A stretch of 64,000 bases of DNA from Jejuia sp. Its GTDB lineage: Bacteria; Bacteroidota; Bacteroidia; Flavobacteriales; Flavobacteriaceae. The notes under the pieces were generated by a model, which saw only the letters and a list, made by a program, of their open reading frames with translations, made no database searches and was not told where the DNA came from. The stretch lies in contig JBMHCT010000021.1 in NCBI GenBank assembly GCA_049889775.1, positions 39,024 to 103,023 of the forward strand, read 5' to 3'. Made by a program: the position numbers and the translations under genes. Numbering within the stretch: the stretch's first letter is position 1; each line of letters opens with the position of its first letter. Positions 1-64,000 of the stretch are shown one piece after another.

Positions 1-1
1 A

Positions 2-805
2 AAAACACTGGTTGGGTTTCCAGGAACAGATTATGTGTCTTCTGAAAAAATTAGGGCCCAAATCGATAATGGTAACATAAGAGAATTAGGAAAAAATGAA
101 GGCTTGAACACCGAGGTTTTGCTGGAAATAAATCCTGACGTTGTTGTTGCTTTTGGAATTGAAGGCGGCAATCGTTCACTTGAAACCATTCAAAAATCTG
201 GAATTCCAGTAATTTTCAATGGCGACTGGGTAGAAAATTCCCCGCTAGCCAAAGCAGAATGGATAAAGTTTTTTGGTGTACTTTTTAACAAGGAAAAGAA
301 AGCAGATTCTATTTTTAATCAAATTGAAAAAGATTATCTTGAAGCAAAAGCACTTGCCAAAAAAGTAGCATCAAAACCAACCGTTTTAAGTGGAGCAATG
401 CACAGTGATATTTGGTATTTGCCAAATGGCACAAGTACTGAAGCACAACTTTTAAAAGACGCCAACGTCAACTATCTATGGGGTGACACCAAAGGTGCAG
501 GTAGCTTAAAACTAAATTTTGAATCGGTTTTTGTAAAGGCGAAAACTGCTGAAATCTGGTTAAGTCCGTCCAACTATTCAAGTTATGAGAATCTTAAAAA
601 TGGTAACGAAAATCACATACAATTTGATGCATTTCAAAATAAAAACATATTCACATTTAATAACACCATGGGTGCTACAGGTGGTGTAATGTATTATGAA
701 TTGGGCATGACCAGACCAGATTTAGTACTTAAAGATATCATCAAAATTTGTCACCCCGAATTATTAAAGGATTACTCTACTTTTTTCTTTAAACCTTTAC
801 CTTAA
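2..805 (+). CDS. Iron/cobalamin-type ABC transporter substrate-binding protein (5'-truncated by window edge)
   Basis: Frame is open from base 2 (KTLVGFPGTDYVSSEK...). Periplasmic binding protein motifs (LLEINPDVVVAF, GDWVENSPLAKAEWIKFFG). Directly upstream of a FecCD permease and ATPase. Confidence 0.85.
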   Translation, partial: KTLVGFPGTDYVSSEKIRAQIDNGNIRELGKNEGLNTEVLLEINPDVVVAFGIEGGNRSLETIQKSGIPVIFNGDWVENSPLAKAEWIKFFGVLFNKEKKADSIFNQIEKDYLEAKALAKKVASKPTVLSGAMHSDIWYLPNGTSTEAQLLKDANVNYLWGDTKGAGSLKLNFESVFVKAKTAEIWLSPSNYSSYENLKNGNENHIQFDAFQNKNIFTFNNTMGATGGVMYYELGMTRPDLVLKDIIKICHPELLKDYSTFFFKPLP

Positions 806-1837
806 TTGACACATACAAAAACATATCGCACTCAATTTATGGTTCTATTAGCCATTCTGTTGATTTGTTTCTTGGTAAATATTAGTTTAGGTTCAGTATC
901 CATTCCACTAAAAGATATTTTCAATAGCTTAATTGGAAACTCCACCGAACAAGAAACTTGGCAAACCATTATTCAAAATTATCGCTTACCCAAAGCGTTA
1001 ACGGCTATTATTGTAGGTTCAGGATTAGGGATTTCAGGGTTGTTAATGCAGACCCTATTTAGAAATCCATTAGCAGGCCCTTTTGTCTTAGGCATAAGTT
1101 CTGGGGCAAGTTTAGGTGTTGCATTAGTCTTTTTAGGATCTGGTATTTTTGGTGGTGTAATGGCGTCACTTTTCGTTTCAAAATGGGGCATTGTTATTGC
1201 AGCAAGTTTAGGGAGTTTTTTAGTGCTATTGGCAGTTTTAGCTGTATCCGTAAAAGTAAGAGATACAATGGCCATATTAATTATCGGTTTAATGTTTGCA
1301 AGCATTACCTCTGCAATTGTTAGTGTACTGTCCTATTTTGGTTCTGCAGAACAGTTACAACAATATATCTTTTGGGGGTTTGGTAGTTTAGGTAACTTGA
1401 CTTGGCAAGACATCTGGATTTTATTACTAATTTATGGACTAGGGATTTTACTATCGATAGTTTCTTTAAAATCACTAAACACTCTGCTTCTGGGTGAAAA
1501 TTATGCAAAAAGCTTAGGGCTAAATATCAAACAAAGCCGATTTACAATTATAATTGCCACAAGTTTATTAGCTGGCACTATTACTGCCTTTACAGGACCG
1601 ATTGCATTTATCGGTCTAGCAATTCCACATATTACCCGCCAAGTATTTAATACTTCAAATCATAAACTTTTATTGCCAGCGGTATTTTTGTTTGGAGCTA
1701 TCGTAATGTTAATTTGTGATAGTATATCTCAATTACCAAATTCTGATTTCATCTTACCAATAAATGTTATAACGTCGTTGGTTGGCGCCCCAGTGGTGAT
1801 TTGGCTATTAGTTAGAAAACAAAAAATGATATTTTAA
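806..1837 (+). CDS. FecCD/BtuC-family ABC transporter permease
   Basis: Hydrophobic; carries RLPKALTA, QTLFRNPLAGPFVLGISSGA and GPIAFIGLAIPH motifs typical of the family. Confidence 0.92.
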   Translation: MTHTKTYRTQFMVLLAILLICFLVNISLGSVSIPLKDIFNSLIGNSTEQETWQTIIQNYRLPKALTAIIVGSGLGISGLLMQTLFRNPLAGPFVLGISSGASLGVALVFLGSGIFGGVMASLFVSKWGIVIAASLGSFLVLLAVLAVSVKVRDTMAILIIGLMFASITSAIVSVLSYFGSAEQLQQYIFWGFGSLGNLTWQDIWILLLIYGLGILLSIVSLKSLNTLLLGENYAKSLGLNIKQSRFTIIIATSLLAGTITAFTGPIAFIGLAIPHITRQVFNTSNHKLLLPAVFLFGAIVMLICDSISQLPNSDFILPINVITSLVGAPVVIWLLVRKQKMIF

Positions 1838-1847
1838 TAGCTAGAAG

Positions 1848-2642
1848 ATGAAAGAAAAGCAAAAAAATATCGTTTTAAAAACCACCAATTTAGCCATTGG
1901 CTATAGCACTAAAGCGACCAAAACCATTGTAGCTTCAGGTATTGATATTTCTTTAAAAAAAGGAGAGCTTATTGGATTGGCAGGTGCGAATGGTATCGGA
2001 AAATCAACGCTTTTGCGGACACTTACAAAAGTTCAGGATCCATTAGAAGGTGATATTTTTATTAATGAATCCAATTTAAAAAACTATTCTTCTCTCGATT
2101 TAGCCAAGGTATTAAGTTTAGTGCTAACAGAACCAGTGGCTTCAAAAAACTTATCTGTTTTTGAGCTAGTTGCTCTCGGACGTCAACCATATACCAATTG
2201 GATTGGTAATCTTTCAAAAGAAGATATTGACATTACGAATAATGCCATTGCGCAAGTTAATATCGAGCATCTGAAATACAAAAAATGTTTTGAACTCAGT
2301 GATGGGCAATTGCAAAATGTAATGATTGCCCGAGCCTTAGCTCAGGATACGGACATCATTATTTTAGATGAACCGACGACCCATTTGGATATGTACCATA
2401 AAGCCTATATTTTGAAACTGCTTCAAAAACTAGCGAAAGAAACGGGAAAGACCATTCTATTTTCATCACACGAAATAGATTTAGCGATTCAACTTTGTGA
2501 TACTCTCATTGTAATGACTGAAAACGGAGTCGTGGCCGACCAACCATGCAATCTTATTTCCAAAGGTGTTTTTGAACAATTATTCCCAAAGGATTTGATT
2601 GCTTTTGATGAAACAACGGGGAGTTTCAGAGTGAAAAAATAA
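1848..2642 (+). CDS. Iron/cobalamin ABC transporter ATP-binding protein
   Basis: Walker A GANGIGKST, signature LSDGQ, Walker B IIILDEPT. Confidence 0.92.
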   Translation: MKEKQKNIVLKTTNLAIGYSTKATKTIVASGIDISLKKGELIGLAGANGIGKSTLLRTLTKVQDPLEGDIFINESNLKNYSSLDLAKVLSLVLTEPVASKNLSVFELVALGRQPYTNWIGNLSKEDIDITNNAIAQVNIEHLKYKKCFELSDGQLQNVMIARALAQDTDIIILDEPTTHLDMYHKAYILKLLQKLAKETGKTILFSSHEIDLAIQLCDTLIVMTENGVVADQPCNLISKGVFEQLFPKDLIAFDETTGSFRVKK

Positions 2643-2706
2643 TACTTCTTTATAACTCAAATTAATTTGTACTTTCACCTCATTTTTCAATCAGCTTATA
2701 GCATCC

Positions 2707-5121
2707 ATGAAATATATCTTATTAGCAGTTTTACTGCTTTATATTAACACATCTTTTGCCCAAACGGAAATTATCATTACAGGACAAGTTTATGACGAAT
2801 CAACCCAAGAACCACTACCATATTCTAACGTTTCAGTATTAACAAGAGATAATGATATAGTTACTGGAACAATAAGTGATGACTTTGGAGTTTTCGTTAT
2901 TAGAGGTATTGACCAAGGGGATTATACTATCAAAATTTCAAACCTTGGGAATGAAACATTTCTTAAGAATATTTTAATTGGAGAATTAAATAAAAATTAT
3001 GATTTAGGGAAAATATATCTTAAACCATCTTTAACCAATTTAGATGAAGTTACCATCACAGCACAAAAACAGGAAGTATCTAAAAACTTAGATAAAAAAA
3101 CTTTCAATTTAGATAACAATATTGCACAATCTGGGGGTTCTATTATGGATGCTATGAAAGCAATGCCCAGTGTATCTTTTGATCAAAATGGAAAAGTAAT
3201 TTTACGAGGTAGTGACAAAGTAATTGTTTTAATTGACGGGAAACAATCTAGCCTGACAGGGTTCGGGAATCAGAAGGGGCTGGATAACATTCCAGCTTCT
3301 AATATTGAAAGGATTGAAATAATCAACAATCCGTCTGCTAAATATGATGCTAATGGAATGGTGGGAATTATAAATATTGTTTACAAAAAAAACAAACAAG
3401 AAGGGGTAAACGGCAGTATTGGTTTTAATTACGGATTGGGGGCATTATCTAAACGAAGGGCTGATTTACCGACAGATTTAGGCAGCTTCTCGCCTACTCC
3501 AAAGTACATTCCTAGTTTAGATTTAAGTTATAAAAAGAATAAAATTGAGACCTTTTTCCAATCAGAAATTCTATTTCAAGAAAAATTACCCAATAATGAG
3601 TTCACAACACGTTTTTATAATAATGGAGATATAATAGCGTCGCAAGTTGCTGAAAACAGGGAACAAACACATTATATTCTTAAAGGTGGAATAAATTATA
3701 ACATTGATACCAAAAACAGTATTTCCTTTTCTGGTATTTATGATTGGGAGTCTCATGTAGATACATCACAAGTGGCCTATATTAACGAGTTAACAAAACA
3801 AAGAAATAGATATATTACTTGGAATGAAGAGGAAATCACTGGTTTTATAAATTTCATATTAAATTACAAACACAAGTTTAACCAGGCCGGTCATTACATT
3901 GAAACCAGCGTTCAATACTCTAAAGCTTGGGAAGATGAAACCTATTTTATCAATGATAGTTCTTCTGTTAGAACTAATGGAAGAGATATTACAAGCGTAT
4001 TAGGAACTGAACATACAACAAGTATTAAAGTCGACTATGTTAAACCTTTATCTTCAGGGAGATTAGAAAGTGGAGTAAAAATACAATCTAGAAACCTACC
4101 TGTTGATTATGAGCAGATTAGAGGCGATAATTCAATCTTGTATTCCGGTCTAGGAACGTTTTCAAAATGGAAAGAAGATATTTATGCTGGATATTTAGGG
4201 TGGATTCATGAAAAAGAAAAGTATAGTATAGAAGGTGGACTACGAGCTGAATATACCAATGTAAAATATAGTATTGATCCAAATAATACCTATTACAATA
4301 AAAATGATGCCTATGACTATTTTAGGCTATTCCCAAATGTTAGGGTAAGTTATAAATTCAACCCCAAAAACTCTATCTCAATATTTTACAACCAACGTGT
4401 TGACAGGCCAGGAGAGCCACAACTCAGAATATACCCAAAATCTGATGATCAAGAATTAGTTAAAGTTGGTAATCCATATTTGAGACCTCAGTTTACAAAT
4501 TCTGGTGAGATTGGTTATAAAACCAAATGGTCTTCCGGTTCCTTATATTTAGCAGGCTACTACAGAAACATTGAAGACCCGTATAGACGCGTTTTTACAG
4601 AAGATGAAACCATTACTGAATACGATGTGGTATTAAAAAGTTATGCGAATACAGGAAGGGCCACAAATACAGGTTTAGAATTGGTTTTCAATCAAAACAT
4701 AAGTGATTTTTGGAAATTATCTGGAAATATGAATATATACGAAAATAAGATTTTCGATTTCACGGGTACTTTACTTTTCCCAAATGAACATACATTTACA
4801 ATTGACAAATCGGCCGATACAGTTTTTGAAGGAAAACTTATTAATACATTTACTTTACCAAACGACTTTAGACTCCAAGTAACAGGAATTTATATTGGGC
4901 CAAGAAATATTCCTCAGGGAAAAGCCTTTGAGAGAAGCTCAATTGATTTTGGGTTGAATAAAAAATTATGGGAGAAAAAAATGGAATTTAATCTAGCTGT
5001 TACAGATATTTTTAATCGCTATGGAATTAAGGAAGAAAATGACGGTAATGGTTTTAGCTCCCTTTATCAAAACTACTTTGAAACCCAAACCATTCGTGCT
5101 GGTGTTAATTACAAATTCTAA
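2707..5121 (+). CDS. TonB-dependent outer-membrane beta-barrel receptor
   Basis: Signal peptide, N-terminal carboxypeptidase-like domain, plug motif (IERIEIINNPSAKYDANG), C-terminal aromatic NYKF. Confidence 0.85.
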   Translation: MKYILLAVLLLYINTSFAQTEIIITGQVYDESTQEPLPYSNVSVLTRDNDIVTGTISDDFGVFVIRGIDQGDYTIKISNLGNETFLKNILIGELNKNYDLGKIYLKPSLTNLDEVTITAQKQEVSKNLDKKTFNLDNNIAQSGGSIMDAMKAMPSVSFDQNGKVILRGSDKVIVLIDGKQSSLTGFGNQKGLDNIPASNIERIEIINNPSAKYDANGMVGIINIVYKKNKQEGVNGSIGFNYGLGALSKRRADLPTDLGSFSPTPKYIPSLDLSYKKNKIETFFQSEILFQEKLPNNEFTTRFYNNGDIIASQVAENREQTHYILKGGINYNIDTKNSISFSGIYDWESHVDTSQVAYINELTKQRNRYITWNEEEITGFINFILNYKHKFNQAGHYIETSVQYSKAWEDETYFINDSSSVRTNGRDITSVLGTEHTTSIKVDYVKPLSSGRLESGVKIQSRNLPVDYEQIRGDNSILYSGLGTFSKWKEDIYAGYLGWIHEKEKYSIEGGLRAEYTNVKYSIDPNNTYYNKNDAYDYFRLFPNVRVSYKFNPKNSISIFYNQRVDRPGEPQLRIYPKSDDQELVKVGNPYLRPQFTNSGEIGYKTKWSSGSLYLAGYYRNIEDPYRRVFTEDETITEYDVVLKSYANTGRATNTGLELVFNQNISDFWKLSGNMNIYENKIFDFTGTLLFPNEHTFTIDKSADTVFEGKLINTFTLPNDFRLQVTGIYIGPRNIPQGKAFERSSIDFGLNKKLWEKKMEFNLAVTDIFNRYGIKEENDGNGFSSLYQNYFETQTIRAGVNYKF

Positions 5122-5173
5122 AGTTTCTTTTTAAATCAAAAAAATTAACTTTGGATAAACATCCTAATTTTAC

Positions 5174-6493
5174 ATGAACGACAATATCATCATAATTTTG
5201 GCAGCTGTAATTTTTGCTGCAATTGGCTTTTTTTTGGGCAATTATTTTTCAAAACTGAAGAATAAGAGCGAACAAAGTAGCTTAGAAGAACGGCAAAATC
5301 AAATGCAGTTGACTATTGATGAGCTCAAACAAAATCTAAATAAAATTGAACAAGAACGTGAAGAAATACGTCGTGAAAAAGATTTTTTAAATACGGAATT
5401 AGCGAGAAAAAATTCAGAATACGAGAATCTACAAGAGCAAAACTTAAAACGCGATAAAGAACTTGAAGAACGGCAGGAGCAATTACGTAAGGATTTTGAA
5501 TTACTTGCTAATAAAATTCTCGAAGAAAAGTCGAATAAATTTACCGAACAGAATAAGGAAAATATTAAGAATATTTTAAATCCGTTACAGGAGAAAATCC
5601 AAGGCTTTGAGAAAAAGGTTGAAGCATCTCAGAAGGAAAGTATTAGTATGCATTCTGCATTAAAAGAACAGTTATTGGGATTGAAAGACCTCAACCAACA
5701 AATGACCAAGGAAGCCACTAATTTAACCCGCGCTTTGAAAGGCGACAGTAAAATGCAAGGGAATTGGGGCGAATTGGTATTGGAGAGAGTTTTGGAAAAA
5801 TCTGGCTTGGAAAAAGACCGCGAGTATTTTGTACAGCAAAGTTTCACTCGTATTGATAATTCTCGTGTTATGCCTGATGTAGTGCTACATCTTCCTGATG
5901 GTAAAAAGATGATTATTGACTCTAAAGTATCATTAACCGACTACGAGCGGATGGTAAATGCTGATGAAGACAGTAGACCGCAATTTTTGAAAGCCCATGT
6001 AAACTCTATCAGAAAACATGTAGAGCAATTGTCGGCCAAGAATTATCAAGATTTATACGATATAGAGTCTCCTGATTTTGTACTCATGTTTATACCTATT
6101 GAACCAGCTTTTGCTGTTGTTGTGAATGAAGACAACACCATTTACAACAAAGCTTTTGAAAAGAATATTGTCATCGTAACACCTGCTACTCTTTTGGCTA
6201 CACTTCGTACTATAGACACTATGTGGAATAATGAAAAGCAACAACGTAATGCCATTGAAATCGCAAGACAAGCTGGCGCACTTTATGATAAATTTGAAGG
6301 TTTGGTAAGTGATTTGACCGGTGTTGGCAAAAAGATTGATGCTGCTAAAAATGATTATTCTGCCGCTATGAACAAGTTAGTTGACGGACGTGGCAATCTC
6401 ATTACCAGTGTTGAAAAACTTAAAAAAATGGGAGCTAAAGCAAAAAAATCACTTCCTGAAGCTATTATCAAACGTGCTGAAGAGGATATATAG
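5174..6493 (+). CDS. rmuC: DNA recombination protein RmuC
   Basis: N-terminal TM helix, coiled coil, QGNWGELVLERVLE, PDVVLHLP..IIDSKVSL nuclease-like core, SPDFVLMFIPIE. Confidence 0.93.
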   Translation: MNDNIIIILAAVIFAAIGFFLGNYFSKLKNKSEQSSLEERQNQMQLTIDELKQNLNKIEQEREEIRREKDFLNTELARKNSEYENLQEQNLKRDKELEERQEQLRKDFELLANKILEEKSNKFTEQNKENIKNILNPLQEKIQGFEKKVEASQKESISMHSALKEQLLGLKDLNQQMTKEATNLTRALKGDSKMQGNWGELVLERVLEKSGLEKDREYFVQQSFTRIDNSRVMPDVVLHLPDGKKMIIDSKVSLTDYERMVNADEDSRPQFLKAHVNSIRKHVEQLSAKNYQDLYDIESPDFVLMFIPIEPAFAVVVNEDNTIYNKAFEKNIVIVTPATLLATLRTIDTMWNNEKQQRNAIEIARQAGALYDKFEGLVSDLTGVGKKIDAAKNDYSAAMNKLVDGRGNLITSVEKLKKMGAKAKKSLPEAIIKRAEEDI

Positions 6494-6502
6494 CTTTCTA
6501 AT

Positions 6503-6578
6503 TATCACATATTAATGTGATAAATTTGTTTATCATACAAATATGTGATATATTTGTTTATCACATAAATACGTGATA
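6503..6578 (+). promoter_or_regulatory. Three tandem 20-bp palindromic operators (TATCACAT-N4-ATGTGATA, 28-bp period) with two embedded TAnnTTTG -7 elements
   Basis: Copies at 6503-6522, 6531-6550 and 6559-6578. TAAATTTG at 6521-6528 and TATATTTG at 6549-6556. The array fills the rmuC-satD intergenic gap. Confidence 0.8.
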
Positions 6579-6580
6579 TC

Positions 6581-7204
6581 ATGATTACAAGTGTTATTAC
6601 TGGCGACATTATAAAATCTCGAAATCAAAATGATCCAAATATTTGGTTAGATACGCTTAAACAAACTTTATCTAATCTCAGTTCAGAAAAAAAATATTGG
6701 GATATTTATAGAGGAGATAGTTTTCAAATAGAAATAAGAGATTATCTAGCTAGTTTTATTTGTGCCGTTTATTTAAAAGCATGTATTAAATCCATAAAAG
6801 GTCTAGATGTTAGGTTAGCCATAGGAATTGGGGATAAAACTTACAATGGAGAAAAAGTATCAGAATCTACAGGCGAAGCCTTTATACTTTCGGGTGAAAC
6901 CTTGGAATCCTTAAAAAAGGAAAAACAAAATTTAAGAGTACAAACTACAAATTTTGATTTAGATCTAGAATTGAATTTATATTTTAAATTAGCTCTAATA
7001 GCTATGGATAATTGGACGGTAAATACGGCGGAGATTGTAAAATTGAGCATTGAAAACCCAGATGCATTGCAAAGTGAATTAGGGAAAATAATTGGTATAA
7101 ATCAAAACGCCGTGAGTATGCGACAAAAAAGAGCTTATTTAAGTGAAATAAATGAACTAGATTTAATGTACAGGGAAAAAATATATGACCATATAACATT
7201 ATGA
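6581..7204 (+). CDS. SatD-family protein (nucleotide-cyclase/palm-like N-terminus plus C-terminal HTH)
   Basis: ITGDIIKSR, YRGDSFQ and VRLAIGIG motifs; C-terminal QSELGKIIGINQNAVSMRQKRA HTH-like segment. Confidence 0.8.
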   Translation: MITSVITGDIIKSRNQNDPNIWLDTLKQTLSNLSSEKKYWDIYRGDSFQIEIRDYLASFICAVYLKACIKSIKGLDVRLAIGIGDKTYNGEKVSESTGEAFILSGETLESLKKEKQNLRVQTTNFDLDLELNLYFKLALIAMDNWTVNTAEIVKLSIENPDALQSELGKIIGINQNAVSMRQKRAYLSEINELDLMYREKIYDHITL

Positions 7205-7902
7205 TTTTAATAAAACTTCTACTCGCCCATATTCTAGGAGATTTCTTTTTACAACCTACCAAATGGGTAAAAGAGAATGAAAAGAAGAAATTAAAATCGC
7301 CTAAGCTCTATTTACACACTCTAATTCACATTACCATTACAGCCATATTGCTTTGGGATATAGCACTTTGGCCCGTGATTTTAATAATCGGTATGTCGCA
7401 TTTAATTATAGACGGATTAAAGTTGTCTTTTCAAAAGAAAAAAACAAAGCGCAGGTGGTTTTTTATAGATCAGGTATTGCACATTTTAATACTATTTGGA
7501 TGCTATTTCCTTATTGTAAAGAATAAAGCAAAATTCGATTTTACCATTACTGAAAATAACTTATTACTTATTACTTGTTTACTGTATTTAACAATTCCAG
7601 TATCCATAATTATGAAAACCATTTTTTCAAAGTGGAATATTTCCAAACTCACGAAAAACAATCAATCCCTAGAAGATGCTGGCAAATATATTGGTATTTT
7701 AGAGCGCGTTTTAGTGTTTATTTTCATTATTGTTAATCATTGGGAAGCCGTTGGCTTTTTAATTACAGCTAAATCTGTTTTTAGGTTTGGAGATTTAAAA
7801 GAATCTAAAACCAGACAACTCACAGAATACGTTTTAATTGGCACTTTAATTAGCTTTGGAATTGCAATACTAACTGGTATATTGTTTACCACATTAACTT
7901 AA
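7201..7902 (+). CDS. DUF3307-family membrane protein
   Basis: AHILGDFFLQ, HTLIH, HLIID and DQVLH motifs in TM helices; C-terminal GKYIGILER..AKSVFRF; ATGA overlap with satD. Confidence 0.8.
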   Translation: MILIKLLLAHILGDFFLQPTKWVKENEKKKLKSPKLYLHTLIHITITAILLWDIALWPVILIIGMSHLIIDGLKLSFQKKKTKRRWFFIDQVLHILILFGCYFLIVKNKAKFDFTITENNLLLITCLLYLTIPVSIIMKTIFSKWNISKLTKNNQSLEDAGKYIGILERVLVFIFIIVNHWEAVGFLITAKSVFRFGDLKESKTRQLTEYVLIGTLISFGIAILTGILFTTLT

Positions 7903-7906
7903 AACA

Positions 7907-8443
7907 ATGTTCAAGCACCCAACAGAATCTCAAGTTACAATTACTCAATTAATGTTGCCATCACATTCCAACTTTAGTGGAAAAATACATGGAGGACATA
8001 TTTTGAATTTGATGGATCAAATTGCATTTGCTTGTGCCTCTAAACATTCTCAGCATTATTGTGTTACTGCATCGGTAAATAGAGTAGATTTCTTAAATCC
8101 TATTGAAGTTGGTGAATTGGTTACCCTCAAGGCCTCAGTTAATTATACAGGACGAACATCCATGGTTGTTGGGCTACGGGTAGAATCTGAAAACATTCAA
8201 ACAGGTAAAGTAAAGCATTGTAATTCTTCATATTTCACTATGGTCGCCAAGGATGAGAATGGCAATAACGCTAAAGTTCCCGGAATTATTTTAGATTCTG
8301 AGCAAGCTATCAGAAGGTTTTCAAGAAGTATTGTAAGGCAACAACAAGCAAAACACCGCTCTACAAAATTTAACGCTTCGGAGTTTAAAATTGAAGAATA
8401 TTTAGATATTCTTAAAGAACATAATGCTAAAATTGATCTTTAG
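7907..8443 (+). CDS. Acyl-CoA thioesterase (hotdog fold)
   Basis: NFSGKIHGGHILNLMDQIAFACA, VDFLNPIEVGELV, TGRTSMVV. Confidence 0.9.
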   Translation: MFKHPTESQVTITQLMLPSHSNFSGKIHGGHILNLMDQIAFACASKHSQHYCVTASVNRVDFLNPIEVGELVTLKASVNYTGRTSMVVGLRVESENIQTGKVKHCNSSYFTMVAKDENGNNAKVPGIILDSEQAIRRFSRSIVRQQQAKHRSTKFNASEFKIEEYLDILKEHNAKIDL

Positions 8444-8476
8444 CTTTCGGATTCTACTATAATAAATATCAGCAAA

Positions 8477-10690
8477 TTATAGTTTCACAAATTTCTGAAT
8501 TGATTCTGATAAGTGTGTTTTTACTTTCAGAAAGTATAAACCACTTTTAAGGTCTGAAACATTAATCGCATCCTGACGAGGTAATGCTTTTGCCACAACC
8601 AGTTTTCCACTAATATCGTAAACCTCAATTTTATTTATACTAGAATCATCTCTGTTAAAAGAAATATTTAAATAATCTTTAACTGGATTGGGGTAAATAT
8701 TGAAAACCGACTTCAAACTTTGCTCATCTTGAGACAATGTAGCAGAGACATACACGCCATAATCGTCCGCCCTTTGAGCAAAACCAGTACCACAAATTGT
8801 TGGTGGTCCATCCGCTTCCGATACTACTCTCATTCTTAAAAGTTGGTTGACAACTGCATTTGAAGGAGGCGTTACATTAACTGATACAGCATGTGAACCA
8901 GCAGAATTATCAGGAACATTGTCTGTTAAAACCATTTCGTCATCTCCATTACTGTTTGAAGTTTCAAAACTACCATTGTTATCCCAATCAATCCAAACTT
9001 CCAAAAATTGCGATCTTGAATTGATAGAGCTATAGGAAACATTCAAATTATAAGATGCACCCTCGGATAACGCAGTATTGTAAGAGCAGCTAAAGTCTTG
9101 TGTTGCACCAGAAGGGATAAAGGTACTTGTGGTGTTACTAAGAGTATTAAATGAAACATTAGTTACTCCAATACCAAAATTACCGTTACTATTTTGGCTA
9201 CCGAAAGAACAACCTGAAACAGCACCATTACTGACCACAATATAATTTGGCTGAGTTAAATTTGTTGTACCATGAACATTGGTTATAGATAGCGACACAT
9301 TGTAAGTACCGCCGTTGTTAAATATGATTGTTGGATTTTGTTCTGTTGAGGTATATGGTGTGTCTACCCCATTATCAAAACTCCATAAAAACGAAATATC
9401 ATCATAGCCATTATTTGTGTAACTATTTGGAGTACAAGTTGAAGTGTCTGTAAATGTTATAGAACTACCAAGACATGCAGTACTGGACGATGAACTAAAG
9501 GCTACATTGGCTGTTGCAGCTGGCGTTAGCCCAGGACTTGACAAAAAAGAAGACCGTGTTCCATTTAGGGCAGTTAAAGCAACAGCTCTTTGCCCGCCAG
9601 TGAACTCAGTTGGGCAACCTGTATAATCCATATAATTATGCATATGATCTTGGTGTGTGCCAGAATTTCTAGTAAATCCAGTGTCAGGATTTATAATTTC
9701 ATTGAACGTTGCATCACATGTATTAGCATCACTATTATTACAATCAAAATATATTGAATCACCTGAGCCATCTTCAATATCAATAGTCCTAATATGACTT
9801 GGTGTATCTGCAATACCATCGTCACCACATTGATCACCAACGCCATCACTATCAGAATCATCACCATCAAATGTATGCGGCAAATTAAAGGAGTGACCCA
9901 TTTCATGAGCCCATATTGATGAATCTTCATTTAAGAAAGAACATATCAATACCACTGATCCATCATAGGCTTGACCATGTGCGGACGCATAATAGGCGTA
10001 ACCGGCAGTAAAAGAGCCTCCACTAGTACAATTTGCATCATTAATTTCATCAACCAACCAAACATTATAATATTTAGTAGGATCCCAAATACTATACTCT
10101 TTAAGCGAATTTATACCGCCTTGAGAGTCGTAATCTTCAAGCCCTGTACCAGAACTACCAAATTTAACGCCTTCATTGGCATAATCTGTTACACCACTCA
10201 TATCCACTCTATTAATACCATTTGTGCAATTGCCACTTTCATCCTGTACGGCCAGTGCGAACTCAATTTGCATATCTACACCATCTCCATCTCCATTGGA
10301 ACCGCTTACTTTACGCCAGTAATTATTTAAATATTTTATACCAAGCTTTATATTTTCATCTGAAATATTAGTTCCCGAACCAACAGCTTCTCCTTTATGC
10401 ATTACATGTACCACAATAGGTATTTGTGCAATACCATTAGCTAAAACTGACTTTTGAGAAGATACTTTTTGAATTGTACTTAAAGTTTTTTGATGACGGG
10501 ATTTGTACTGAGCATCTGTCCCCATCATCTTTTTATGTTTAAGATCCGTACCACAAAAATCATGATTATAAAGATGGGTATTAGATCTTATAATCTCTTT
10601 TAAATTTTGTCCATAACTGGTATTTAAAGAACACGAAAAGACTAAAATAAAAGCTAAAAAGGTTAAGTAATTTTTCATCTTAAAAAGCAA
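8477..10690 (-). CDS. T9SS-secreted M43 (pappalysin-like) zinc metalloprotease with PKD and GEVED-like domains
   Basis: HEMGHSFNLPHTFD zinc motif, NYMDY Met-turn, PKD (WSFDNG..STEQNP..GTYNVSL), WIDWDNNGSFE/LRMRV GEVED-like segment, T9SS CTD (IYPNPVKD..GLYFLKV..KFVKL). Confidence 0.85.
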   Translation of the reverse strand: MLFKMKNYLTFLAFILVFSCSLNTSYGQNLKEIIRSNTHLYNHDFCGTDLKHKKMMGTDAQYKSRHQKTLSTIQKVSSQKSVLANGIAQIPIVVHVMHKGEAVGSGTNISDENIKLGIKYLNNYWRKVSGSNGDGDGVDMQIEFALAVQDESGNCTNGINRVDMSGVTDYANEGVKFGSSGTGLEDYDSQGGINSLKEYSIWDPTKYYNVWLVDEINDANCTSGGSFTAGYAYYASAHGQAYDGSVVLICSFLNEDSSIWAHEMGHSFNLPHTFDGDDSDSDGVGDQCGDDGIADTPSHIRTIDIEDGSGDSIYFDCNNSDANTCDATFNEIINPDTGFTRNSGTHQDHMHNYMDYTGCPTEFTGGQRAVALTALNGTRSSFLSSPGLTPAATANVAFSSSSSTACLGSSITFTDTSTCTPNSYTNNGYDDISFLWSFDNGVDTPYTSTEQNPTIIFNNGGTYNVSLSITNVHGTTNLTQPNYIVVSNGAVSGCSFGSQNSNGNFGIGVTNVSFNTLSNTTSTFIPSGATQDFSCSYNTALSEGASYNLNVSYSSINSRSQFLEVWIDWDNNGSFETSNSNGDDEMVLTDNVPDNSAGSHAVSVNVTPPSNAVVNQLLRMRVVSEADGPPTICGTGFAQRADDYGVYVSATLSQDEQSLKSVFNIYPNPVKDYLNISFNRDDSSINKIEVYDISGKLVVAKALPRQDAINVSDLKSGLYFLKVKTHLSESIQKFVKL

Positions 10691-10923
10691 AGTTTAGGTT
10701 ATTTGGGTACGCTAATATAGCTTTTTATTGTAAATTACCGATAAAACAACCTATTTTAACGATGAAATACATTAATATAGCAGTTCGCTTAGTTATTCTT
10801 AAACACCTTTTAACTCGAAAAAATAAATGGAAAATATATTTTTGGTAACAAACAGTACTGAACAATAAGACAATAATGTATTAATAGGTCTTTTTTAAGC
10901 AATTGTTATAACGGACAGATAAT

Positions 10924-11535
10924 TTACGACTTTATAAATCGCTTGGTTATATGTGCATCCTTTGCTGAAATCTTTATTAAATAAATTCCTGGACTTAAAT
11001 TAGAAACACTTAGAACACTAGATCTTTGTTCTAATTTGGCTTGCTTTACTTTGTTTCCTAGCACGTTAAATATTTCATACCTAAGTTTATTAACATTAAT
11101 AGGCATATTTATATGTAATTCATTTTTAACTGGATTTGGATAAAGAGATATATTATTAAATACATCAAAAGTTTCTGTACTTAATGTACCATCGGCCACC
11201 ACAGTAATAGTACCAAACATATTGCCAGAATGTGGCGTACACACAAATGTTGTGGTCCCCTCTTGATTAAATGTATAACTAAAATTAATCCCCAGATTAC
11301 TTGTTAGTGAACTGGCGAAGGTTTCGGTGCCTCCTGTTGCAACAACATTGTGCGTTCCAGTGGCGTACCAGTTCCATTGTACAGTATCGCCAACTTCTAT
11401 GGTCCTAGCGGTATTAGCATTACCAAACGCGGTAGGTGTAGAATTAAAGCTCCAATCTACTGTGATGGTTTGCGTAGTTTGAGAAAAGCCTAGGGAAGTG
11501 ACCAAAAGACATAGAAAAAGTAATTGTTTTACCAT
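10924..11535 (-). CDS. T9SS-secreted cupredoxin (plastocyanin-like) protein
   Basis: VGDTVQWNW..THNVV and FVCTPHSGNMFGTITV give a His/Cys/His/Met type-1 Cu ligand pattern; T9SS CTD (LYPNPVKN..GIYLIKI..RFIKS). Confidence 0.75.
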   Translation of the reverse strand: MVKQLLFLCLLVTSLGFSQTTQTITVDWSFNSTPTAFGNANTARTIEVGDTVQWNWYATGTHNVVATGGTETFASSLTSNLGINFSYTFNQEGTTTFVCTPHSGNMFGTITVVADGTLSTETFDVFNNISLYPNPVKNELHINMPINVNKLRYEIFNVLGNKVKQAKLEQRSSVLSVSNLSPGIYLIKISAKDAHITKRFIKS

Positions 11536-11600
11536 AGCATAATTTTTACACTAAGTTATAAAATTATATAACACAATCATTTAGTAGCTATAACTAAAAC

Positions 11601-11641
11601 AAAAAAATCTCTCTTAGAATTATAATTCTAAGAGAGATTTT
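11601..11641 (-). terminator. Rho-independent terminator of carB
   Basis: Perfect 17-bp stem AAAATCTCTCTTAGAAT-TATA-ATTCTAAGAGAGATTTT, with a T-run on the minus strand. Confidence 0.85.
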
Positions 11642-11665
11642 ACAAATTGGGCGATTTGAGTTTAA

Positions 11666-14518
11666 TTATTTACTCAAATACATTTTTCGTCTTGAATATA
11701 AATCGTAAAATTCATCATCTTTCAAGCTATCTATAAATAAAATACTTTCACCTGTACTCTTCATCTCTGGCCCTAAAGTTTTATCTACATTAGGGAATTT
11801 ATTAAAAGAGAACACAGGTTGCTTAATGGCATAACCTTCTAGTTGAGGATTGAAATTAAAGTCCTTAACTTTATTCTCACCCAACATCAATTTCGTTGCG
11901 TAGTTTACATAAGGCTCTCCATATGCCTTTGCTATGAACGGTACTGTTCTAGATGCTCTTGGATTTGCTTCAATGATATAAACTTTATCATCTTTTATGG
12001 CGAATTGAATATTGATTAATCCAACGGTATTTAATGCCAAAGCAATTTTTTTGGTGTGATCTTTTATTTGTTGCATTACAAACTCACCAAGGTTAAATGG
12101 AGGCAGCGTTGAATTACTATCACCTGAGTGGATACCACAAGGCTCAATATGTTCCATGATTCCAATGATATACACTTCTTCACCGTCACAAATCGCATCT
12201 GCTTCAGCTTCGATCGCACCTTCTAAATAGTGGTCTAATAACAATTTGTTATTCGGAATCTTATTTAAAAGATCAATTACATGTTCTTCCAATTCTTTTT
12301 CGTTGATGACAATTTTCATGCCTTGTCCACCAAGTACATAAGACGGTCTTACCAAAATTGGGAAATCTAATTCTTTCGCCACAGCTATTGCTTCATCAGC
12401 AGTTTCGGCAGTATCAAACTGTGGGTAAGGAATGTTATTTTCTTTTAATAATGTAGAAAAACTACCTCTATCTTCGGCTAAATCTAAAGATTCGAAGCTA
12501 GTTCCTATAATTTTAACACCGTAACGTGATAATTTTTCAGCCAGCTTTAAAGCAGTTTGTCCACCTAACTGAACAATAACACCTTCTGGTTTTTCATGCT
12601 TGATGATGTCATAAATATGTTCCCAAAATACTGGTTCAAAATATAATTTATCAGCAGTATCAAAATCTGTGGAAACCGTTTCAGGATTACAGTTAATCAT
12701 GATCGTTTCATACCCACATTCTTTAGCAGCATAAACCCCATGCACACAACAATAATCGAACTCAATACCTTGTCCGATACGGTTTGGTCCAGAACCTAGT
12801 ACTATTATTTTCTTTTTATCTGTAACTACACTTTCATTATCAGAATAACGCTTACCATCAGCAGTTTCCATATCACTTTCAAATGTAGAATAGTAATAAG
12901 GTGTCTTCGCTTCAAATTCGGCAGCACACGTATCCACCAATTTGTAAACACGGTTTATACCTAGTTCTTCTCTTTTAGAATATACTTGACTTTCTAAACA
13001 TCCAAGCATATGTGCAATCTGTCTATCTCCATATCCTTTTTGCTTAGCTTCAAGTAGTAATTCCTTATCAATAGTATCAATATTGAATGTAGAAATTTCT
13101 TTTTCTAAGAAATATAGCTCTTCATATTGTTTTAAGAACCACATATCAATCTTAGTAATTTCGAAAATTCTGCTTAATGGAATACCCATTTTTATCGCAT
13201 CGTAAATGGTAAATACACGATCCCAAGAAGCATGGGTCAACTTCTCAATTACTTCATCGTAATTTGTATTCTCTTTACCATCTGCACCAAGCCCATTACG
13301 CTTAATCTCAAGGGATTGCGTTGCTTTATGCAAAGCTTCTTGGAAAGAACGTCCAATACCCATCACCTCACCAACAGCTTTCATTTGAAGTCCTAAAGTT
13401 CTATCAGATCCCTCAAACTTATCAAAATTCCAACGTGGTATTTTTACAATAACATAATCTAAAGTTGGTTCAAATAATGCAGATGTTGACTTCGTAATTT
13501 GGTTACTCAATTCATCCAAACTATAACCCAAAGCCAATTTTGCAGCAATTTTTGCAATTGGATATCCTGTTGCCTTACTTGCCAATGCTGAAGAACGGGA
13601 TACACGTGGATTAATCTCAATAGCGATAATCTCTTCTTTATCATCAGGACTTACCGCAAATTGCACATTACATCCACCTGCAAAATCACCAATACTACGC
13701 ATCATATGTATTGCCATATCACGCATTTTTTGGTAGGTCCTATCACTTAATGTCATAGCTGGAGCCACAGTAATAGAATCTCCTGTATGGATTCCCATCG
13801 GATCCATATTTTCAATAGAACAGATAATTACCACATTACCATTGGAATCTCTAAGTAGCTCTAACTCATATTCTTTCCAACCTAAAAGGGCTTTATCAAT
13901 CATTACTTCATGAATAGGAGAAATCTCCAATCCACGACGCAATAATTTATCAAAATCCTTTTCATCATAAACAATAGCAGCTCCAGCTCCACCAAGAGTA
14001 AACGAAGAACGAATACATAAAGGGAAACCAAACTCTTGCGCAATTTCCTTTCCTTTTAAAAAAGAAGAAGCTGTAGCTTGTGGCGCCATACCAACACCTA
14101 TTTCCCCCATTAATTCTCTAAACTGCTCTCTATCTTCTGTAATATTAATGGCATCAATATTAACACCAATCATATCTACTCCAAAATCTTCCCAAATACC
14201 TTTTTCATCAGCCTCAATAGCCAAATTTAAGGCAGTTTGCCCACCCATGGTTGGTAAAACCGCATCAATTTGAGGATGCTCCTTCAAAATCTTAACAATA
14301 GATTTTGTGTTTAATGGTAATAAATATACATGATCCGCCATGGAAGGGTCGGTCATGATAGTTGCAGGGTTAGAATTGATTAATATGGTTTCAATGCCAT
14401 CTTCTCTTAAAGATCGTAGAGCTTGGGAACCAGAATAATCAAATTCACATGCTTGACCAATAATGATGGGACCAGAACCAATAATTAGGATAGACTTTAG
14501 TTTAGGATTTTTCGGCAT
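11666..14518 (-). CDS. carB: Carbamoyl-phosphate synthase large subunit
   Basis: Duplicated ATP-grasp halves (IGSGPIIIGQACEFDYSG; LGSGPNRIGQGIEFDYCC). At 950 aa it ends without a MGS domain. Confidence 0.97.
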   Translation of the reverse strand: MPKNPKLKSILIIGSGPIIIGQACEFDYSGSQALRSLREDGIETILINSNPATIMTDPSMADHVYLLPLNTKSIVKILKEHPQIDAVLPTMGGQTALNLAIEADEKGIWEDFGVDMIGVNIDAINITEDREQFRELMGEIGVGMAPQATASSFLKGKEIAQEFGFPLCIRSSFTLGGAGAAIVYDEKDFDKLLRRGLEISPIHEVMIDKALLGWKEYELELLRDSNGNVVIICSIENMDPMGIHTGDSITVAPAMTLSDRTYQKMRDMAIHMMRSIGDFAGGCNVQFAVSPDDKEEIIAIEINPRVSRSSALASKATGYPIAKIAAKLALGYSLDELSNQITKSTSALFEPTLDYVIVKIPRWNFDKFEGSDRTLGLQMKAVGEVMGIGRSFQEALHKATQSLEIKRNGLGADGKENTNYDEVIEKLTHASWDRVFTIYDAIKMGIPLSRIFEITKIDMWFLKQYEELYFLEKEISTFNIDTIDKELLLEAKQKGYGDRQIAHMLGCLESQVYSKREELGINRVYKLVDTCAAEFEAKTPYYYSTFESDMETADGKRYSDNESVVTDKKKIIVLGSGPNRIGQGIEFDYCCVHGVYAAKECGYETIMINCNPETVSTDFDTADKLYFEPVFWEHIYDIIKHEKPEGVIVQLGGQTALKLAEKLSRYGVKIIGTSFESLDLAEDRGSFSTLLKENNIPYPQFDTAETADEAIAVAKELDFPILVRPSYVLGGQGMKIVINEKELEEHVIDLLNKIPNNKLLLDHYLEGAIEAEADAICDGEEVYIIGIMEHIEPCGIHSGDSNSTLPPFNLGEFVMQQIKDHTKKIALALNTVGLINIQFAIKDDKVYIIEANPRASRTVPFIAKAYGEPYVNYATKLMLGENKVKDFNFNPQLEGYAIKQPVFSFNKFPNVDKTLGPEMKSTGESILFIDSLKDDEFYDLYSRRKMYLSK

Positions 14519-14580
14519 TTTTTTTACTCTCTTCTAGTTTTTATAAATCGGTTTGCTAAATTATGTAATAACAAAACATA

Positions 14581-14611
14581 AAAAAAGGCGTTACGCTTAA
14601 GCAACACCTTT
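14581..14611 (-). terminator. Terminator downstream of rpmH
   Basis: Minus strand AAAGGTGTT-loop-AACGCCTTTTTTT. Confidence 0.7.
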
Positions 14612-14634
14612 AAAATATCAACAATTGTTAATCA

Positions 14635-14796
14635 TTATTTTTTATGTCTAGATTCAGATGACACAGACAATTTCTTTCTTCCTTTAGCTCTTCTTCTAGC
14701 AAGCACTTTTCTACCATTAGCAGAAGCCATTCTTTCTCTAAAACCGTGCTTGTTTCTTCTTTTTCTTTTAGAAGGCTGAAACGTTCTTTTACTCAT
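14635..14796 (-). CDS. rpmH: 50S ribosomal protein L34 (missing from the ORF track, 53 aa)
   Basis: Manual translation: [53 protein letters not shown]. Confidence 0.97.
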
Positions 14797-14863
14797 CGTC
14801 TTATATCTTTAAATACTATTGTATGTTTTCTGGATTTTTTTGACCCTTCGCCAAAACTGGGGG

Positions 14864-14871
14864 CAAATATA
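14864..14871 (-). promoter_or_regulatory. Bacteroidota -7 promoter element for rpmH
   Basis: TATATTTG on the minus strand, about 70 bp upstream of the ATG. Confidence 0.6.
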
Positions 14872-15008
14872 CAAAGCTTTTTCGTTTCACAAACCTATTT
14901 TAAAAATATTTTTTCCATAAAAATTTAGTTTCTTTGCACTTCAAATAAAAAAAGAGCAATTTCCCTAAGAAATGTGCCAAAAATTCAAAATAGAAAATCT
15001 AAAATACA

Positions 15009-15587
15009 ATGTTCAATAAGATTATAAAACTGATTTTAGCTGCTGGAATTTTAGCCTACGCCATATATCAATTTACCGAAGGCAATATAGGTAACGGCAT
15101 ATCTTTAATATTATTAGCTGGTGTTTTTGTATTTCTTTATTTTAAGAACGAGTTTATTCTGCTTTCTTTTTTAAGACTGCGTAAACAAGATTTTGACGGT
15201 GCAAAAAAGTGGTTAGATAAAATTAAAAACCCAGAGGCAGCTTTAGTAAAAAAACAACAGGGCTATTATAATTATTTGCACGGTATTATGACGATGCAAG
15301 ATAATATGAACGAATCTGAAAAATACTTCAAAAAAGCAGTGTCTTTAGGATTATCTATGAAACACGATCTGGCTATGGCCAAATTAAATTTGGCGGGAAT
15401 CGCATTTTCAAAACGCCGCAAGCGAGAAGCTCAACAATTATTAACCGAAGCTCAAAAACTGGATAAACATGGTATGCTTACAGATCAAATAAAAATGATG
15501 AAGCAAAACATGAAACAAGCTGTTGGCCCTAACCAACATTTTGGCGCAGGCGGTTCTTTACGCTCTCAAAAAAGAAGAAGTAGATAA
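15009..15587 (+). CDS. Conserved membrane-anchored TPR-like protein
   Basis: Two N-terminal TM helices followed by helical repeats (SEKYFKKAVSLG, AMAKLNLAGIAF, AQQLLTEAQKLD). Confidence 0.7.
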   Translation: MFNKIIKLILAAGILAYAIYQFTEGNIGNGISLILLAGVFVFLYFKNEFILLSFLRLRKQDFDGAKKWLDKIKNPEAALVKKQQGYYNYLHGIMTMQDNMNESEKYFKKAVSLGLSMKHDLAMAKLNLAGIAFSKRRKREAQQLLTEAQKLDKHGMLTDQIKMMKQNMKQAVGPNQHFGAGGSLRSQKRRSR

Positions 15588-15598
15588 TATTTTTATTT

Positions 15599-15686
15599 GG
15601 GCGTTACCCACAAGGGGTCGGGCTTTCACTACTCAATCCCTCCTTCGTCGGGGATTTCAAACATACCGTTCAATCCCTAACGCGGG
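15599..15686 (+). repeat. Dispersed MITE-like element, family A (GGGCGTTACCC...GGGTCGGGCTTT...CAATCCCTAACGC), copy 1
   Basis: Same termini recur at 39255-39388 (+), 42891-42982 (-) and 51692-51803 (-). Confidence 0.85.
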
Positions 15687-15717
15687 TTTATCTGATGGAT
15701 TTATCACTTAAAACTAG

Positions 15718-16155
15718 CTACTTTTCAATTTTTTCACCCAATTCAATTTCAGAATTAATGGCTAATAAATCTTTCAGGAATACCTTTCCATTTTCTGGGG
15801 ATATTATTACACTGTCATATTTCCCGTAATTAATCTCGATTCTGTCTAATGAGGCAGCAGGTGTAGGATAAGCAATAATTGAATGATATTTTCTGATCGA
15901 TTTAATTTCATCAATATTTATATCCTTATTGTAAAGGAAACCAATTCTTATTTTCAATAATTTATCTTGAATAAAATATCTAATCGATAGAATAACATAA
16001 CAAATAAAAACAAAAACTGAACCAAGGAAACATGTGTAGACTAGTATTTGAATCAGTGGCTTATTACTGATTATAAAAGAGCCAAGAGGCAAACTAAATA
16101 AAAGGAAAATAGTAAGATAAAACCCATATTCTATTTTAGATTTGTAAACCTTCAA
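15718..16155 (-). CDS. Bacterial PH-domain membrane protein
   Basis: Two N-terminal TM helices, then INIDEIKSIRK..PAASLDRIEINYGKYDSVIISPE; TTG start. Confidence 0.65.
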   Translation of the reverse strand: MKVYKSKIEYGFYLTIFLLFSLPLGSFIISNKPLIQILVYTCFLGSVFVFICYVILSIRYFIQDKLLKIRIGFLYNKDINIDEIKSIRKYHSIIAYPTPAASLDRIEINYGKYDSVIISPENGKVFLKDLLAINSEIELGEKIEK

Positions 16156-16163
16156 TCTAACAT

Positions 16164-17087
16164 CTAATTATAATACCCTTTCTCAGGAATTTCTATAAAG
16201 TATTTTTTTCTAGACTTATTATTCAAATGAGGCTCACGTAACCAAGGGTTATGAATCTTTAAAATTTTATAGTTAATTCCAAACTTTTCAGCAAAATTGG
16301 TAAAATCTGTCACTGCAGTATCTACCTCAACTTTAAAAGTGGGAATGTGCGTATATAAATCTTTATCTCTAAAGTTAAAACCATATTTGTTTGGATGAGA
16401 TAGAATTTCCTTTAGCGCTACTATCCTAAATACATAACGTCCTGTTTCTTCACCCAGTAATAAATCATAATAATCGGAAACATTTTGCTCCTTCAATCGT
16501 CTTGAAACTCCAGCATTACCTGTATTATAGGCAGCAGCTGCTAGCGTCCAAGACCCAAGTTCTTCTTTAGCCTTTAATAAATATTTACAAGCCACTTCTG
16601 TAGCCATTTCTAAATGATAACGTTCATCAACATTTGTATTCACTTCTAAGCCATTTTCACGCCCTGTGGCTTTCATTATTTGCCAAACACCTCTGGCGCC
16701 AGCAGGAGAAACAGCATTCGTCAATCCACTTTCAATTACCGCCAAATACTTAAAATCATCTGGCACACCATGTTTTGCCAATATCGGTTCAATTACGGGA
16801 AAATATTTTCTGGCACGCTTAAACATTAACAACCCATTAGACTGCCAATAGGTATTTACCAACAATTCTCTGTCCATTCGTTCTAGAATATCAGGATTTT
16901 CTAGCGGCATTGCTTCACCAGCGAAAGAGAGATGCTCTGGAACCTGTAAAGCATAAACGTTATAATCATTGATTAATTTCTTTTCGAAATTTTCATCAGT
17001 AGGCGCATCTTGGAGGGCATAAATAAAAAGTAAACATAAACTTAATAATCCCACAAACGCCAATAGCTTCTGTATTGTCTTCATCAT
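16164..17087 (-). CDS. Lytic transglycosylase (MltD-like, SLT domain)
   Basis: KYLAVIESGL (catalytic Glu), GVWQIMKATG, AAAAYNTG, ETGRYVFR. Confidence 0.9.
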   Translation of the reverse strand: MMKTIQKLLAFVGLLSLCLLFIYALQDAPTDENFEKKLINDYNVYALQVPEHLSFAGEAMPLENPDILERMDRELLVNTYWQSNGLLMFKRARKYFPVIEPILAKHGVPDDFKYLAVIESGLTNAVSPAGARGVWQIMKATGRENGLEVNTNVDERYHLEMATEVACKYLLKAKEELGSWTLAAAAYNTGNAGVSRRLKEQNVSDYYDLLLGEETGRYVFRIVALKEILSHPNKYGFNFRDKDLYTHIPTFKVEVDTAVTDFTNFAEKFGINYKILKIHNPWLREPHLNNKSRKKYFIEIPEKGYYN

Positions 17088-17118
17088 TAATAAGTTTGAG
17101 ATAAAGGTAAACTATTTT

Positions 17119-17784
17119 TCAATTTTCTAAAATTATACTAGGTAAATTCTCGTTAAACCACTTGTATTTGTAGAGAATCATGGCGTGTGTTCCATTTTTC
17201 ACAATGATACAATTATCTATATTTTTAATGGGAAACACACTATCATCATCTCCATGTACATGTATAATATCTGGGTTATAATCCTCTTGACTCCAATTTA
17301 GCATACTTTCAATTGCCCAATCTAGATACTGCTGGTCGCTAACAGATAAATACATCTTGTATAAATTCAACCGTTTTTTAATCTTATCACCATAAGCGTA
17401 TTTAGCCAACAAATCTATTCTACTCGCCAAATTAGTGGGGAGTAATTTGTAAATTTTAGTAGACTTAGCAAGTTGCATGGGCGTTGGTAACTCATTTTTA
17501 GATTTCACACTCGAGACGATAATGAGCTTTTTTACCGAAATGTATTTGCTCATTTCCTGTACCAACACTCCACCAAAAGACACTCCCAAAAGCACAATAT
17601 CTTTATGTTTGATTTCTTTGGTCATTCGCAAAGCATAATGACTCAAAGTCTCATTCCTCTCTGGTAAAAACCACTCTAATTTATGTATTTCAAATTGGTC
17701 TTTAGGTAATGAAATATGCTCAAAAATTAGCGGACTCGCAGCCATTCCTGGTATTAAATATACGTGTATTATGTCTTGACTCAT
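17119..17784 (-). CDS. Alpha/beta hydrolase
   Basis: LIPGMAA, nucleophile elbow GVSFGG, HVHGDDDSVFP, GTHAM. Confidence 0.85.
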   Translation of the reverse strand: MSQDIIHVYLIPGMAASPLIFEHISLPKDQFEIHKLEWFLPERNETLSHYALRMTKEIKHKDIVLLGVSFGGVLVQEMSKYISVKKLIIVSSVKSKNELPTPMQLAKSTKIYKLLPTNLASRIDLLAKYAYGDKIKKRLNLYKMYLSVSDQQYLDWAIESMLNWSQEDYNPDIIHVHGDDDSVFPIKNIDNCIIVKNGTHAMILYKYKWFNENLPSIILEN

Positions 17785-17909
17785 AAGGTTTTAACCTTCA
17801 AATCACTTTAGTAGGTGGATTTTTTTTCGTACTTTTGCACAAAGTTATAGAAATAGTATCCACTATTCTACTACAACTCTTCTTAAAATTAAATATTTAA
17901 AACATAACT

Positions 17910-18206
17910 ATGGTTGAAGCTGCTGAATTAATTGACAATGATTTTTTACGTCAATTTGAACTAAAAATGGATGGCCATTTGGCAAAAATTGAATACTCCC
18001 TACAAGAACGAAAAATCTTTTTAACGAAGTTGATTATTCCAGAAGAGATTAATAATGACAAATTTAAAAAAGAGTTTATTGCTGCTGTGTTTGAACAAAT
18101 TCAGGACAGAAATTTAAGCGTAATGCCTACAAGTCCAGCAATTGCAAAGTTTGTAAGAAGCAACCGAAAGTATAAAAGAATGTTACCTGTTGGGGTGAGA
18201 ATCTAA
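17910..18206 (+). CDS. Small GNAT-like (YjdJ-type) N-acetyltransferase
   Basis: RQFELKMDGHLAKIEY..IFLTKL..VMPTSPAIAKFV pattern; TACTTTTG -7 element at 17830-17837. Confidence 0.7.
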   Translation: MVEAAELIDNDFLRQFELKMDGHLAKIEYSLQERKIFLTKLIIPEEINNDKFKKEFIAAVFEQIQDRNLSVMPTSPAIAKFVRSNRKYKRMLPVGVRI

Positions 18207-18226
18207 AAGACAGATTTTAAAAATGT

Positions 18227-18261
18227 AAAAACCGAAATCAGTGATGGTTTCGGTTTTTTTT
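18227..18261. terminator. Bidirectional terminator between the GNAT gene and mtaB
   Basis: AAAAACCGAAA...TTTCGGTTTTTTT hairpin with A/T runs on both sides. Confidence 0.8.
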
Positions 18262-18270
18262 ATCGAAAAA

Positions 18271-19617
18271 TTAATTGGAATGCGATCCTAAAACCAGTTC
18301 AGGATGACGCACAAACTCAAACCTCACCAATCCATCTTCATCAATTTTGGTAAGTTCAACTTCACGTAAGGTATTAACCAACTCAGGATTCCAAGGCGCT
18401 TTAACTTTAACGTAGTTTTCAGTGAATCCGTGAATATAGCCTTCTTTGTTTTCACTTTCAAAAAGAACGATTCTTTTAGTACCTAACTGACTTTCGTAGA
18501 ACGCACGTCTCTTCTTTACAGATAAGCCTCGTAACATTTTACTGCGTTTACTTCTCACATTATTTGGCACTACACCATCCATTTCTGCTGCCTCTGTATT
18601 ATCCCTCTCAGAGTAAGTAAATACATGTAAATAAGAAATATCCAGTTCATTCAAGAAATTGTAAGTCTCTAAAAAGTGTTCCTCGGTTTCTCCTGGAAAT
18701 CCAACAATTACATCAACACCAATGCATGCGTGTGGCATCATTTCTTTAATTTTTGAAACACGATCTACATACAATTCTCGCATGTAACGACGCTTCATTT
18801 TTTTGAGAATAGCGTTACTCCCTGATTGTAATGGCACATGAAAATGAGGCACGAAAGCTCTAGACCTCGAGACTAAATCAATAGTTTCATTTTTTAATAA
18901 ATTGGGCTCAATTGACGAAATTCGCAAACGCTCAATACCTTCAACTTTATCCAACTCAGTAACCAAATCTAAAAAGGTATGTTCGTGTTTCTTGTTACCA
19001 AATTCACCTTTACCATAATCGCCAATATTTACACCAGTCAATACAATTTCTTTAATATTCTGTTTTGAAATTTCTCGAGCATTTTTCAAAACATTCTCCA
19101 TAGTATCACTGCGTGAAATACCACGAGCTAAAGGAATTGTGCAATACGTACATTTATAATCACAACCATCTTGAACTTTCAAAAAGGCCCGTGTTCTATC
19201 ACCTATTGAGTAAGAACCCACATAAAAATCGGCATCTTCTATTTCGCAGGAGTACACTTCACCAAAATCGTTTTTTGTAAGATCGTTTAAGTAGTCGGTT
19301 ATTTTAAACTTTTCAGTAGCACCTAGCACTAAATCAACCCCATTAACATCGGCCAACTCTTGTGGCTTTAATTGTGCGTAACACCCAACAGCAGCAACAA
19401 ATGCTTCAGGATTTGTTTTTTGCGCTTGTTTTACAATGGTTTTAAAACGTTTGTCCGCATTTTCAGTTACCGAACAGGTGTTAATCACATATATATCCGC
19501 ACTTTCAGAAAAATCTACACGATCAAAACCTTCATTAACAAAACTTCGAGCAATAGTGGAAGTTTCCGAAAAATTCAGTTTGCAACCTAAAGTGAAAAAT
19601 GCGACTTTTTTGTTCAT
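18271..19617 (-). CDS. mtaB: tRNA methylthiotransferase MtaB
   Basis: UPF0004 N-terminus (FFTLGCKLNFSET, INTCSVT), radical-SAM CDYKCTYC, TRAM-like C-terminus. Confidence 0.93.
   Translation of the reverse strand: MNKKVAFFTLGCKLNFSETSTIARSFVNEGFDRVDFSESADIYVINTCSVTENADKRFKTIVKQAQKTNPEAFVAAVGCYAQLKPQELADVNGVDLVLGATEKFKITDYLNDLTKNDFGEVYSCEIEDADFYVGSYSIGDRTRAFLKVQDGCDYKCTYCTIPLARGISRSDTMENVLKNAREISKQNIKEIVLTGVNIGDYGKGEFGNKKHEHTFLDLVTELDKVEGIERLRISSIEPNLLKNETIDLVSRSRAFVPHFHVPLQSGSNAILKKMKRRYMRELYVDRVSKIKEMMPHACIGVDVIVGFPGETEEHFLETYNFLNELDISYLHVFTYSERDNTEAAEMDGVVPNNVRSKRSKMLRGLSVKKRRAFYESQLGTKRIVLFESENKEGYIHGFTENYVKVKAPWNPELVNTLREVELTKIDEDGLVRFEFVRHPELVLGSHSN
18284..18308 (-). repeat. REP-like hairpin, family B (GTCATCCTGAACTGGTTTTAGGATC), translated as the mtaB C-terminus
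   Basis: Matches copies at 19628, 34171, 40763 and 40809; encodes RHPELVLGS. Confidence 0.8.
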
Positions 19618-19627
19618 TCCTTATATT

Positions 19628-19653
19628 GTCATTCTGAACTTGTTTCAGAATCT
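19628..19653 (+). repeat. REP-like hairpin, family B (GTCATTCTGAACTTGTTTCAGAATCT)
   Basis: Lies 10 bp upstream of the mtaB start; same family as 40763-40787. Confidence 0.8.
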
Positions 19654-19751
19654 TTTAAAACTTACTTTTACCTTTTAACTTTTGAAACTCTTCGACTGTT
19701 CTTAGAGTGATAACCCAATAAAAGACTGCAAAGCTACAACTAAATATCAAA

Positions 19752-21380
19752 ATGATAAAGCGCATTTCGCAACATTTAATTCACTATTTTTCAATTAGTT
19801 GTCTTACATTTTTGATTTTTTCCTGCGGCAGCGATAAAAATAAAAAAAGAGATCATTTAGTATTCCGATATAACGAACACGCCAATATTAATACTCTAGA
19901 CCCAGCATTTTCAAGAACTTTACAAGATGTTTCAGTTACCAATCAATTATTTAATGGTTTGGTTCAGCTAGATGATCAACTAAATATTTTACCCTGTATT
20001 GCTAAAGATTGGCGTATTTCAGAAGATGGCAAAATATATACGTTTCACCTGCGCAATGACATCTATTTCCATAAACACCATCTTTTCGGAAAAGATTCTA
20101 CCAGATCTGTTGTTGCCAATGATTTTACCTATAGTTTAAATCGTTTACGGGATGAAAAACTGGCAGCTCCAGGTGGCTGGGTTTTAAACAAGGTAGATGA
20201 TTTTAGGGCAACTAACGATACTATTTTTGAAATTTCGTTAAAACAACCTTTCCCTGCCTTTATTGGACTGTTAACCATGAAGTATTGTTCGGTAGTTCCT
20301 AAGGAAATAGTAAAACATTACGGTTCTGAATTTCGTTCAAACCCTATTGGTACTGGCCCATTTAAATTTAAACGTTGGGAAGAAAATGTAAAATTGGTAT
20401 TTAGAAAGAATGAAAACTATTTTGAGACTGATGAAAACGGGCAGCAACTTCCCTATTTGGAAGCCATAGCATTAACCTTTTTACCTGATAAACAAAGTGA
20501 ATTTTTACAATTTGCCCAAGGAAATATTGATTATCTGCAAAGTTTAGACGCCTCCTATAAGGACGAATTGCTCACTGCGGATGGAAAGTTAAGAGAAAAA
20601 TACACGGAGAACGTAAACATAACAACAGGCCCGTATTTAAACTCTGAATACTTAGGGTTTTATTTGGATTCCCAAACACCTGAAATCCAATCGAAATTGA
20701 TTAGGCAAGCCATAAATTATGGATTTGATAGACAAAAGATGATGGTGTATTTAAGGAATGGCATTGGTAGTCCCGCCAACGGAGGTTTTATTCCTATTGG
20801 TTTGCCCGGGCACAGTAAAACTATTGGGTATGACTATCAACCAGAAAAAGCCAAACAACTTATTGAGCAATTTAAAACCGAAAGTGGTATTGAAAACCCA
20901 GAAATTACTTTGGTAACATCCAGCAATTATTTAAGTTTTTGTGAATTTATTCAACGTGAGCTGGAAAAAGCAGGACTAACTATTAATGTTGATGTGATGC
21001 CGGAAGCTACCCTACGTGCTTCGCGATCTCATGGAAAAGTAGATATGTTTAGAAGTTCTTGGGTAGCAGATTATATGGATGCTGAAAATTACTTATCGAT
21101 TTTTTACAGTAAAAATTTTGCACCCGATGGCTCTAATTATTTTCATTTTAAAAATAAAACAGTAGACAGTTTGTATAATAAGGCCTTTACAATTTTCAAT
21201 ATTGAGAAACGAAAGCATCTATACACTACCATAGATTCTTTAGCCATGGAAAATGCTATAATGGTACCTCTGTTTTATGATGAAGTAGTGCGTTTTACTA
21301 GAAAAAATGTTGAAGGTTTAGGGATTAACCCTATTAATATTTTGGACCTCAGGCGTGTAAAAAAGTCTATTTTGGACTAA
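19752..21380 (+). CDS. Family-5 (OppA/DppA-like) ABC substrate-binding lipoprotein
   Basis: Lipobox IFSC, TLDPAF, LFNGLVQLD, NPIGTGPFKF. Confidence 0.88.
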   Translation: MIKRISQHLIHYFSISCLTFLIFSCGSDKNKKRDHLVFRYNEHANINTLDPAFSRTLQDVSVTNQLFNGLVQLDDQLNILPCIAKDWRISEDGKIYTFHLRNDIYFHKHHLFGKDSTRSVVANDFTYSLNRLRDEKLAAPGGWVLNKVDDFRATNDTIFEISLKQPFPAFIGLLTMKYCSVVPKEIVKHYGSEFRSNPIGTGPFKFKRWEENVKLVFRKNENYFETDENGQQLPYLEAIALTFLPDKQSEFLQFAQGNIDYLQSLDASYKDELLTADGKLREKYTENVNITTGPYLNSEYLGFYLDSQTPEIQSKLIRQAINYGFDRQKMMVYLRNGIGSPANGGFIPIGLPGHSKTIGYDYQPEKAKQLIEQFKTESGIENPEITLVTSSNYLSFCEFIQRELEKAGLTINVDVMPEATLRASRSHGKVDMFRSSWVADYMDAENYLSIFYSKNFAPDGSNYFHFKNKTVDSLYNKAFTIFNIEKRKHLYTTIDSLAMENAIMVPLFYDEVVRFTRKNVEGLGINPINILDLRRVKKSILD

Positions 21381-22278
21381 AATAATAAATATCATCATCT
21401 CCCTTTCCACCACTGCGTTTTGACACTAATAATCCAGATTTCTCATCTGAAAATAATACATATGAAAAATCATCCAGAACACTATTTATAGGTCTAGGGA
21501 GCTTTTCAGCTTTTAAAAAAGCACCAGTGGAATCTATTTCACTTTTATAAATATCATAACCTCCAAAACCGTTTCTTCTATCAGAAGAAAAGTAAAGCGC
21601 ATCATCAGTTATTATCGGAAACATCTCGCGACTGTATGAGTTCACCTTATACCCCAAATTAACAGGATCGCTAAATGTATTGTCTCCAAGAACATCTACT
21701 TTAAAAATGTCTGAACCACCTTTTGTAGACTGCCTACCTCCTTTAATATTCGCCGTAAAATAAAGAGTTTTGCCATCAATACTCAATGCTGGATGTCCGT
21801 AAGAAAATTTAGGTTGGCAAAAGGATAACACCTTAAAGTTTGTAAAGCCAACACCGTTTTTAAATTCACCAACTTCTAAATGAAAATTAGCTTTATTAAA
21901 CTTTCCTTTCGGCATAGTTTTACTGCTGTAGGTGGTCATAATATATATCTTATTGCCATCAGCACTTATTGCAGCACTTGTTATGGAACCTAAACCAGCT
22001 AAGGGATCAATCTTTATCTCTTCAACACCATATATTTGTCCTTGATTGTCCATTTTTCCTTTATAGATTGAAAGCACCCCTTCGCCACTAAAAGCTACTT
22101 TTACCTTGCCGTTCTTTTTAAGTTTATAAGATGTGAAAATGACTTGATTGCCTGAAACTGGCATCACACCAAAATGAGGATATTCAGTATTGATATCGAG
22201 GTTTTTTATATCAATATCAAATTCTTGAGCAAGACCAACAAAACTGAGAAGCAGAAAGGTTAATAGCTGTAGTTTCAA
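21367..22278 (-). CDS. PD40/TolB-like beta-propeller protein
   Basis: GHPALSIDGKTLYF, GGSDIF, LYFSSDRRNGFGGYDIY repeats; signal peptide. Confidence 0.75.
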   Translation of the reverse strand: MKLQLLTFLLLSFVGLAQEFDIDIKNLDINTEYPHFGVMPVSGNQVIFTSYKLKKNGKVKVAFSGEGVLSIYKGKMDNQGQIYGVEEIKIDPLAGLGSITSAAISADGNKIYIMTTYSSKTMPKGKFNKANFHLEVGEFKNGVGFTNFKVLSFCQPKFSYGHPALSIDGKTLYFTANIKGGRQSTKGGSDIFKVDVLGDNTFSDPVNLGYKVNSYSREMFPIITDDALYFSSDRRNGFGGYDIYKSEIDSTGAFLKAEKLPRPINSVLDDFSYVLFSDEKSGLLVSKRSGGKGDDDIYYFSPK

Positions 22279-22337
22279 AATTCTAATACTTGAATTTCAA
22301 ATATACAAATCTTTAAAAATTAGAGAGTTAAGAATCG

Positions 22338-23513
22338 TTATTCTCTTCGATATTTTTTTGTTTCCTCAAAAACATACTCTAAAATTGCTTTATCTTCATC
22401 TGAAAAATCAATATTTCTTCTTTTCATTACGATTTCCACAACTTCAAAAGCTTTTTTGGTTAAATATGCTTTAAAACCACTGTTACCTCCCCAACTAAAA
22501 CTGGGTACAAAATTTCTTGGAAAACCACTACCAAAAATATTTGCACTTACACCAACTACGGTTCCCGTATTAAACATGGTATTTATCCCACATTTACTGT
22601 GATCTCCCATCATTAATCCACAAAACTGCAAGCCTGTTTTTGCAAAACCTTCGGTTTGGTAATCCCACAGGCGTACTTCGGCATAATTATTTTTAAGATT
22701 GGAGTTATTGGTGTCAGCTCCAAGGTTACACCATTCGCCTAACACAGAATTTCCTAAAAATCCATCATGCCCCTTATTGGAATATCCAAAAATCACTGAA
22801 TTATTGACTTCACCACCAACTTTGGAATGCGGGCCAATGGTTGTGGGCCCATAAATTTTTGCACTCAATTTTACAGTTGCACCATCGCACAATGCAAAAG
22901 GACCGCGAATGACAGCGCCTTCCATTATTTCGGCATCCTTACCAATGTAAATAGGGCCTTTACTGGCGTTAAGTGTTGTAAATTCGAGGCTTGCGCCTTC
23001 TTCTAAAAAGATATTTTCAGGAGCAATTACATTATTACTTGAAGGAATAGGTTGCGATTTTCTATCCTTTGTTATCAATTGAAAATCTTCAATTAGCGCC
23101 ACTCCATTTTTTGAAAAAATATCCCAAGTATTTTCAATTTTTAAAACCTCTGCCGAAAATTCAATACCATCAAAAGATTCAAAATCTATATGTTCCTCCC
23201 CTTCTTGTGCATAAAAAGCTATGACGTCTTCATCCTTAAAAATAGCTTGATTATGCCCTAAACTCTTAATAGTTTCTACCAACTGTAAATTAGGCAAATA
23301 CGAAGCATTAATCATTATATTTTTTGGCAGTTCTACCATTGGGTATTTTTCAGAAAGGTAGTCTTCTGTAATTGTAGTGGTAGTCGTCTTTAAATAACTT
23401 TCCCATTTTTCCCTTATAGTTAAAATACCTATACGAATATCGGCTACAGGTCTTGTGTAGGTAAAAGGCAGTAAATTATTGCGCGAAGGCCCGTCAAAGA
23501 GAATATAATTCAT
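22338..23513 (-). CDS. GlmU-like putative sugar nucleotidyltransferase with left-handed beta-helix
   Basis: LLPFTYTRPVADIRIGILTIREKW; hexapeptide repeats; HDGFLGNSVLGEWCNLGA. Confidence 0.85.
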   Translation of the reverse strand: MNYILFDGPSRNNLLPFTYTRPVADIRIGILTIREKWESYLKTTTTTITEDYLSEKYPMVELPKNIMINASYLPNLQLVETIKSLGHNQAIFKDEDVIAFYAQEGEEHIDFESFDGIEFSAEVLKIENTWDIFSKNGVALIEDFQLITKDRKSQPIPSSNNVIAPENIFLEEGASLEFTTLNASKGPIYIGKDAEIMEGAVIRGPFALCDGATVKLSAKIYGPTTIGPHSKVGGEVNNSVIFGYSNKGHDGFLGNSVLGEWCNLGADTNNSNLKNNYAEVRLWDYQTEGFAKTGLQFCGLMMGDHSKCGINTMFNTGTVVGVSANIFGSGFPRNFVPSFSWGGNSGFKAYLTKKAFEVVEIVMKRRNIDFSDEDKAILEYVFEETKKYRRE

Positions 23514-23605
23514 AATTAAGTTCTAAGTTTAAAGTTCTAAGTTTAAAGTTGCTCACTCAAAACCTAAAATTATAAGCAGCATTATCATTCCAATGGAGTA
23601 AAAAT

Positions 23606-23636
23606 AAAAAAGCCTCTCTACAGTAGAAAGGCTTTT
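23606..23636 (-). terminator. Terminator downstream of rpmE2
   Basis: AAAAAAGCCTCTCTAC-AGTAGAAAGGCTTTT hairpin. Confidence 0.7.
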
Positions 23637-23655
23637 CAAAAATATTTGAGTTAGT

Positions 23656-23907
23656 TTACTTTTTAAACTTTGCGTATTTATTTTTGAATTTATCAATACG
23701 ACCAGCAGTATCTACCAATTTAGACTTACCAGTATAGTATGGGTGCGATGTTCTTGAAATTTCCATTTTTACAAGTGGGTATTCAACACCGTCAACTTCT
23801 AACGTTTCATTTGTCGCCGCAGTAGATTTTGTCAAAAACACATCATCATTAGACATATCTTTAAACGCTACTAATCTATAATTTTCTGGATGTATACCTT
23901 TTTTCAT
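23656..23907 (-). CDS. rpmE2: 50S ribosomal protein L31 type B
   Basis: MKKGIHPENYRLVAFKD..SHPYYTGK; no CxxC motif. TAAATTTG -7 element at 23943-23950 (-). Confidence 0.96.
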   Translation of the reverse strand: MKKGIHPENYRLVAFKDMSNDDVFLTKSTAATNETLEVDGVEYPLVKMEISRTSHPYYTGKSKLVDTAGRIDKFKNKYAKFKK

Positions 23908-24064
23908 CGCCTTACGCTTTAAATCTTAATTTTTTAGAGGTGCAAATTTAAGTAATTTTTGGTAATCTACAATTAGTTTTTAATATTTTTTAATTTAGTT
24001 TGCAAATGTAACGTTTTGTTATATTTGTTAACTAATAGGCCATATAACCAAAAATTCAAAAAAT

Positions 24065-24577
24065 ATGGAAACCAATCAACAAACACCAGGCAAATTTTCT
24101 GTTAATTATGGGCTTATTTTAGGCATTATTATGATCGTTATTAGTGTAGTAATGTATGCTACAGGTATGATGCTTGAAGGAAAGCAATGGCCTATGTTTA
24201 TTTACTACATTATTTTCCCTGTATTTGTAATATACACTATTAACAAGTACAAAAAACATAATGCGAATACACTTAAACTTGGTGAGGCTTTAAAAGTCGG
24301 TGTCTCGGTAGCTGTAGTAAGTGCCGTTGTTTATGGATTGTATAATATCTTATTTAATTACTTAATAGATCCGGAATTTATCGATAAGATGATGGATGTA
24401 ACTCGAGAAAAGTTATACGAGAATGAAAAAATGACAGAAGAAATGATTGATAAGAGTATGGAAATGGCTAGAAAATTTTCTCACCCACTTATTGGTAGTG
24501 CAATGTGGATTGGATTAAGTGCATTATTTGGGCTTATTTACTCACTTATCGGTGGATTAGTAATGAAAAATGAATAA
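24065..24577 (+). CDS. DUF4199-like membrane protein
   Basis: Four TM helices; YLIDPEFIDKM motif; TATATTTG at 24020-24027. Confidence 0.7.
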   Translation: METNQQTPGKFSVNYGLILGIIMIVISVVMYATGMMLEGKQWPMFIYYIIFPVFVIYTINKYKKHNANTLKLGEALKVGVSVAVVSAVVYGLYNILFNYLIDPEFIDKMMDVTREKLYENEKMTEEMIDKSMEMARKFSHPLIGSAMWIGLSALFGLIYSLIGGLVMKNE

Positions 24578-24583
24578 CTATCA

Positions 24584-25528
24584 ATGAACATATCTGTAGT
24601 TATCCCACTACTTAACGAAGAAGAATCTTTAATAGAATTACATGATTGGATTGCAAAAGTTATGCAGTCCAATCATTTTTCTTATGAAATCATTTTTATT
24701 GATGATGGCAGTACAGATAACTCTTGGAATGTGATTAAAGCCATATCGAAAGAAAATAATAACGTAAAAGGCATACAGTTTTTAAGAAATTTTGGAAAAT
24801 CTCAGGCACTTCATGCTGGTTTTGAAAAAGCACAAGGTGATATTGTAATTACAATGGATGCCGATTTGCAAGACAACCCAGATGAAATTCCTGAACTCTT
24901 CAGCATGATAACCACAGAAGGCTATGATTTGGTTTCTGGCTGGAAAAAAAAGCGGTATGATTCCGTAATTACAAAAAATATACCTTCAAAACTCTTTAAT
25001 TGGGCAGCAAAAAAAACATCAGGTGTAAAGCTTCATGATTTTAATTGCGGACTAAAATCTTACCGTAAAGCAGTTATAAAAAATATTGATGTTAATGGCG
25101 AAATGCATCGGTACATTCCGGTTCTGGCTAAAAACGCAGGTTTTAGTAATATTGGAGAAAAAGTTGTGAAACACCAAGCTAGAAAATACGGTGAAACCAA
25201 ATTTGGGATAGACCGATTTATTAATGGTTTTTTAGATTTGATAACAATATGGTTTCTTTCACGCTTTGGCAGGAGACCCATGCATCTGTTCGGCGCTTTA
25301 GGCGTTTTAATGTTCATCATTGGTTTTGGTTTTGCTTTTTATTTAGGTGTTGATAAACTCTTTATAAATCCGACTGGAAGATTAATTACTGAGCGACCAC
25401 AATTTTTTATCGCTCTTGCTACCATGATTATTGGTACACAGTTTTTTGTTGCCGGATTTTTGGGTGAGATTATTCTAAGAAATCGGCCTGATAAAAAACG
25501 ATATTTGGTAAAAGACACTATTGCCTAA
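24584..25528 (+). CDS. GT2 glycosyltransferase (ArnC/DPM-like)
   Basis: ISVVIPLLNEEES, IDDGSTD, TMDADLQDNP, two C-terminal TM helices. Confidence 0.92.
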   Translation: MNISVVIPLLNEEESLIELHDWIAKVMQSNHFSYEIIFIDDGSTDNSWNVIKAISKENNNVKGIQFLRNFGKSQALHAGFEKAQGDIVITMDADLQDNPDEIPELFSMITTEGYDLVSGWKKKRYDSVITKNIPSKLFNWAAKKTSGVKLHDFNCGLKSYRKAVIKNIDVNGEMHRYIPVLAKNAGFSNIGEKVVKHQARKYGETKFGIDRFINGFLDLITIWFLSRFGRRPMHLFGALGVLMFIIGFGFAFYLGVDKLFINPTGRLITERPQFFIALATMIIGTQFFVAGFLGEIILRNRPDKKRYLVKDTIA

Positions 25529-25654
25529 ACTCTTTGTATAGTAATTCGTTGACTTCAGCTAAAAAGTTTGCGCTATAATTTAATTTTAAAATAATTTGCA
25601 CCAGCAATAAAACAACGGCGAAATCCTTACTTTTGTCGTATTAAATTCAATAAA

Positions 25655-27385
25655 ATGATACATATAGATCCTGCGATTTTAGAACGTATTAACGCTTGGT
25701 TAACTCCTACTTTTGATGCCGAAACACAACAAACCATAAAAGATAGTATTGCAAACAATCCAGAAGATATTCAGGAAAGTTTTTATAAAGATTTAGAGTT
25801 TGGCACTGGTGGCATGCGTGGGGTTATGGGTGTTGGCACCAACAGAATTAATAAATATACACTTGGCAAAAGTACGCAAGGGCTTTCTCAATATTTAAAA
25901 GATCAATTTCCTAATGAAACGCCAAAGGCTGTTATTGCTTACGATTGTAGATATAACAGTAAAACATTGGCCAAAGTTGTTGCAGATGTCTTTTCTGCAA
26001 ACGGCATTCAAGTGTATCTATTTGAAGATTTAAGACCTACACCAGAATTATCTTTTGCTGTTAGACACCTAAACTGTAATTGTGGTATTGTGTTAACAGC
26101 TTCTCACAACCCACCTGAGTATAATGGATATAAGGTATACTGGCAGGATGGCGGACAATTAGTGCCTCCGCATGACGCTGCTTTGATAAATGTGATTAAT
26201 AATGTAGCATACACCGATATAAAATTTGAAGCAAATGAGGAATTGATTACTTCTATTGCCAAAGATGTGGATGATGTATTTATTGATGCTTCGGTTGAAA
26301 ATGGCTCTGTTGGAGCAACCCAAGAAGCCAAAGATGATTTAAAAATTGTATTTACATCGCTTCATGGCACTTCAATTACTGCAGTACCTGAAACGTTAAA
26401 ACGTGCTGGTTATAAAAATGTTCATATCGTTGAAGAACAACGGGAACCAGATGGTGGATTTCCAACTGTAAAATCACCCAATCCTGAAGAACCTGCGGCT
26501 TTAAAAATGGCTCTTGAATTGGCTGATGAAGTTGGTGCTGACATTGTTATTGGTACAGATCCTGATTGTGATAGATTAGGTGTTGCTGTAAGAAATACAA
26601 GTGGTGAACTTCAATTGCTTAATGGAAATCAAACCATGGTGATGATGGTTGATTTTCTTTTGAAAAAATGGAAATCTGAAGATAAAATAAAAGGAAAAGA
26701 ATTTATCGCCACAACTATTGTATCTACACCAATGCTTAACAAACTTGCAGAAGCTTATAACGTGGATAACAAAATAGTGTTAACTGGCTTTAAATGGATT
26801 GCAAAACTTATCAAAGACTTCCCTGAGTTAGATTTTATTGGTGGTGGTGAAGAGAGTTTCGGTTTTATGGTAGGCGATTTTGTTCGTGATAAAGATGCTG
26901 TAACTTCCACCCTTTTAGCATGTGAAATTGCAGCAATTACCAAAGCGAATGGCAGTTCTTTCTTTGAAGAATTAATAAAATTGTATTTAGAACACGGATG
27001 CTACAAAGAAAAGTTAGTATCCCTTACTAAAAAAGGTATTGAAGGTGCACAAGAAATTAAGCAAATGATGATTGATGCGCGCCAAAATCCACTAACCGTA
27101 GTTAATGGCAGTAAAGTAGTTAAAATTGAAGATTACGAATCGGCTACATCTAAGAATTTAATTACTGGAGAGGAAACCGCTTTAGATATTCCAAAATCCA
27201 ACGTCATCATCTATTATACCGAAGATGGGAGTCAAGTAGCATTAAGACCGAGTGGTACAGAGCCTAAGATTAAATTTTATGTTAGTGTAAATGCTAGATT
27301 AGATGATGCTTCAAATTTTGGAACTTTAGAAGCGGAGTTAGATTCTAAAACAGAAACGATCTTGAAGGCCATGAACCTTATCTAA
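25655..27385 (+). CDS. Phospho-sugar mutase (phosphoglucomutase/phosphomannomutase)
   Basis: TASHNP phosphoserine loop, DPDCDR metal loop, GEES, RPSGTEPKIK. Confidence 0.95.
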   Translation: MIHIDPAILERINAWLTPTFDAETQQTIKDSIANNPEDIQESFYKDLEFGTGGMRGVMGVGTNRINKYTLGKSTQGLSQYLKDQFPNETPKAVIAYDCRYNSKTLAKVVADVFSANGIQVYLFEDLRPTPELSFAVRHLNCNCGIVLTASHNPPEYNGYKVYWQDGGQLVPPHDAALINVINNVAYTDIKFEANEELITSIAKDVDDVFIDASVENGSVGATQEAKDDLKIVFTSLHGTSITAVPETLKRAGYKNVHIVEEQREPDGGFPTVKSPNPEEPAALKMALELADEVGADIVIGTDPDCDRLGVAVRNTSGELQLLNGNQTMVMMVDFLLKKWKSEDKIKGKEFIATTIVSTPMLNKLAEAYNVDNKIVLTGFKWIAKLIKDFPELDFIGGGEESFGFMVGDFVRDKDAVTSTLLACEIAAITKANGSSFFEELIKLYLEHGCYKEKLVSLTKKGIEGAQEIKQMMIDARQNPLTVVNGSKVVKIEDYESATSKNLITGEETALDIPKSNVIIYYTEDGSQVALRPSGTEPKIKFYVSVNARLDDASNFGTLEAELDSKTETILKAMNLI

Positions 27386-29221
27386 ATGAGTCATTTCAAA
27401 AATATTTTAAGCTACGCAAAACCATATAAGCGTTTTGCCATTGGACACATTATTTCTAATGTGTTTTTTGCTTTATTTGGTACATTATCATTTATCTCAT
27501 TAAGCCCTATGCTTAAAGTGATTTTTAATGTTGAAGAGGTTATTCCTAAAACAAAACCAACCTATCAAGGCTTAAGTAAAATAGATGAATTTCTAGGAAA
27601 TTATCTTAATTACGAAATGCATCAATTTACAGGCGGCGATAAGAGTAAAGCATTAATGTTTACCATCGGCCTAATTGTAATAATGTTCCTATTAAAAAAT
27701 CTTTCAGGGTATCTTGCGAATTATTTTTTGGTGTTTTTGCGAAATGGTGTTATTCGTGATATTAGAAATAAGGTGTATAAAAAAACCATGGAACTACCAT
27801 TGTCATTCTTTTCAGAACAAAGAAAAGGCGATATTTTGGCGAGGGTAACGGGCGACGTACAAGATTTACAATACTCGTTTCTCTCAGTCCTAGAGCTAAT
27901 TGTGCGTGAACCGTTGACCATTATATTCACCATTATAGCAATGATATATATAAGTCCGCAACTTACACTTTTTGTATTCATTTTTATTCCCATTATGGGA
28001 TTTGTGATATCTAGAATTGGCAAAAGTTTAAAACGTAAATCAGACCGTGTTCAAAAAGAACAAGGCATGTTTTTATCGACATTAGAAGAAACATTAACTG
28101 GCTTAAGGATTATTAAAGGGTTTAGTGCTGAAGATAAATTTAATTCAACCTTTAAAGAGTCTACCAATAGGTTTTATAACTTTTCAAATAAATTATTAAA
28201 TCGTCAAAACCTAGCGTCTCCTGCAAGCGAGTTTCTAGGTATTTGTATGATTTCGGTGATATTATGGTACGGTGGTAATTTGGTGTTGAACAACGATAGT
28301 AATTTGGCGCTTGATGGCAGTCAGTTTTTGATTTACATGGGGCTCGCTTATAATATACTTACACCGGCAAAAGCTATTTCACGAGGATTATACAATATTA
28401 AAAAAGGAGGTGCTGCTGCAGAACGTATTCAAGAAATTATTGATATGCCGAATCCTCTCAAGGATAAAACAGATGCTATTGTAAAAGAAGGTTTCAGTTC
28501 TCAAATAGAATTTAAAAATATCTGGTTTAAGTATCAAGATGAATACGTGCTAAAAGATTTTAGCTTAACCATCCCAAAAGGTAAAACTGTTGCTTTGGTA
28601 GGACAATCTGGAAGCGGAAAATCTACAATTGCAAATCTTATTACTCGATTTTATGATGTTAATAAAGGGGAAATTCTTTTAGATGATATAAATATTAAAG
28701 ATTTAACAACAAATTCATTAAGACAACATTTGGGTATAGTAACCCAAGATGCCATTCTATTTAATGAAAGCATTAAAAACAACTTAAAACTAGGAAATGA
28801 AAATGCCACAGACGAAGAAGTTATTGAAGCTTTAAAAGTGGCTAACGCCTGGGAGTTTGTAAAAGACCTTGATGGTGTTTTAGATTTCAACATTGGTGAT
28901 GCTGGAATTAAAGTCTCAGGTGGACAAAAACAAAGACTTAGTATTGCGAGAGCCGTCTTAAAAAGCCCACCAATAATGGTATTAGACGAAGCTACTTCCG
29001 CACTTGATACAGAAAGCGAGCGATTAGTGCAAGTTGCCCTAGAAAACATGATGAAAAACAGAACATCCATTGTCATTGCCCATAGGCTATCAACTATTCA
29101 AAATGCCGATGAAATAGTTGTCTTAAGTAAGGGGGAAATCGTGGAAAAAGGGAAACACAAAGACCTGATGGCTAAAAAAGGTGCCTATCAAAAACTTGTG
29201 GAGATGCAAAGTTTTGAATAA
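27386..29221 (+). CDS. MsbA-like ABC exporter (TMD+NBD)
   Basis: TM domain, GQSGSGKST, VSGGQKQRLSIARA, VLDEATSALD, IAHRLSTI. Confidence 0.92.
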   Translation: MSHFKNILSYAKPYKRFAIGHIISNVFFALFGTLSFISLSPMLKVIFNVEEVIPKTKPTYQGLSKIDEFLGNYLNYEMHQFTGGDKSKALMFTIGLIVIMFLLKNLSGYLANYFLVFLRNGVIRDIRNKVYKKTMELPLSFFSEQRKGDILARVTGDVQDLQYSFLSVLELIVREPLTIIFTIIAMIYISPQLTLFVFIFIPIMGFVISRIGKSLKRKSDRVQKEQGMFLSTLEETLTGLRIIKGFSAEDKFNSTFKESTNRFYNFSNKLLNRQNLASPASEFLGICMISVILWYGGNLVLNNDSNLALDGSQFLIYMGLAYNILTPAKAISRGLYNIKKGGAAAERIQEIIDMPNPLKDKTDAIVKEGFSSQIEFKNIWFKYQDEYVLKDFSLTIPKGKTVALVGQSGSGKSTIANLITRFYDVNKGEILLDDINIKDLTTNSLRQHLGIVTQDAILFNESIKNNLKLGNENATDEEVIEALKVANAWEFVKDLDGVLDFNIGDAGIKVSGGQKQRLSIARAVLKSPPIMVLDEATSALDTESERLVQVALENMMKNRTSIVIAHRLSTIQNADEIVVLSKGEIVEKGKHKDLMAKKGAYQKLVEMQSFE

Positions 29222-29253
29222 ATCTTCTGAAAACATTTTGGTATAAAAAGAAA

Positions 29254-29283
29254 AAAGGATAGTGATTTGGGCAACTATCCTTT
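29254..29283. terminator. Bidirectional terminator between the ABC exporter and serpin genes
   Basis: AAAGGATAGT-loop-ACTATCCTTT flanked by A/T runs. Confidence 0.7.
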
Positions 29284-29427
29284 CTTTGTTCATGCTAGAC
29301 TTGGGGACGACTAACATTTATAAGTAGGTTTCTGATACAAACATATGCCAAATCTTGATACAAACCAAGAAAAAAATGTTTTTTATCGTATTTTTTTGTA
29401 TTTCGTCGATTAATAGTAGTTATATTA

Positions 29428-30669
29428 TCAAATAGAAGGGTCTCCCATATGACCTATAAAACAGATAGCCCCAGTATATTTTTCTTTGATTAAGTATAAA
29501 AAAGGTCGGCTACCTCTAAATCTAGGGCGAGCAGATGTAACACCTGAACCTATTATTGCAGCTGCAGCTTCTGTCCCTTCTTCATTTACTTCAATAAATG
29601 TTTTTTGACGAATTTTAGATATAGAAATACTGCTATTAATATTGCTAAAATCTGCTTCAGAACCAAAAATAGAAAGTCCTAAAGATTCCAAAGCTATTTT
29701 TAAATCAATATCATATTCTGTTCTAAATCTAGGTAAATAGACCTCCAAATCCTCGTATATTGCCCCCTCTTCTTCAATTTGCGCAAGAAAGTCTACACTC
29801 AAATTATTAATAATATCAGAAGTGATATAGTTTCCATTAGGCATTAGTAAAACCATTTCAAATCGTTCTTCTTCATAAGGCAATATGATAGAACTAAACT
29901 GATCATTACTAAACCAATGAATATCCTCTTTCATTTTCATCATCATTACCTTTTTCGTGTCACCATCATAAGGAAAAAAAGAAGCTTCACGGGTTAAATT
30001 ACTATTAAATGTGTACTTCCATACAGATTTAAAATAAATTGCATTAAGTAAAGCCATTACAGTATTTACACTTAATCCGTCTGCTATGTCATCAATCTTC
30101 CCGTTTGTGTTTTCGCTTGCCCAACTATTTATTTTGTCCTTAGCAATTTGAGATCCAAAATTTACATTCTCAACTGTACTATTATAAAATATTCTATTAA
30201 CATCCAGAAAATCATCTTGAACTGGGAAGCCTTCCTGTACCCAAATTGAGTTGGCTAGATTAAAAGAAGTCCCATCACTTTTAGTCGTCAATGTATCTAT
30301 TAACAACTTATTATAAATATTCATATCTAAAGTTGAAGTACCATTACCTATAACATCCTCAAAAGTAGTTTTCGTCTCGCCAGCAGCACCATTACTCAGC
30401 ATTCCTAAACCCATTGAGACGCTTAAAGGAGAAATCATGTAGTTCACTTTTGCTTCATCTTGAGCTACGGCTCTGAAAAGATCGAAAGCAAAATTATTAT
30501 TATCGGTAACAAAAGCTTGAGCTTCTGGTGTTTTAAGATTTGTATCTATAATCAGCTCATCCAATTCATTTGAATCTGATGAATCTGATGGAAGTTCTAC
30601 AGGCTCAATTGCATTGCAAGAAAACACAAATATGCCAATACCTAGTAAGCAAAGTTTAGTAAAGTTCAT
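29428..30669 (-). CDS. Serpin-family lipoprotein
   Basis: Lipobox VFSC, NYMISPLSV, NAIYFKSVW, hinge VNEEGTEAAAA, RPFLYLIKE. Confidence 0.92.
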   Translation of the reverse strand: MNFTKLCLLGIGIFVFSCNAIEPVELPSDSSDSNELDELIIDTNLKTPEAQAFVTDNNNFAFDLFRAVAQDEAKVNYMISPLSVSMGLGMLSNGAAGETKTTFEDVIGNGTSTLDMNIYNKLLIDTLTTKSDGTSFNLANSIWVQEGFPVQDDFLDVNRIFYNSTVENVNFGSQIAKDKINSWASENTNGKIDDIADGLSVNTVMALLNAIYFKSVWKYTFNSNLTREASFFPYDGDTKKVMMMKMKEDIHWFSNDQFSSIILPYEEERFEMVLLMPNGNYITSDIINNLSVDFLAQIEEEGAIYEDLEVYLPRFRTEYDIDLKIALESLGLSIFGSEADFSNINSSISISKIRQKTFIEVNEEGTEAAAAIIGSGVTSARPRFRGSRPFLYLIKEKYTGAICFIGHMGDPSI

Positions 30670-30731
30670 TTTAAATAATTTTACATAAATATACGAAAAT
30701 TAATACGTTTTATTTTGTACAAGTAGGTATT

Positions 30732-30758
30732 AAACCTTTTAGTATTTTTAAAGTCCAA
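30732..30758 (+). promoter_or_regulatory. Putative ECF-sigma promoter AAACC-N16-GTC (copy 1, upstream of ECF-1)
   Basis: TAAACCTTTT..AGTCCAATA; repeated with identical spacing at 31316-31339. Confidence 0.65.
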
Positions 30759-30774
30759 TAGAAAACGTCATTTT

Positions 30775-31317
30775 TTGACCGACGAAGCGCAATTAGTAAA
30801 ACAATTACAGTCTCCAAATCAAAGAGAAAAAGCCTTTAGAGAATTGATTACACTCTACAAGGAGCGTTTGTATTGGCATATTCGCAATATTGTAAAGTCA
30901 CATGATGATGCTGATGATGCGCTTCAAAATACATTTATTAAAGTTTACAAAAACATTCATAACTTTAAGGGAGATAGCAAATTATTTTCATGGATGTATC
31001 GTATTGCCACTAATGAATCCATTACACTTTTAAATAAGAATGCAAAACGCCTGCAAATTACTAGTGAAGAAGTACAACATTTGGCTATAAACAACTTAAC
31101 TTCCGATGTGTATTTTGAAGGTGAAGCGATTCAACTTAAATTGCAAAAAGCAATTGCAACATTACCAGAAAAACAACAATTGGTGTTTAACATGAAATAC
31201 TTTGAAGAACTAAAGTATAAAGATATCTCAGAAATTTTAGAGACTAGTGAAGGTGCTCTTAAAGCATCATACCATATTGCTGTGAAAAAAATTGAGGCCT
31301 ATTTAATTGATAATTAA
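30775..31317 (+). CDS. ECF RNA polymerase sigma factor (ECF-1)
   Basis: DADDALQNTFIKVY, FSWMYRIATN (region 2); LPEKQQLVF..YKDISEIL (region 4). Confidence 0.93.
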   Translation: MTDEAQLVKQLQSPNQREKAFRELITLYKERLYWHIRNIVKSHDDADDALQNTFIKVYKNIHNFKGDSKLFSWMYRIATNESITLLNKNAKRLQITSEEVQHLAINNLTSDVYFEGEAIQLKLQKAIATLPEKQQLVFNMKYFEELKYKDISEILETSEGALKASYHIAVKKIEAYLIDN

Positions 31318-31342
31318 ACCTTTTTGAAAAGTTAGAGTCAAA
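31316..31342 (+). promoter_or_regulatory. Putative ECF-sigma promoter AAACC-N16-GTC (copy 2, upstream of the anti-sigma gene)
   Basis: TAAACCTTTTT..AGTCAAAATA begins at the ECF-1 stop codon. Confidence 0.65.
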
Positions 31343-31350
31343 ATAAAGAC

Positions 31351-31857
31351 ATGAAAAATAAAAAGTTACATAGCATAAAAACTACCGGGTTTAAAACACC
31401 TAAAGGATATTTTGACAGTTTTGACGAACAACTTCTTCAAAAAATGAATATCGAAAGCAAATTGAATAAAACAATTTCAAGTGGTTTTAAAACGCCTGAA
31501 AATTATTTTGAAGGACTTGAAGAACGACTAATCAAGCAAGTATCCGAAGAAAAAAGCGCCAAAGTTATTTCTTTGTTTAGTAGAAAGAGTTTGGTCTACG
31601 CCTCTAGTATTGCGGCGACTGTTTTACTCCTTATCAGTTTATCGGTATTTAATAATACACCTGAATTTGATGATTTAGAAACGCAAACCGTTGAAAATTA
31701 TATTATTGATGAAAACTTTAGTTCTTATGAAATTGCTGCCTTAATTGACCAAGAGGATTTGAATGAAACTAATTTTGTAAATCATAATTTTGATGAAGAA
31801 GTCATTGCAGACTATTTATTAGAACATGCAGATATTGAATCCCTAATGATAGAATAA
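31351..31857 (+). CDS. Putative anti-sigma factor
   Basis: Two FKTP(K/E)(G/N)YF repeats, one TM helix, acidic C-terminus; directly follows the ECF gene. Confidence 0.65.
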   Translation: MKNKKLHSIKTTGFKTPKGYFDSFDEQLLQKMNIESKLNKTISSGFKTPENYFEGLEERLIKQVSEEKSAKVISLFSRKSLVYASSIAATVLLLISLSVFNNTPEFDDLETQTVENYIIDENFSSYEIAALIDQEDLNETNFVNHNFDEEVIADYLLEHADIESLMIE

Positions 31858-31859
31858 TT

Positions 31860-32300
31860 ATGAAAAAGATACTACTTATAGCGACTGTTTTACTATCTAT
31901 TACAGTAGCAGCACAACAAGACCGATGGGAAAAAATTAAAGCCCTAAAAGTTGCTTTTATTACTGAAGCTTTAGACCTAAGTGAAAAAGAGTCTCAAGAA
32001 TTTTGGCCTATTTATAATGAATTTGAAGAAGCCTCGAACAAAATACGACATCAAGAAATGCGGGCGATTCGCAATGAAATTAGAGAAAACGCCGAAGGCC
32101 TTACAGACGAAAAAGCACTTGAATTGATTAAAAAATTTAATGCCGCCGAAGAGCGCATGTACGCTTTAAGAAAAGAATTTTCTAAGAAAGTATTAACTAT
32201 TATTCCAGCAAAAAAAATTATAAAACTTAAATTAGTGGAAGAAGATTTTAAACGGAAAATGCTAAAAGAATTTCAAAAACGTAAAAAAGAAAGAGGTTAA
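31860..32300 (+). CDS. Spy/CpxP-like periplasmic protein
   Basis: Signal peptide; KIKALKVAFITEALDLSEKESQEFWPIYNEF helical pattern. Confidence 0.7.
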   Translation: MKKILLIATVLLSITVAAQQDRWEKIKALKVAFITEALDLSEKESQEFWPIYNEFEEASNKIRHQEMRAIRNEIRENAEGLTDEKALELIKKFNAAEERMYALRKEFSKKVLTIIPAKKIIKLKLVEEDFKRKMLKEFQKRKKERG

Positions 32301-32313
32301 ACACCTCTTTTTT
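32291..32313. terminator. Terminator between convergent genes
   Basis: AAGAGG-TTAAACA-CCTCTTTTTTT. Confidence 0.6.
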
Positions 32314-33405
32314 TTATTCTCTAAACGTTAGTTTTGCGACTCTTCCGTATCCGGCTGCATAGGCCGTAGAATCATTTAAAAATCTTAAAGTAAAAAAACC
32401 TTCTTCGCTTAAATGTTTCCATGAATTCCCTGAATCATTGCTATAATCTATACCTTTAAAGCCAATAGCAACCAAAGCCTTTCCTTTACTATTTGGAACG
32501 TATTGCACACAACTTCTATACCCTGGGTTTTCATTTTGTGCAACCAATTCCCAAGTTTTTCCGCCATCACTAGTTCTTATCTTATTTGCAGCGTTATCAT
32601 CAGCTTTTGTATAATCACCACCTATCGCAAACCCATTAAGTTCATCATAAAAATCAATAGAATACATACCCGTTGTTTCTTTCCCTTGAATAATTGGCGT
32701 TTCGTAAACCTCCCAAGTTTCGCCTTTGTCGGGAGAGTATAAAATTCTACTAGCCTTTCCGCCAGTAGCTACCCAAGTATGATCTCCAACAATAGCAATA
32801 TTGGTATCACTCGCCGCAAAAGCTGCTTCTCCTTCAAGGGCTTTTGGTAAATCTTCACAAGACAATTTAACCCAAGAGTTGCCTCCATCTCTGGTAATAA
32901 TAATGCTCATGCAGTCTTCCGTTGGATCTCCAATGGCAATACCCTCTTCGTCATTCCAAAACTCCATGGAATCGTAAAAGGCTTTTGGGTGGATTTCCTT
33001 GTAAACAGTATCGAGAGACTCATGTGCCGCTCGAAGAAGATAAGCTGGACTTCCAATAGTCAATCCAAACTCTCCATTTTTAGTTGTCGCAACCGCTCTA
33101 TAATTCAATTCTATATTAACGCCTTTCATCTTCTCAAAATAGCCATATACTTTACTGCTATTCGACTTCTTATCTCCGTTAATACCTTCAATAATTAATC
33201 CTCCTTCCCCAACTGAACTCAAAAAAATGCATCCCTCATCATTTTTCAATAATTCCAAAGCCCTCACATTCAATAATGAATCTGTAATAAGTTCTTCAAT
33301 TTCAACTTTAGTAAAATCTTTTGGGATAAAACTAACCTCTTTTTTACATGATAAAAACAAAAGAATGACTACCAGAAATAATAATCTAAATTTCATACAA
33401 CTCAA
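32314..33405 (-). CDS. BNR/YCF48-like beta-propeller lipoprotein
   Basis: Asp-box repeats (TRDGGNSW, SPDKGETW, TSDGGKTW, SNDSGNSW); AFAASDT motif. Confidence 0.85.
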   Translation of the reverse strand: MSCMKFRLLFLVVILLFLSCKKEVSFIPKDFTKVEIEELITDSLLNVRALELLKNDEGCIFLSSVGEGGLIIEGINGDKKSNSSKVYGYFEKMKGVNIELNYRAVATTKNGEFGLTIGSPAYLLRAAHESLDTVYKEIHPKAFYDSMEFWNDEEGIAIGDPTEDCMSIIITRDGGNSWVKLSCEDLPKALEGEAAFAASDTNIAIVGDHTWVATGGKASRILYSPDKGETWEVYETPIIQGKETTGMYSIDFYDELNGFAIGGDYTKADDNAANKIRTSDGGKTWELVAQNENPGYRSCVQYVPNSKGKALVAIGFKGIDYSNDSGNSWKHLSEEGFFTLRFLNDSTAYAAGYGRVAKLTFRE

Positions 33406-33471
33406 TTTTTATAAAAATAAAAAAGCTTCGCGAACTACCACGAAGCCTTCAAAAAAAACTATCAATCAAAT

Positions 33472-34218
33472 TTACACTTCACGTTTCAAAATTTCAATAT
33501 GGCGCTTTAAACGCTCTACATCAATTTCGATAGTGCCATTGTAAACACCACGAATGTATCCCGACTTATCTACCAGAATAAAATTTTCAGTATGAATAAA
33601 ATTGCTTTCATCTTGGGTTTTGATGAAATCTTCATCAGCAAAATAGCCATGTCTTGCTATGTCGTAAAGTTTATCTTTATCACCTGTTACTAAATGCCAT
33701 TTGTTAGCATCTACATTATGTTTTTGGGCATAGTTTTGTAAAACTGGAATAGAGTCTTTCCATGGCATGACCGTATGCGAAAGTAAAATGATATCATGGT
33801 CTGTTCTATAGGTTTCTTGAATCGCCTCCATGTTTTTAGTAAGCTTTGGACAAATACCAGGACAACTTGTAAAAAAGAAATCGGCAATATATATTTTACC
33901 CTTTAGGGTAGCATTGGTAACAGCTTGACCATTTTGATTGGTAAAGGTAAACTCTGGGATTTTGTGTTTTGGCGTATTCCATTGCGGTGTAAAATCTGCA
34001 GAATTAAAGTAGGGTAATTTGGTGATTTCCGCAGAAATTGTAGTCTCGTTTGATTGATTTTTACAACTTAAAACACTAAAATAGATCAGAAATAAGAAAG
34101 CAAGAATTCTAACTATAATTCCACCAAGGGTAGGAATAATTACTAATGACCTATCTATATTTATTTTATGAGATACTGAATCAAGTTCAGTATGACATTT
34201 TTTATTACTTAATTTCAT
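33472..34218 (-). CDS. SCO1/SenC-family copper chaperone lipoprotein (start uncertain)
   Basis: DFFFTSCPGICP (CxxxC) and FIHTENF (His ligand); lipobox VLSC lies unusually far from the only upstream ATG (34218). Confidence 0.88.
   Translation of the reverse strand: MKLSNKKCHTELDSVSHKINIDRSLVIIPTLGGIIVRILAFLFLIYFSVLSCKNQSNETTISAEITKLPYFNSADFTPQWNTPKHKIPEFTFTNQNGQAVTNATLKGKIYIADFFFTSCPGICPKLTKNMEAIQETYRTDHDIILLSHTVMPWKDSIPVLQNYAQKHNVDANKWHLVTGDKDKLYDIARHGYFADEDFIKTQDESNFIHTENFILVDKSGYIRGVYNGTIEIDVERLKRHIEILKREV
34171..34196 (-). repeat. REP-like hairpin, family B, in frame in the SCO N-terminal extension
   Basis: AGATACTGAATCAAGTTCAGTATGAC; encodes CHTELDSVS on the minus strand. Confidence 0.75.
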
Positions 34219-34774
34219 CTTTGTCAACAGTTACGATGTAACATTTTTTAAGACCAATTAAACCAAAACGCTCCCCATTCACAACTTCATAATTGGCCTT
34301 AATATTCCCGTTATGTTTCCATAATTTTTGTGTCCCCAACTCCTTACCATTTTCAAAATTAAAAGCTTTAAGTGGTTGCCCCGACTCGCACCATTCATTC
34401 ATAACTCCATGGTGCTCTCCTTTTTCATTAAAATGGTATTCAAACTTTAAATTTCTATTTGGCCACCAAGACCTATGGATTCCTGTTTTATAGCCTTCAA
34501 CATAAAAGCGTTCTAAAAGTTGATCACCTGTTTTATACCAACGTATTTCTTGCCCGTGTTTTTTACCGCTCTTATACTCAATTTGAGATAGTTTTTCCCC
34601 AGTATCATAATTTGAGATTACTACGCCATCAAATTCATAACCTTGATAAAGCAAAATACCATTATGTAATGTCAGCCCTTCATCTAATGTATCCACAGTT
34701 TGGATATCAGAATTGGAATTACAATCCAAAAGTAATATTGCCAAAAGTGCGATATATAAAACACTCAACTTCAT
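34205..34774 (-). CDS. MORN-variant repeat (YwqK-like) lipoprotein
   Basis: Repeats such as YKSGKKHGQEIRWY and FENGKELGTQKLW; lipobox-like LLDC. Confidence 0.75.
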   Translation of the reverse strand: MKLSVLYIALLAILLLDCNSNSDIQTVDTLDEGLTLHNGILLYQGYEFDGVVISNYDTGEKLSQIEYKSGKKHGQEIRWYKTGDQLLERFYVEGYKTGIHRSWWPNRNLKFEYHFNEKGEHHGVMNEWCESGQPLKAFNFENGKELGTQKLWKHNGNIKANYEVVNGERFGLIGLKKCYIVTVDKDEIK

Positions 34775-35569
34775 TTATTGTGAAATGTTTCCAGGATTAC
34801 CGAAGTAACCATTTCCATTAAGGTAAGGGTCTTCACTCGTAATATGATAGTGATAAATTCCATTTGGGAAATCTGTATTGGCATGCGTATGACCATGATA
34901 AACATCTAAATCATCATTGGTAACTACCTCTCCATTTTCCATAGGCCCATACACTGGAAATCCATCTGACAAGAGTCCTAAAAAAGCATCGTCTCCAAAC
35001 GTTTCCGTAAGAAAGGTTGGTTCAATATGATAATGGTAATTATCACGTCCCGCAGGATGCCCTAAGTACTGATCAAAAGAATCAATCTCGTTGGTTAGCG
35101 GTGAACCACCCGCAGCGTATTGATTAAAAAATATCACACCATTTCGTGCAATACCAATCGGCCCCATTCCTGTGGCTTCTTTATTGTTAGCTTCCGATGG
35201 ATTTAACGTCATGGTAAACACTATATTTTGTTCACTTATTCTATTAGGGTTGATTCTAAAATTTGAATTTGTACCATTATATGGTGTATATAGCGGATTA
35301 TCTGTTGGCCAATACGGACTCTCGTGATTTGGTAAATCTGTAGTTGTAAAAGTAACAGTGTTACCATTTACGGCGTAAGTTAGTCCTGTACCTTCAAACT
35401 TTGATAAAATACCACTAATATCGTAATTGGTTTCCGTTGGCTGTTCTGTTTCTTCTTCCTCTTCTTCCTGAACCATTACATCATCGCTACTTTTGCTGCA
35501 AGCGCTTAAAAAAAATACGATTAGTAAAACGTTAAGATAATAGATAAAATTTGGTGCTAATTTTTTCAT
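34775..35569 (-). CDS. YHYH-domain lipoprotein 1
   Basis: Lipobox LSAC, LPNH, GH..NYHYH, DGFPVYGP, HGH..YHYH. Confidence 0.85.
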   Translation of the reverse strand: MKKLAPNFIYYLNVLLIVFFLSACSKSSDDVMVQEEEEEETEQPTETNYDISGILSKFEGTGLTYAVNGNTVTFTTTDLPNHESPYWPTDNPLYTPYNGTNSNFRINPNRISEQNIVFTMTLNPSEANNKEATGMGPIGIARNGVIFFNQYAAGGSPLTNEIDSFDQYLGHPAGRDNYHYHIEPTFLTETFGDDAFLGLLSDGFPVYGPMENGEVVTNDDLDVYHGHTHANTDFPNGIYHYHITSEDPYLNGNGYFGNPGNISQ

Positions 35570-35745
35570 GATTACTTTTTATAAATTCTTCAATGATCCA
35601 AACTCTGCTCTTAAAACTTACTTTGTTAAACACATATAAATCATAATAACATTTAATTTCAAGATCGTTACGGTTAATACAATAAGTATGTAACCTAGTT
35701 TACTTCGCTTAGTTTCCATGGGACATTCGATTTGGTTTATGATTT

Positions 35746-35774
35746 TAGATGCGTCTTTTTAAAAAAACTTGCGC
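35746..35774 (-). promoter_or_regulatory. Putative ECF-2 promoter GCAAG-N15-GCATC (copy upstream of YHYH-1)
   Basis: Minus strand GCGCAAGTTTTTTTAAAAAGACGCATCTA; one of four copies with identical spacing. Confidence 0.75.
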
Positions 35775-35789
35775 ACTACAATTAAAAAA

Positions 35790-36914
35790 TCATTCTCTTC
35801 TTCGTTGTCCAAGATTTGGGGGTTGCATCTGCTGTAATTCCAACTCAATTATAAACCCATCATTATTCTTGTCCACATCACCAAATCTTGAAGCCAAAGG
35901 CCCTCTTGCCTCTGATTTAGAAATTTTTCCATCATTATTGTTGTCCATATTCTCCATTAACTGCGTTAGTGTTGGCCTACCTCTTCTTTCGTTTGTTGAA
36001 ACTTCTCCCATTAAACATCTACTAACATAAGGAAATTCATCAGTAACTAAGTAAATATAATTTCCATCTAAATTAATACCGTTACATTCGTCTAAATCTC
36101 CCGAACCTTCAACAAACTCAAAATCAGATGTATATGTGCCATCATGATGTCCTCCAATTGAAATATCTCTAGAACTGCGTCTTGTTTCGTAAGTACAATC
36201 TTCTCCTTCTCTATTTCCTCCCAATAATTTATAACTTGGTTTGTACATACCACTTTTAGAATAGTATATAGGAAAACCATCAAGGGCAAACCCAACATGC
36301 ACCAAATCTTCACCAGTATCAAAACTCTCTACTACAGATGTTGGTGTTCCATGATAATGATAAGCTCCCGAAGGTTGCACATGCGCATTGTTAAAATCTA
36401 AACCCAGATTAATCATATTCTGAAACGCTTCAACTCTATAGTTCTCACCGGTATCACACTCCACAACCTCAGCAGTTCCAGGTTCAAACTTTACGCCATT
36501 TAAAGCTACTCCTGGTTCTCTAACCCAATTTGGCACTCCAATATATTTCGGATTTAAAGGAAATGAATAGGTTTTATTTTGTGCAGAAATAGTATTTGGA
36601 TTTCCCGGACCTGGAAACTCACCGGTTTCATGATTAGGTAAGGCATTTGTAACCATAGTTCGGACATTACCAGTAATTTTTACTATGGTACGTGTTCCAA
36701 AACCCTTATCTTCAAGCGTATATGCTCCAAAATAATCATTTGTCTCTTTTGAAACCTCAATGCCTTTATGCTTGTGCGAATGAGAATTCCCATCATGGGT
36801 ATGATACTCATCATGATCATGTACGTGTCCATGTGCGCTAGAACTTTTATGCATATGGCATCCCATAAACGTTAATAAGATGGCAAATCCCAAGAGTTCT
36901 ATAATTGTTTTCAT
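35790..36914 (-). CDS. YHYH-domain lipoprotein 2 with His-rich N-terminus and two C-terminal EF-hands
   Basis: Lipobox FMGC; HGHVHDHDEYHTHDGNSHSHKH; AHVQPSGAYHYHG; DGFPIY; DNNNDGKISKSE and DKNNDGFIIELE. Confidence 0.85.
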   Translation of the reverse strand: MKTIIELLGFAILLTFMGCHMHKSSSAHGHVHDHDEYHTHDGNSHSHKHKGIEVSKETNDYFGAYTLEDKGFGTRTIVKITGNVRTMVTNALPNHETGEFPGPGNPNTISAQNKTYSFPLNPKYIGVPNWVREPGVALNGVKFEPGTAEVVECDTGENYRVEAFQNMINLGLDFNNAHVQPSGAYHYHGTPTSVVESFDTGEDLVHVGFALDGFPIYYSKSGMYKPSYKLLGGNREGEDCTYETRRSSRDISIGGHHDGTYTSDFEFVEGSGDLDECNGINLDGNYIYLVTDEFPYVSRCLMGEVSTNERRGRPTLTQLMENMDNNNDGKISKSEARGPLASRFGDVDKNNDGFIIELELQQMQPPNLGQRRRE

Positions 36915-36928
36915 AATGCTATGATTAA

Positions 36929-37480
36929 TTAGTTTCTAGGTTGTTGTGGTCTTCTTCTTTTATTTCTTTCAAAAAATGCCTTTAGCTCCTCAAGACTAAG
37001 TTTTTCATCTTCATTTTTATCAATAACCTTAAATTGTTTTAATAATCGGTTATATTTTTTCAGACTCAATTCCTCTTCAGTTAATACACCATCTTTATCC
37101 TTATCAGCTTTTTTAATTAACTTTTCTAGATCAACATTTTGCGATCTTCTATTCTCAAAGAATAGCTCTAGCTCTTCTAAACCAATAAAGCCATCTTCAT
37201 TTAAATCTATAATATCAAAATCCTCGGCTAACCTCCCCCGTTCTGCCTGTTCAGCTTCTTTTTCACTTATTTTACCATCATCATCTGTATCCAGTCGCTC
37301 TATTATTTGTTCTGCACTTGGGCGTTCTCGTTGCGCATTCCCATTTTGCCCACCAGGGCGTCCCTGTCCGTTTCTTCCTCCCTGTCCACCTGGAGGTTCA
37401 CCCATACCTTGCGCAAAGGTCCCTAAACACAATAACAACGAAAATATGCTGATACTTACTTTTAAATTCTTATGTCTCAT
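36929..37480 (-). CDS. Secreted four-EF-hand calcium-binding protein
   Basis: Signal peptide, G/Q-rich linker, loops DTDDDGKISEKE, DLNEDGFIGLEE, DKDKDGVLTEEE and DKNEDEKLSLEE. Confidence 0.85.
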   Translation of the reverse strand: MRHKNLKVSISIFSLLLCLGTFAQGMGEPPGGQGGRNGQGRPGGQNGNAQRERPSAEQIIERLDTDDDGKISEKEAEQAERGRLAEDFDIIDLNEDGFIGLEELELFFENRRSQNVDLEKLIKKADKDKDGVLTEEELSLKKYNRLLKQFKVIDKNEDEKLSLEELKAFFERNKRRRPQQPRN

Positions 37481-37509
37481 CTTTTAATGTTTTTTTGGAT
37501 TATACCTTT

Positions 37510-37540
37510 TGGATGCTGACTTGAAAAAAAACTTGTGCGC
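37510..37540 (-). promoter_or_regulatory. Putative ECF-2 promoter (copy upstream of the EF-hand gene)
   Basis: Minus strand GCGCACAAGTTTTTTTTCAAGTCAGCATCCA; ACAAG-N15-GCATC. Confidence 0.7.
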
Positions 37541-37567
37541 TCTTGTGTTAAAAAAATCCCAAATAAA

Positions 37568-37592
37568 AAACGCCCTAAATTAGAGCGTTCTT
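37568..37592 (-). terminator. Terminator after the Spy-like gene
   Basis: AACGC(C/T)CTAA-TTAGAGCGTT hairpin with a T-run on the minus strand. Confidence 0.6.
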
Positions 37593-37606
37593 TAAATTAG
37601 TAGTTT

Positions 37607-38170
37607 TTAGTGATGTGGAGGTGGTAAACCATCTCCAGACATATCATTAGGTCTTGGTCTGGGTGGTCTTTCTCCATGTTTTGGCACTTCGTGCGGCATC
37701 CTTTGAGGCCTTCCTTCTATCCTTATTGCGTAATTAATTATTTTACTGAACTTTTCCTTCTGTTTCTCATCGCATAATTTTTGTACCTCTTTAAAATGGT
37801 GAAAAGTTAAAATATCTTTTTGCTTTTCTTTTTCACCAATTAAATTAGCTAAAGAATCAATAGTATTAGCACTAAAATAATTATCTGACAAACCATTATA
37901 CAAAGCATCTTTCAACTCACGTATACCATCCAAAACCTCTCTCATTGCAGGTCGATTAGCTTTAGTCAACGCCCTGTATTTTTCTTTTTGTAACTCATTA
38001 AAATCTAACTCCTTAACCAAAAAATGCTCCGACCGTTTATGCTTTTTACTATTTTGATTTTCGCTATTATAAATAGGCTTTTCTCTATTTCCTAAATAAT
38101 TATATAAGAAGAAACAATTCACTATAATTAAGAAAATAAGTAATACATATAAGATTAAATTTTTATTCAC
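37607..38170 (-). CDS. Spy/CpxP-like (periplasmic heavy-metal-sensor type) protein
   Basis: N-terminal TM/signal, FLVKELDFNELQKEKY, HFKEVQKLCDEKQKEKF, Pro/His-rich tail. Confidence 0.7.
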   Translation of the reverse strand: MNKNLILYVLLIFLIIVNCFFLYNYLGNREKPIYNSENQNSKKHKRSEHFLVKELDFNELQKEKYRALTKANRPAMREVLDGIRELKDALYNGLSDNYFSANTIDSLANLIGEKEKQKDILTFHHFKEVQKLCDEKQKEKFSKIINYAIRIEGRPQRMPHEVPKHGERPPRPRPNDMSGDGLPPPHH

Positions 38171-38176
38171 GATGAT

Positions 38177-38497
38177 CTAATTTAAAATTGATTTATACTC
38201 ATAACTGCTGGACAAACCATATGATTCAGCAAACTCAGTAACGTCTTCATCATAGGTAGATGTTGCCTCTAACTTGGTAAAAGCTATCACGTTTAAAATG
38301 ATTACACAAGCCAAAATAGCCAATTGCAATTTCGGCGTAAACCAAGACCACACCGTTTGCATTTTCTCCTCTTTTTCGGCAAACAAAATATTCATTGTTT
38401 TATCCTTAAAAAACGGAGACACAGTAACAGTTTCCATATTGTCCAAGACGTTTAGGGTCTCGTCAATTTCTTTTTGTAGGTTGCTATTTATATCCAT
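38177..38497 (-). CDS. Putative anti-sigma factor
   Basis: VSPFFKDKTM motif, single TM helix, directly downstream of ECF-2. Confidence 0.6.
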   Translation of the reverse strand: MDINSNLQKEIDETLNVLDNMETVTVSPFFKDKTMNILFAEKEEKMQTVWSWFTPKLQLAILACVIILNVIAFTKLEATSTYDEDVTEFAESYGLSSSYEYKSILN

Positions 38498-38507
38498 ATC
38501 AAATATT

Positions 38508-38536
38508 TAGATGCACAAAACTTCAAAAACTTGCGC
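38508..38536 (-). promoter_or_regulatory. Putative ECF-2 promoter (copy between the sigma and anti-sigma genes)
   Basis: Minus strand GCGCAAGTTTTTGAAGTTTTGTGCATCTA, starting at the ECF-2 stop codon. Confidence 0.75.
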
Positions 38537-39114
38537 TACTTATCATTTTTATAAAAATTTTCTAAAAGCTTCTGTAAATTCTTTTTTGCTCGAAACATTA
38601 GAGATTCTACCGAAGACACGCTTTTATCGATAATATCACTAATTTCCTGATAACTTTTCCCGTCTACTTTATGTAATGTAAACACCACTTTTTGTGCCTC
38701 GGGCAATTGATTAATTGCGTAAAACAGCGCCTCGCTCTTCTCTTTATTCTCCAAAATAATCCCGGGATGGTTCATCTCGGTAAAATAGTCGGTTTTATCC
38801 ACTGGAACCTCATTCCCCAAAATCGATTGCATAAAACCAAACCGTTTTTTTGTATTGCGTTTCCTAATAAATTCCAAACATTTATTGGTAGTAATTCGGT
38901 AAATCCAAGTAGATAATTTCGAGTTCCCCTTAAACTTCCCAATACTATTAAACACTTCTACAAATACCTCTTGCGCAATATCCTCGGCATCCTCTTTGTT
39001 GGGAACGAAGGATATGCAAGTAGCAAAAACTTTCTGCTGAAAATCATCCAACAACTTCCCATACGCACTCGCGTTATGGTTTTTAAGTCCCGCTATAAAT
39101 TCGTTTTCTGTCAA
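38536..39114 (-). CDS. ECF RNA polymerase sigma factor (ECF-2)
   Basis: DAEDIAQEVFVEVF, LSTWIYRITTN, LPEAQKVVFTL..SYQEIS; TTG start. Confidence 0.93.
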   Translation of the reverse strand: MTENEFIAGLKNHNASAYGKLLDDFQQKVFATCISFVPNKEDAEDIAQEVFVEVFNSIGKFKGNSKLSTWIYRITTNKCLEFIRKRNTKKRFGFMQSILGNEVPVDKTDYFTEMNHPGIILENKEKSEALFYAINQLPEAQKVVFTLHKVDGKSYQEISDIIDKSVSSVESLMFRAKKNLQKLLENFYKNDK

Positions 39115-39131
39115 ATATTAAAATTAAACTC

Positions 39132-39156
39132 AGATTCCCGCCTCCGCGAGAATGAC
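39132..39156 (-). repeat. REP-like hairpin AGATTCCCGCCTCCGCGAGAATGAC in the ECF-2 leader
   Basis: Same AGAT...TGAC frame as family B but a different GC-rich stem. Confidence 0.6.
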
Positions 39157-39206
39157 AATTTCAATCGAAACATCAAAGCTACGCTTTGATGAAAGCTTTT
39201 TCAGTT

Positions 39207-39235
39207 TAGATGCTTTAAAAATTTGAAACTTGCGC
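39207..39235 (-). promoter_or_regulatory. Putative ECF-2 autoregulatory promoter
   Basis: Minus strand GCGCAAGTTTCAAATTTTTAAAGCATCTA; GCAAG-N15-GCATC. Confidence 0.75.
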
Positions 39236-39254
39236 TGTTTTGAAATATTTTTTT

Positions 39255-39388
39255 GGACGTTACCCTCTCGGGTCGGGCTTTACTCATTGGTTCATATTTC
39301 AAATTAATGAAATCGTGAATGTAAACATTTCACTACTCAATCCCTCCTATCGTCGGGGATTTCAAACATACCGTTCAATCCCTAACGC
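39255..39388 (+). repeat. MITE-like element family A, copy 2 (with ~47-bp internal insert)
   Basis: GGACGTTACCC..GGGTCGGGCTTT and the same internal TTTCACTACTCAATCCCTCC..CAATCCCTAACGC as copy 1. Confidence 0.85.
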
Positions 39389-39538
39389 ACTTCTCCACTA
39401 GCTTCCGTGGCCAACCAAAAATAAAACCACATTAGCAAACAAAAAGCAATGTAATCAATAAAACTCAACATTTTAAACAATTAAACAAATCCACAATTCC
39501 ACATTTTAAACGTACCTTTGCCCCCTCAATAAAACAAA

Positions 39539-40756
39539 ATGCGATTACACAAAAACCTCTGCTTCGCCGTAATAGACGGATTGACACAAATCTTCAACGA
39601 AGCTCAATATGCCGATAAAGTAATTCAACAATTACTAAAACGTGATAAACGTTGGGGTGCACGCGACAGAGGTTTCGTAGCAGAAACCACATACGACATC
39701 GTTCGCTGGAAGCGCTTATACGGTGAAATAGCAGAAGTAAAAGCACCTTTTGATCGTGATAATCTCTGGCGCATGTTTGCCGTTTGGGCAACTTTAAAAG
39801 GTATTAAATTACCAGACTGGAAATACTTTGAAGGTACACCAACCCGAAAAATAAAAGGTCGTTTTGACGAGCTCTCAAAAATTAGAAAATTTAGAGAATC
39901 TATTCCAGACTGGATTGATAATGTTGGTTTAGAGGAGTTAGGCGAAACCAAATGGACCCAAGAAATCGCCATGCAAAACGAGCAGGCAGATGTGATTTTG
40001 AGAGTTAACTCCCTAAAAACCACAAAGGATGAACTACAAAATATCCTTGCTGATCAAAACAACATCCAAACCGAATTTATCAAAGGCTATCCATCGGCAT
40101 TAAAACTTATCGAACGCGCCAATGTATTCGTTACCGATGCTTTTAAAAACGGACTTTTTGAAGTTCAGGACGCTTCCTCTCAACTAGTAGCAGAATTTTT
40201 AGACGTAGCTTCTGGAATGAAAGTGGTCGATGCTTGTGCTGGTGCTGGTGGTAAAACATTGCACATAGCTTCTTTAATGCAAAACAAAGGGCAAATTGTG
40301 GCGATGGACATCTATGAAAGCAAGCTCAAAAAACTAAAAGTAAGAGCACGCCGAAATGGGGTTCATAATGTAGATTTGAAAGTGATTGATTCTACAAAAC
40401 CCATAAAAAAGCTTCATAATAAAGCAGACCGTGTTTTGATTGATGCGCCTTGTTCAGGTTTAGGAGTATTGCGACGAAACCCAGATGCCAAATGGAAATT
40501 AGAACCAGCGTTTTTAGATAGAATTAAAGGCGTACAACAAGACGTATTACAACAATATTCTAAAATGGTAAAACCCGGTGGTAAATTGGTTTATGCTACG
40601 TGCTCCGTACTACCATCTGAAAATCAAAATCAAATAGAAACCTTTTTAAAATCAGAAGCTGGCACCAATTTTGAGTTTGTTCAAGACAAAAAAATATTAG
40701 CACATGAATATGGTTTTGATGGATTTTACATGGCTCTATTGGAAAGAAAAGGCTAG
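39539..40756 (+). CDS. RsmB/NOP-family RNA m5C methyltransferase
   Basis: FEVQDASSQ, DACAGAGGKT, DAPCSGLG, YATCS; TACCTTTG at 39513-39520. Confidence 0.93.
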   Translation: MRLHKNLCFAVIDGLTQIFNEAQYADKVIQQLLKRDKRWGARDRGFVAETTYDIVRWKRLYGEIAEVKAPFDRDNLWRMFAVWATLKGIKLPDWKYFEGTPTRKIKGRFDELSKIRKFRESIPDWIDNVGLEELGETKWTQEIAMQNEQADVILRVNSLKTTKDELQNILADQNNIQTEFIKGYPSALKLIERANVFVTDAFKNGLFEVQDASSQLVAEFLDVASGMKVVDACAGAGGKTLHIASLMQNKGQIVAMDIYESKLKKLKVRARRNGVHNVDLKVIDSTKPIKKLHNKADRVLIDAPCSGLGVLRRNPDAKWKLEPAFLDRIKGVQQDVLQQYSKMVKPGGKLVYATCSVLPSENQNQIETFLKSEAGTNFEFVQDKKILAHEYGFDGFYMALLERKG

Positions 40757-40762
40757 TTTCCT

Positions 40763-40834
40763 GTCTTCTGAACTGGTTTCAGAATCTTTTAATCTTCATC
40801 AATAGATAAGAACCTGAAACAAGTTCAGGTTGAC
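40763..40834. repeat. REPIN-like doublet of family B hairpins
   Basis: GTCTTCTGAACTGGTTTCAGAATCT (40763-40787) and the inverted AGAACCTGAAACAAGTTCAGGTTGAC (40809-40834). Confidence 0.85.
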
Positions 40835-40868
40835 AAAGCATGACAAAAAATATCGGTATTTTTAAATC

Positions 40869-41732
40869 ATGAACGCCGGTTTTAAAACATACCTTTCAGA
40901 TTTACTAAATGAATCCATTTTAGGTATTAATTCTATTTCTGGCGGTGACATCTCCAAAGCCTATAAAATCTCAACAACAAACTCTGATTACTTTCTAAAA
41001 ATTAACAATGCTCAAAATGCGCTAACAATGTTTCAAACAGAAGCCTATGGTTTACAAACTATTGGCAAAACATGCACCATAAAAACACCCGAAGTCATTG
41101 CTTATGATATGTTTGAAGATTCTGCATTTTTGTTATTGGAATTTATAGAATCGAAATCACCAACATCCGAAGGTTTTAGACTACTTGCAACGCAATTAGC
41201 GCAATTACATCAATGTACTTCTGAAAGTTTTGGTTTGGATAAAGACAACTTTATCGGACGTTTACCACAACCCAACAAACAACACAAAACTTGGACGGAT
41301 TTTTACACTTGCGAACGCTTGCAACTACAGCTGGAAATGGCAAAACAAAAAGGCTTTCTACAAGAATTTGAATTTCCAAGTACAGAACTCATAAAAAATC
41401 GATTACAACCATTGTTTAAAAACATAAAACCATCTTTATTGCATGGTGATTTATGGAGTGGTAATTACTTAATTTCAAAAGATGGTGAACCATATTTAAT
41501 TGATCCCGCAGTGTATTACGGCCATAGTGAAGTTGATATTGCTATAAGCAAACTTTTTGGCGGTTTTGGCGAAACGTTTTATGAGGCTTATTGGTCAATA
41601 TTACCTCCTGATGAGCATACTTCGGCAAGAATTGATATTTACCAACTGTATTATTTACTAGTGCACTTAAATATGTTTGGGCGGTCTTATTATGGGTCGG
41701 TAAGCTCAATTTTAAAAAGGTACTTCGCTTGA
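40869..41732 (+). CDS. Fructosamine kinase family protein
   Basis: ISGGDIS, YFLKIN, PSLLHGDLWSGN, IDPAVYYGHSEVDIA. Confidence 0.92.
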   Translation: MNAGFKTYLSDLLNESILGINSISGGDISKAYKISTTNSDYFLKINNAQNALTMFQTEAYGLQTIGKTCTIKTPEVIAYDMFEDSAFLLLEFIESKSPTSEGFRLLATQLAQLHQCTSESFGLDKDNFIGRLPQPNKQHKTWTDFYTCERLQLQLEMAKQKGFLQEFEFPSTELIKNRLQPLFKNIKPSLLHGDLWSGNYLISKDGEPYLIDPAVYYGHSEVDIAISKLFGGFGETFYEAYWSILPPDEHTSARIDIYQLYYLLVHLNMFGRSYYGSVSSILKRYFA

Positions 41733-41809
41733 CTTTGTAAAATTTTTCTTCTACCTTCGTTTACCGGCGGATATAAGCCATTATACAACGGCGCATATCC
41801 GAAATCACG
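41729..41809 (+). mobile_element. Cassette platform, left arm A1: promoter (TTG-N20-TACCTTCG) plus left part of an attC-like hairpin
   Basis: 79/81 bp identical to 51314-51394; similarity ends sharply after GAAATCACG. Confidence 0.75.
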
Positions 41810-42830
41810 TTAGGTGCAATTTCAACCAACCCAAATGAACATCGTTAGAACATTTATTCACACAAATAGAGACATTCACGGAAAAGATTGTATTTCTGAA
41901 TTTTTACTACCAAATATTGCCGAGAATAAACCAAACTTTATTGGAATGACTTCAGGTAAATCTTATGATTTAGGCTTGATTGTTGGAACGAGCAGAAAAT
42001 GGGATGAGAACATTCTTTTTAACGAATTTAAGAAAGTTAAAAGTGTTGGACTTTTTGGGAGAAAACGAAAAAAGCAGATTCTAAAAACCTACATCTCACA
42101 AATACCAAAATTAAGAGAAGAATATCCTGACTCAATTGTTGAACTTGACAACGAATTAAGTTTGGTAAGAGTGGAATCCCGAACCGAATTTCTAAACCGA
42201 ACCAAACCGAAACCAAAATCTATTTCTAAAAAAGTTAAGGATAATTACTTGAATTTAGCTCAAGCTTGTCTGAATGAAGAACAGTTATCTGAATTCCAAT
42301 CTTTTATAAAAAATCTAAAGGACTATAATGGACATTGGAAATATGGAACAACTCTGAATTTCGTAAATGAGTTTTTAAACCAAAAGAAGATTTTTCTCTT
42401 TCTGGTTTTGGACTGGAAAGCTGGAATAGCAGATTTAAACTGGATTTTGAATTTAGCATTTGAAAAAAACTTTAATCAAAAAATTGAACTTCCAAGTACT
42501 GATAATTATCCAGAAAGAGCATCTGTTTCTTATGACAACGTGTTTTACGATTATAAAAAAGTATTAAATAAGTCGGATTTTGATATAACAATTATAGATA
42601 CAGATAGTGACCAATATGTACTTTTATTACACAAATTGTCTGAAAAAGATAATGTTTCGGAATCAATAGCTGGAATTGAATTTAAGGAAATGAAAATAAA
42701 CTGCACCTAACAATGTATAACCGCAATTACGGCGGATTCGACTACGTCCGAATCCACTCGGAATTGCTAAATACAGTGCTTAACCGTAAACCCTAACTTT
42801 AAACCCGTAACGGACGGTTATACGAGACCG
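41809..42830 (+). mobile_element. Integron-like gene cassette (single ORF plus attC-like site)
   Basis: Starts G|TTAGGTGCA (GTTRRRY). The ORF stop lies in the perfectly complementary inverse core TGCACCTAAC (42702-42711). Inner arms GTATAACCG (42715-42723) and CGGTTATAC (42815-42823). Confidence 0.75.
41835..42710 (+). CDS. Hypothetical cassette protein (C-terminal region resembles DUF6630, LDWK...DTDSDQY)
   Basis: Open frame; likely start ATG 41835 (the track start at 41814 lies inside the core site). Domain call is from memory of the motif only. Confidence 0.6.
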   Translation: MNIVRTFIHTNRDIHGKDCISEFLLPNIAENKPNFIGMTSGKSYDLGLIVGTSRKWDENILFNEFKKVKSVGLFGRKRKKQILKTYISQIPKLREEYPDSIVELDNELSLVRVESRTEFLNRTKPKPKSISKKVKDNYLNLAQACLNEEQLSEFQSFIKNLKDYNGHWKYGTTLNFVNEFLNQKKIFLFLVLDWKAGIADLNWILNLAFEKNFNQKIELPSTDNYPERASVSYDNVFYDYKKVLNKSDFDITIIDTDSDQYVLLLHKLSEKDNVSESIAGIEFKEMKINCT

Positions 42831-42949
42831 GTTAAACGAACCTAAAAAAAGACCCAATAAGTAGATTGAGGGCCATAGCTGGCAAACACGCCCGCGTTAG
42901 GGATTGCAGAGGAAAGCCCACAGCGCAGCTAAAGCGGAGCGAGGACTTG
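42831..42949 (+). mobile_element. Cassette platform, right arm B1
   Basis: About 88% identical by manual alignment to 51628-51747, beginning GT(T/G)AAACGAACCT. Confidence 0.75.
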
Positions 42950-42982
42950 GAAAGGAAAGCCCGACCCTTTAGGGTAACGCCC
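42891..42982 (-). repeat. MITE-like element family A, copy 3
   Basis: GCGTTAGGGATTG...AAAGCCCGACCC..GGGTAACGCCC, the reverse complement of the family termini. Confidence 0.85.
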
Positions 42983-43020
42983 AAAGTAGATAATTTGAAC
43001 TCTGTAATTTTACAGCTTGC

Positions 43021-45030
43021 CTAATCTAAATACGAAAACGCATCAATTGTTACGGGCCCTACAGGATTACCTTTATAATGTTTACCGGTAGCTTTAAGCT
43101 CTAATTTATGAAGCCCTAAAGGCAAAACTTCGGTTTGATAAATTACAGAATCGTGCAAGGGGTTCTTAAAATAGCAATCTATATTTTCAACATAAACATC
43201 ATCAATATAAACCTCGAAACCACCCATGTTTTTACTGATTAAACCATAGCAGCGGGCTTGTGTTCCGTTAAAGAAAAATGTTGCTGATGCGCCTTTTTGA
43301 GAGGTAACTTGTTCGCTACCTAAATAAATATCTTGCCCTTCTTTGTTTGCATTCCAATTACCCTTATAAACAATAGTGTAATGGTTATCGTCTACTTTAT
43401 TCCAAAAACTCGTGTTGGTATCAGAAATACGAACTTCATAAACGCCTTCAACATCTTTAATTGGAATATTAATCTTAGAAATTTCATAAGGCTTTAAGGC
43501 TGGTATTTTGAGTTGTTTTATAACCTGCCACTCCTCGTTGGCATAAGTATAGACTTTTAAAACGACTGGATTAGAAGGCTTTAGTCCAAAATTTTCTACC
43601 TGAGTTTTCAAAATACCTTCTTCAATTTTTATAGGCAGTGTAACCAATGCAGCAGGGTCTTCTTTATACTGCGGAAGTAAGGCATAGCCATACAGCATAT
43701 TACCTGAGTTTGTTTCTCCTAAAAGTTTTAAATCATAATTTGAAGTGTTCAATTTTGTTCCATGCCAATTGAAAGTCAATATCAAATCTCCATTAAGTTC
43801 TTCGGAAGTAGAAACCACCGCACCTCCTCCGTAATTGACCACCTCGGAGCCTCCTAATCGCAAAGATTCAATATTAACATCTTTAGTAGGATTGAATCCT
43901 TTTTCAGCTTTAATCCTAATGTTTACATTTTTTGTGTTTTCTGTGATATTATCAGTATTTATCACTTCAATTAAACGTTCGGTAACCAATGGCAAAATCA
44001 CATGTTTTGAACTGTGATTGTCATTACCCAAATCTTCTTTTTTCTCAACATCAATTACTGCTAAGGATAAATGGGTAGCCCTTCCATATTCATCTTGTTG
44101 CACTTTGGGGCGTTCAAATTTGGTCCAAGTATTTGTAGTGCCATCAGTGTACCTAAAAACCGTTTTATCATAAGGTTCCCCAGGTTCAATTTTCCAGTTA
44201 ATGCCATCTAGTGAGCGCATATAGACTGATTTTTTATCTACCGCATGATTAAACACCACATGGTACTGGTGACGACTTTTCCAAATAACTGGGTCTTCGG
44301 GATAACCGCTGTATCTATCATAATTTCTAACGGAAATGATTTCATAAGGCCCAAGTAAACCTGTTTTAGAAATCATGACATCACCACGTTTTGTAAAAAA
44401 CATAAAACTACCATCTGCTCTTTGAAGCCCTGTTAAATTTGTGTTTAAATGCGATAAACCTTTATGCCTTCGTTTATCAATCTTAATTTTACCTAAAAAT
44501 TGCCAAGGTCCGTCAAGAGTTTCAGAAGTATAAACTCCTCCTTTACTTACATGCAACATGTACGCACCATTGTTTAACTGAACGACTTCAGGGTTATGTG
44601 CTTCTTTAAGGGCTATACCTGTAACTTTATATGGACCAATTGGATTTTTAGAAACTGCGTGGGCCACTTCAGATTTTGGCCAACCCCAATGTCCTTTTTC
44701 CTCAGGCCATCGGGCAACATTAATATGGTATTTATCGTCCTTTCCTAACATAGGGTTTCCGCCCCAGTAACTCCAATCATTAGACTCTAAACCATTATTT
44801 ATATCTCGTGGTAAAACGTCATCTGTTCCCCAAATACCTTTTGAAGTTAGTTTTTTTATGATAGGCATTGGTTTGATGATATCCTTAAACTGTCCGCCAA
44901 ATACCAGTTTCTTATCATCTTTTTGAGCATATACTGAAAAATGCAGAACTAAAAGCAATGAAAGGCACGCTAAAATTCCATTACTCAATTTAGTGTTAAT
45001 TACTTCATTTTCTGTAATTTTTACTTTCAT
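43021..45030 (-). CDS. Secreted glycoside hydrolase, GH43-like five-bladed propeller with C-terminal beta-sandwich modules
   Basis: Signal peptide; WSYWGGNP..HAVSKNPIGPY, HNPEV, EDPVIW, ERPKV motifs. Family not firmly assignable. Confidence 0.6.
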   Translation of the reverse strand: MKVKITENEVINTKLSNGILACLSLLLVLHFSVYAQKDDKKLVFGGQFKDIIKPMPIIKKLTSKGIWGTDDVLPRDINNGLESNDWSYWGGNPMLGKDDKYHINVARWPEEKGHWGWPKSEVAHAVSKNPIGPYKVTGIALKEAHNPEVVQLNNGAYMLHVSKGGVYTSETLDGPWQFLGKIKIDKRRHKGLSHLNTNLTGLQRADGSFMFFTKRGDVMISKTGLLGPYEIISVRNYDRYSGYPEDPVIWKSRHQYHVVFNHAVDKKSVYMRSLDGINWKIEPGEPYDKTVFRYTDGTTNTWTKFERPKVQQDEYGRATHLSLAVIDVEKKEDLGNDNHSSKHVILPLVTERLIEVINTDNITENTKNVNIRIKAEKGFNPTKDVNIESLRLGGSEVVNYGGGAVVSTSEELNGDLILTFNWHGTKLNTSNYDLKLLGETNSGNMLYGYALLPQYKEDPAALVTLPIKIEEGILKTQVENFGLKPSNPVVLKVYTYANEEWQVIKQLKIPALKPYEISKINIPIKDVEGVYEVRISDTNTSFWNKVDDNHYTIVYKGNWNANKEGQDIYLGSEQVTSQKGASATFFFNGTQARCYGLISKNMGGFEVYIDDVYVENIDCYFKNPLHDSVIYQTEVLPLGLHKLELKATGKHYKGNPVGPVTIDAFSYLD

Positions 45031-45035
45031 ATGTG

Positions 45036-46688
45036 TTATTTGTATGTTTCAACTATTGCTTTTATTCTCGGAAACTCCTCATCTGTGTCTCCAACTTCTT
45101 CTCTAATTCTGAAAAGTTCAGTTTTCAGTTCACTTATAATATCTGAATATTTAGGGTTTTCGAATTGATTTACCATTTCATTAGGGTCTTTTTCTAAATC
45201 GTAAAATTCCCATGCTGCAGGTGTATCATGCCAATAACGGTTGCCATTTTTATCTTCAACTATTTGATTGTTATGAATGTTAGTATAATCAGCACCATAA
45301 AAGAAAATAAGCTTGTATTTTTTTGTTCTGATGCCAAAATGTGCTGGATTATTATGTTTGTGCGCCATGTGCATCCAATATCTGTAATAGGTTGCTTTAC
45401 GCCAATCTTTAGGTTCCCTTTCGCCTTTTAAGGCATCCACAAAACTTTCTCCCTGCATGTACTCTGGCTTTTCTATTCCTGCCAACCCAAGCAATGTAGG
45501 GGCATAATCTGTATTGTTAATCAACCAATTGTTTCGTGTACCAGAATTTATCATTTTTGGATAATGAACAATTAATGGCATTTTAATAGATTCCTCATAC
45601 ATCCAACGTTTATCAATAAAATCATGTTCACCAAGAAACATCCCTTGGTCACTGGTATATACAATGATGGTATTTTCCATTAAATTATTTTGTTCTAAAT
45701 AATTTAAAATGCGTTGTAAGTTATCATCAATTCCTTTTACACACCTTAAATATTCCTTTAAATACAATTGATACACTTGATGTGTGATTTCCTTATCTGA
45801 TAATCCTTCTGTGTTTATTTTCTTTTTTCTTTTGTAGATTTGACTTAAACTTCGTTTTTTACCTGAATTTGGAGAAATAGTGGAACCTATTTCATCTATA
45901 AGTGTATCATCTTTACCTCTCGTAGCTATAGAACCAAAATGTTTTTCGGGTTGACGATATAGGTTTTGTGGTTCTGGTATCTCAACATCTTTTAAATAAT
46001 CTTTATATCTATCTGCATAAACAAACATATCGTGTGGCGCCTTAAAATGATGCATCAAAAAAAACGGTTTCGTTTTTTCTCGCTTATTTTCTAACCAATC
46101 TAAAGATATATCCGTCAACACATCAGAAGAATGTCCTTTTGTATCAATTACTTCAATTTCCTTTTCTAAAGTACTATCAAAACGCACATTTCGTTTTTCC
46201 CCTTCTTCGCTAACATGAATTACGGGGTTTATGTAGCTGCCTTGTCCAGCGATAACCGCAAAATAATCGGCATATTTAGGCGAATAACGTAAATGCCATT
46301 TCCCAACAACAGCTGTAGTATAGCCAGATTGCTGTATTTCCTGAAGTAAATAATGTTTTTCACCTGGTAATCCCGTATACAAATCGTACGCCTTATTAAC
46401 GTGCGAATATTGTCCTGTCATTATTGTAGCACGACTGGGGGTACAAATGGAATTAGTGCAAAATACATTATCAAAAACCATCGCTTTTTTGGCTAGTTTA
46501 TCTAGGTTTGGTGTAGGATTAAGTGTAGCTAATCTTCCACCATAAACTCCAATAGCACGATCGCAATGGTCATCTGCCATGATATATATGATATTTGGCC
46601 TTTCTTGACTATTCGTATTTAAAACGGTTAATAGAGAGGTGAAAATCAAAGCTAATTTCCAATATGTCTTGAAGCTTATTATTGCCAT
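45036..46688 (-). CDS. Cys-type (S1) sulfatase 1
   Basis: PNIIYIMADDH, CTPSRATIMTG, GKWH, YTSDQG, KRWMYEES. Confidence 0.93.
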   Translation of the reverse strand: MAIISFKTYWKLALIFTSLLTVLNTNSQERPNIIYIMADDHCDRAIGVYGGRLATLNPTPNLDKLAKKAMVFDNVFCTNSICTPSRATIMTGQYSHVNKAYDLYTGLPGEKHYLLQEIQQSGYTTAVVGKWHLRYSPKYADYFAVIAGQGSYINPVIHVSEEGEKRNVRFDSTLEKEIEVIDTKGHSSDVLTDISLDWLENKREKTKPFFLMHHFKAPHDMFVYADRYKDYLKDVEIPEPQNLYRQPEKHFGSIATRGKDDTLIDEIGSTISPNSGKKRSLSQIYKRKKKINTEGLSDKEITHQVYQLYLKEYLRCVKGIDDNLQRILNYLEQNNLMENTIIVYTSDQGMFLGEHDFIDKRWMYEESIKMPLIVHYPKMINSGTRNNWLINNTDYAPTLLGLAGIEKPEYMQGESFVDALKGEREPKDWRKATYYRYWMHMAHKHNNPAHFGIRTKKYKLIFFYGADYTNIHNNQIVEDKNGNRYWHDTPAAWEFYDLEKDPNEMVNQFENPKYSDIISELKTELFRIREEVGDTDEEFPRIKAIVETYK

Positions 46689-48139
46689 TTTGTAGTATTC
46701 AAAAGTTCAGTAAGCCTTTCAATCTTATCCGACTCTTCTACAAGAAGATTTTTTTCTTCGAAAGGATCCTCCTCCAAATTAAATAATGCAGTTGGAGCAT
46801 TTCTTTTAAAAATAAGCTTCCATTCCTTATCACGAATGGCAAACTGCCCTGTTGAAGACTGCATTACTAAAGATTGACGCACCGTCTTTTGTTCTAAAAG
46901 CGTTGGTAAAATATTACAACTATCTTCTCCTCCTTTGGTTTCTGGTTCAATTTGTAACAATTCAGAAAACGTGTTGTAAAAATCTAACAAACACACCAAA
47001 TTATCATTCTTCTGGCCTCCTTGAATTCGGGATGGCCACCTTACTATTAATGGCACACGATGTCCACCTTCAAAAGTTCCGCCTTTAAACCCTCTTAGGT
47101 TTCCGCAACTTTTATGTTCATAGGTTTTGCCATCGTCACTGGTTTTTGTTGCTCCATTGTCACTAGTTACGATTAGTATTGTATTTTCATCAATATTAAG
47201 ATGATCTAAAGTCTTCATAATTTGCCCCACGGTCCAGTCAAACTCGGCAACCATATCACCACGCTCACCAGCTTCACTTTTTCCTTTTATAAAATCTGGT
47301 GGTGTGCATGGTCTATGTGGTGAAACCGTTGGAAGATATAAAAAGAAAGGCTGTTCAGGATTTTTCGCTACAGAATTTTCAATAAAATTAATAGCTTTTG
47401 TAGTTAAATCTGGTCCCACTTTTCTAGAATCCCAATCTTTTATCATCCAACCCTCGTGTACCTCAACAGCAGAAACATCTGGATGAAGTGTATCTTTTGC
47501 TTTTCGCCAAATATTTGGAATACCCACCGTATAATCGTTTTCTATATAACAGAAAGGCTCCATGTTATGGCCTGCGGCCGAAAGAAAAGCATAATCAAAA
47601 CCCAAATAGTTAGGCCCATTATGAATTGCTGTATTAAAATCTACATCTCTTGTTCCTTTGGCTCCTTTTTCATGATGTGTTTTAGGTTTTACAAAATCAA
47701 TATCTATTTTTCGTGAGAAATTCATTCCCAAATGCCATTTGCCAACAACTCCAGTAGTATAACCTGCTTTTTGAAAAATATCAGCCAAAGTTGTTTCATC
47801 TTTATGAATTAAAGGATCATCATATCCAGACCACGACACCTTTTTCTTTAAACGACTTCTCCACGCATAACGCCCTGTAAGTAATGCATAACGAGAAGGC
47901 GTACAAACGGATGATGCTGTATGCGCATCTGTAAATAACATACCTTGTTCACTCAAAGCATCCATATTTGGCGTGGGAATTTTAGATTCTGGATTGTAAC
48001 ATTTTGGATCCCCATAACCCATATCGTCCGCCATAATAATAATGACATTGGACTGGCTGCTTTCAGTGTTTTGAGCATTAACCGATAGACTCAAAGTAAA
48101 AACTAAAGCATTAACACCCCAAAAAAAACTATATTTCAT
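46679..48139 (-). CDS. Cys-type (S1) arylsulfatase-like sulfatase 2
   Basis: NVIIIMADDMG, CTPSRYALLTG, GKWHLG, TSDNG, GGHRVP. Confidence 0.93.
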   Translation of the reverse strand: MKYSFFWGVNALVFTLSLSVNAQNTESSQSNVIIIMADDMGYGDPKCYNPESKIPTPNMDALSEQGMLFTDAHTASSVCTPSRYALLTGRYAWRSRLKKKVSWSGYDDPLIHKDETTLADIFQKAGYTTGVVGKWHLGMNFSRKIDIDFVKPKTHHEKGAKGTRDVDFNTAIHNGPNYLGFDYAFLSAAGHNMEPFCYIENDYTVGIPNIWRKAKDTLHPDVSAVEVHEGWMIKDWDSRKVGPDLTTKAINFIENSVAKNPEQPFFLYLPTVSPHRPCTPPDFIKGKSEAGERGDMVAEFDWTVGQIMKTLDHLNIDENTILIVTSDNGATKTSDDGKTYEHKSCGNLRGFKGGTFEGGHRVPLIVRWPSRIQGGQKNDNLVCLLDFYNTFSELLQIEPETKGGEDSCNILPTLLEQKTVRQSLVMQSSTGQFAIRDKEWKLIFKRNAPTALFNLEEDPFEEKNLLVEESDKIERLTELLNTTKWQ

Positions 48140-48140
48140 T

Positions 48141-49703
48141 TTACTCGTTTTTAAGCTTTTTTAATTGCAAATCCCGTTCTTTATTTGCCTTATTATATGT
48201 TGATTTTAAATTACTAGAATTTACATTTTCCACCTGATAATTTGGATTTATAATTGGTAATTCTGCCTGCATCTTATTAAGCTCCAGGTCAAGTTTTAAT
48301 GCCAAATTCTCAATTAATTTTGGTTTTTTATTTGACAAATCGTTTTGCTCATAAGGATCATTCTTTAAATTAAATAGTAAATATTTACCAGCTTCATCAT
48401 TATAAAAGTGAATCAGTTTATAATCGTCTTCAATAATTGATGAATATGGACTTGTACTGCCTGTGTAATGCGGAAAATGAAACACCAAACACCTTTGAGC
48501 ATGGTTTGGTTTTTTGTTTAAAATATTTAGAAAACTTTCACCGTCACTATGTTGTTCTGGGATTAATTCCACACCTGCAATTTCCAAAAAAGTAGGATAA
48601 AAATCCATTCCAACAATACGCTGATTTGCTATTTGATTTGGAGCTACAACCTTAGGCCATTTCACTATTAATGGAACACGCATTGCGGCTTCAAATGCAT
48701 AGCTTTTACCACCTAGTAATGGATAATTTGATGTATTTCGATTCAAGCCTCCGTTATCCGATGTAAAAACAACTATTGTGTTTTCATCCAACCCTAATTG
48801 TTTCAACTTTTCGTTTAATCTCCCAATACTTTCATCAACCGACGCCAACATTGCTGCATATTCGGGATTATCCTGGTCTGTTGTTGTTTTATTTTTGAAA
48901 TGGCCAACTAATTCTGGTTTTGCCTGAATTGGATTATGCACCAAATAGTGTGACAGTACCGCTAAAAATGGTTTATCATTATTTCGTTCAATAAAACTGA
49001 TACATTTATTGGTTAATACATCTGCAATATATTGATCATCTTCTATATGCTGTAAACCAACACCATAAGACTTGAATGTTTTGCCCCAGTGGCCAGAAAC
49101 TGCTGTTGGTACGTGTTTATTTCTATAGCCTATTGCAACATCAAAACCTCTATTTTCAGGGATGTAATCTGGATGGATACCACAATGCCACTTCCCAAAA
49201 AACCCGGTGGCATATCCATTATCTTTTAAAACATGAGCGAAAAACACTTCGTTTTTTGGAATATTGTGTCTGTGCAATGCTTCATAATATTGATTATTGT
49301 TGCCTCCATCTCGTTTTTTACTAACCTCATATAATCTATCGTCTGGAGCAGCTTTCCCATTAAAAACAGTTGTGAATTTTGTTCTAGCAGGGTTTTTTCC
49401 AGTAAAAATTGCACCGCGTGAAGGTGCGCATACGGGAGCTGCAGAATAAGCTTTTGTAAAACGCATGCCTTCATTTGCCATTTTATCGATATTTGGCGTT
49501 TCGTAATAAGCGCTTCCTGAACAACTCATATCCTTCCAACCCATGTCATCAATAATAACCAAAACAATATTGGGTTTATCTTGAGCATAAACTACCAAGG
49601 TGCACAAGATTAAGAACAAACGCATACACAAATCCGTAAGTCTTTTTAGCATCCTTTTATTGAAAAAGTGAGAATTATATTTAGTTTGGTTCTTTATAAT
49701 CAT
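48141..49703 (-). CDS. Cys-type (S1) sulfatase 3
   Basis: PNIVLVIIDDMG, CAPSRGAIFTG, GKWH, TSDNGG. The real start is probably downstream of the track start. Confidence 0.93.
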   Translation of the reverse strand: MIIKNQTKYNSHFFNKRMLKRLTDLCMRLFLILCTLVVYAQDKPNIVLVIIDDMGWKDMSCSGSAYYETPNIDKMANEGMRFTKAYSAAPVCAPSRGAIFTGKNPARTKFTTVFNGKAAPDDRLYEVSKKRDGGNNNQYYEALHRHNIPKNEVFFAHVLKDNGYATGFFGKWHCGIHPDYIPENRGFDVAIGYRNKHVPTAVSGHWGKTFKSYGVGLQHIEDDQYIADVLTNKCISFIERNNDKPFLAVLSHYLVHNPIQAKPELVGHFKNKTTTDQDNPEYAAMLASVDESIGRLNEKLKQLGLDENTIVVFTSDNGGLNRNTSNYPLLGGKSYAFEAAMRVPLIVKWPKVVAPNQIANQRIVGMDFYPTFLEIAGVELIPEQHSDGESFLNILNKKPNHAQRCLVFHFPHYTGSTSPYSSIIEDDYKLIHFYNDEAGKYLLFNLKNDPYEQNDLSNKKPKLIENLALKLDLELNKMQAELPIINPNYQVENVNSSNLKSTYNKANKERDLQLKKLKNE

Positions 49704-51123
49704 TTCCTTTTTTACTGTTCTCCACAGAATTGAGCCACTCAGAAAGTTCTTGTTTCATCTTTTTAGCAATTTCGGGAAGTTCTTTTATAATGTTTTGCTT
49801 TTCAGACGCATCATTAATTAGATCGTACAGCTCAAAGTCTTTTCCATTGTTAATACTAATCAATTTATATTGATTATCAGCCCAAGATTGTTGTCCTCTA
49901 AATATAAAACCAATTGGCTTGGTTCGTTCTATATCCTGTCCTTTTAGCGCAGGTAATATGCTCATACCATCTATAGGGCGATTATCAGGGAAATCTAATT
50001 GTAGAATATCAAGTATTGTTGGCAAGTAATCGCTTGTAACAGTAGGTTTATCTATTCGTTTTCCTGCTGCAAAATGATTGTTCGATACCGCAAATGCAGG
50101 AACTCTTAAACCACCCTCATACAAACTTCTTTTTCGGCCTTTAAAAATACCTGCACTACCTGGTGTTTTGTTTTCTGGACCATTATCACTACAATACATC
50201 AAAATAGTATTATCTGCTATTCCTCGAGCTTCTAGCGTTTTCCAAAGTCTGCCAATTTGTTCATCCATCGCGGTAATTGCTCCATAATATAATTGTTTTT
50301 CTAAATCCAAATCTTTGTAATAACTACGGTGAATAGTATCGGTAACTACAGGCAAATGCGGACTATGAAACCATATCGTTGTAAAAAATGGTTTGTTTTC
50401 TTTGTTAGTGTTTTCAATAAATGGGAGTAAGCGATCCATTATAATTTTGGAATCGTCACCATCTAGATTCTTCGTAATCTTTTCATTTTCTCCGACCCAA
50501 TACGCTGTTCCATAAGGCTTAGTTGCACTGCTATCTTTAACAGCTTTCCACCCAAACCGTTTACTTTCGCCTTCTCCAAACTCGGCAGGAAACACCATAG
50601 GATCATATGTTGGCACTTTAGATTCTGTACTAAAAAACACATCATACCCATGCTCTGTAGGTAAATTAAAATCTGAAATAAACTTTTCTTTTCCGCCTCT
50701 ATTGGCATCAGGTTCGGTTTTAGACAGCGTACCTAAATGCCATTTCCCAAAATGCCCTGTGGCATAACCTTGTGCCTTTAAAAGTTCAGGAATTGTTATT
50801 TCTCCTTTTTTTAGATGCCCAACATTAGCACTTGGAATATTTGTCCGCAAAGGATGTCGTCCTGTAAGTACACTTGCCCTAGTTGGCGAGCACACCGCAG
50901 ATGCTGAATAAAAACGATCTAGAATCACGCCTTTAGAAGCTAAGAAATCCATATTAGGTGTCTGAACCACAGAATTACCATTGAAACCAGTATCATACCA
51001 ACCATGATCGTCGGACATGATTAAAATGATATTGGGTTTCTCTTGCTCTCTTTCATTTTTATTTGACATACAAGTGTATTGTAAACAAATAAAAAGGCTT
51101 ACCATGACTTTGGTGAAATTCAT
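49681..51123 (-). CDS. Cys-type (S1) sulfatase 4
   Basis: PNIILIMSDDHG, CSPTRASVLTG, GKWHLG, SDNGP, LYEGGLRVP. Confidence 0.93.
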   Translation of the reverse strand: MNFTKVMVSLFICLQYTCMSNKNEREQEKPNIILIMSDDHGWYDTGFNGNSVVQTPNMDFLASKGVILDRFYSASAVCSPTRASVLTGRHPLRTNIPSANVGHLKKGEITIPELLKAQGYATGHFGKWHLGTLSKTEPDANRGGKEKFISDFNLPTEHGYDVFFSTESKVPTYDPMVFPAEFGEGESKRFGWKAVKDSSATKPYGTAYWVGENEKITKNLDGDDSKIIMDRLLPFIENTNKENKPFFTTIWFHSPHLPVVTDTIHRSYYKDLDLEKQLYYGAITAMDEQIGRLWKTLEARGIADNTILMYCSDNGPENKTPGSAGIFKGRKRSLYEGGLRVPAFAVSNNHFAAGKRIDKPTVTSDYLPTILDILQLDFPDNRPIDGMSILPALKGQDIERTKPIGFIFRGQQSWADNQYKLISINNGKDFELYDLINDASEKQNIIKELPEIAKKMKQELSEWLNSVENSKKGNDYKEPN

Positions 51124-51313
51124 GCTTTAGTTTTAGTTCGGCTTATTGAAAAAGCTATTTAGTTAGCGCTTACAAGTTAAGAAATATGGAGTATGCATAT
51201 TGCTTATATATTGGCAATATAACATCAAAAAAGCATAACAAATCGTTTATAATTTTAGAAACCCCATTGTACTTAAAACAAGGTTATGTGTTCAATCCAG
51301 ATTTACGTTTTGT

Positions 51314-51394
51314 TTGACTTTGTAAAATTTTTCTTCTACCTTCGTTTACCAGCGGATATAAGCCATTATTCAACGGCGCATATCCGAAATCACG
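51314..51394 (+). mobile_element. Cassette platform, left arm A2
   Basis: 79/81 bp identical to 41729-41809. Confidence 0.75.
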
Positions 51395-51627
51395 ATGGTA
51401 TGTAATTAACTGCGGCACGTGGAACCCGCGTTTTGCAAACGCTCCCATTCCACTAATTACATACCATCGTCCACTGTTTGTTGCACCCCTAGCCAATTAT
51501 TAGTACTTTTAATCGAGTCCACGTGAACTCCACAGTAACTAACTACACACATCAGCGTGTATAGCGAATGGGGCGCAACAATGGCTACCCAGTGGGGCGC
51601 GCCCCACTACGCCATACACAGTGGACG
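51395..51627 (+). mobile_element. ORF-less palindromic insert with attC-like structure
   Basis: 17-bp perfect inverted repeat 51392-51408/51454-51470; arms GTGTATAGCG and CGCCATACAC; CGTCCACTGT (51468-51477) is complementary to ACAGTGGACG (51618-51627). Confidence 0.6.
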
Positions 51628-51747
51628 GTGAAACGAACCTCAAAAATAGACTTAATACGTACATTGAAGGCCATAGCAAGCAAATACGCACGCGTTAAGG
51701 ATTGCAGAGGAAAGCCCACAGCGTAGCTAAAGCGGAGCGAGGACTTG
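51628..51747 (+). mobile_element. Cassette platform, right arm B2
   Basis: About 88% identical to 42831-42949. Confidence 0.75.
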
Positions 51748-51803
51748 TAACCCTTCGACTTCGCTCAGGATAAACTCCAAGCCCAACCCTTTAAGGGACG
51801 CCC
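51692..51803 (-). repeat. MITE-like element family A, copy 4, with nested REP (CCCTTCGACTTCGCTCAGGAT, 51751-51771)
   Basis: Degenerate termini GCGTTAAGGATTG and GGGACGCCC; extra hairpin relative to copy 3. Confidence 0.8.
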
Positions 51804-52032
51804 AATAAACGTATCAAAATCTCTAAGGTTAAGACTATTAATTCTTCAATATTCAATTCATTTTTTTGCTAAAACATTGAAGTTGCAAGGCTTGATATGG
51901 CAAATAGGTAATAGTTTTACATTGGTAACCTTTTTTTAACAATTAGGTTTATTTTTGCTAACATAGCCAAAAAGAGACAATAGCTCATTTTAATGGCGGT
52001 TGTTTACTTAATAACACCAACTTACAGAGAAT

Positions 52033-54654
52033 ATGATTCAAAAAGGTACAGAAGCACAACGGTTGGCAACTCCTAAAAGCAATGAAAACTGGAAAAAATG
52101 GGGGCCATATCTAGCAGATAGACAATGGGGAACAGTTCGTGAAGATTACAGTTTACATGGCGAATCTTGGGAATTTATAGATCATGAAAAAGCCCGTAGC
52201 AACGCCTTTAGATGGGGTGAAGAAGGGATTGCTGGTTTTACCGATATAAGAGAAATTTTATGTTTAGCACCTGCATTTTGGAACGGTAATGATACTATTT
52301 TAAAGGAGCGTTTATTTGGACTAACCAATAACCAGGGCAATCATGGTGAAGATGTTAAAGAATTATATTTTCATCAAGTATCGTCTCCCACACATTCTTA
52401 CAACAAATTTTTATATAAATACCCTCAAGCTGCCTTTCCATATGGCGAATTGGTGCACCGAAATCAAATTGGTAGAGAGCATTTTGAATATGAATTATTA
52501 GATACCGATGCCTTTAAAAACAATGCCTATTTTGATTGTTTTATAGAATATGCTAAAGCGGATGTTGACGATATTTTAATGAAGGTTACTATTGTAAATA
52601 GAGGTGATAAAATGGCTGATATTCATGTATTACCTCATTTATGGTTTAGAAATTTTTGGAAACACAACAAGCGCCATTCTCGTCCAAAAATAAAATCTAC
52701 ATCTACTTCTTCAGCTTTAACAAGTAGTAAGCGCAACGGCAATTATTATTTTTACAACGATGGCGGCACACAATTGTTTTGTGATAATGAAACCAATAAT
52801 AAACGCATTTACAATTTTAAAAACGACGTACCTTATGTAAAAGATGGAATTAACGAGCATGTTGTTAATAACCAACCTACTGTTAACCCTAAACAAACAG
52901 GATCTAAAATGGCTGTGTGGCATAAACTCTCACTTAAGTCTGGTGAAGAAAAAACGGTTCGCGTACGTCTTAGTAAATCCAAGTTAAAGAATCCTTGGGA
53001 GGATTTTGATACTATTTTCTATAATAGAATTAAGGAATGTGAGGAATTTTATAATGAGACTATTGATGCCAAAGTTCCTGAAGCGCATCAAGCAATAGCT
53101 AAAAATGCTTTTGCTGGTTTACTATGGACAAAGCAATTTTACTATAACGATGTGTTTAAATGGTTATTTGGTGGCCCAGGAGAAAGCAAACCACATAGAC
53201 ACAACATGCGTAATTATAGTTGGCAACATCTTACCAATAGAGATATTATTTCTATGCCAGATAAATGGGAATATCCGTGGTATGCTGCTTGGGATTTGGC
53301 ATTTCATATGGCATCTTTTGTTGAAATTGACCCTGATTTTGCAAAAGACCAAATGCTTTTAGTTCTTAAGGAAAATTACATGCACCCTAATGGACAAATT
53401 CCCGCTTACGAATGGAATTTTAGTGATGTAAATCCGCCTGTACACTCTTACTTTGTTTGGCATGTTTACAATCGCGATAAAACATATACTGGTAAAGGAG
53501 ACACTAAATTCTTAGAAACCGCATTCCAAAAGCTACTCATGAATTTTACTTGGTGGGTAAATCAAAAAGATAAAAATGGAACGGACCTCTTTGAAGGTGG
53601 CTTTTTAGGTTTGGATAACATTGGTGTTTTTGACCGTAACCACATGCCACCAGGTATTAAGCGCATGCAGCAAGCCGATGCCACAAGTTGGATGGCCATG
53701 TTTACATTGAATATGCTTCGCATGTCGTTAGAACTATCTAAAACCAATAGAATCTACGAAGAAGTAGCCGCAAAATTCTTTAGGCATTTCTTAAACATTG
53801 CCTGGGCAATGCATCATATTGGTAAAAAGGACATTTCGCTTTGGGATGATGAAGATAATTTCTATTACGATGTGGTGGAAATGGAATCTGGCGCAACTGA
53901 TAGGCTAAAAGTACGCTCTTTAGTTGGTGTAATACCTATGTTTGCTGTTGAAATAATGCACAAAGATTTATTCGAGGAACTAAAGGAGTTTAGAGTACGA
54001 GCGAACAAAATTATAGAAACACGCCCAGATTTGGCATCCTTAATCACCAAACTAGATAAAACCAATGAAGATGGTAACTATCTTTTTGCTATTATGCGTG
54101 GTTTTAGATTACAACATCTTCTCAAACGCTTATTGGATGAGGATGAATTTTTATCTGATTATGGTATTCGTTCTTTATCAAAATATCACGAAAAGCATCC
54201 TTTTGTTTTTCAACACCATGGTCATCATCAAATCCAGTATGAGTCAGGAGAAAGTCAGTCTAATATGTTTGGTGGTAATTCCAACTGGCGTGGTCCCATA
54301 TGGATTCCTATTAACTACATGATAATACAATCTTTACGAAAATATTATACTTTCTATGGAGACAGATATAAATATGAATTTCCAACAGGCTCTGGTAATA
54401 AACTTAACTTAAAACAAATAGCAAACGAGCTTACAAAACGTTTGGTAAAACTTTTTGAGGCAAATGAAGATGGAAAATTTCAGTACCATGCTGATAATGC
54501 AGATAAGCATTTTACCAAGGATGAGCATTTTAAAAATCTGCACTTATTTTATGAATTTTTTGATGGTGATAATGGAAAAGGTCTAGGCGCATCCCACCAG
54601 ACTGGGTGGACAGCTTTAATAGCCAATTTAATTATGGAAATGGATGAAGATTGA
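52033..54654 (+). CDS. GH63/MGH1-like glucosidase
   Basis: WGPYLADRQWGTVREDYS, MPDKWEYPWYAAWDLAFH, GGFLGLDNIG, FYEFFDGDNGKGLGASHQTGWT. Confidence 0.85.
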   Translation: MIQKGTEAQRLATPKSNENWKKWGPYLADRQWGTVREDYSLHGESWEFIDHEKARSNAFRWGEEGIAGFTDIREILCLAPAFWNGNDTILKERLFGLTNNQGNHGEDVKELYFHQVSSPTHSYNKFLYKYPQAAFPYGELVHRNQIGREHFEYELLDTDAFKNNAYFDCFIEYAKADVDDILMKVTIVNRGDKMADIHVLPHLWFRNFWKHNKRHSRPKIKSTSTSSALTSSKRNGNYYFYNDGGTQLFCDNETNNKRIYNFKNDVPYVKDGINEHVVNNQPTVNPKQTGSKMAVWHKLSLKSGEEKTVRVRLSKSKLKNPWEDFDTIFYNRIKECEEFYNETIDAKVPEAHQAIAKNAFAGLLWTKQFYYNDVFKWLFGGPGESKPHRHNMRNYSWQHLTNRDIISMPDKWEYPWYAAWDLAFHMASFVEIDPDFAKDQMLLVLKENYMHPNGQIPAYEWNFSDVNPPVHSYFVWHVYNRDKTYTGKGDTKFLETAFQKLLMNFTWWVNQKDKNGTDLFEGGFLGLDNIGVFDRNHMPPGIKRMQQADATSWMAMFTLNMLRMSLELSKTNRIYEEVAAKFFRHFLNIAWAMHHIGKKDISLWDDEDNFYYDVVEMESGATDRLKVRSLVGVIPMFAVEIMHKDLFEELKEFRVRANKIIETRPDLASLITKLDKTNEDGNYLFAIMRGFRLQHLLKRLLDEDEFLSDYGIRSLSKYHEKHPFVFQHHGHHQIQYESGESQSNMFGGNSNWRGPIWIPINYMIIQSLRKYYTFYGDRYKYEFPTGSGNKLNLKQIANELTKRLVKLFEANEDGKFQYHADNADKHFTKDEHFKNLHLFYEFFDGDNGKGLGASHQTGWTALIANLIMEMDED

Positions 54655-54776
54655 AGCTAAATCTTATTGTTAAAAATACTGTTGATAACAGCACTTCCTT
54701 TCAATTAAAAAGACCCATTGAATCATCAAAAAAGTGTATTTTTGCATTTTCTTAAACATTTGCAAACTAATACATA

Positions 54777-57700
54777 ATGATTCATTTCTTTGGAAACGTA
54801 ACCAGCAAAGTTTTTGCTGTACAAACAACAGAAGAATTATCAACCGAAACCATCTCGAAATTAACGTGGCTTTTTGGAAACCAGCCTAAAATAGAACAAG
54901 CATCATTGGATGCTTTTTTTGTTGGTCCGCGTGCCGCAATGATAACGCCTTGGAGTACCAATGCAGTGGAAATCACGCAAAACATGGGGGTTTCTGGTAT
55001 TATTAGAATTGAAGAGTTTGAAGCAGTTGCTGAAGATTTCAAAGATTTTGACCCAATGATTTCAGAGAAATTTAATGGGTTACACCAAGAATCGTTTACC
55101 ATTGATATTACACCCGATCCTATTATTGATATTGAGGATATTGCGGCATATAATGTGCAAGAAGGACTGTCTTTAAGTGATGAAGAAGTTGCATATTTAG
55201 AAGGCGTTTCAAAAAAGATTGGTCGCCCTATGACAGACTCTGAAGTGTTTGGGTTTTCACAGGTGAATAGTGAGCATTGTCGCCATAAGATATTCAATGG
55301 CACGTTTGTAATTGATGGTGAAGAAAAACCAACTTCTTTATTCAAATTAATAAGAAAAACTTCCGAAGAAAACCCTAATGCTATTGTTTCGGCATATAAA
55401 GACAATGTAGCGTTTATTCAAGGGCCAGTTGTGGAGCAATTTGCTCCTAAACGTGCTGATGTTCCAGATTATTACACGACTCAAGATTTTGAATCTGTGA
55501 TTTCAATTAAAGCAGAAACACATAATTTTCCAACCACAGTAGAGCCATTTAATGGTGCAGCAACAGGTTCAGGAGGTGAAATTAGAGATAGGTTAGCAGG
55601 AGGAAAAGGGTCTATTCCGTTAGCTGGAACTGCTGTTTATATGACCTCATATTCGCGATTAGAGGAAAATCGTCCATGGGAAAAAGCGTTTGAAGAACGT
55701 GATTGGTTATACCAAACCCCAATGGATATTTTAATAAAAGCATCTAACGGTGCTTCAGACTTTGGAAATAAGTTTGGTCAACCTTTAATTTGTGGTTCGG
55801 TACTAACGTTTGAGCATGAAGAAGAGGCTCAAAAACTAGGCTTCGACAAGGTTATCATGCTAGCTGGTGGTATTGGTTATGGCAAAAAAGACCAAGCCTT
55901 AAAAGACACGCCTAAAACGGGAGATAAAATCGTTATTCTCGGTGGTGAAAACTACCGCATTGGCATGGGTGGTGCTGCTGTTTCAAGTGCTGACACTGGT
56001 GAATTTGCATCCGGTATTGAATTAAACGCAGTACAACGTTCCAACCCAGAAATGCAAAAGCGTGCTGCTAATGCGGTTCGTGGTATGGTAGAAAGTGAAG
56101 ACAACTTTATTGTCTCTATTCATGACCATGGTGCTGGTGGACACTTAAACTGTTTATCTGAATTGGTAGAAGATACCGGTGGGAAAATCGATTTAGACGC
56201 ACTTCCTGTTGGTGACCCTACCCTATCAGATAAAGAAATTATTGGTAACGAGTCTCAAGAACGTATGGGATTGGTAATTTCTGAAGAACATATTGATACT
56301 CTAAATAAAATAGCGGATAGAGAACGTTCACCAATGTATACTGTTGGTAATGTAACTGGTGATGATAGATTTACGTTCCAATCTAAAACCAAAGGCAATA
56401 CACCAATGGATTTAGCTATGGAAGATATGTTTGGCAGCTCTCCAAAAACGATTATGACTGACAACACAGTTGAACGCAATTATGCTGAAGTAAGCTATAA
56501 TTCTGATGATTTTTACAACTATCTGGATCAAGTATTACAATTAGAAGCGGTTGCTTGTAAAGACTGGTTAACAAACAAAGTAGATCGTTGTGTTGGTGGA
56601 AAAGTGGCCAAACAACAATGCGTAGGGCCATTACAAATCCCATTAAATAATGTGGGGGTTATAGCTTTGGATTATAAAAGCTCTGAAGGTATTGCCACTT
56701 CTATTGGGCACTCACCGATTTCCGCTTTAATAGATCCTGTGGCCGGCAGTAGAAACTCGATTACAGAGGCATTAACGAATATCATTTGGGCACCTTTGAA
56801 AGAAGGCTTAAAAAATGTGTCGTTGTCAGCCAACTGGATGTGGCCTTGTAAAAACGAAGGTGAAGATGCCAGATTATATGATGCTGTACAAGCAGTTTCA
56901 GAATTCTCTATTGATTTAGGCATCAACGTACCTACTGGAAAGGATTCCCTATCCATGAAACAAAAATACCCGAATGGGGATGTTATTTCTCCAGGTACGG
57001 TAATCATTTCTGCAGGAGCCAACTGTAATGACATTAATAAAGTGGTTGAACCTGTTTTAAAGAAAAACGGAGGCGCTATTTATTATATTAATATTTCGCA
57101 AGATGACTTTAAATTAGGTGGTTCTTCATTTGCTCAAATCGTAAATAAGATTGGAAATGAAGCACCAACAGTTAAAGATGCAGGGTATCTGAAAACCGTT
57201 TTCAATACCATTCAGGATTTGATAAGAAACGCGCAAATAGTTGCAGGTCATGATGTGGCTTCTGGTGGATTAATCACTACCCTATTAGAGTTATGTTTTG
57301 CTGATACTAATGTTGGTGCAGAATTAGACTTATCTGATTTAAATGAAAAAGATTCATTCAAGTTATTATTTGCTGAAAATGCTGGCATTGTAATTCAAGC
57401 CAAAGATAATTCTATTGAAAAGGTACTTTCAGAAGCTAATATCAAATTCAACAAAATTGGTTCGGTAACCGAAAGTGATACACTAAGTATTATTAATGGC
57501 TCTGATGTATTCACCATGACCATATCTAGATTAAGAGATGTATGGTACAAAACATCATTCTTATTAGATCAAAAACAAACCGCAAATGGTTTAGCTGAAG
57601 CCCGCTATAATAATTATAAGAATCAGCCTTTACAATATACCTTCCCAGAAAGCTTTACTGGGAAATTAGAAGATATGGTTTCGACTCCGCTCAACCATCA

Positions 57701-58451
57701 AAGACCTAAAGCTGCTATTCTGCGTGAAAAAGGAAGTAATTCTGAACGCGAAATGGCTAACGCTATGTATTTAGCTGGTTTTGATGTGAAAGATGTGCAC
57801 ATGACCGATTTAATTTCTGGTCGTGAAACCTTAGAAGATATTCAGTTCTTAGGTGCCGTTGGTGGGTTCTCAAACTCTGATGTATTAGGTTCTGCCAAAG
57901 GTTGGGCAGGCGTTATAAAATACAATGAAAAAGCAAGACAGGTTATCAAGAACTTCTTCGCTAGAAAGGATACGCTTTCTGTGGGGATTTGTAATGGTTG
58001 CCAGCTTTGGATGGAATTAGATTTGATTAATCCTGACCATAAAATTCATGGTAGAATGCATCATAATGATTCTCATAAACACGAAAGTTCGTTTACTTCG
58101 GTTAAAATCCAAGAGAACAACTCGGTAATGCTATCCTCATTAGCCGGAAGTACTTTAGGGGTTTGGATTTCCCATGGTGAAGGGAAATTTAATTTACCAT
58201 ATGCTGAAGATAAATATAATATTGTTGCTAAATATGGCTATGAAGGTTATCCTCATAATCCCAATGGCTCAGATTTCAATACTGCCATGATGTGTGATAG
58301 CACTGGACGTCATTTAGTAACTATGCCACATATTGAACGCTCAACTTTCCAATGGAATTGGGCAAACTATCCTGACGGCAGAAAAGACGAAGTATCGCCT
58401 TGGTTAGAAGCTTTTGTGAATGCTAGAAAGTGGGTAGAAGGAGGAAATTAA
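54777..58451 (+). CDS. purL: Phosphoribosylformylglycinamidine synthase (large fused type)
   Basis: NSEHCRHKIF, KAETHNFPT, HDHGAGG, glutaminase GICNGCQ, MPHIER. Confidence 0.97.
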   Translation: MIHFFGNVTSKVFAVQTTEELSTETISKLTWLFGNQPKIEQASLDAFFVGPRAAMITPWSTNAVEITQNMGVSGIIRIEEFEAVAEDFKDFDPMISEKFNGLHQESFTIDITPDPIIDIEDIAAYNVQEGLSLSDEEVAYLEGVSKKIGRPMTDSEVFGFSQVNSEHCRHKIFNGTFVIDGEEKPTSLFKLIRKTSEENPNAIVSAYKDNVAFIQGPVVEQFAPKRADVPDYYTTQDFESVISIKAETHNFPTTVEPFNGAATGSGGEIRDRLAGGKGSIPLAGTAVYMTSYSRLEENRPWEKAFEERDWLYQTPMDILIKASNGASDFGNKFGQPLICGSVLTFEHEEEAQKLGFDKVIMLAGGIGYGKKDQALKDTPKTGDKIVILGGENYRIGMGGAAVSSADTGEFASGIELNAVQRSNPEMQKRAANAVRGMVESEDNFIVSIHDHGAGGHLNCLSELVEDTGGKIDLDALPVGDPTLSDKEIIGNESQERMGLVISEEHIDTLNKIADRERSPMYTVGNVTGDDRFTFQSKTKGNTPMDLAMEDMFGSSPKTIMTDNTVERNYAEVSYNSDDFYNYLDQVLQLEAVACKDWLTNKVDRCVGGKVAKQQCVGPLQIPLNNVGVIALDYKSSEGIATSIGHSPISALIDPVAGSRNSITEALTNIIWAPLKEGLKNVSLSANWMWPCKNEGEDARLYDAVQAVSEFSIDLGINVPTGKDSLSMKQKYPNGDVISPGTVIISAGANCNDINKVVEPVLKKNGGAIYYINISQDDFKLGGSSFAQIVNKIGNEAPTVKDAGYLKTVFNTIQDLIRNAQIVAGHDVASGGLITTLLELCFADTNVGAELDLSDLNEKDSFKLLFAENAGIVIQAKDNSIEKVLSEANIKFNKIGSVTESDTLSIINGSDVFTMTISRLRDVWYKTSFLLDQKQTANGLAEARYNNYKNQPLQYTFPESFTGKLEDMVSTPLNHQRPKAAILREKGSNSEREMANAMYLAGFDVKDVHMTDLISGRETLEDIQFLGAVGGFSNSDVLGSAKGWAGVIKYNEKARQVIKNFFARKDTLSVGICNGCQLWMELDLINPDHKIHGRMHHNDSHKHESSFTSVKIQENNSVMLSSLAGSTLGVWISHGEGKFNLPYAEDKYNIVAKYGYEGYPHNPNGSDFNTAMMCDSTGRHLVTMPHIERSTFQWNWANYPDGRKDEVSPWLEAFVNARKWVEGGN
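57675..57698 (+). repeat. REP-like hairpin in frame inside purL (ATGGTT-TCGACTCCGCTC-AACCAT)
   Basis: Core TTCGACT(C/T)CGCTCA is shared with the REP at 51751; encodes MVSTPLNH. Confidence 0.65.
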
Positions 58452-58480
58452 ATTGTTATCAACTGAATATTGAACCAAAA

Positions 58481-58512
58481 AACCCTAAAACACACTACTG
58501 TATTTTAGGGTT
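58481..58512. terminator. Bidirectional terminator between purL and the MFS gene
   Basis: AACCCTAAAA-loop-TTTTAGGGTT. Confidence 0.7.
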
Positions 58513-58570
58513 TAATAACTGCAAAATAATTACTAAATCACCCAAAAGTATTTAGTTGTTCTTTTAAATT

Positions 58571-59848
58571 TTAAGCAAATTTTAGTTTTTCATCCTTCGC
58601 TTTTAATTTTTTTTGGTTCGCAACCGATGCTTTTACCACAACACGTTTCATTAAAACAGATACTATTAAAGCAATCACAAATAATCCTGCAAATACTTTA
58701 AGAGTGGTATCTAAAGAGCCCGTTGCTGTTTTTACCATATCATAAATTGTTGGTCCTACAACACCTGCCAATCCCCATGCCGCTAGTACCATACCGTGGA
58801 TTGCGCCTAATTGCTTTGTCCCGAACAAATCGCCTAGAAATGCTGGTAGTGTCGCAAAACCGCCGCCATACATGGTTATTACTGTAAATAACACAATTAA
58901 AAACAGAAGTTCCATAGAAATTTGTGGTAAGAAATAGAATGCTAAAATCTGAAATCCGAAGAAAATAATATAAGTATTTGCGCGACCTAAATAATCTGAT
59001 AATGTAGACCACATAATTCTTCCTAAACCGTTAAACACACCTATTAAGCCCACTATTCCTGCTGCTTCCATTGGTGTATAGTTTAACTTTTCTTGCATCA
59101 TAGGACTTGCTGCCGAAATAATGGCAATACCGCAAGCAATGTTGATAAACATCATAATCCAGATATAGTAGAATCGTGGTGTTCTCAAAGATTCATTGGC
59201 TGTAATATTTGCCAAGTCTTTTTTAATCGTTTTACCTTCACCTGGTTTAAAACCTTCTGGTAAATAGCCTTCCGGTGGTCTTTCAATATATCTAGCTGAA
59301 GATAAAATCAACACCATATAAATCAATCCTAAAATGTAAAAGGCATTGGAAACACCAACAGCTTCAAAAAGTGATTGCATTACAGGGCCAAATATTAAGG
59401 CTGCAAAACCAAAGCCCATAATTGCCATTCCTGTTGCTAAACCTCTTCTGTCTGGAAACCATTTTACCAATGTACTTACTGGCGTAATGTAACCTAAGCC
59501 TAAACCGATACCGCCAATAACACCATAGCATAAATAAAATAACCATAAGGATTCTAATTGCACTGCCAAACCAGATCCTAGAATACCGATACCATAAAAT
59601 AAACCTGCGGTTGTTCCACTTACTTTTGGCCCTACTTTTTCTACCCATCTTCCTAGGAATGCTGCTGAAAGTCCTAATAATAAAATCGCAATTTTGAATG
59701 CCCATTTTATAACACTGCCATCTACATCAAAAATATCTTTTACGGGGTTGGTCATTACCGAATACGCATAAACCGATCCGATAGAAATATGAATTCCTAC
59801 AGCTGATGCTGCTATAAGCCAACGGTTTTTTAGTTTTTGTGTTTGCAT
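58571..59848 (-). CDS. OFA-family (oxalate/formate antiporter / monocarboxylate) MFS transporter
   Basis: About 12 TM helices; IGSVYAYS, LVKWFPDRRGLATG, YGGGFATLPA. Likely start MQTQKLKNRW at 59848 (track start 59884 overlaps the pflA stop). Confidence 0.85.
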   Translation of the reverse strand: MQTQKLKNRWLIAASAVGIHISIGSVYAYSVMTNPVKDIFDVDGSVIKWAFKIAILLLGLSAAFLGRWVEKVGPKVSGTTAGLFYGIGILGSGLAVQLESLWLFYLCYGVIGGIGLGLGYITPVSTLVKWFPDRRGLATGMAIMGFGFAALIFGPVMQSLFEAVGVSNAFYILGLIYMVLILSSARYIERPPEGYLPEGFKPGEGKTIKKDLANITANESLRTPRFYYIWIMMFINIACGIAIISAASPMMQEKLNYTPMEAAGIVGLIGVFNGLGRIMWSTLSDYLGRANTYIIFFGFQILAFYFLPQISMELLFLIVLFTVITMYGGGFATLPAFLGDLFGTKQLGAIHGMVLAAWGLAGVVGPTIYDMVKTATGSLDTTLKVFAGLFVIALIVSVLMKRVVVKASVANQKKLKAKDEKLKFA

Positions 59849-59883
59849 AATATTTAATTTAGAATTGCGCCCTTGGCAACCCA

Positions 59884-60636
59884 TTAGTTTACTCTTACTT
59901 CTTTAAAGTACTGCTGCAATACCTCTGTCGCAGCATCTATCTCTTCTTTTGTGTTTTCTCTGGCGTCTTTTAAAGGATAATCCCAACCTAAAGCAGCCCA
60001 TTTATGGACACCCAATTTGTGGTAGGGTTGTAATTCAATCTTTTCAATGGTTTGGTAATCTTTAAAATACTCGCCCATTTGGTGCAATAATTCTGGCTTA
60101 TTAGTAATCTCTGGAATTAATACATACCGCAACCACATGGGTTTACCAGAAGCCTCTCTATACTTTGCAAAATTGAATGTGGTTTGATTATTTTTTTGTC
60201 CGGTTATATACTCGTAACCCTCCTCATTCATATGCTTAATATCTAGCATCACTAAATCGGTATAATCATCCAGCAATTCTTCTGTAAAATGGTTAATGAT
60301 TCTACCATTAGTATCAATATTGGTATGAATACCCTCTTCTTTTAAGCGCTTGAAGAAGGGCATCAATTCTTTGGATTGCAATAAAGGTTCTCCTCCTGAA
60401 ACGGTTACACCTCCCTTTTTTCCAAAGTAAGGCTTCTCTTTTACCGCCATTTGCACCAATTCTTCAATATGATACTCTTTACCACCGTGTGTATCTATGG
60501 TATCAGGGTTGTGGCAATACAGGCATTTTAATTTACAGCCTTGTAAAAACACTACCATGCGTATACCAGGACCATCGTGGGTTCCAAAAGATTCAATGGA
60601 ATGTACTCTTAATATATTGTCTTTATGTTCGATGAT
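59884..60636 (-). CDS. pflA: Pyruvate formate-lyase activating enzyme (start codon non-canonical, exact position uncertain)
   Basis: CKLKCLYC radical-SAM motif, GVTVSGGEP. The conserved HSIESFGTHDGPGIR lies upstream of the first ATG (60558). Confidence 0.9.
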   Translation of the reverse strand: MIEHKDNILRVHSIESFGTHDGPGIRMVVFLQGCKLKCLYCHNPDTIDTHGGKEYHIEELVQMAVKEKPYFGKKGGVTVSGGEPLLQSKELMPFFKRLKEEGIHTNIDTNGRIINHFTEELLDDYTDLVMLDIKHMNEEGYEYITGQKNNQTTFNFAKYREASGKPMWLRYVLIPEITNKPELLHQMGEYFKDYQTIEKIELQPYHKLGVHKWAALGWDYPLKDARENTKEEIDAATEVLQQYFKEVRVN

Positions 60637-60653
60637 GTTCTATCTTAAAATTA

Positions 60654-60697
60654 GCATCTGAAAAAAGAAGGTTTTTACGCTTCAGTTTTCAGATGCC
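60654..60697 (-). terminator. Hairpin between pflB and pflA
   Basis: GCATCTGAAAA...TTTTCAGATGC inverted repeat; could be a partial terminator or an mRNA-stabilising stem. Confidence 0.55.
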
Positions 60698-60721
60698 TAC
60701 AAAATATAAATAGAGTTTAGT

Positions 60722-62947
60722 TTAGATTGACTCGTGGAAAGATCTAGTAATTACCTCCATTTGCTGCTCTCGTGTTAAGCGTACAAAATTAACCGCGTAA
60801 CCAGAAACTCTTATTGTTAATTGCGGATACTCTTCTGGGTGCTCCATAGCATCTAATAATGTTTCTCTATCCAAAACATTAATATTAACATGCTGTGCAC
60901 CTTTGGTGAAATATCCATCTAAAATTGTGGTTAGGTTATCAATACGTTCATCTGCATCAGCACCTAAAGATTTTGGTACAATTGAGAACGTATTAGAAAT
61001 TCCATCCTGAGAATCTTTATAATCGATTTTTGCAACTGAATTTAAAGATGCTATAGCGCCATGACTATCTCTACCATGCATTGGGTTTGCGCCTGGAGCA
61101 AATGGTACTCCTTTAGCTCTACCATCAGGAGTTGCACCCGTTTTCTTGCCGTAAACCACATTTGATGTAATGGTTAATACAGACATTGTTGGTTCTGCAT
61201 TTTTATAAACAGGTAGTTTTTTCAATTCATTATTAAAATCAGCTACAGCATTAGCCGCTAAAATATCTACACGATCATCATCATTTCCGTAGCACGGGAA
61301 CTCACCTTCAATTTTGAAATCAACTGTTAAGCCTTCTTCATTTCTAATAGGTTTCACCTTAGCATATTTTATAGCTGACAAAGAATCTGCTACAATTGAT
61401 AACCCAGCAATACCATAAGCAATGTTGATTTCTGGATTCGTATCAATTAATGCCATTTGCGCTTTCTCATAGTAGTACTTATCATGCATATAGTGAATGA
61501 TGTTCATAGAATCATTGTATACGCGAGCTACTTCTTTCATGGCAATTTTGAAGTTTGCCATTACTTTATCAAAATCTAAAACTTCACAAGTACATGGCTC
61601 AATACCTTCAACCATTTGTGTTCCTGTAATTTCGCATTTCCCACCATTTATAGCTAATAATAATGTTTTAGCTAAATTGGTACGCGCACCAAAGAATTGA
61701 ATCGCCTTTCCTAAAGCTTGGTAAGACACACAACATGCAATACCATAATCATCAGAACCTCTATTAGTTCTCATCATCTCATCATTTTCAAATTGAATTG
61801 AAGAGGTATCAATAGCTACTTTAGAACAGAAATCTTTAAAATTTTGTGGTAATTTTTCAGACCAAAGAATCGTCATGTTTGGTTCTGGTGAAGGCCCCAA
61901 ATTATAAAGTGTATTTAAAAAACGGAATGATGTCTTGGTTACCTTAGTTCTTCCATCGGCAAACATACCACCAATAGCTTCTGTTACCCAAGTTGGGTCG
62001 CCAGCAAAAATTTCATCATAAGCACTCATTCGTAAATGACGTACCATACGTAGCTTCATTACAAACTGATCGATAAACTCTTGTGCTTCTGCCTCAGTAA
62101 TTAAACCTTCTTGCAAATCTTCTTCAATGTAAATATCTAAAAATGTAGACACATTACCTAAAGACATTGCAGCACCATCTTGTTCTTTAACTGCAGCTAG
62201 GTAACCCATGTAGGTCCATTGTACAGCTTCTTTAGCGTTTTCAGCAGGACGACTTAAATCTAAAGCGTATTTAGCACCTAATTCAATAATTTCTTTTAAT
62301 GCTTTAATTTGATCTGAAACCTCCTCACGTAAACGAATAACTGCATCTGTCATTGGTCCGCCAATATTGGCTAAATCTTTCTTTTTAGCCTCAATTAAAG
62401 TATCAATACCATAAAGAGCAACACGTCGGTAATCCCCAATTACTCTACCACGAGCATAGTTATCTGGTAAACCTGTTAAAAATCCTAAAGAACGGAACTT
62501 TCTAATTTCTGCATTATAGGCCGAAAATACACCATCATTATGCGTTTTCACATATTTAGAAAACAACTCCGTCAAGCTATCATTTGGCTTTAAACCGTGT
62601 TCTGCCAAAGCTTTTTGTACCACTTTAAAACCACCAAAGGGTTTCATGGTGCGCTTTAAAAGCTCGTCTGTCTGTAAACCTACAATAACCTCATTTTCTT
62701 TATCAATATATCCAGCATTAAATGCCGAAACTGTAGAAATGGTATCAGTATCTAATGCTCTGACGCCATTATTTTGACGCTCTTCCTTGGTAGCCTCTTT
62801 ACAGATATCCCATAATTTTTGGGTCTTAGCCGTTGGTCCTTCCAAAAATTTATACGTTCCATGATAAGGGGTAATGTTGTTGCTAACAAAATCTCTAACA
62901 TCAATCTTATCAATCCAAATTCCGGGTTTAAATTGTTTCACTTCCAT
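60722..62947 (-). CDS. pflB: Pyruvate formate-lyase (formate C-acetyltransferase)
   Basis: [17 protein letters not shown], catalytic IACCVS, glycyl-radical motif TIRVSGYAV. Confidence 0.96.
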
Positions 62948-62997
62948 CTCTATTTGTATTTATATTTTGTAATTTAAAATGTCATTATTTGACAATT

Positions 62998-63041
62998 CAA
63001 AGGTAGAACCCCTTTACGTCTTAAATTATGACATATGTCAT
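62998..63041 (-). promoter_or_regulatory. pflB promoter: -7 TACCTTTG (62998-63005) and upstream palindrome ATGACATATGTCAT (63028-63041)
   Basis: Perfect 14-bp palindrome roughly 41-43 bp upstream of the inferred start site. Confidence 0.6.
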
Positions 63042-63295
63042 TAAACCATTTAAAAAGAGAGATTTGATAATTTGTAAAACACGAATTAGAAACTTATACT
63101 AAATGATATATGTTTTTGAATCTTATTTAATTTTCATTAAAAAAAGCGTTAAAAATTTGATAATTTCAAAATGAAAGGCGATTAATTTTTATAATTTAAT
63201 CTAAAATTGTAAACTCTTTATGACTTTGAAGGTTTTAAACCATTTGGAAATCCTTTTTATTTTCATAATTTGCATCAATACATTTTATATCGCTA

Positions 63296-64000
63296 ATGAA
63301 AGAGATAACACGACTTTTTGACTTCCCATATTATCAATTAGAACATAAGCCAAATAAAGCTGCTTTAGTAACTAAATACAATGGAAAATGGGTAAAAACC
63401 TCTACGCAAGAATATGTAGATAAAGCTAATGCGCTAAGTAGAGCCTTATTAAAATTGGGTGTTAAAAAGAATGATAAGATTGCTGTTATTTCTACCACAA
63501 ATAGGACAGAATGGAATATTGTGGATATTGGTGTGCTACAACTAGGTGCCCAAAACATCCCCATTTATCCCACAATTTCTCCCGAAGATTATGAATATGT
63601 AATAAATCATAGTGAATCTATTTATTGTTTTGTTTCTGATGAAGAAGTGCTTGAAAAAGTAAATAAGATAAAGGCGAACACGGGTATTAAGGAAGTATAC
63701 TCTTTTGATCATATTGATGGATGTAAACATTATTCTGAGTTATTGGAACTTGGTGCAGATACAGAGAACCAAGAAGATGTTGAAGTAAGAAAAGATGAAG
63801 TTACTGCTGATGATTTGGCTACAATAATATACACCTCTGGCACTACGGGAAAACCAAAAGGTGTGATGCTTACACATTGGAACATTACCAGTAATGTTTT
63901 GGATAGTGCAGAAAGAGTACCATTACGCACAGGAGAAACCAAAATATTAAGCTTTCTTCCTATTTGTCATGTTTTTGAACGCGTATTGATTTATATCTAT
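63296..64000 (+). CDS. Long-chain fatty acid--CoA ligase (3'-truncated; absent from the ORF track)
   Basis: Manual translation MKEITRLFDFPYYQL...DLATIIYTSGTTGKPKGVMLTH...SFLPICHVFER; AMP-binding motif. Confidence 0.92.
   Translation, partial: MKEITRLFDFPYYQLEHKPNKAALVTKYNGKWVKTSTQEYVDKANALSRALLKLGVKKNDKIAVISTTNRTEWNIVDIGVLQLGAQNIPIYPTISPEDYEYVINHSESIYCFVSDEEVLEKVNKIKANTGIKEVYSFDHIDGCKHYSELLELGADTENQEDVEVRKDEVTADDLATIIYTSGTTGKPKGVMLTHWNITSNVLDSAERVPLRTGETKILSFLPICHVFERVLIYIY

Follow-up and report, generated by a model that had tools for sequence, protein, structure and literature searches.

A conserved ORF-less, probably mobile cassette with nested arms and a GAT/ATC crossover triplet in Jejuia and other Flavobacteriaceae

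In Jejuia sp., the 909-bp gap between a minus-strand sulfatase-like gene (ending at 51123) and a plus-strand glycoside-hydrolase-like gene (starting at 52033) holds a short element without an open reading frame that is filled with nested inverted repeats. Coordinates refer to the window, i.e. the whole stretch of 64,000 nts that was analyzed (contig JBMHCT010000021.1, positions 39,024 to 103,023 of the forward strand); contigs of the same assembly are designated by C and a number. An initial annotation had described the element as an ORF-less cassette with a non-canonical GAT/ATC crossover, and had proposed that its repeats were the scar of successive, partly inverted recombination events, or else an empty cassette. 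The question raised by this locus is thus whether the repeats are local debris or belong to a unit that is maintained as such and, if so, what kind of unit it is.

Compared with its own assembly, the intergenic region splits into modules: 51314-51394 (termed A), 51395-51627 (termed B) and an arm from 51628 onward.

51314-51394, plus strand: landing pad A, about 12 copies in this genome, with a different insert after ...ACG| in each
51314-51316 and 51338-51345, plus strand: promoter-like part of pad A, with TTG, a 21-nt spacer and TACCTTCG, a putative Bacteroidetes-type promoter by the published consensus
51395-51627, plus strand: ORF-less cassette B (233 nt), which begins directly after G| and includes the terminal G
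51628-51810, plus strand: right arm of the pad (GTGAAACGAACCTC...), which recurs after cassettes, and a REP-like repeat

B starts G|ATGGTATGTAATTA, the G being position 51394 and the A position 51395, and ends ...ACACAGTGGACG at 51627. Both ends had been placed there by the initial annotation and were confirmed by homology within and outside the genome, which stops exactly at 51395 and 51627 in 3 other copies of this genome and in 13 copies elsewhere. A full copy with 97% identity occupies C21:1-238, and matches of about 99% cover 136-154 bases at the end or the start of contigs C3, C32 and C35 and at both ends of C36; these contigs end at B because the repeat broke the assembly. At 3 further left and 3 right junctions, the sequence always switches at exactly ...G|ATGG and GGACG|..., and the copies of this genome, four including that of the window, are 97-99% identical and lie in different contexts. 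In one public DNA run, the depth over B was about 5x that of the flanks, a value that fits 4-5 copies, even though summed contig depth is a poor measure of copy number. B is a discrete repeated unit of its genome. It was also observed that contig C36 (2519 bp) consists entirely of one two-gene cassette with B on either side, encoding a 548-aa secreted protein with a C-terminal part judged by eye to be lysozyme/chitinase-like and a 133-aa lipoprotein; this layout suggests an array of the type recombinase-B-cassette-B-...

No reading frame of B is conserved, because indels of 1, 2 and 3 nt break the frames among homologues. The 70-aa minus-strand ORF at 51284-51496 was rejected as a gene, as it is a chimera of pad and cassette. 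An Rfam scan of 50900-52300 on both strands (E<=10) gave no match in B and a single chance snoRNA match (E 1.7) outside it.

Full-length homologues with 70-95% identity are present in at least 8 Flavobacteriaceae genera or metagenome lineages. They were found in three further genera in a 200-genome sample of the family. Scans of public collections, which demanded an exact conserved core of 32-35 nt and therefore give minimal counts that divergent copies escape, detected B in species genomes of Jejuia (95%), Maribacter (84%), Algibacter (84%), Polaribacter, Winogradskyella (three copies, 81%) and Flaviramulus (70%), and in six additional metagenome lineages or contigs. A homologue with identical boundaries is carried by genome G089, and a second organism in public run X6 has a B about 98% identical, while its pad carries another cassette. 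In all homologues the flanks are unrelated, and homology opens after G and closes with ...GGACG; the contexts of B amount to four in this genome and more than 15 elsewhere. Reduced forms also exist. A natural deletion form of 110 nt, mini-B (L056:1967-2076, also found in L046), retains only helices 1 and 4 of the fold described below and is still located at G|TT junctions. The 3' module of B is found as a solo site at C3:46305-46425 and at L050:7385-7517, where it directly follows a tRNA gene and terminator and heads a cassette array.

We read B as an ORF-less cassette of an integron-like system because its flanks are attC, attI-like or pad junctions and because one copy adjoins a recombinase gene. 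The 3' part of pad A consists of a hairpin (CGGATAT...ATATCCG) followed by the spacer AAATCAC and the crossover G at 51394. A second copy of the pad (41729-41809, 98% identical) carries an ORF cassette with a canonical attC, composed of G|TTAGGTGC, a 291-codon ORF, then GCACCTAAC-AA-TGTATAACCG ... CGGTTATACG-AGACCG-G|TTAAACGAACC. Its R'' and R' boxes show a perfect 9-bp match (GCACCTAAC versus G|TTAGGTGC), and it is a textbook cassette with opening bases that pair perfectly with its own R'' box. The right arm recurs after the cassettes at 42831, C21:150291, C13:59028 and C35:344852, and straight after the empty pad at C35:220556. Among about 22 copies of B, we recognized the 3' end of a canonical attC on the left side of roughly two thirds (such as ..CCATACATCAAACG| or ..GGTTATACGAAACCG|); the others have an attI-like ..GCGTATATACGCGTG| palindrome (five copies) or an A-like pad (two copies) there. 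In this system, the 3' ends of canonical attCs have the sequences ..TTATACG-AGACCG-G|TT, ..CATATACAAACCG-G|TT and ..CCATACATCAAAC-G|TT. The G of the left boundary is invariant in the 14 aligned copies and the right boundary is GGACG|TT in most; to the right, the base following G is mostly T, and G, A or C beside a pad arm or an odd neighbour, the pads themselves reading G|TT, G|TC or G|GT. In most cases an ORF cassette on the same strand comes after B. No excision, inversion or empty-site joint was found in the contigs of 4 public runs, which drop rare forms and are uninformative in the parts without cover.

Two further elements of this genome are mentioned here for completeness, the first of them outside the window. 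At C35:219270-220556, an IS110-family element of about 1.2 kb, with a DEDD transposase gene on the minus strand (219862-220272), interrupts a copy of pad A, with ...TTCTTCTACCT on one side and TCGTTTAACGGCGGATAT... on the other; apart from this insertion, the pad is empty (reading ...GTACG|GTAAACGAACC). The REP-like intergenic repeat (51679-51810) has more than 25 copies in this genome, in which GCGTTAGGGATTGCAGAGGAAAGCCCACAGCG and a variable hairpin precede CGAGGACTTGGAACGGAAAGCCCGACC..AACGCCCAAA; the copy of the window contains an extra insert (51751-51780) and has no Rfam match.

The recombinase gene, P0001 (C3:63424-64590, 388 residues), is divergent from the copy of B at the end of C3, and its start codon is 53 bp from B. 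The catalytic domain scores 132.8 bits with PF00589, and the R..HxxR..Y region aligns to XerA and IntI4. P0001 remains below the cut-offs of the IntI models TIGR02249 (181.9 bits for a cut-off of 265) and NF011946 (106 for 435); the TIGR02249 alignment is in two stretches (model positions 3-179 and 239-315) with merely 17 residues between them, and the gap (positions 180-238) is the region of the IntI-specific insertion. The best matches are archaeal XerA (NF040815, 194 bits) and PDB 4A8E, below every curated cut-off, and the protein has a 110-residue N-terminal extension. As P0001 does not qualify as IntI, the system was named integron-like rather than integron. The divergent layout of P0001 and B is that expected of an integrase and its attI. 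An integrase-like gene divergent from an adjacent attI-like site and cassettes is present at the end of C3 and also in Algibacter (G063:C4), where a 75% identical homologue of P0001 is followed by the same attI motif (..AACTGCACATATATATGTG|TT) and then by attC-bearing cassettes. The copies of B in Algibacter, G089 and Flaviramulus are far from recombinase homologues, and the B loci of Winogradskyella and Flaviramulus gave no recombinase match, so that adjacency of B and recombinase is shown only in the Jejuia genome. In the Algibacter locus (L057, G063:C4:1-3000), the first cassette by the recombinase holds an ArsR-like regulator and MerT/MerP-like genes of metal transport, judged from N-terminal sequences only. 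A locus from a sister species in the genus of the window (L060, G040:C2:1-8000) shares a photolyase-like gene with the end of C3 and carries a small zinc-ribbon gene and a different recombinase (39% identity) in place of the P0001-type recombinase and B.

The repeats of B are the arms of one fold. The perfect 17-bp inverted repeat quoted in the initial annotation (51392-51408/51454-51470) is present, about 3e-5 such repeats being expected by chance per 951 bp by our arithmetic, and a second repeat pairs 51468-51477 with 51618-51627. Joining 51618-51627 to 51395-51408 gives a sequence whose exact reverse complement is the segment 51454-51477; the minus strand of this segment reads ACAGTGGACGATGGTATGTAATTA, i.e. 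the 3' end joined to the 5' start with the G shared, and the report of a second junction copy on this strand was correct. The parts of B are as follows.

51395-51408, plus strand: cassette start (ATGGTATGTAATTA), corresponding to the right half of R'; as the 5' strand of helix 1 it pairs with 51455-51468
51409-51453, plus strand: 45-nt cargo made up of a conserved 10-nt bulge with the consensus CCTGCGGCAC, a GTGGAA/TTCCAC stem and a GCGTTT-TGC-AAACGC stem-loop
51454-51477, plus strand: outer 5' arm of the attC-type site (R''/L'' equivalent), or splint, complementary to the 3' end plus the 5' start
51478-51489, plus strand: 5' strand of helix P3, pairing with 51570-51581, with compensatory changes at alignment pairs 85-187, 86-186 and 94-178
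51541-51566, plus strand: inner 5' arm, with AACTACACACATC, AGC and GTGTATAGCG, where AACTACACACATC is a paralogue of AATTACATACCATC in the outer arm
51570-51617, plus strand: variable terminal structure including the 3' strand of P3 (51570-51581), with compensatory pairs 190-220, 191-219 and 202-211
51581-51585 with 51611-51615, plus strand: helix P5 (ATGGC/GCCAT), within the terminal structure
51591-51608, plus strand: GC hairpin P4 (AGTGGGGCG/CGCCCCACT), within the terminal structure
51610-51627, plus strand: 3' arm, comprising CGCCATACAC (L' box typical of the family), AGTGGAC (spacer) and G at 51627 (crossover)

An alignment of 14 full-length copies, from which three degenerate or partial copies (Algibacter L040, L053 and the mini form) and two Winogradskyella duplicates were left out, was analyzed with RNAalifold and by direct counting. 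Both gave one nested fold in which helix 4 closes 51468-51477 with the last ten bases, helix 1 closes over the 45-nt hairpin, and P3, P5 and P4 lie inside. Over the 14 sequences, 96.6% of the cells are paired, and 97% in the 3' strand of helix 1 plus helix 4 (columns 74-83 with 225-234). Compensatory double changes affect 11 pairs, a number that was reached in no more than 3 of 500 shuffles; the score for covariation, 0.141, compares with 0.079 after shuffling (0 of 500 as high) and 0.03-0.04 with partners slid, although these statistics overstate independence as the sequences are few and related. Changes of this kind are seen in helix 1 at pairs 1-73 (AU in 7 sequences, UA in 6), 4-70 and 5-69, and in the cargo stem, where GTGGAA/TTCCAC is replaced by GTAGAA/TTCTAC (pair 27-57). 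Folding of the single sequence recovered the same structure on both strands (z = -6.3 and -6.0; none of 200 shuffles as good). Combined, these results indicate that the nested repeats are conserved, covarying helices, the normal arms of the cassette's own site. The 17-bp repeat is three bases longer than the arm because pad A also happens to end in ACG, and the second junction copy is what any attC 5' arm is.

The two 5' arms differ in character. The outer-arm helix is continuous over 23-24 bp and has neither an unpaired central spacer nor extrahelical bases; since classical attC sites need both, the outer-arm fold could be an inhibitory or unrelated structure instead of a substrate. The attC-like unit described earlier at 51541-51627 (AACTACACACATC, AGC, GTGTATAGCG ... 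CGCCATACAC, AGTGGAC, G) reads as described and associates the inner arm with the same 3' arm in a shorter, more canonical site, with spacers of 3 versus 7 nt (2 versus 6 in ordinary attCs of the family). Its proposed R''/L'' (ACACATC...GTGTATAGCG) is the second, inner arm, and the inner L''/L' helix is 83% paired with zero compensatory changes. Mismatches of the G.T and A.C types number 12 and 13 in our tally (pair 14-60 left out), without strand bias, and these balanced counts make DNA and RNA folding indistinguishable. The cargo tip GCGTTTT.CAAACGC is invariant in 14 of 14 sequences and in mini-B. The term empty cassette is not quite accurate, as B carries a 45-nt, almost invariant hairpin cargo. 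The strong invariance of unpaired parts, among them the 10-nt bulge and the tip of the hairpin, is a hint of some role besides recombination.

The crossover triplets could then be compared. Those listed by the initial annotation, GTT (41809|41810 and 42831|42832), GAT (51394|51395) and GGT (51627|51628), are found at these junctions; only the G is common to all. B starts with ATGG in 8 of the 14 aligned copies and with TTGG in 6. The partner base in the outer arm (CCATC or CCAAC) matches the start base in 13 of 14 copies and that of the inner arm (ATC or AAC) in 11 of 12; other genera carry the GTT/AAC version. Judged from these matches, GAT/ATC is a coordinated, compensated variant of GTT/AAC, and the GAT reported earlier does have its matching ATC. 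On a tree built without the columns concerned, the A and T states require three changes (2-4 in bootstrap trees, never one), the strongly supported branches alone forcing just one; the A/T switch probably arose more than once. The experimental rule for class 1 integrons is that a match is required at the first G alone, and a T2->A change combined with its complement recombines at or above the wild-type level (Frumerie et al. 2010, PMC2811028). The earlier proposal that a relaxed triplet implies a recombinase reading structure is reasonable, but not new. What B adds are natural sequences in which the second base of the crossover triplet flips if its partners flip, as engineered in class 1 integrons.

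The explanation that we favour, and consider likely, is that B is a mobile non-coding cassette with a fold that serves as recombination substrate, selfish or neutral and possibly promoter-donating. It would combine a 45-nt hairpin cargo with an unusually long attC-type site (~190 nt). In single-stranded B, whichever the strand, the arm 51454-51477 would pair with both cassette ends and put the crossover G|(A/T)T within a continuous helix, and the same 3' arm could alternatively combine with the inner arm 51541-51566 into an attC of more canonical form. A Xer/IntI-like tyrosine recombinase, encoded elsewhere in the genome beside another B, would cut after the conserved G and exchange a single strand; its partner would be an attC, an attI-like palindrome or a landing pad with promoter and hairpin. 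In the window, B would have entered pad A between ...ATCACG and GTGAAACG... The boundaries, the contexts of the copies, the covariation of the fold and the proximity of a recombinase gene are observed; we infer strand exchange by P0001, single-strand folding in vivo and the function of B, which is most likely that of a selfish or neutral passenger persisting through good recombination. B may in addition supply a rightward promoter to downstream sequence.

51481-51511, plus strand: candidate rightward promoter, with TTG at 51481-51483, a 20-nt spacer and TACTTTTA at 51504-51511

In homologues, the second box of this candidate is TATATTTA or TATATTTG. The TA..TTT(A/G) box is nearly invariant, unpaired in the fold and located 18-20 nt downstream of TTG, and the two elements would fit the Bacteroidetes -33/-7 promoter pattern.

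The main rival gives B a job at the level of the host, either as a mobile promoter or insulator or as a structured non-coding RNA made from the pad promoter, cassette mobility being merely the vehicle. It would explain why the TTG-N18-20-TA..TTT(A/G) motif is kept in an unpaired stretch, why the near-invariant 10-nt bulge and the GCGTTTT.CAAACGC tip exceed the needs of a recombination site and why a same-strand ORF cassette usually lies downstream, and promoters or regulatory RNAs were proposed for the non-coding cassettes of Vibrio (Boucher et al. 2006, PMC1382264). However, the bases beside the crossover and the cassette termini are part of helices 1 and 4, as expected of a recombination site and not of an RNA, a transcript from the internal promoter would miss the 5' half of the fold, mini-B persists without the promoter region, and Rfam gave no match. 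B is covered in contigs of two RNA libraries, with the junction 51627|51628 bridged, as the rival would have it, but the depth over B in these libraries is about 6-7x that of the flanks compared to about 5x in DNA and, these ratios being close, was taken to reflect copy number only. We consider this explanation rather unlikely. The scar reading, in which the nested repeats are local debris and no unit exists, has far less in its favour. Two paralogous 5' arms (AATTACATACCATC and AACTACACACATC) do share one 3' arm, which suggests an ancient duplication or fusion of site halves, and solo 3' modules and a mini form do exist; on the other hand, the entire 233 nt are retained in 14 sequences taken from many genera and compensatory changes preserve the helices, four copies of this genome are 97-99% identical in different contexts, and B shows no inversion relative to neighbouring cassettes. 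Because of this conservation across genera and copies, any fusion of site halves must be old and its product maintained as a unit; the scar reading is already largely refuted, and we give it very little credence.

It is equally hard to sustain that B is no cassette but a non-autonomous transposable element targeting attC-like hairpins, be it a MITE, an IS110/IS1111-attC derivative with a guide RNA or an IS200/IS605-type hairpin element, and we rate this as highly improbable. The internal 24-nt complement of the joined ends recalls a donor guide, IS110-family elements reside in this genome, one of them within an A pad, and Y1-transposase-like matches exist. Yet ATGGTATG... at one end is no inverted copy of ...AGTGGACG at the other and the flanks are not duplicated, so that neither the terminal inverted repeats nor the target duplication of an IS or MITE is present, and the IS/MITE case that the initial annotation had named as its refutation does not apply. 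Similarity to IS110 is likewise lacking: blastn of B against two IS110-family elements gave a best match of 11-13 nt (E>0.3). Moreover, both ends of B fall exactly on the crossover point of cassettes, and the 3' end bears the family L' box and spacer in a module that is an ordinary solo attC elsewhere. A link of the Y1-transposase matches to B was dropped as they are weak and unlinked, and so were group II intron, bridge RNA, retron and riboswitch ideas, since the boundaries are cassette junctions.

Within the cassette explanation, a more specific and in our view doubtful idea is that B is a self-splinting site, the internal arm making of both ends, from one strand, a double-stranded-like core. 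If this were true, such a substrate could be used by a Xer-type recombinase devoid of the IntI insertion that binds extrahelical bases, the inner and outer arms would be mutually exclusive conformations acting as a switch at the DNA level between locked and recombinogenic states, the 45-nt hairpin would be a dedicated protein-binding or priming signal, and the B family would represent a living intermediate between Xer/dif and integron attC recombination.

The properties of B can be set against those of known systems. Integrons are known mainly from Proteobacteria, and the usual length of a classical attC is 57-141 nt. Like classical attC sites (R''-L''...L'-R', G|TTRRRY, recombined by IntI1 or VchIntIA), B is an imperfect palindrome in which the 5' arm complements the 3' end plus the start, its crossover follows a conserved G and its variable terminal structure is branched; as in ordinary attCs of its own family (2 versus 6), the spacer of the inner arm is asymmetric (3-nt versus 7-nt). 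Unlike them, its outer-arm fold is devoid of an unpaired central spacer and of extrahelical bases, its triplet is GAT/ATC, and its site of ~190 nt exceeds the usual range. P0001 resembles XerA, XerC and XerD, as it scores best with archaeal XerA NF040815 and PDB 4A8E, but differs from them in remaining below the cut-offs, in its 110-residue N-terminal extension and in an integron layout instead of a dif-resolution layout. Chromosomal integrons of Vibrio contain non-coding cassettes that are paralogous and conserved between species (Boucher et al. 2006, PMC1382264). B shares with them the absence of an ORF, full-length conservation between species, several paralogous copies and bounds at cassette junctions, and the suspected roles are the same, a selfish element or a promoter or regulatory RNA. 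In contrast to Vibrio cassettes, its host belongs to a different phylum and the recombinase is without the IntI-specific insertion; B is almost entirely recombination site, which takes up ~190 of its 233 nt and includes two 5' arms, one nested in the other, and an R-to-L region paired throughout, and it often stands alone on dispersed landing pads, not in one long array. Isolated cassettes, single, away from the integrase and adjacent to host promoters, are described by Loot et al. (bioRxiv 10.1101/2022.09.11.507474). Single copies of B away from the integrase resemble these isolated attG/SALIN cassettes; they differ from attG/SALIN insertions in that the sites receiving B are a repeated structured module (promoter, hairpin, spacer and G) of about 12 copies instead of diverse non-att sequences. 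IntegronFinder 2.0 reported one complete integron within Bacteroidetes proper, in Salinibacter ruber (PMC9024848), and our literature search, of incomplete coverage, found no description of integron-like cassettes in Flavobacteriaceae. New here are the host family with its Xer-like recombinase, the landing-pad context and the architecture of the cassette, of which about 80% is recombination site and in which two 5' arms are nested and the R-to-L region is paired throughout; non-coding paralogous cassettes shared across species (Vibrio) and a relaxed triplet (class 1) were already known.

The flavobacterial cassette system appears to pair a simpler Xer-like recombinase with dispersed landing pads. 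B is its most widespread and best-conserved passenger and, for this reason, offers (as 233 nt, or 110 nt in the mini form) a compact, covariation-rich substrate for asking what such a recombinase recognises. In genome data of flavobacteria, repeats like B break short-read assemblies and yield spurious small ORFs.

Some further observations concern the neighbours of B. The cassette following B starts with TTGTG in 8 of 17 cases, TTGTGT being complementary to ACACAA of the inner arm, and this start is found in none of seven cassettes following plain A pads; co-mobilisation and selection for folding in the context of the array are two possibilities. Of the 8 positions of the pad box TACCTTCG (51338-51345), which is -7-like, 7 are complementary to CG|ATGGTA (51393-51400), where the pad meets B, and the bottom strand of the pad plus the first bases of B consequently folds like a complete attC; this complementarity may be due to chance. 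Finally, at L050:8780-9650, the cassette after B starts G|ATGGCAAC although its own R'' reads GTTGCCAAC, from which TTGG would be expected; the A creates an ATG start codon exactly at the cassette boundary.
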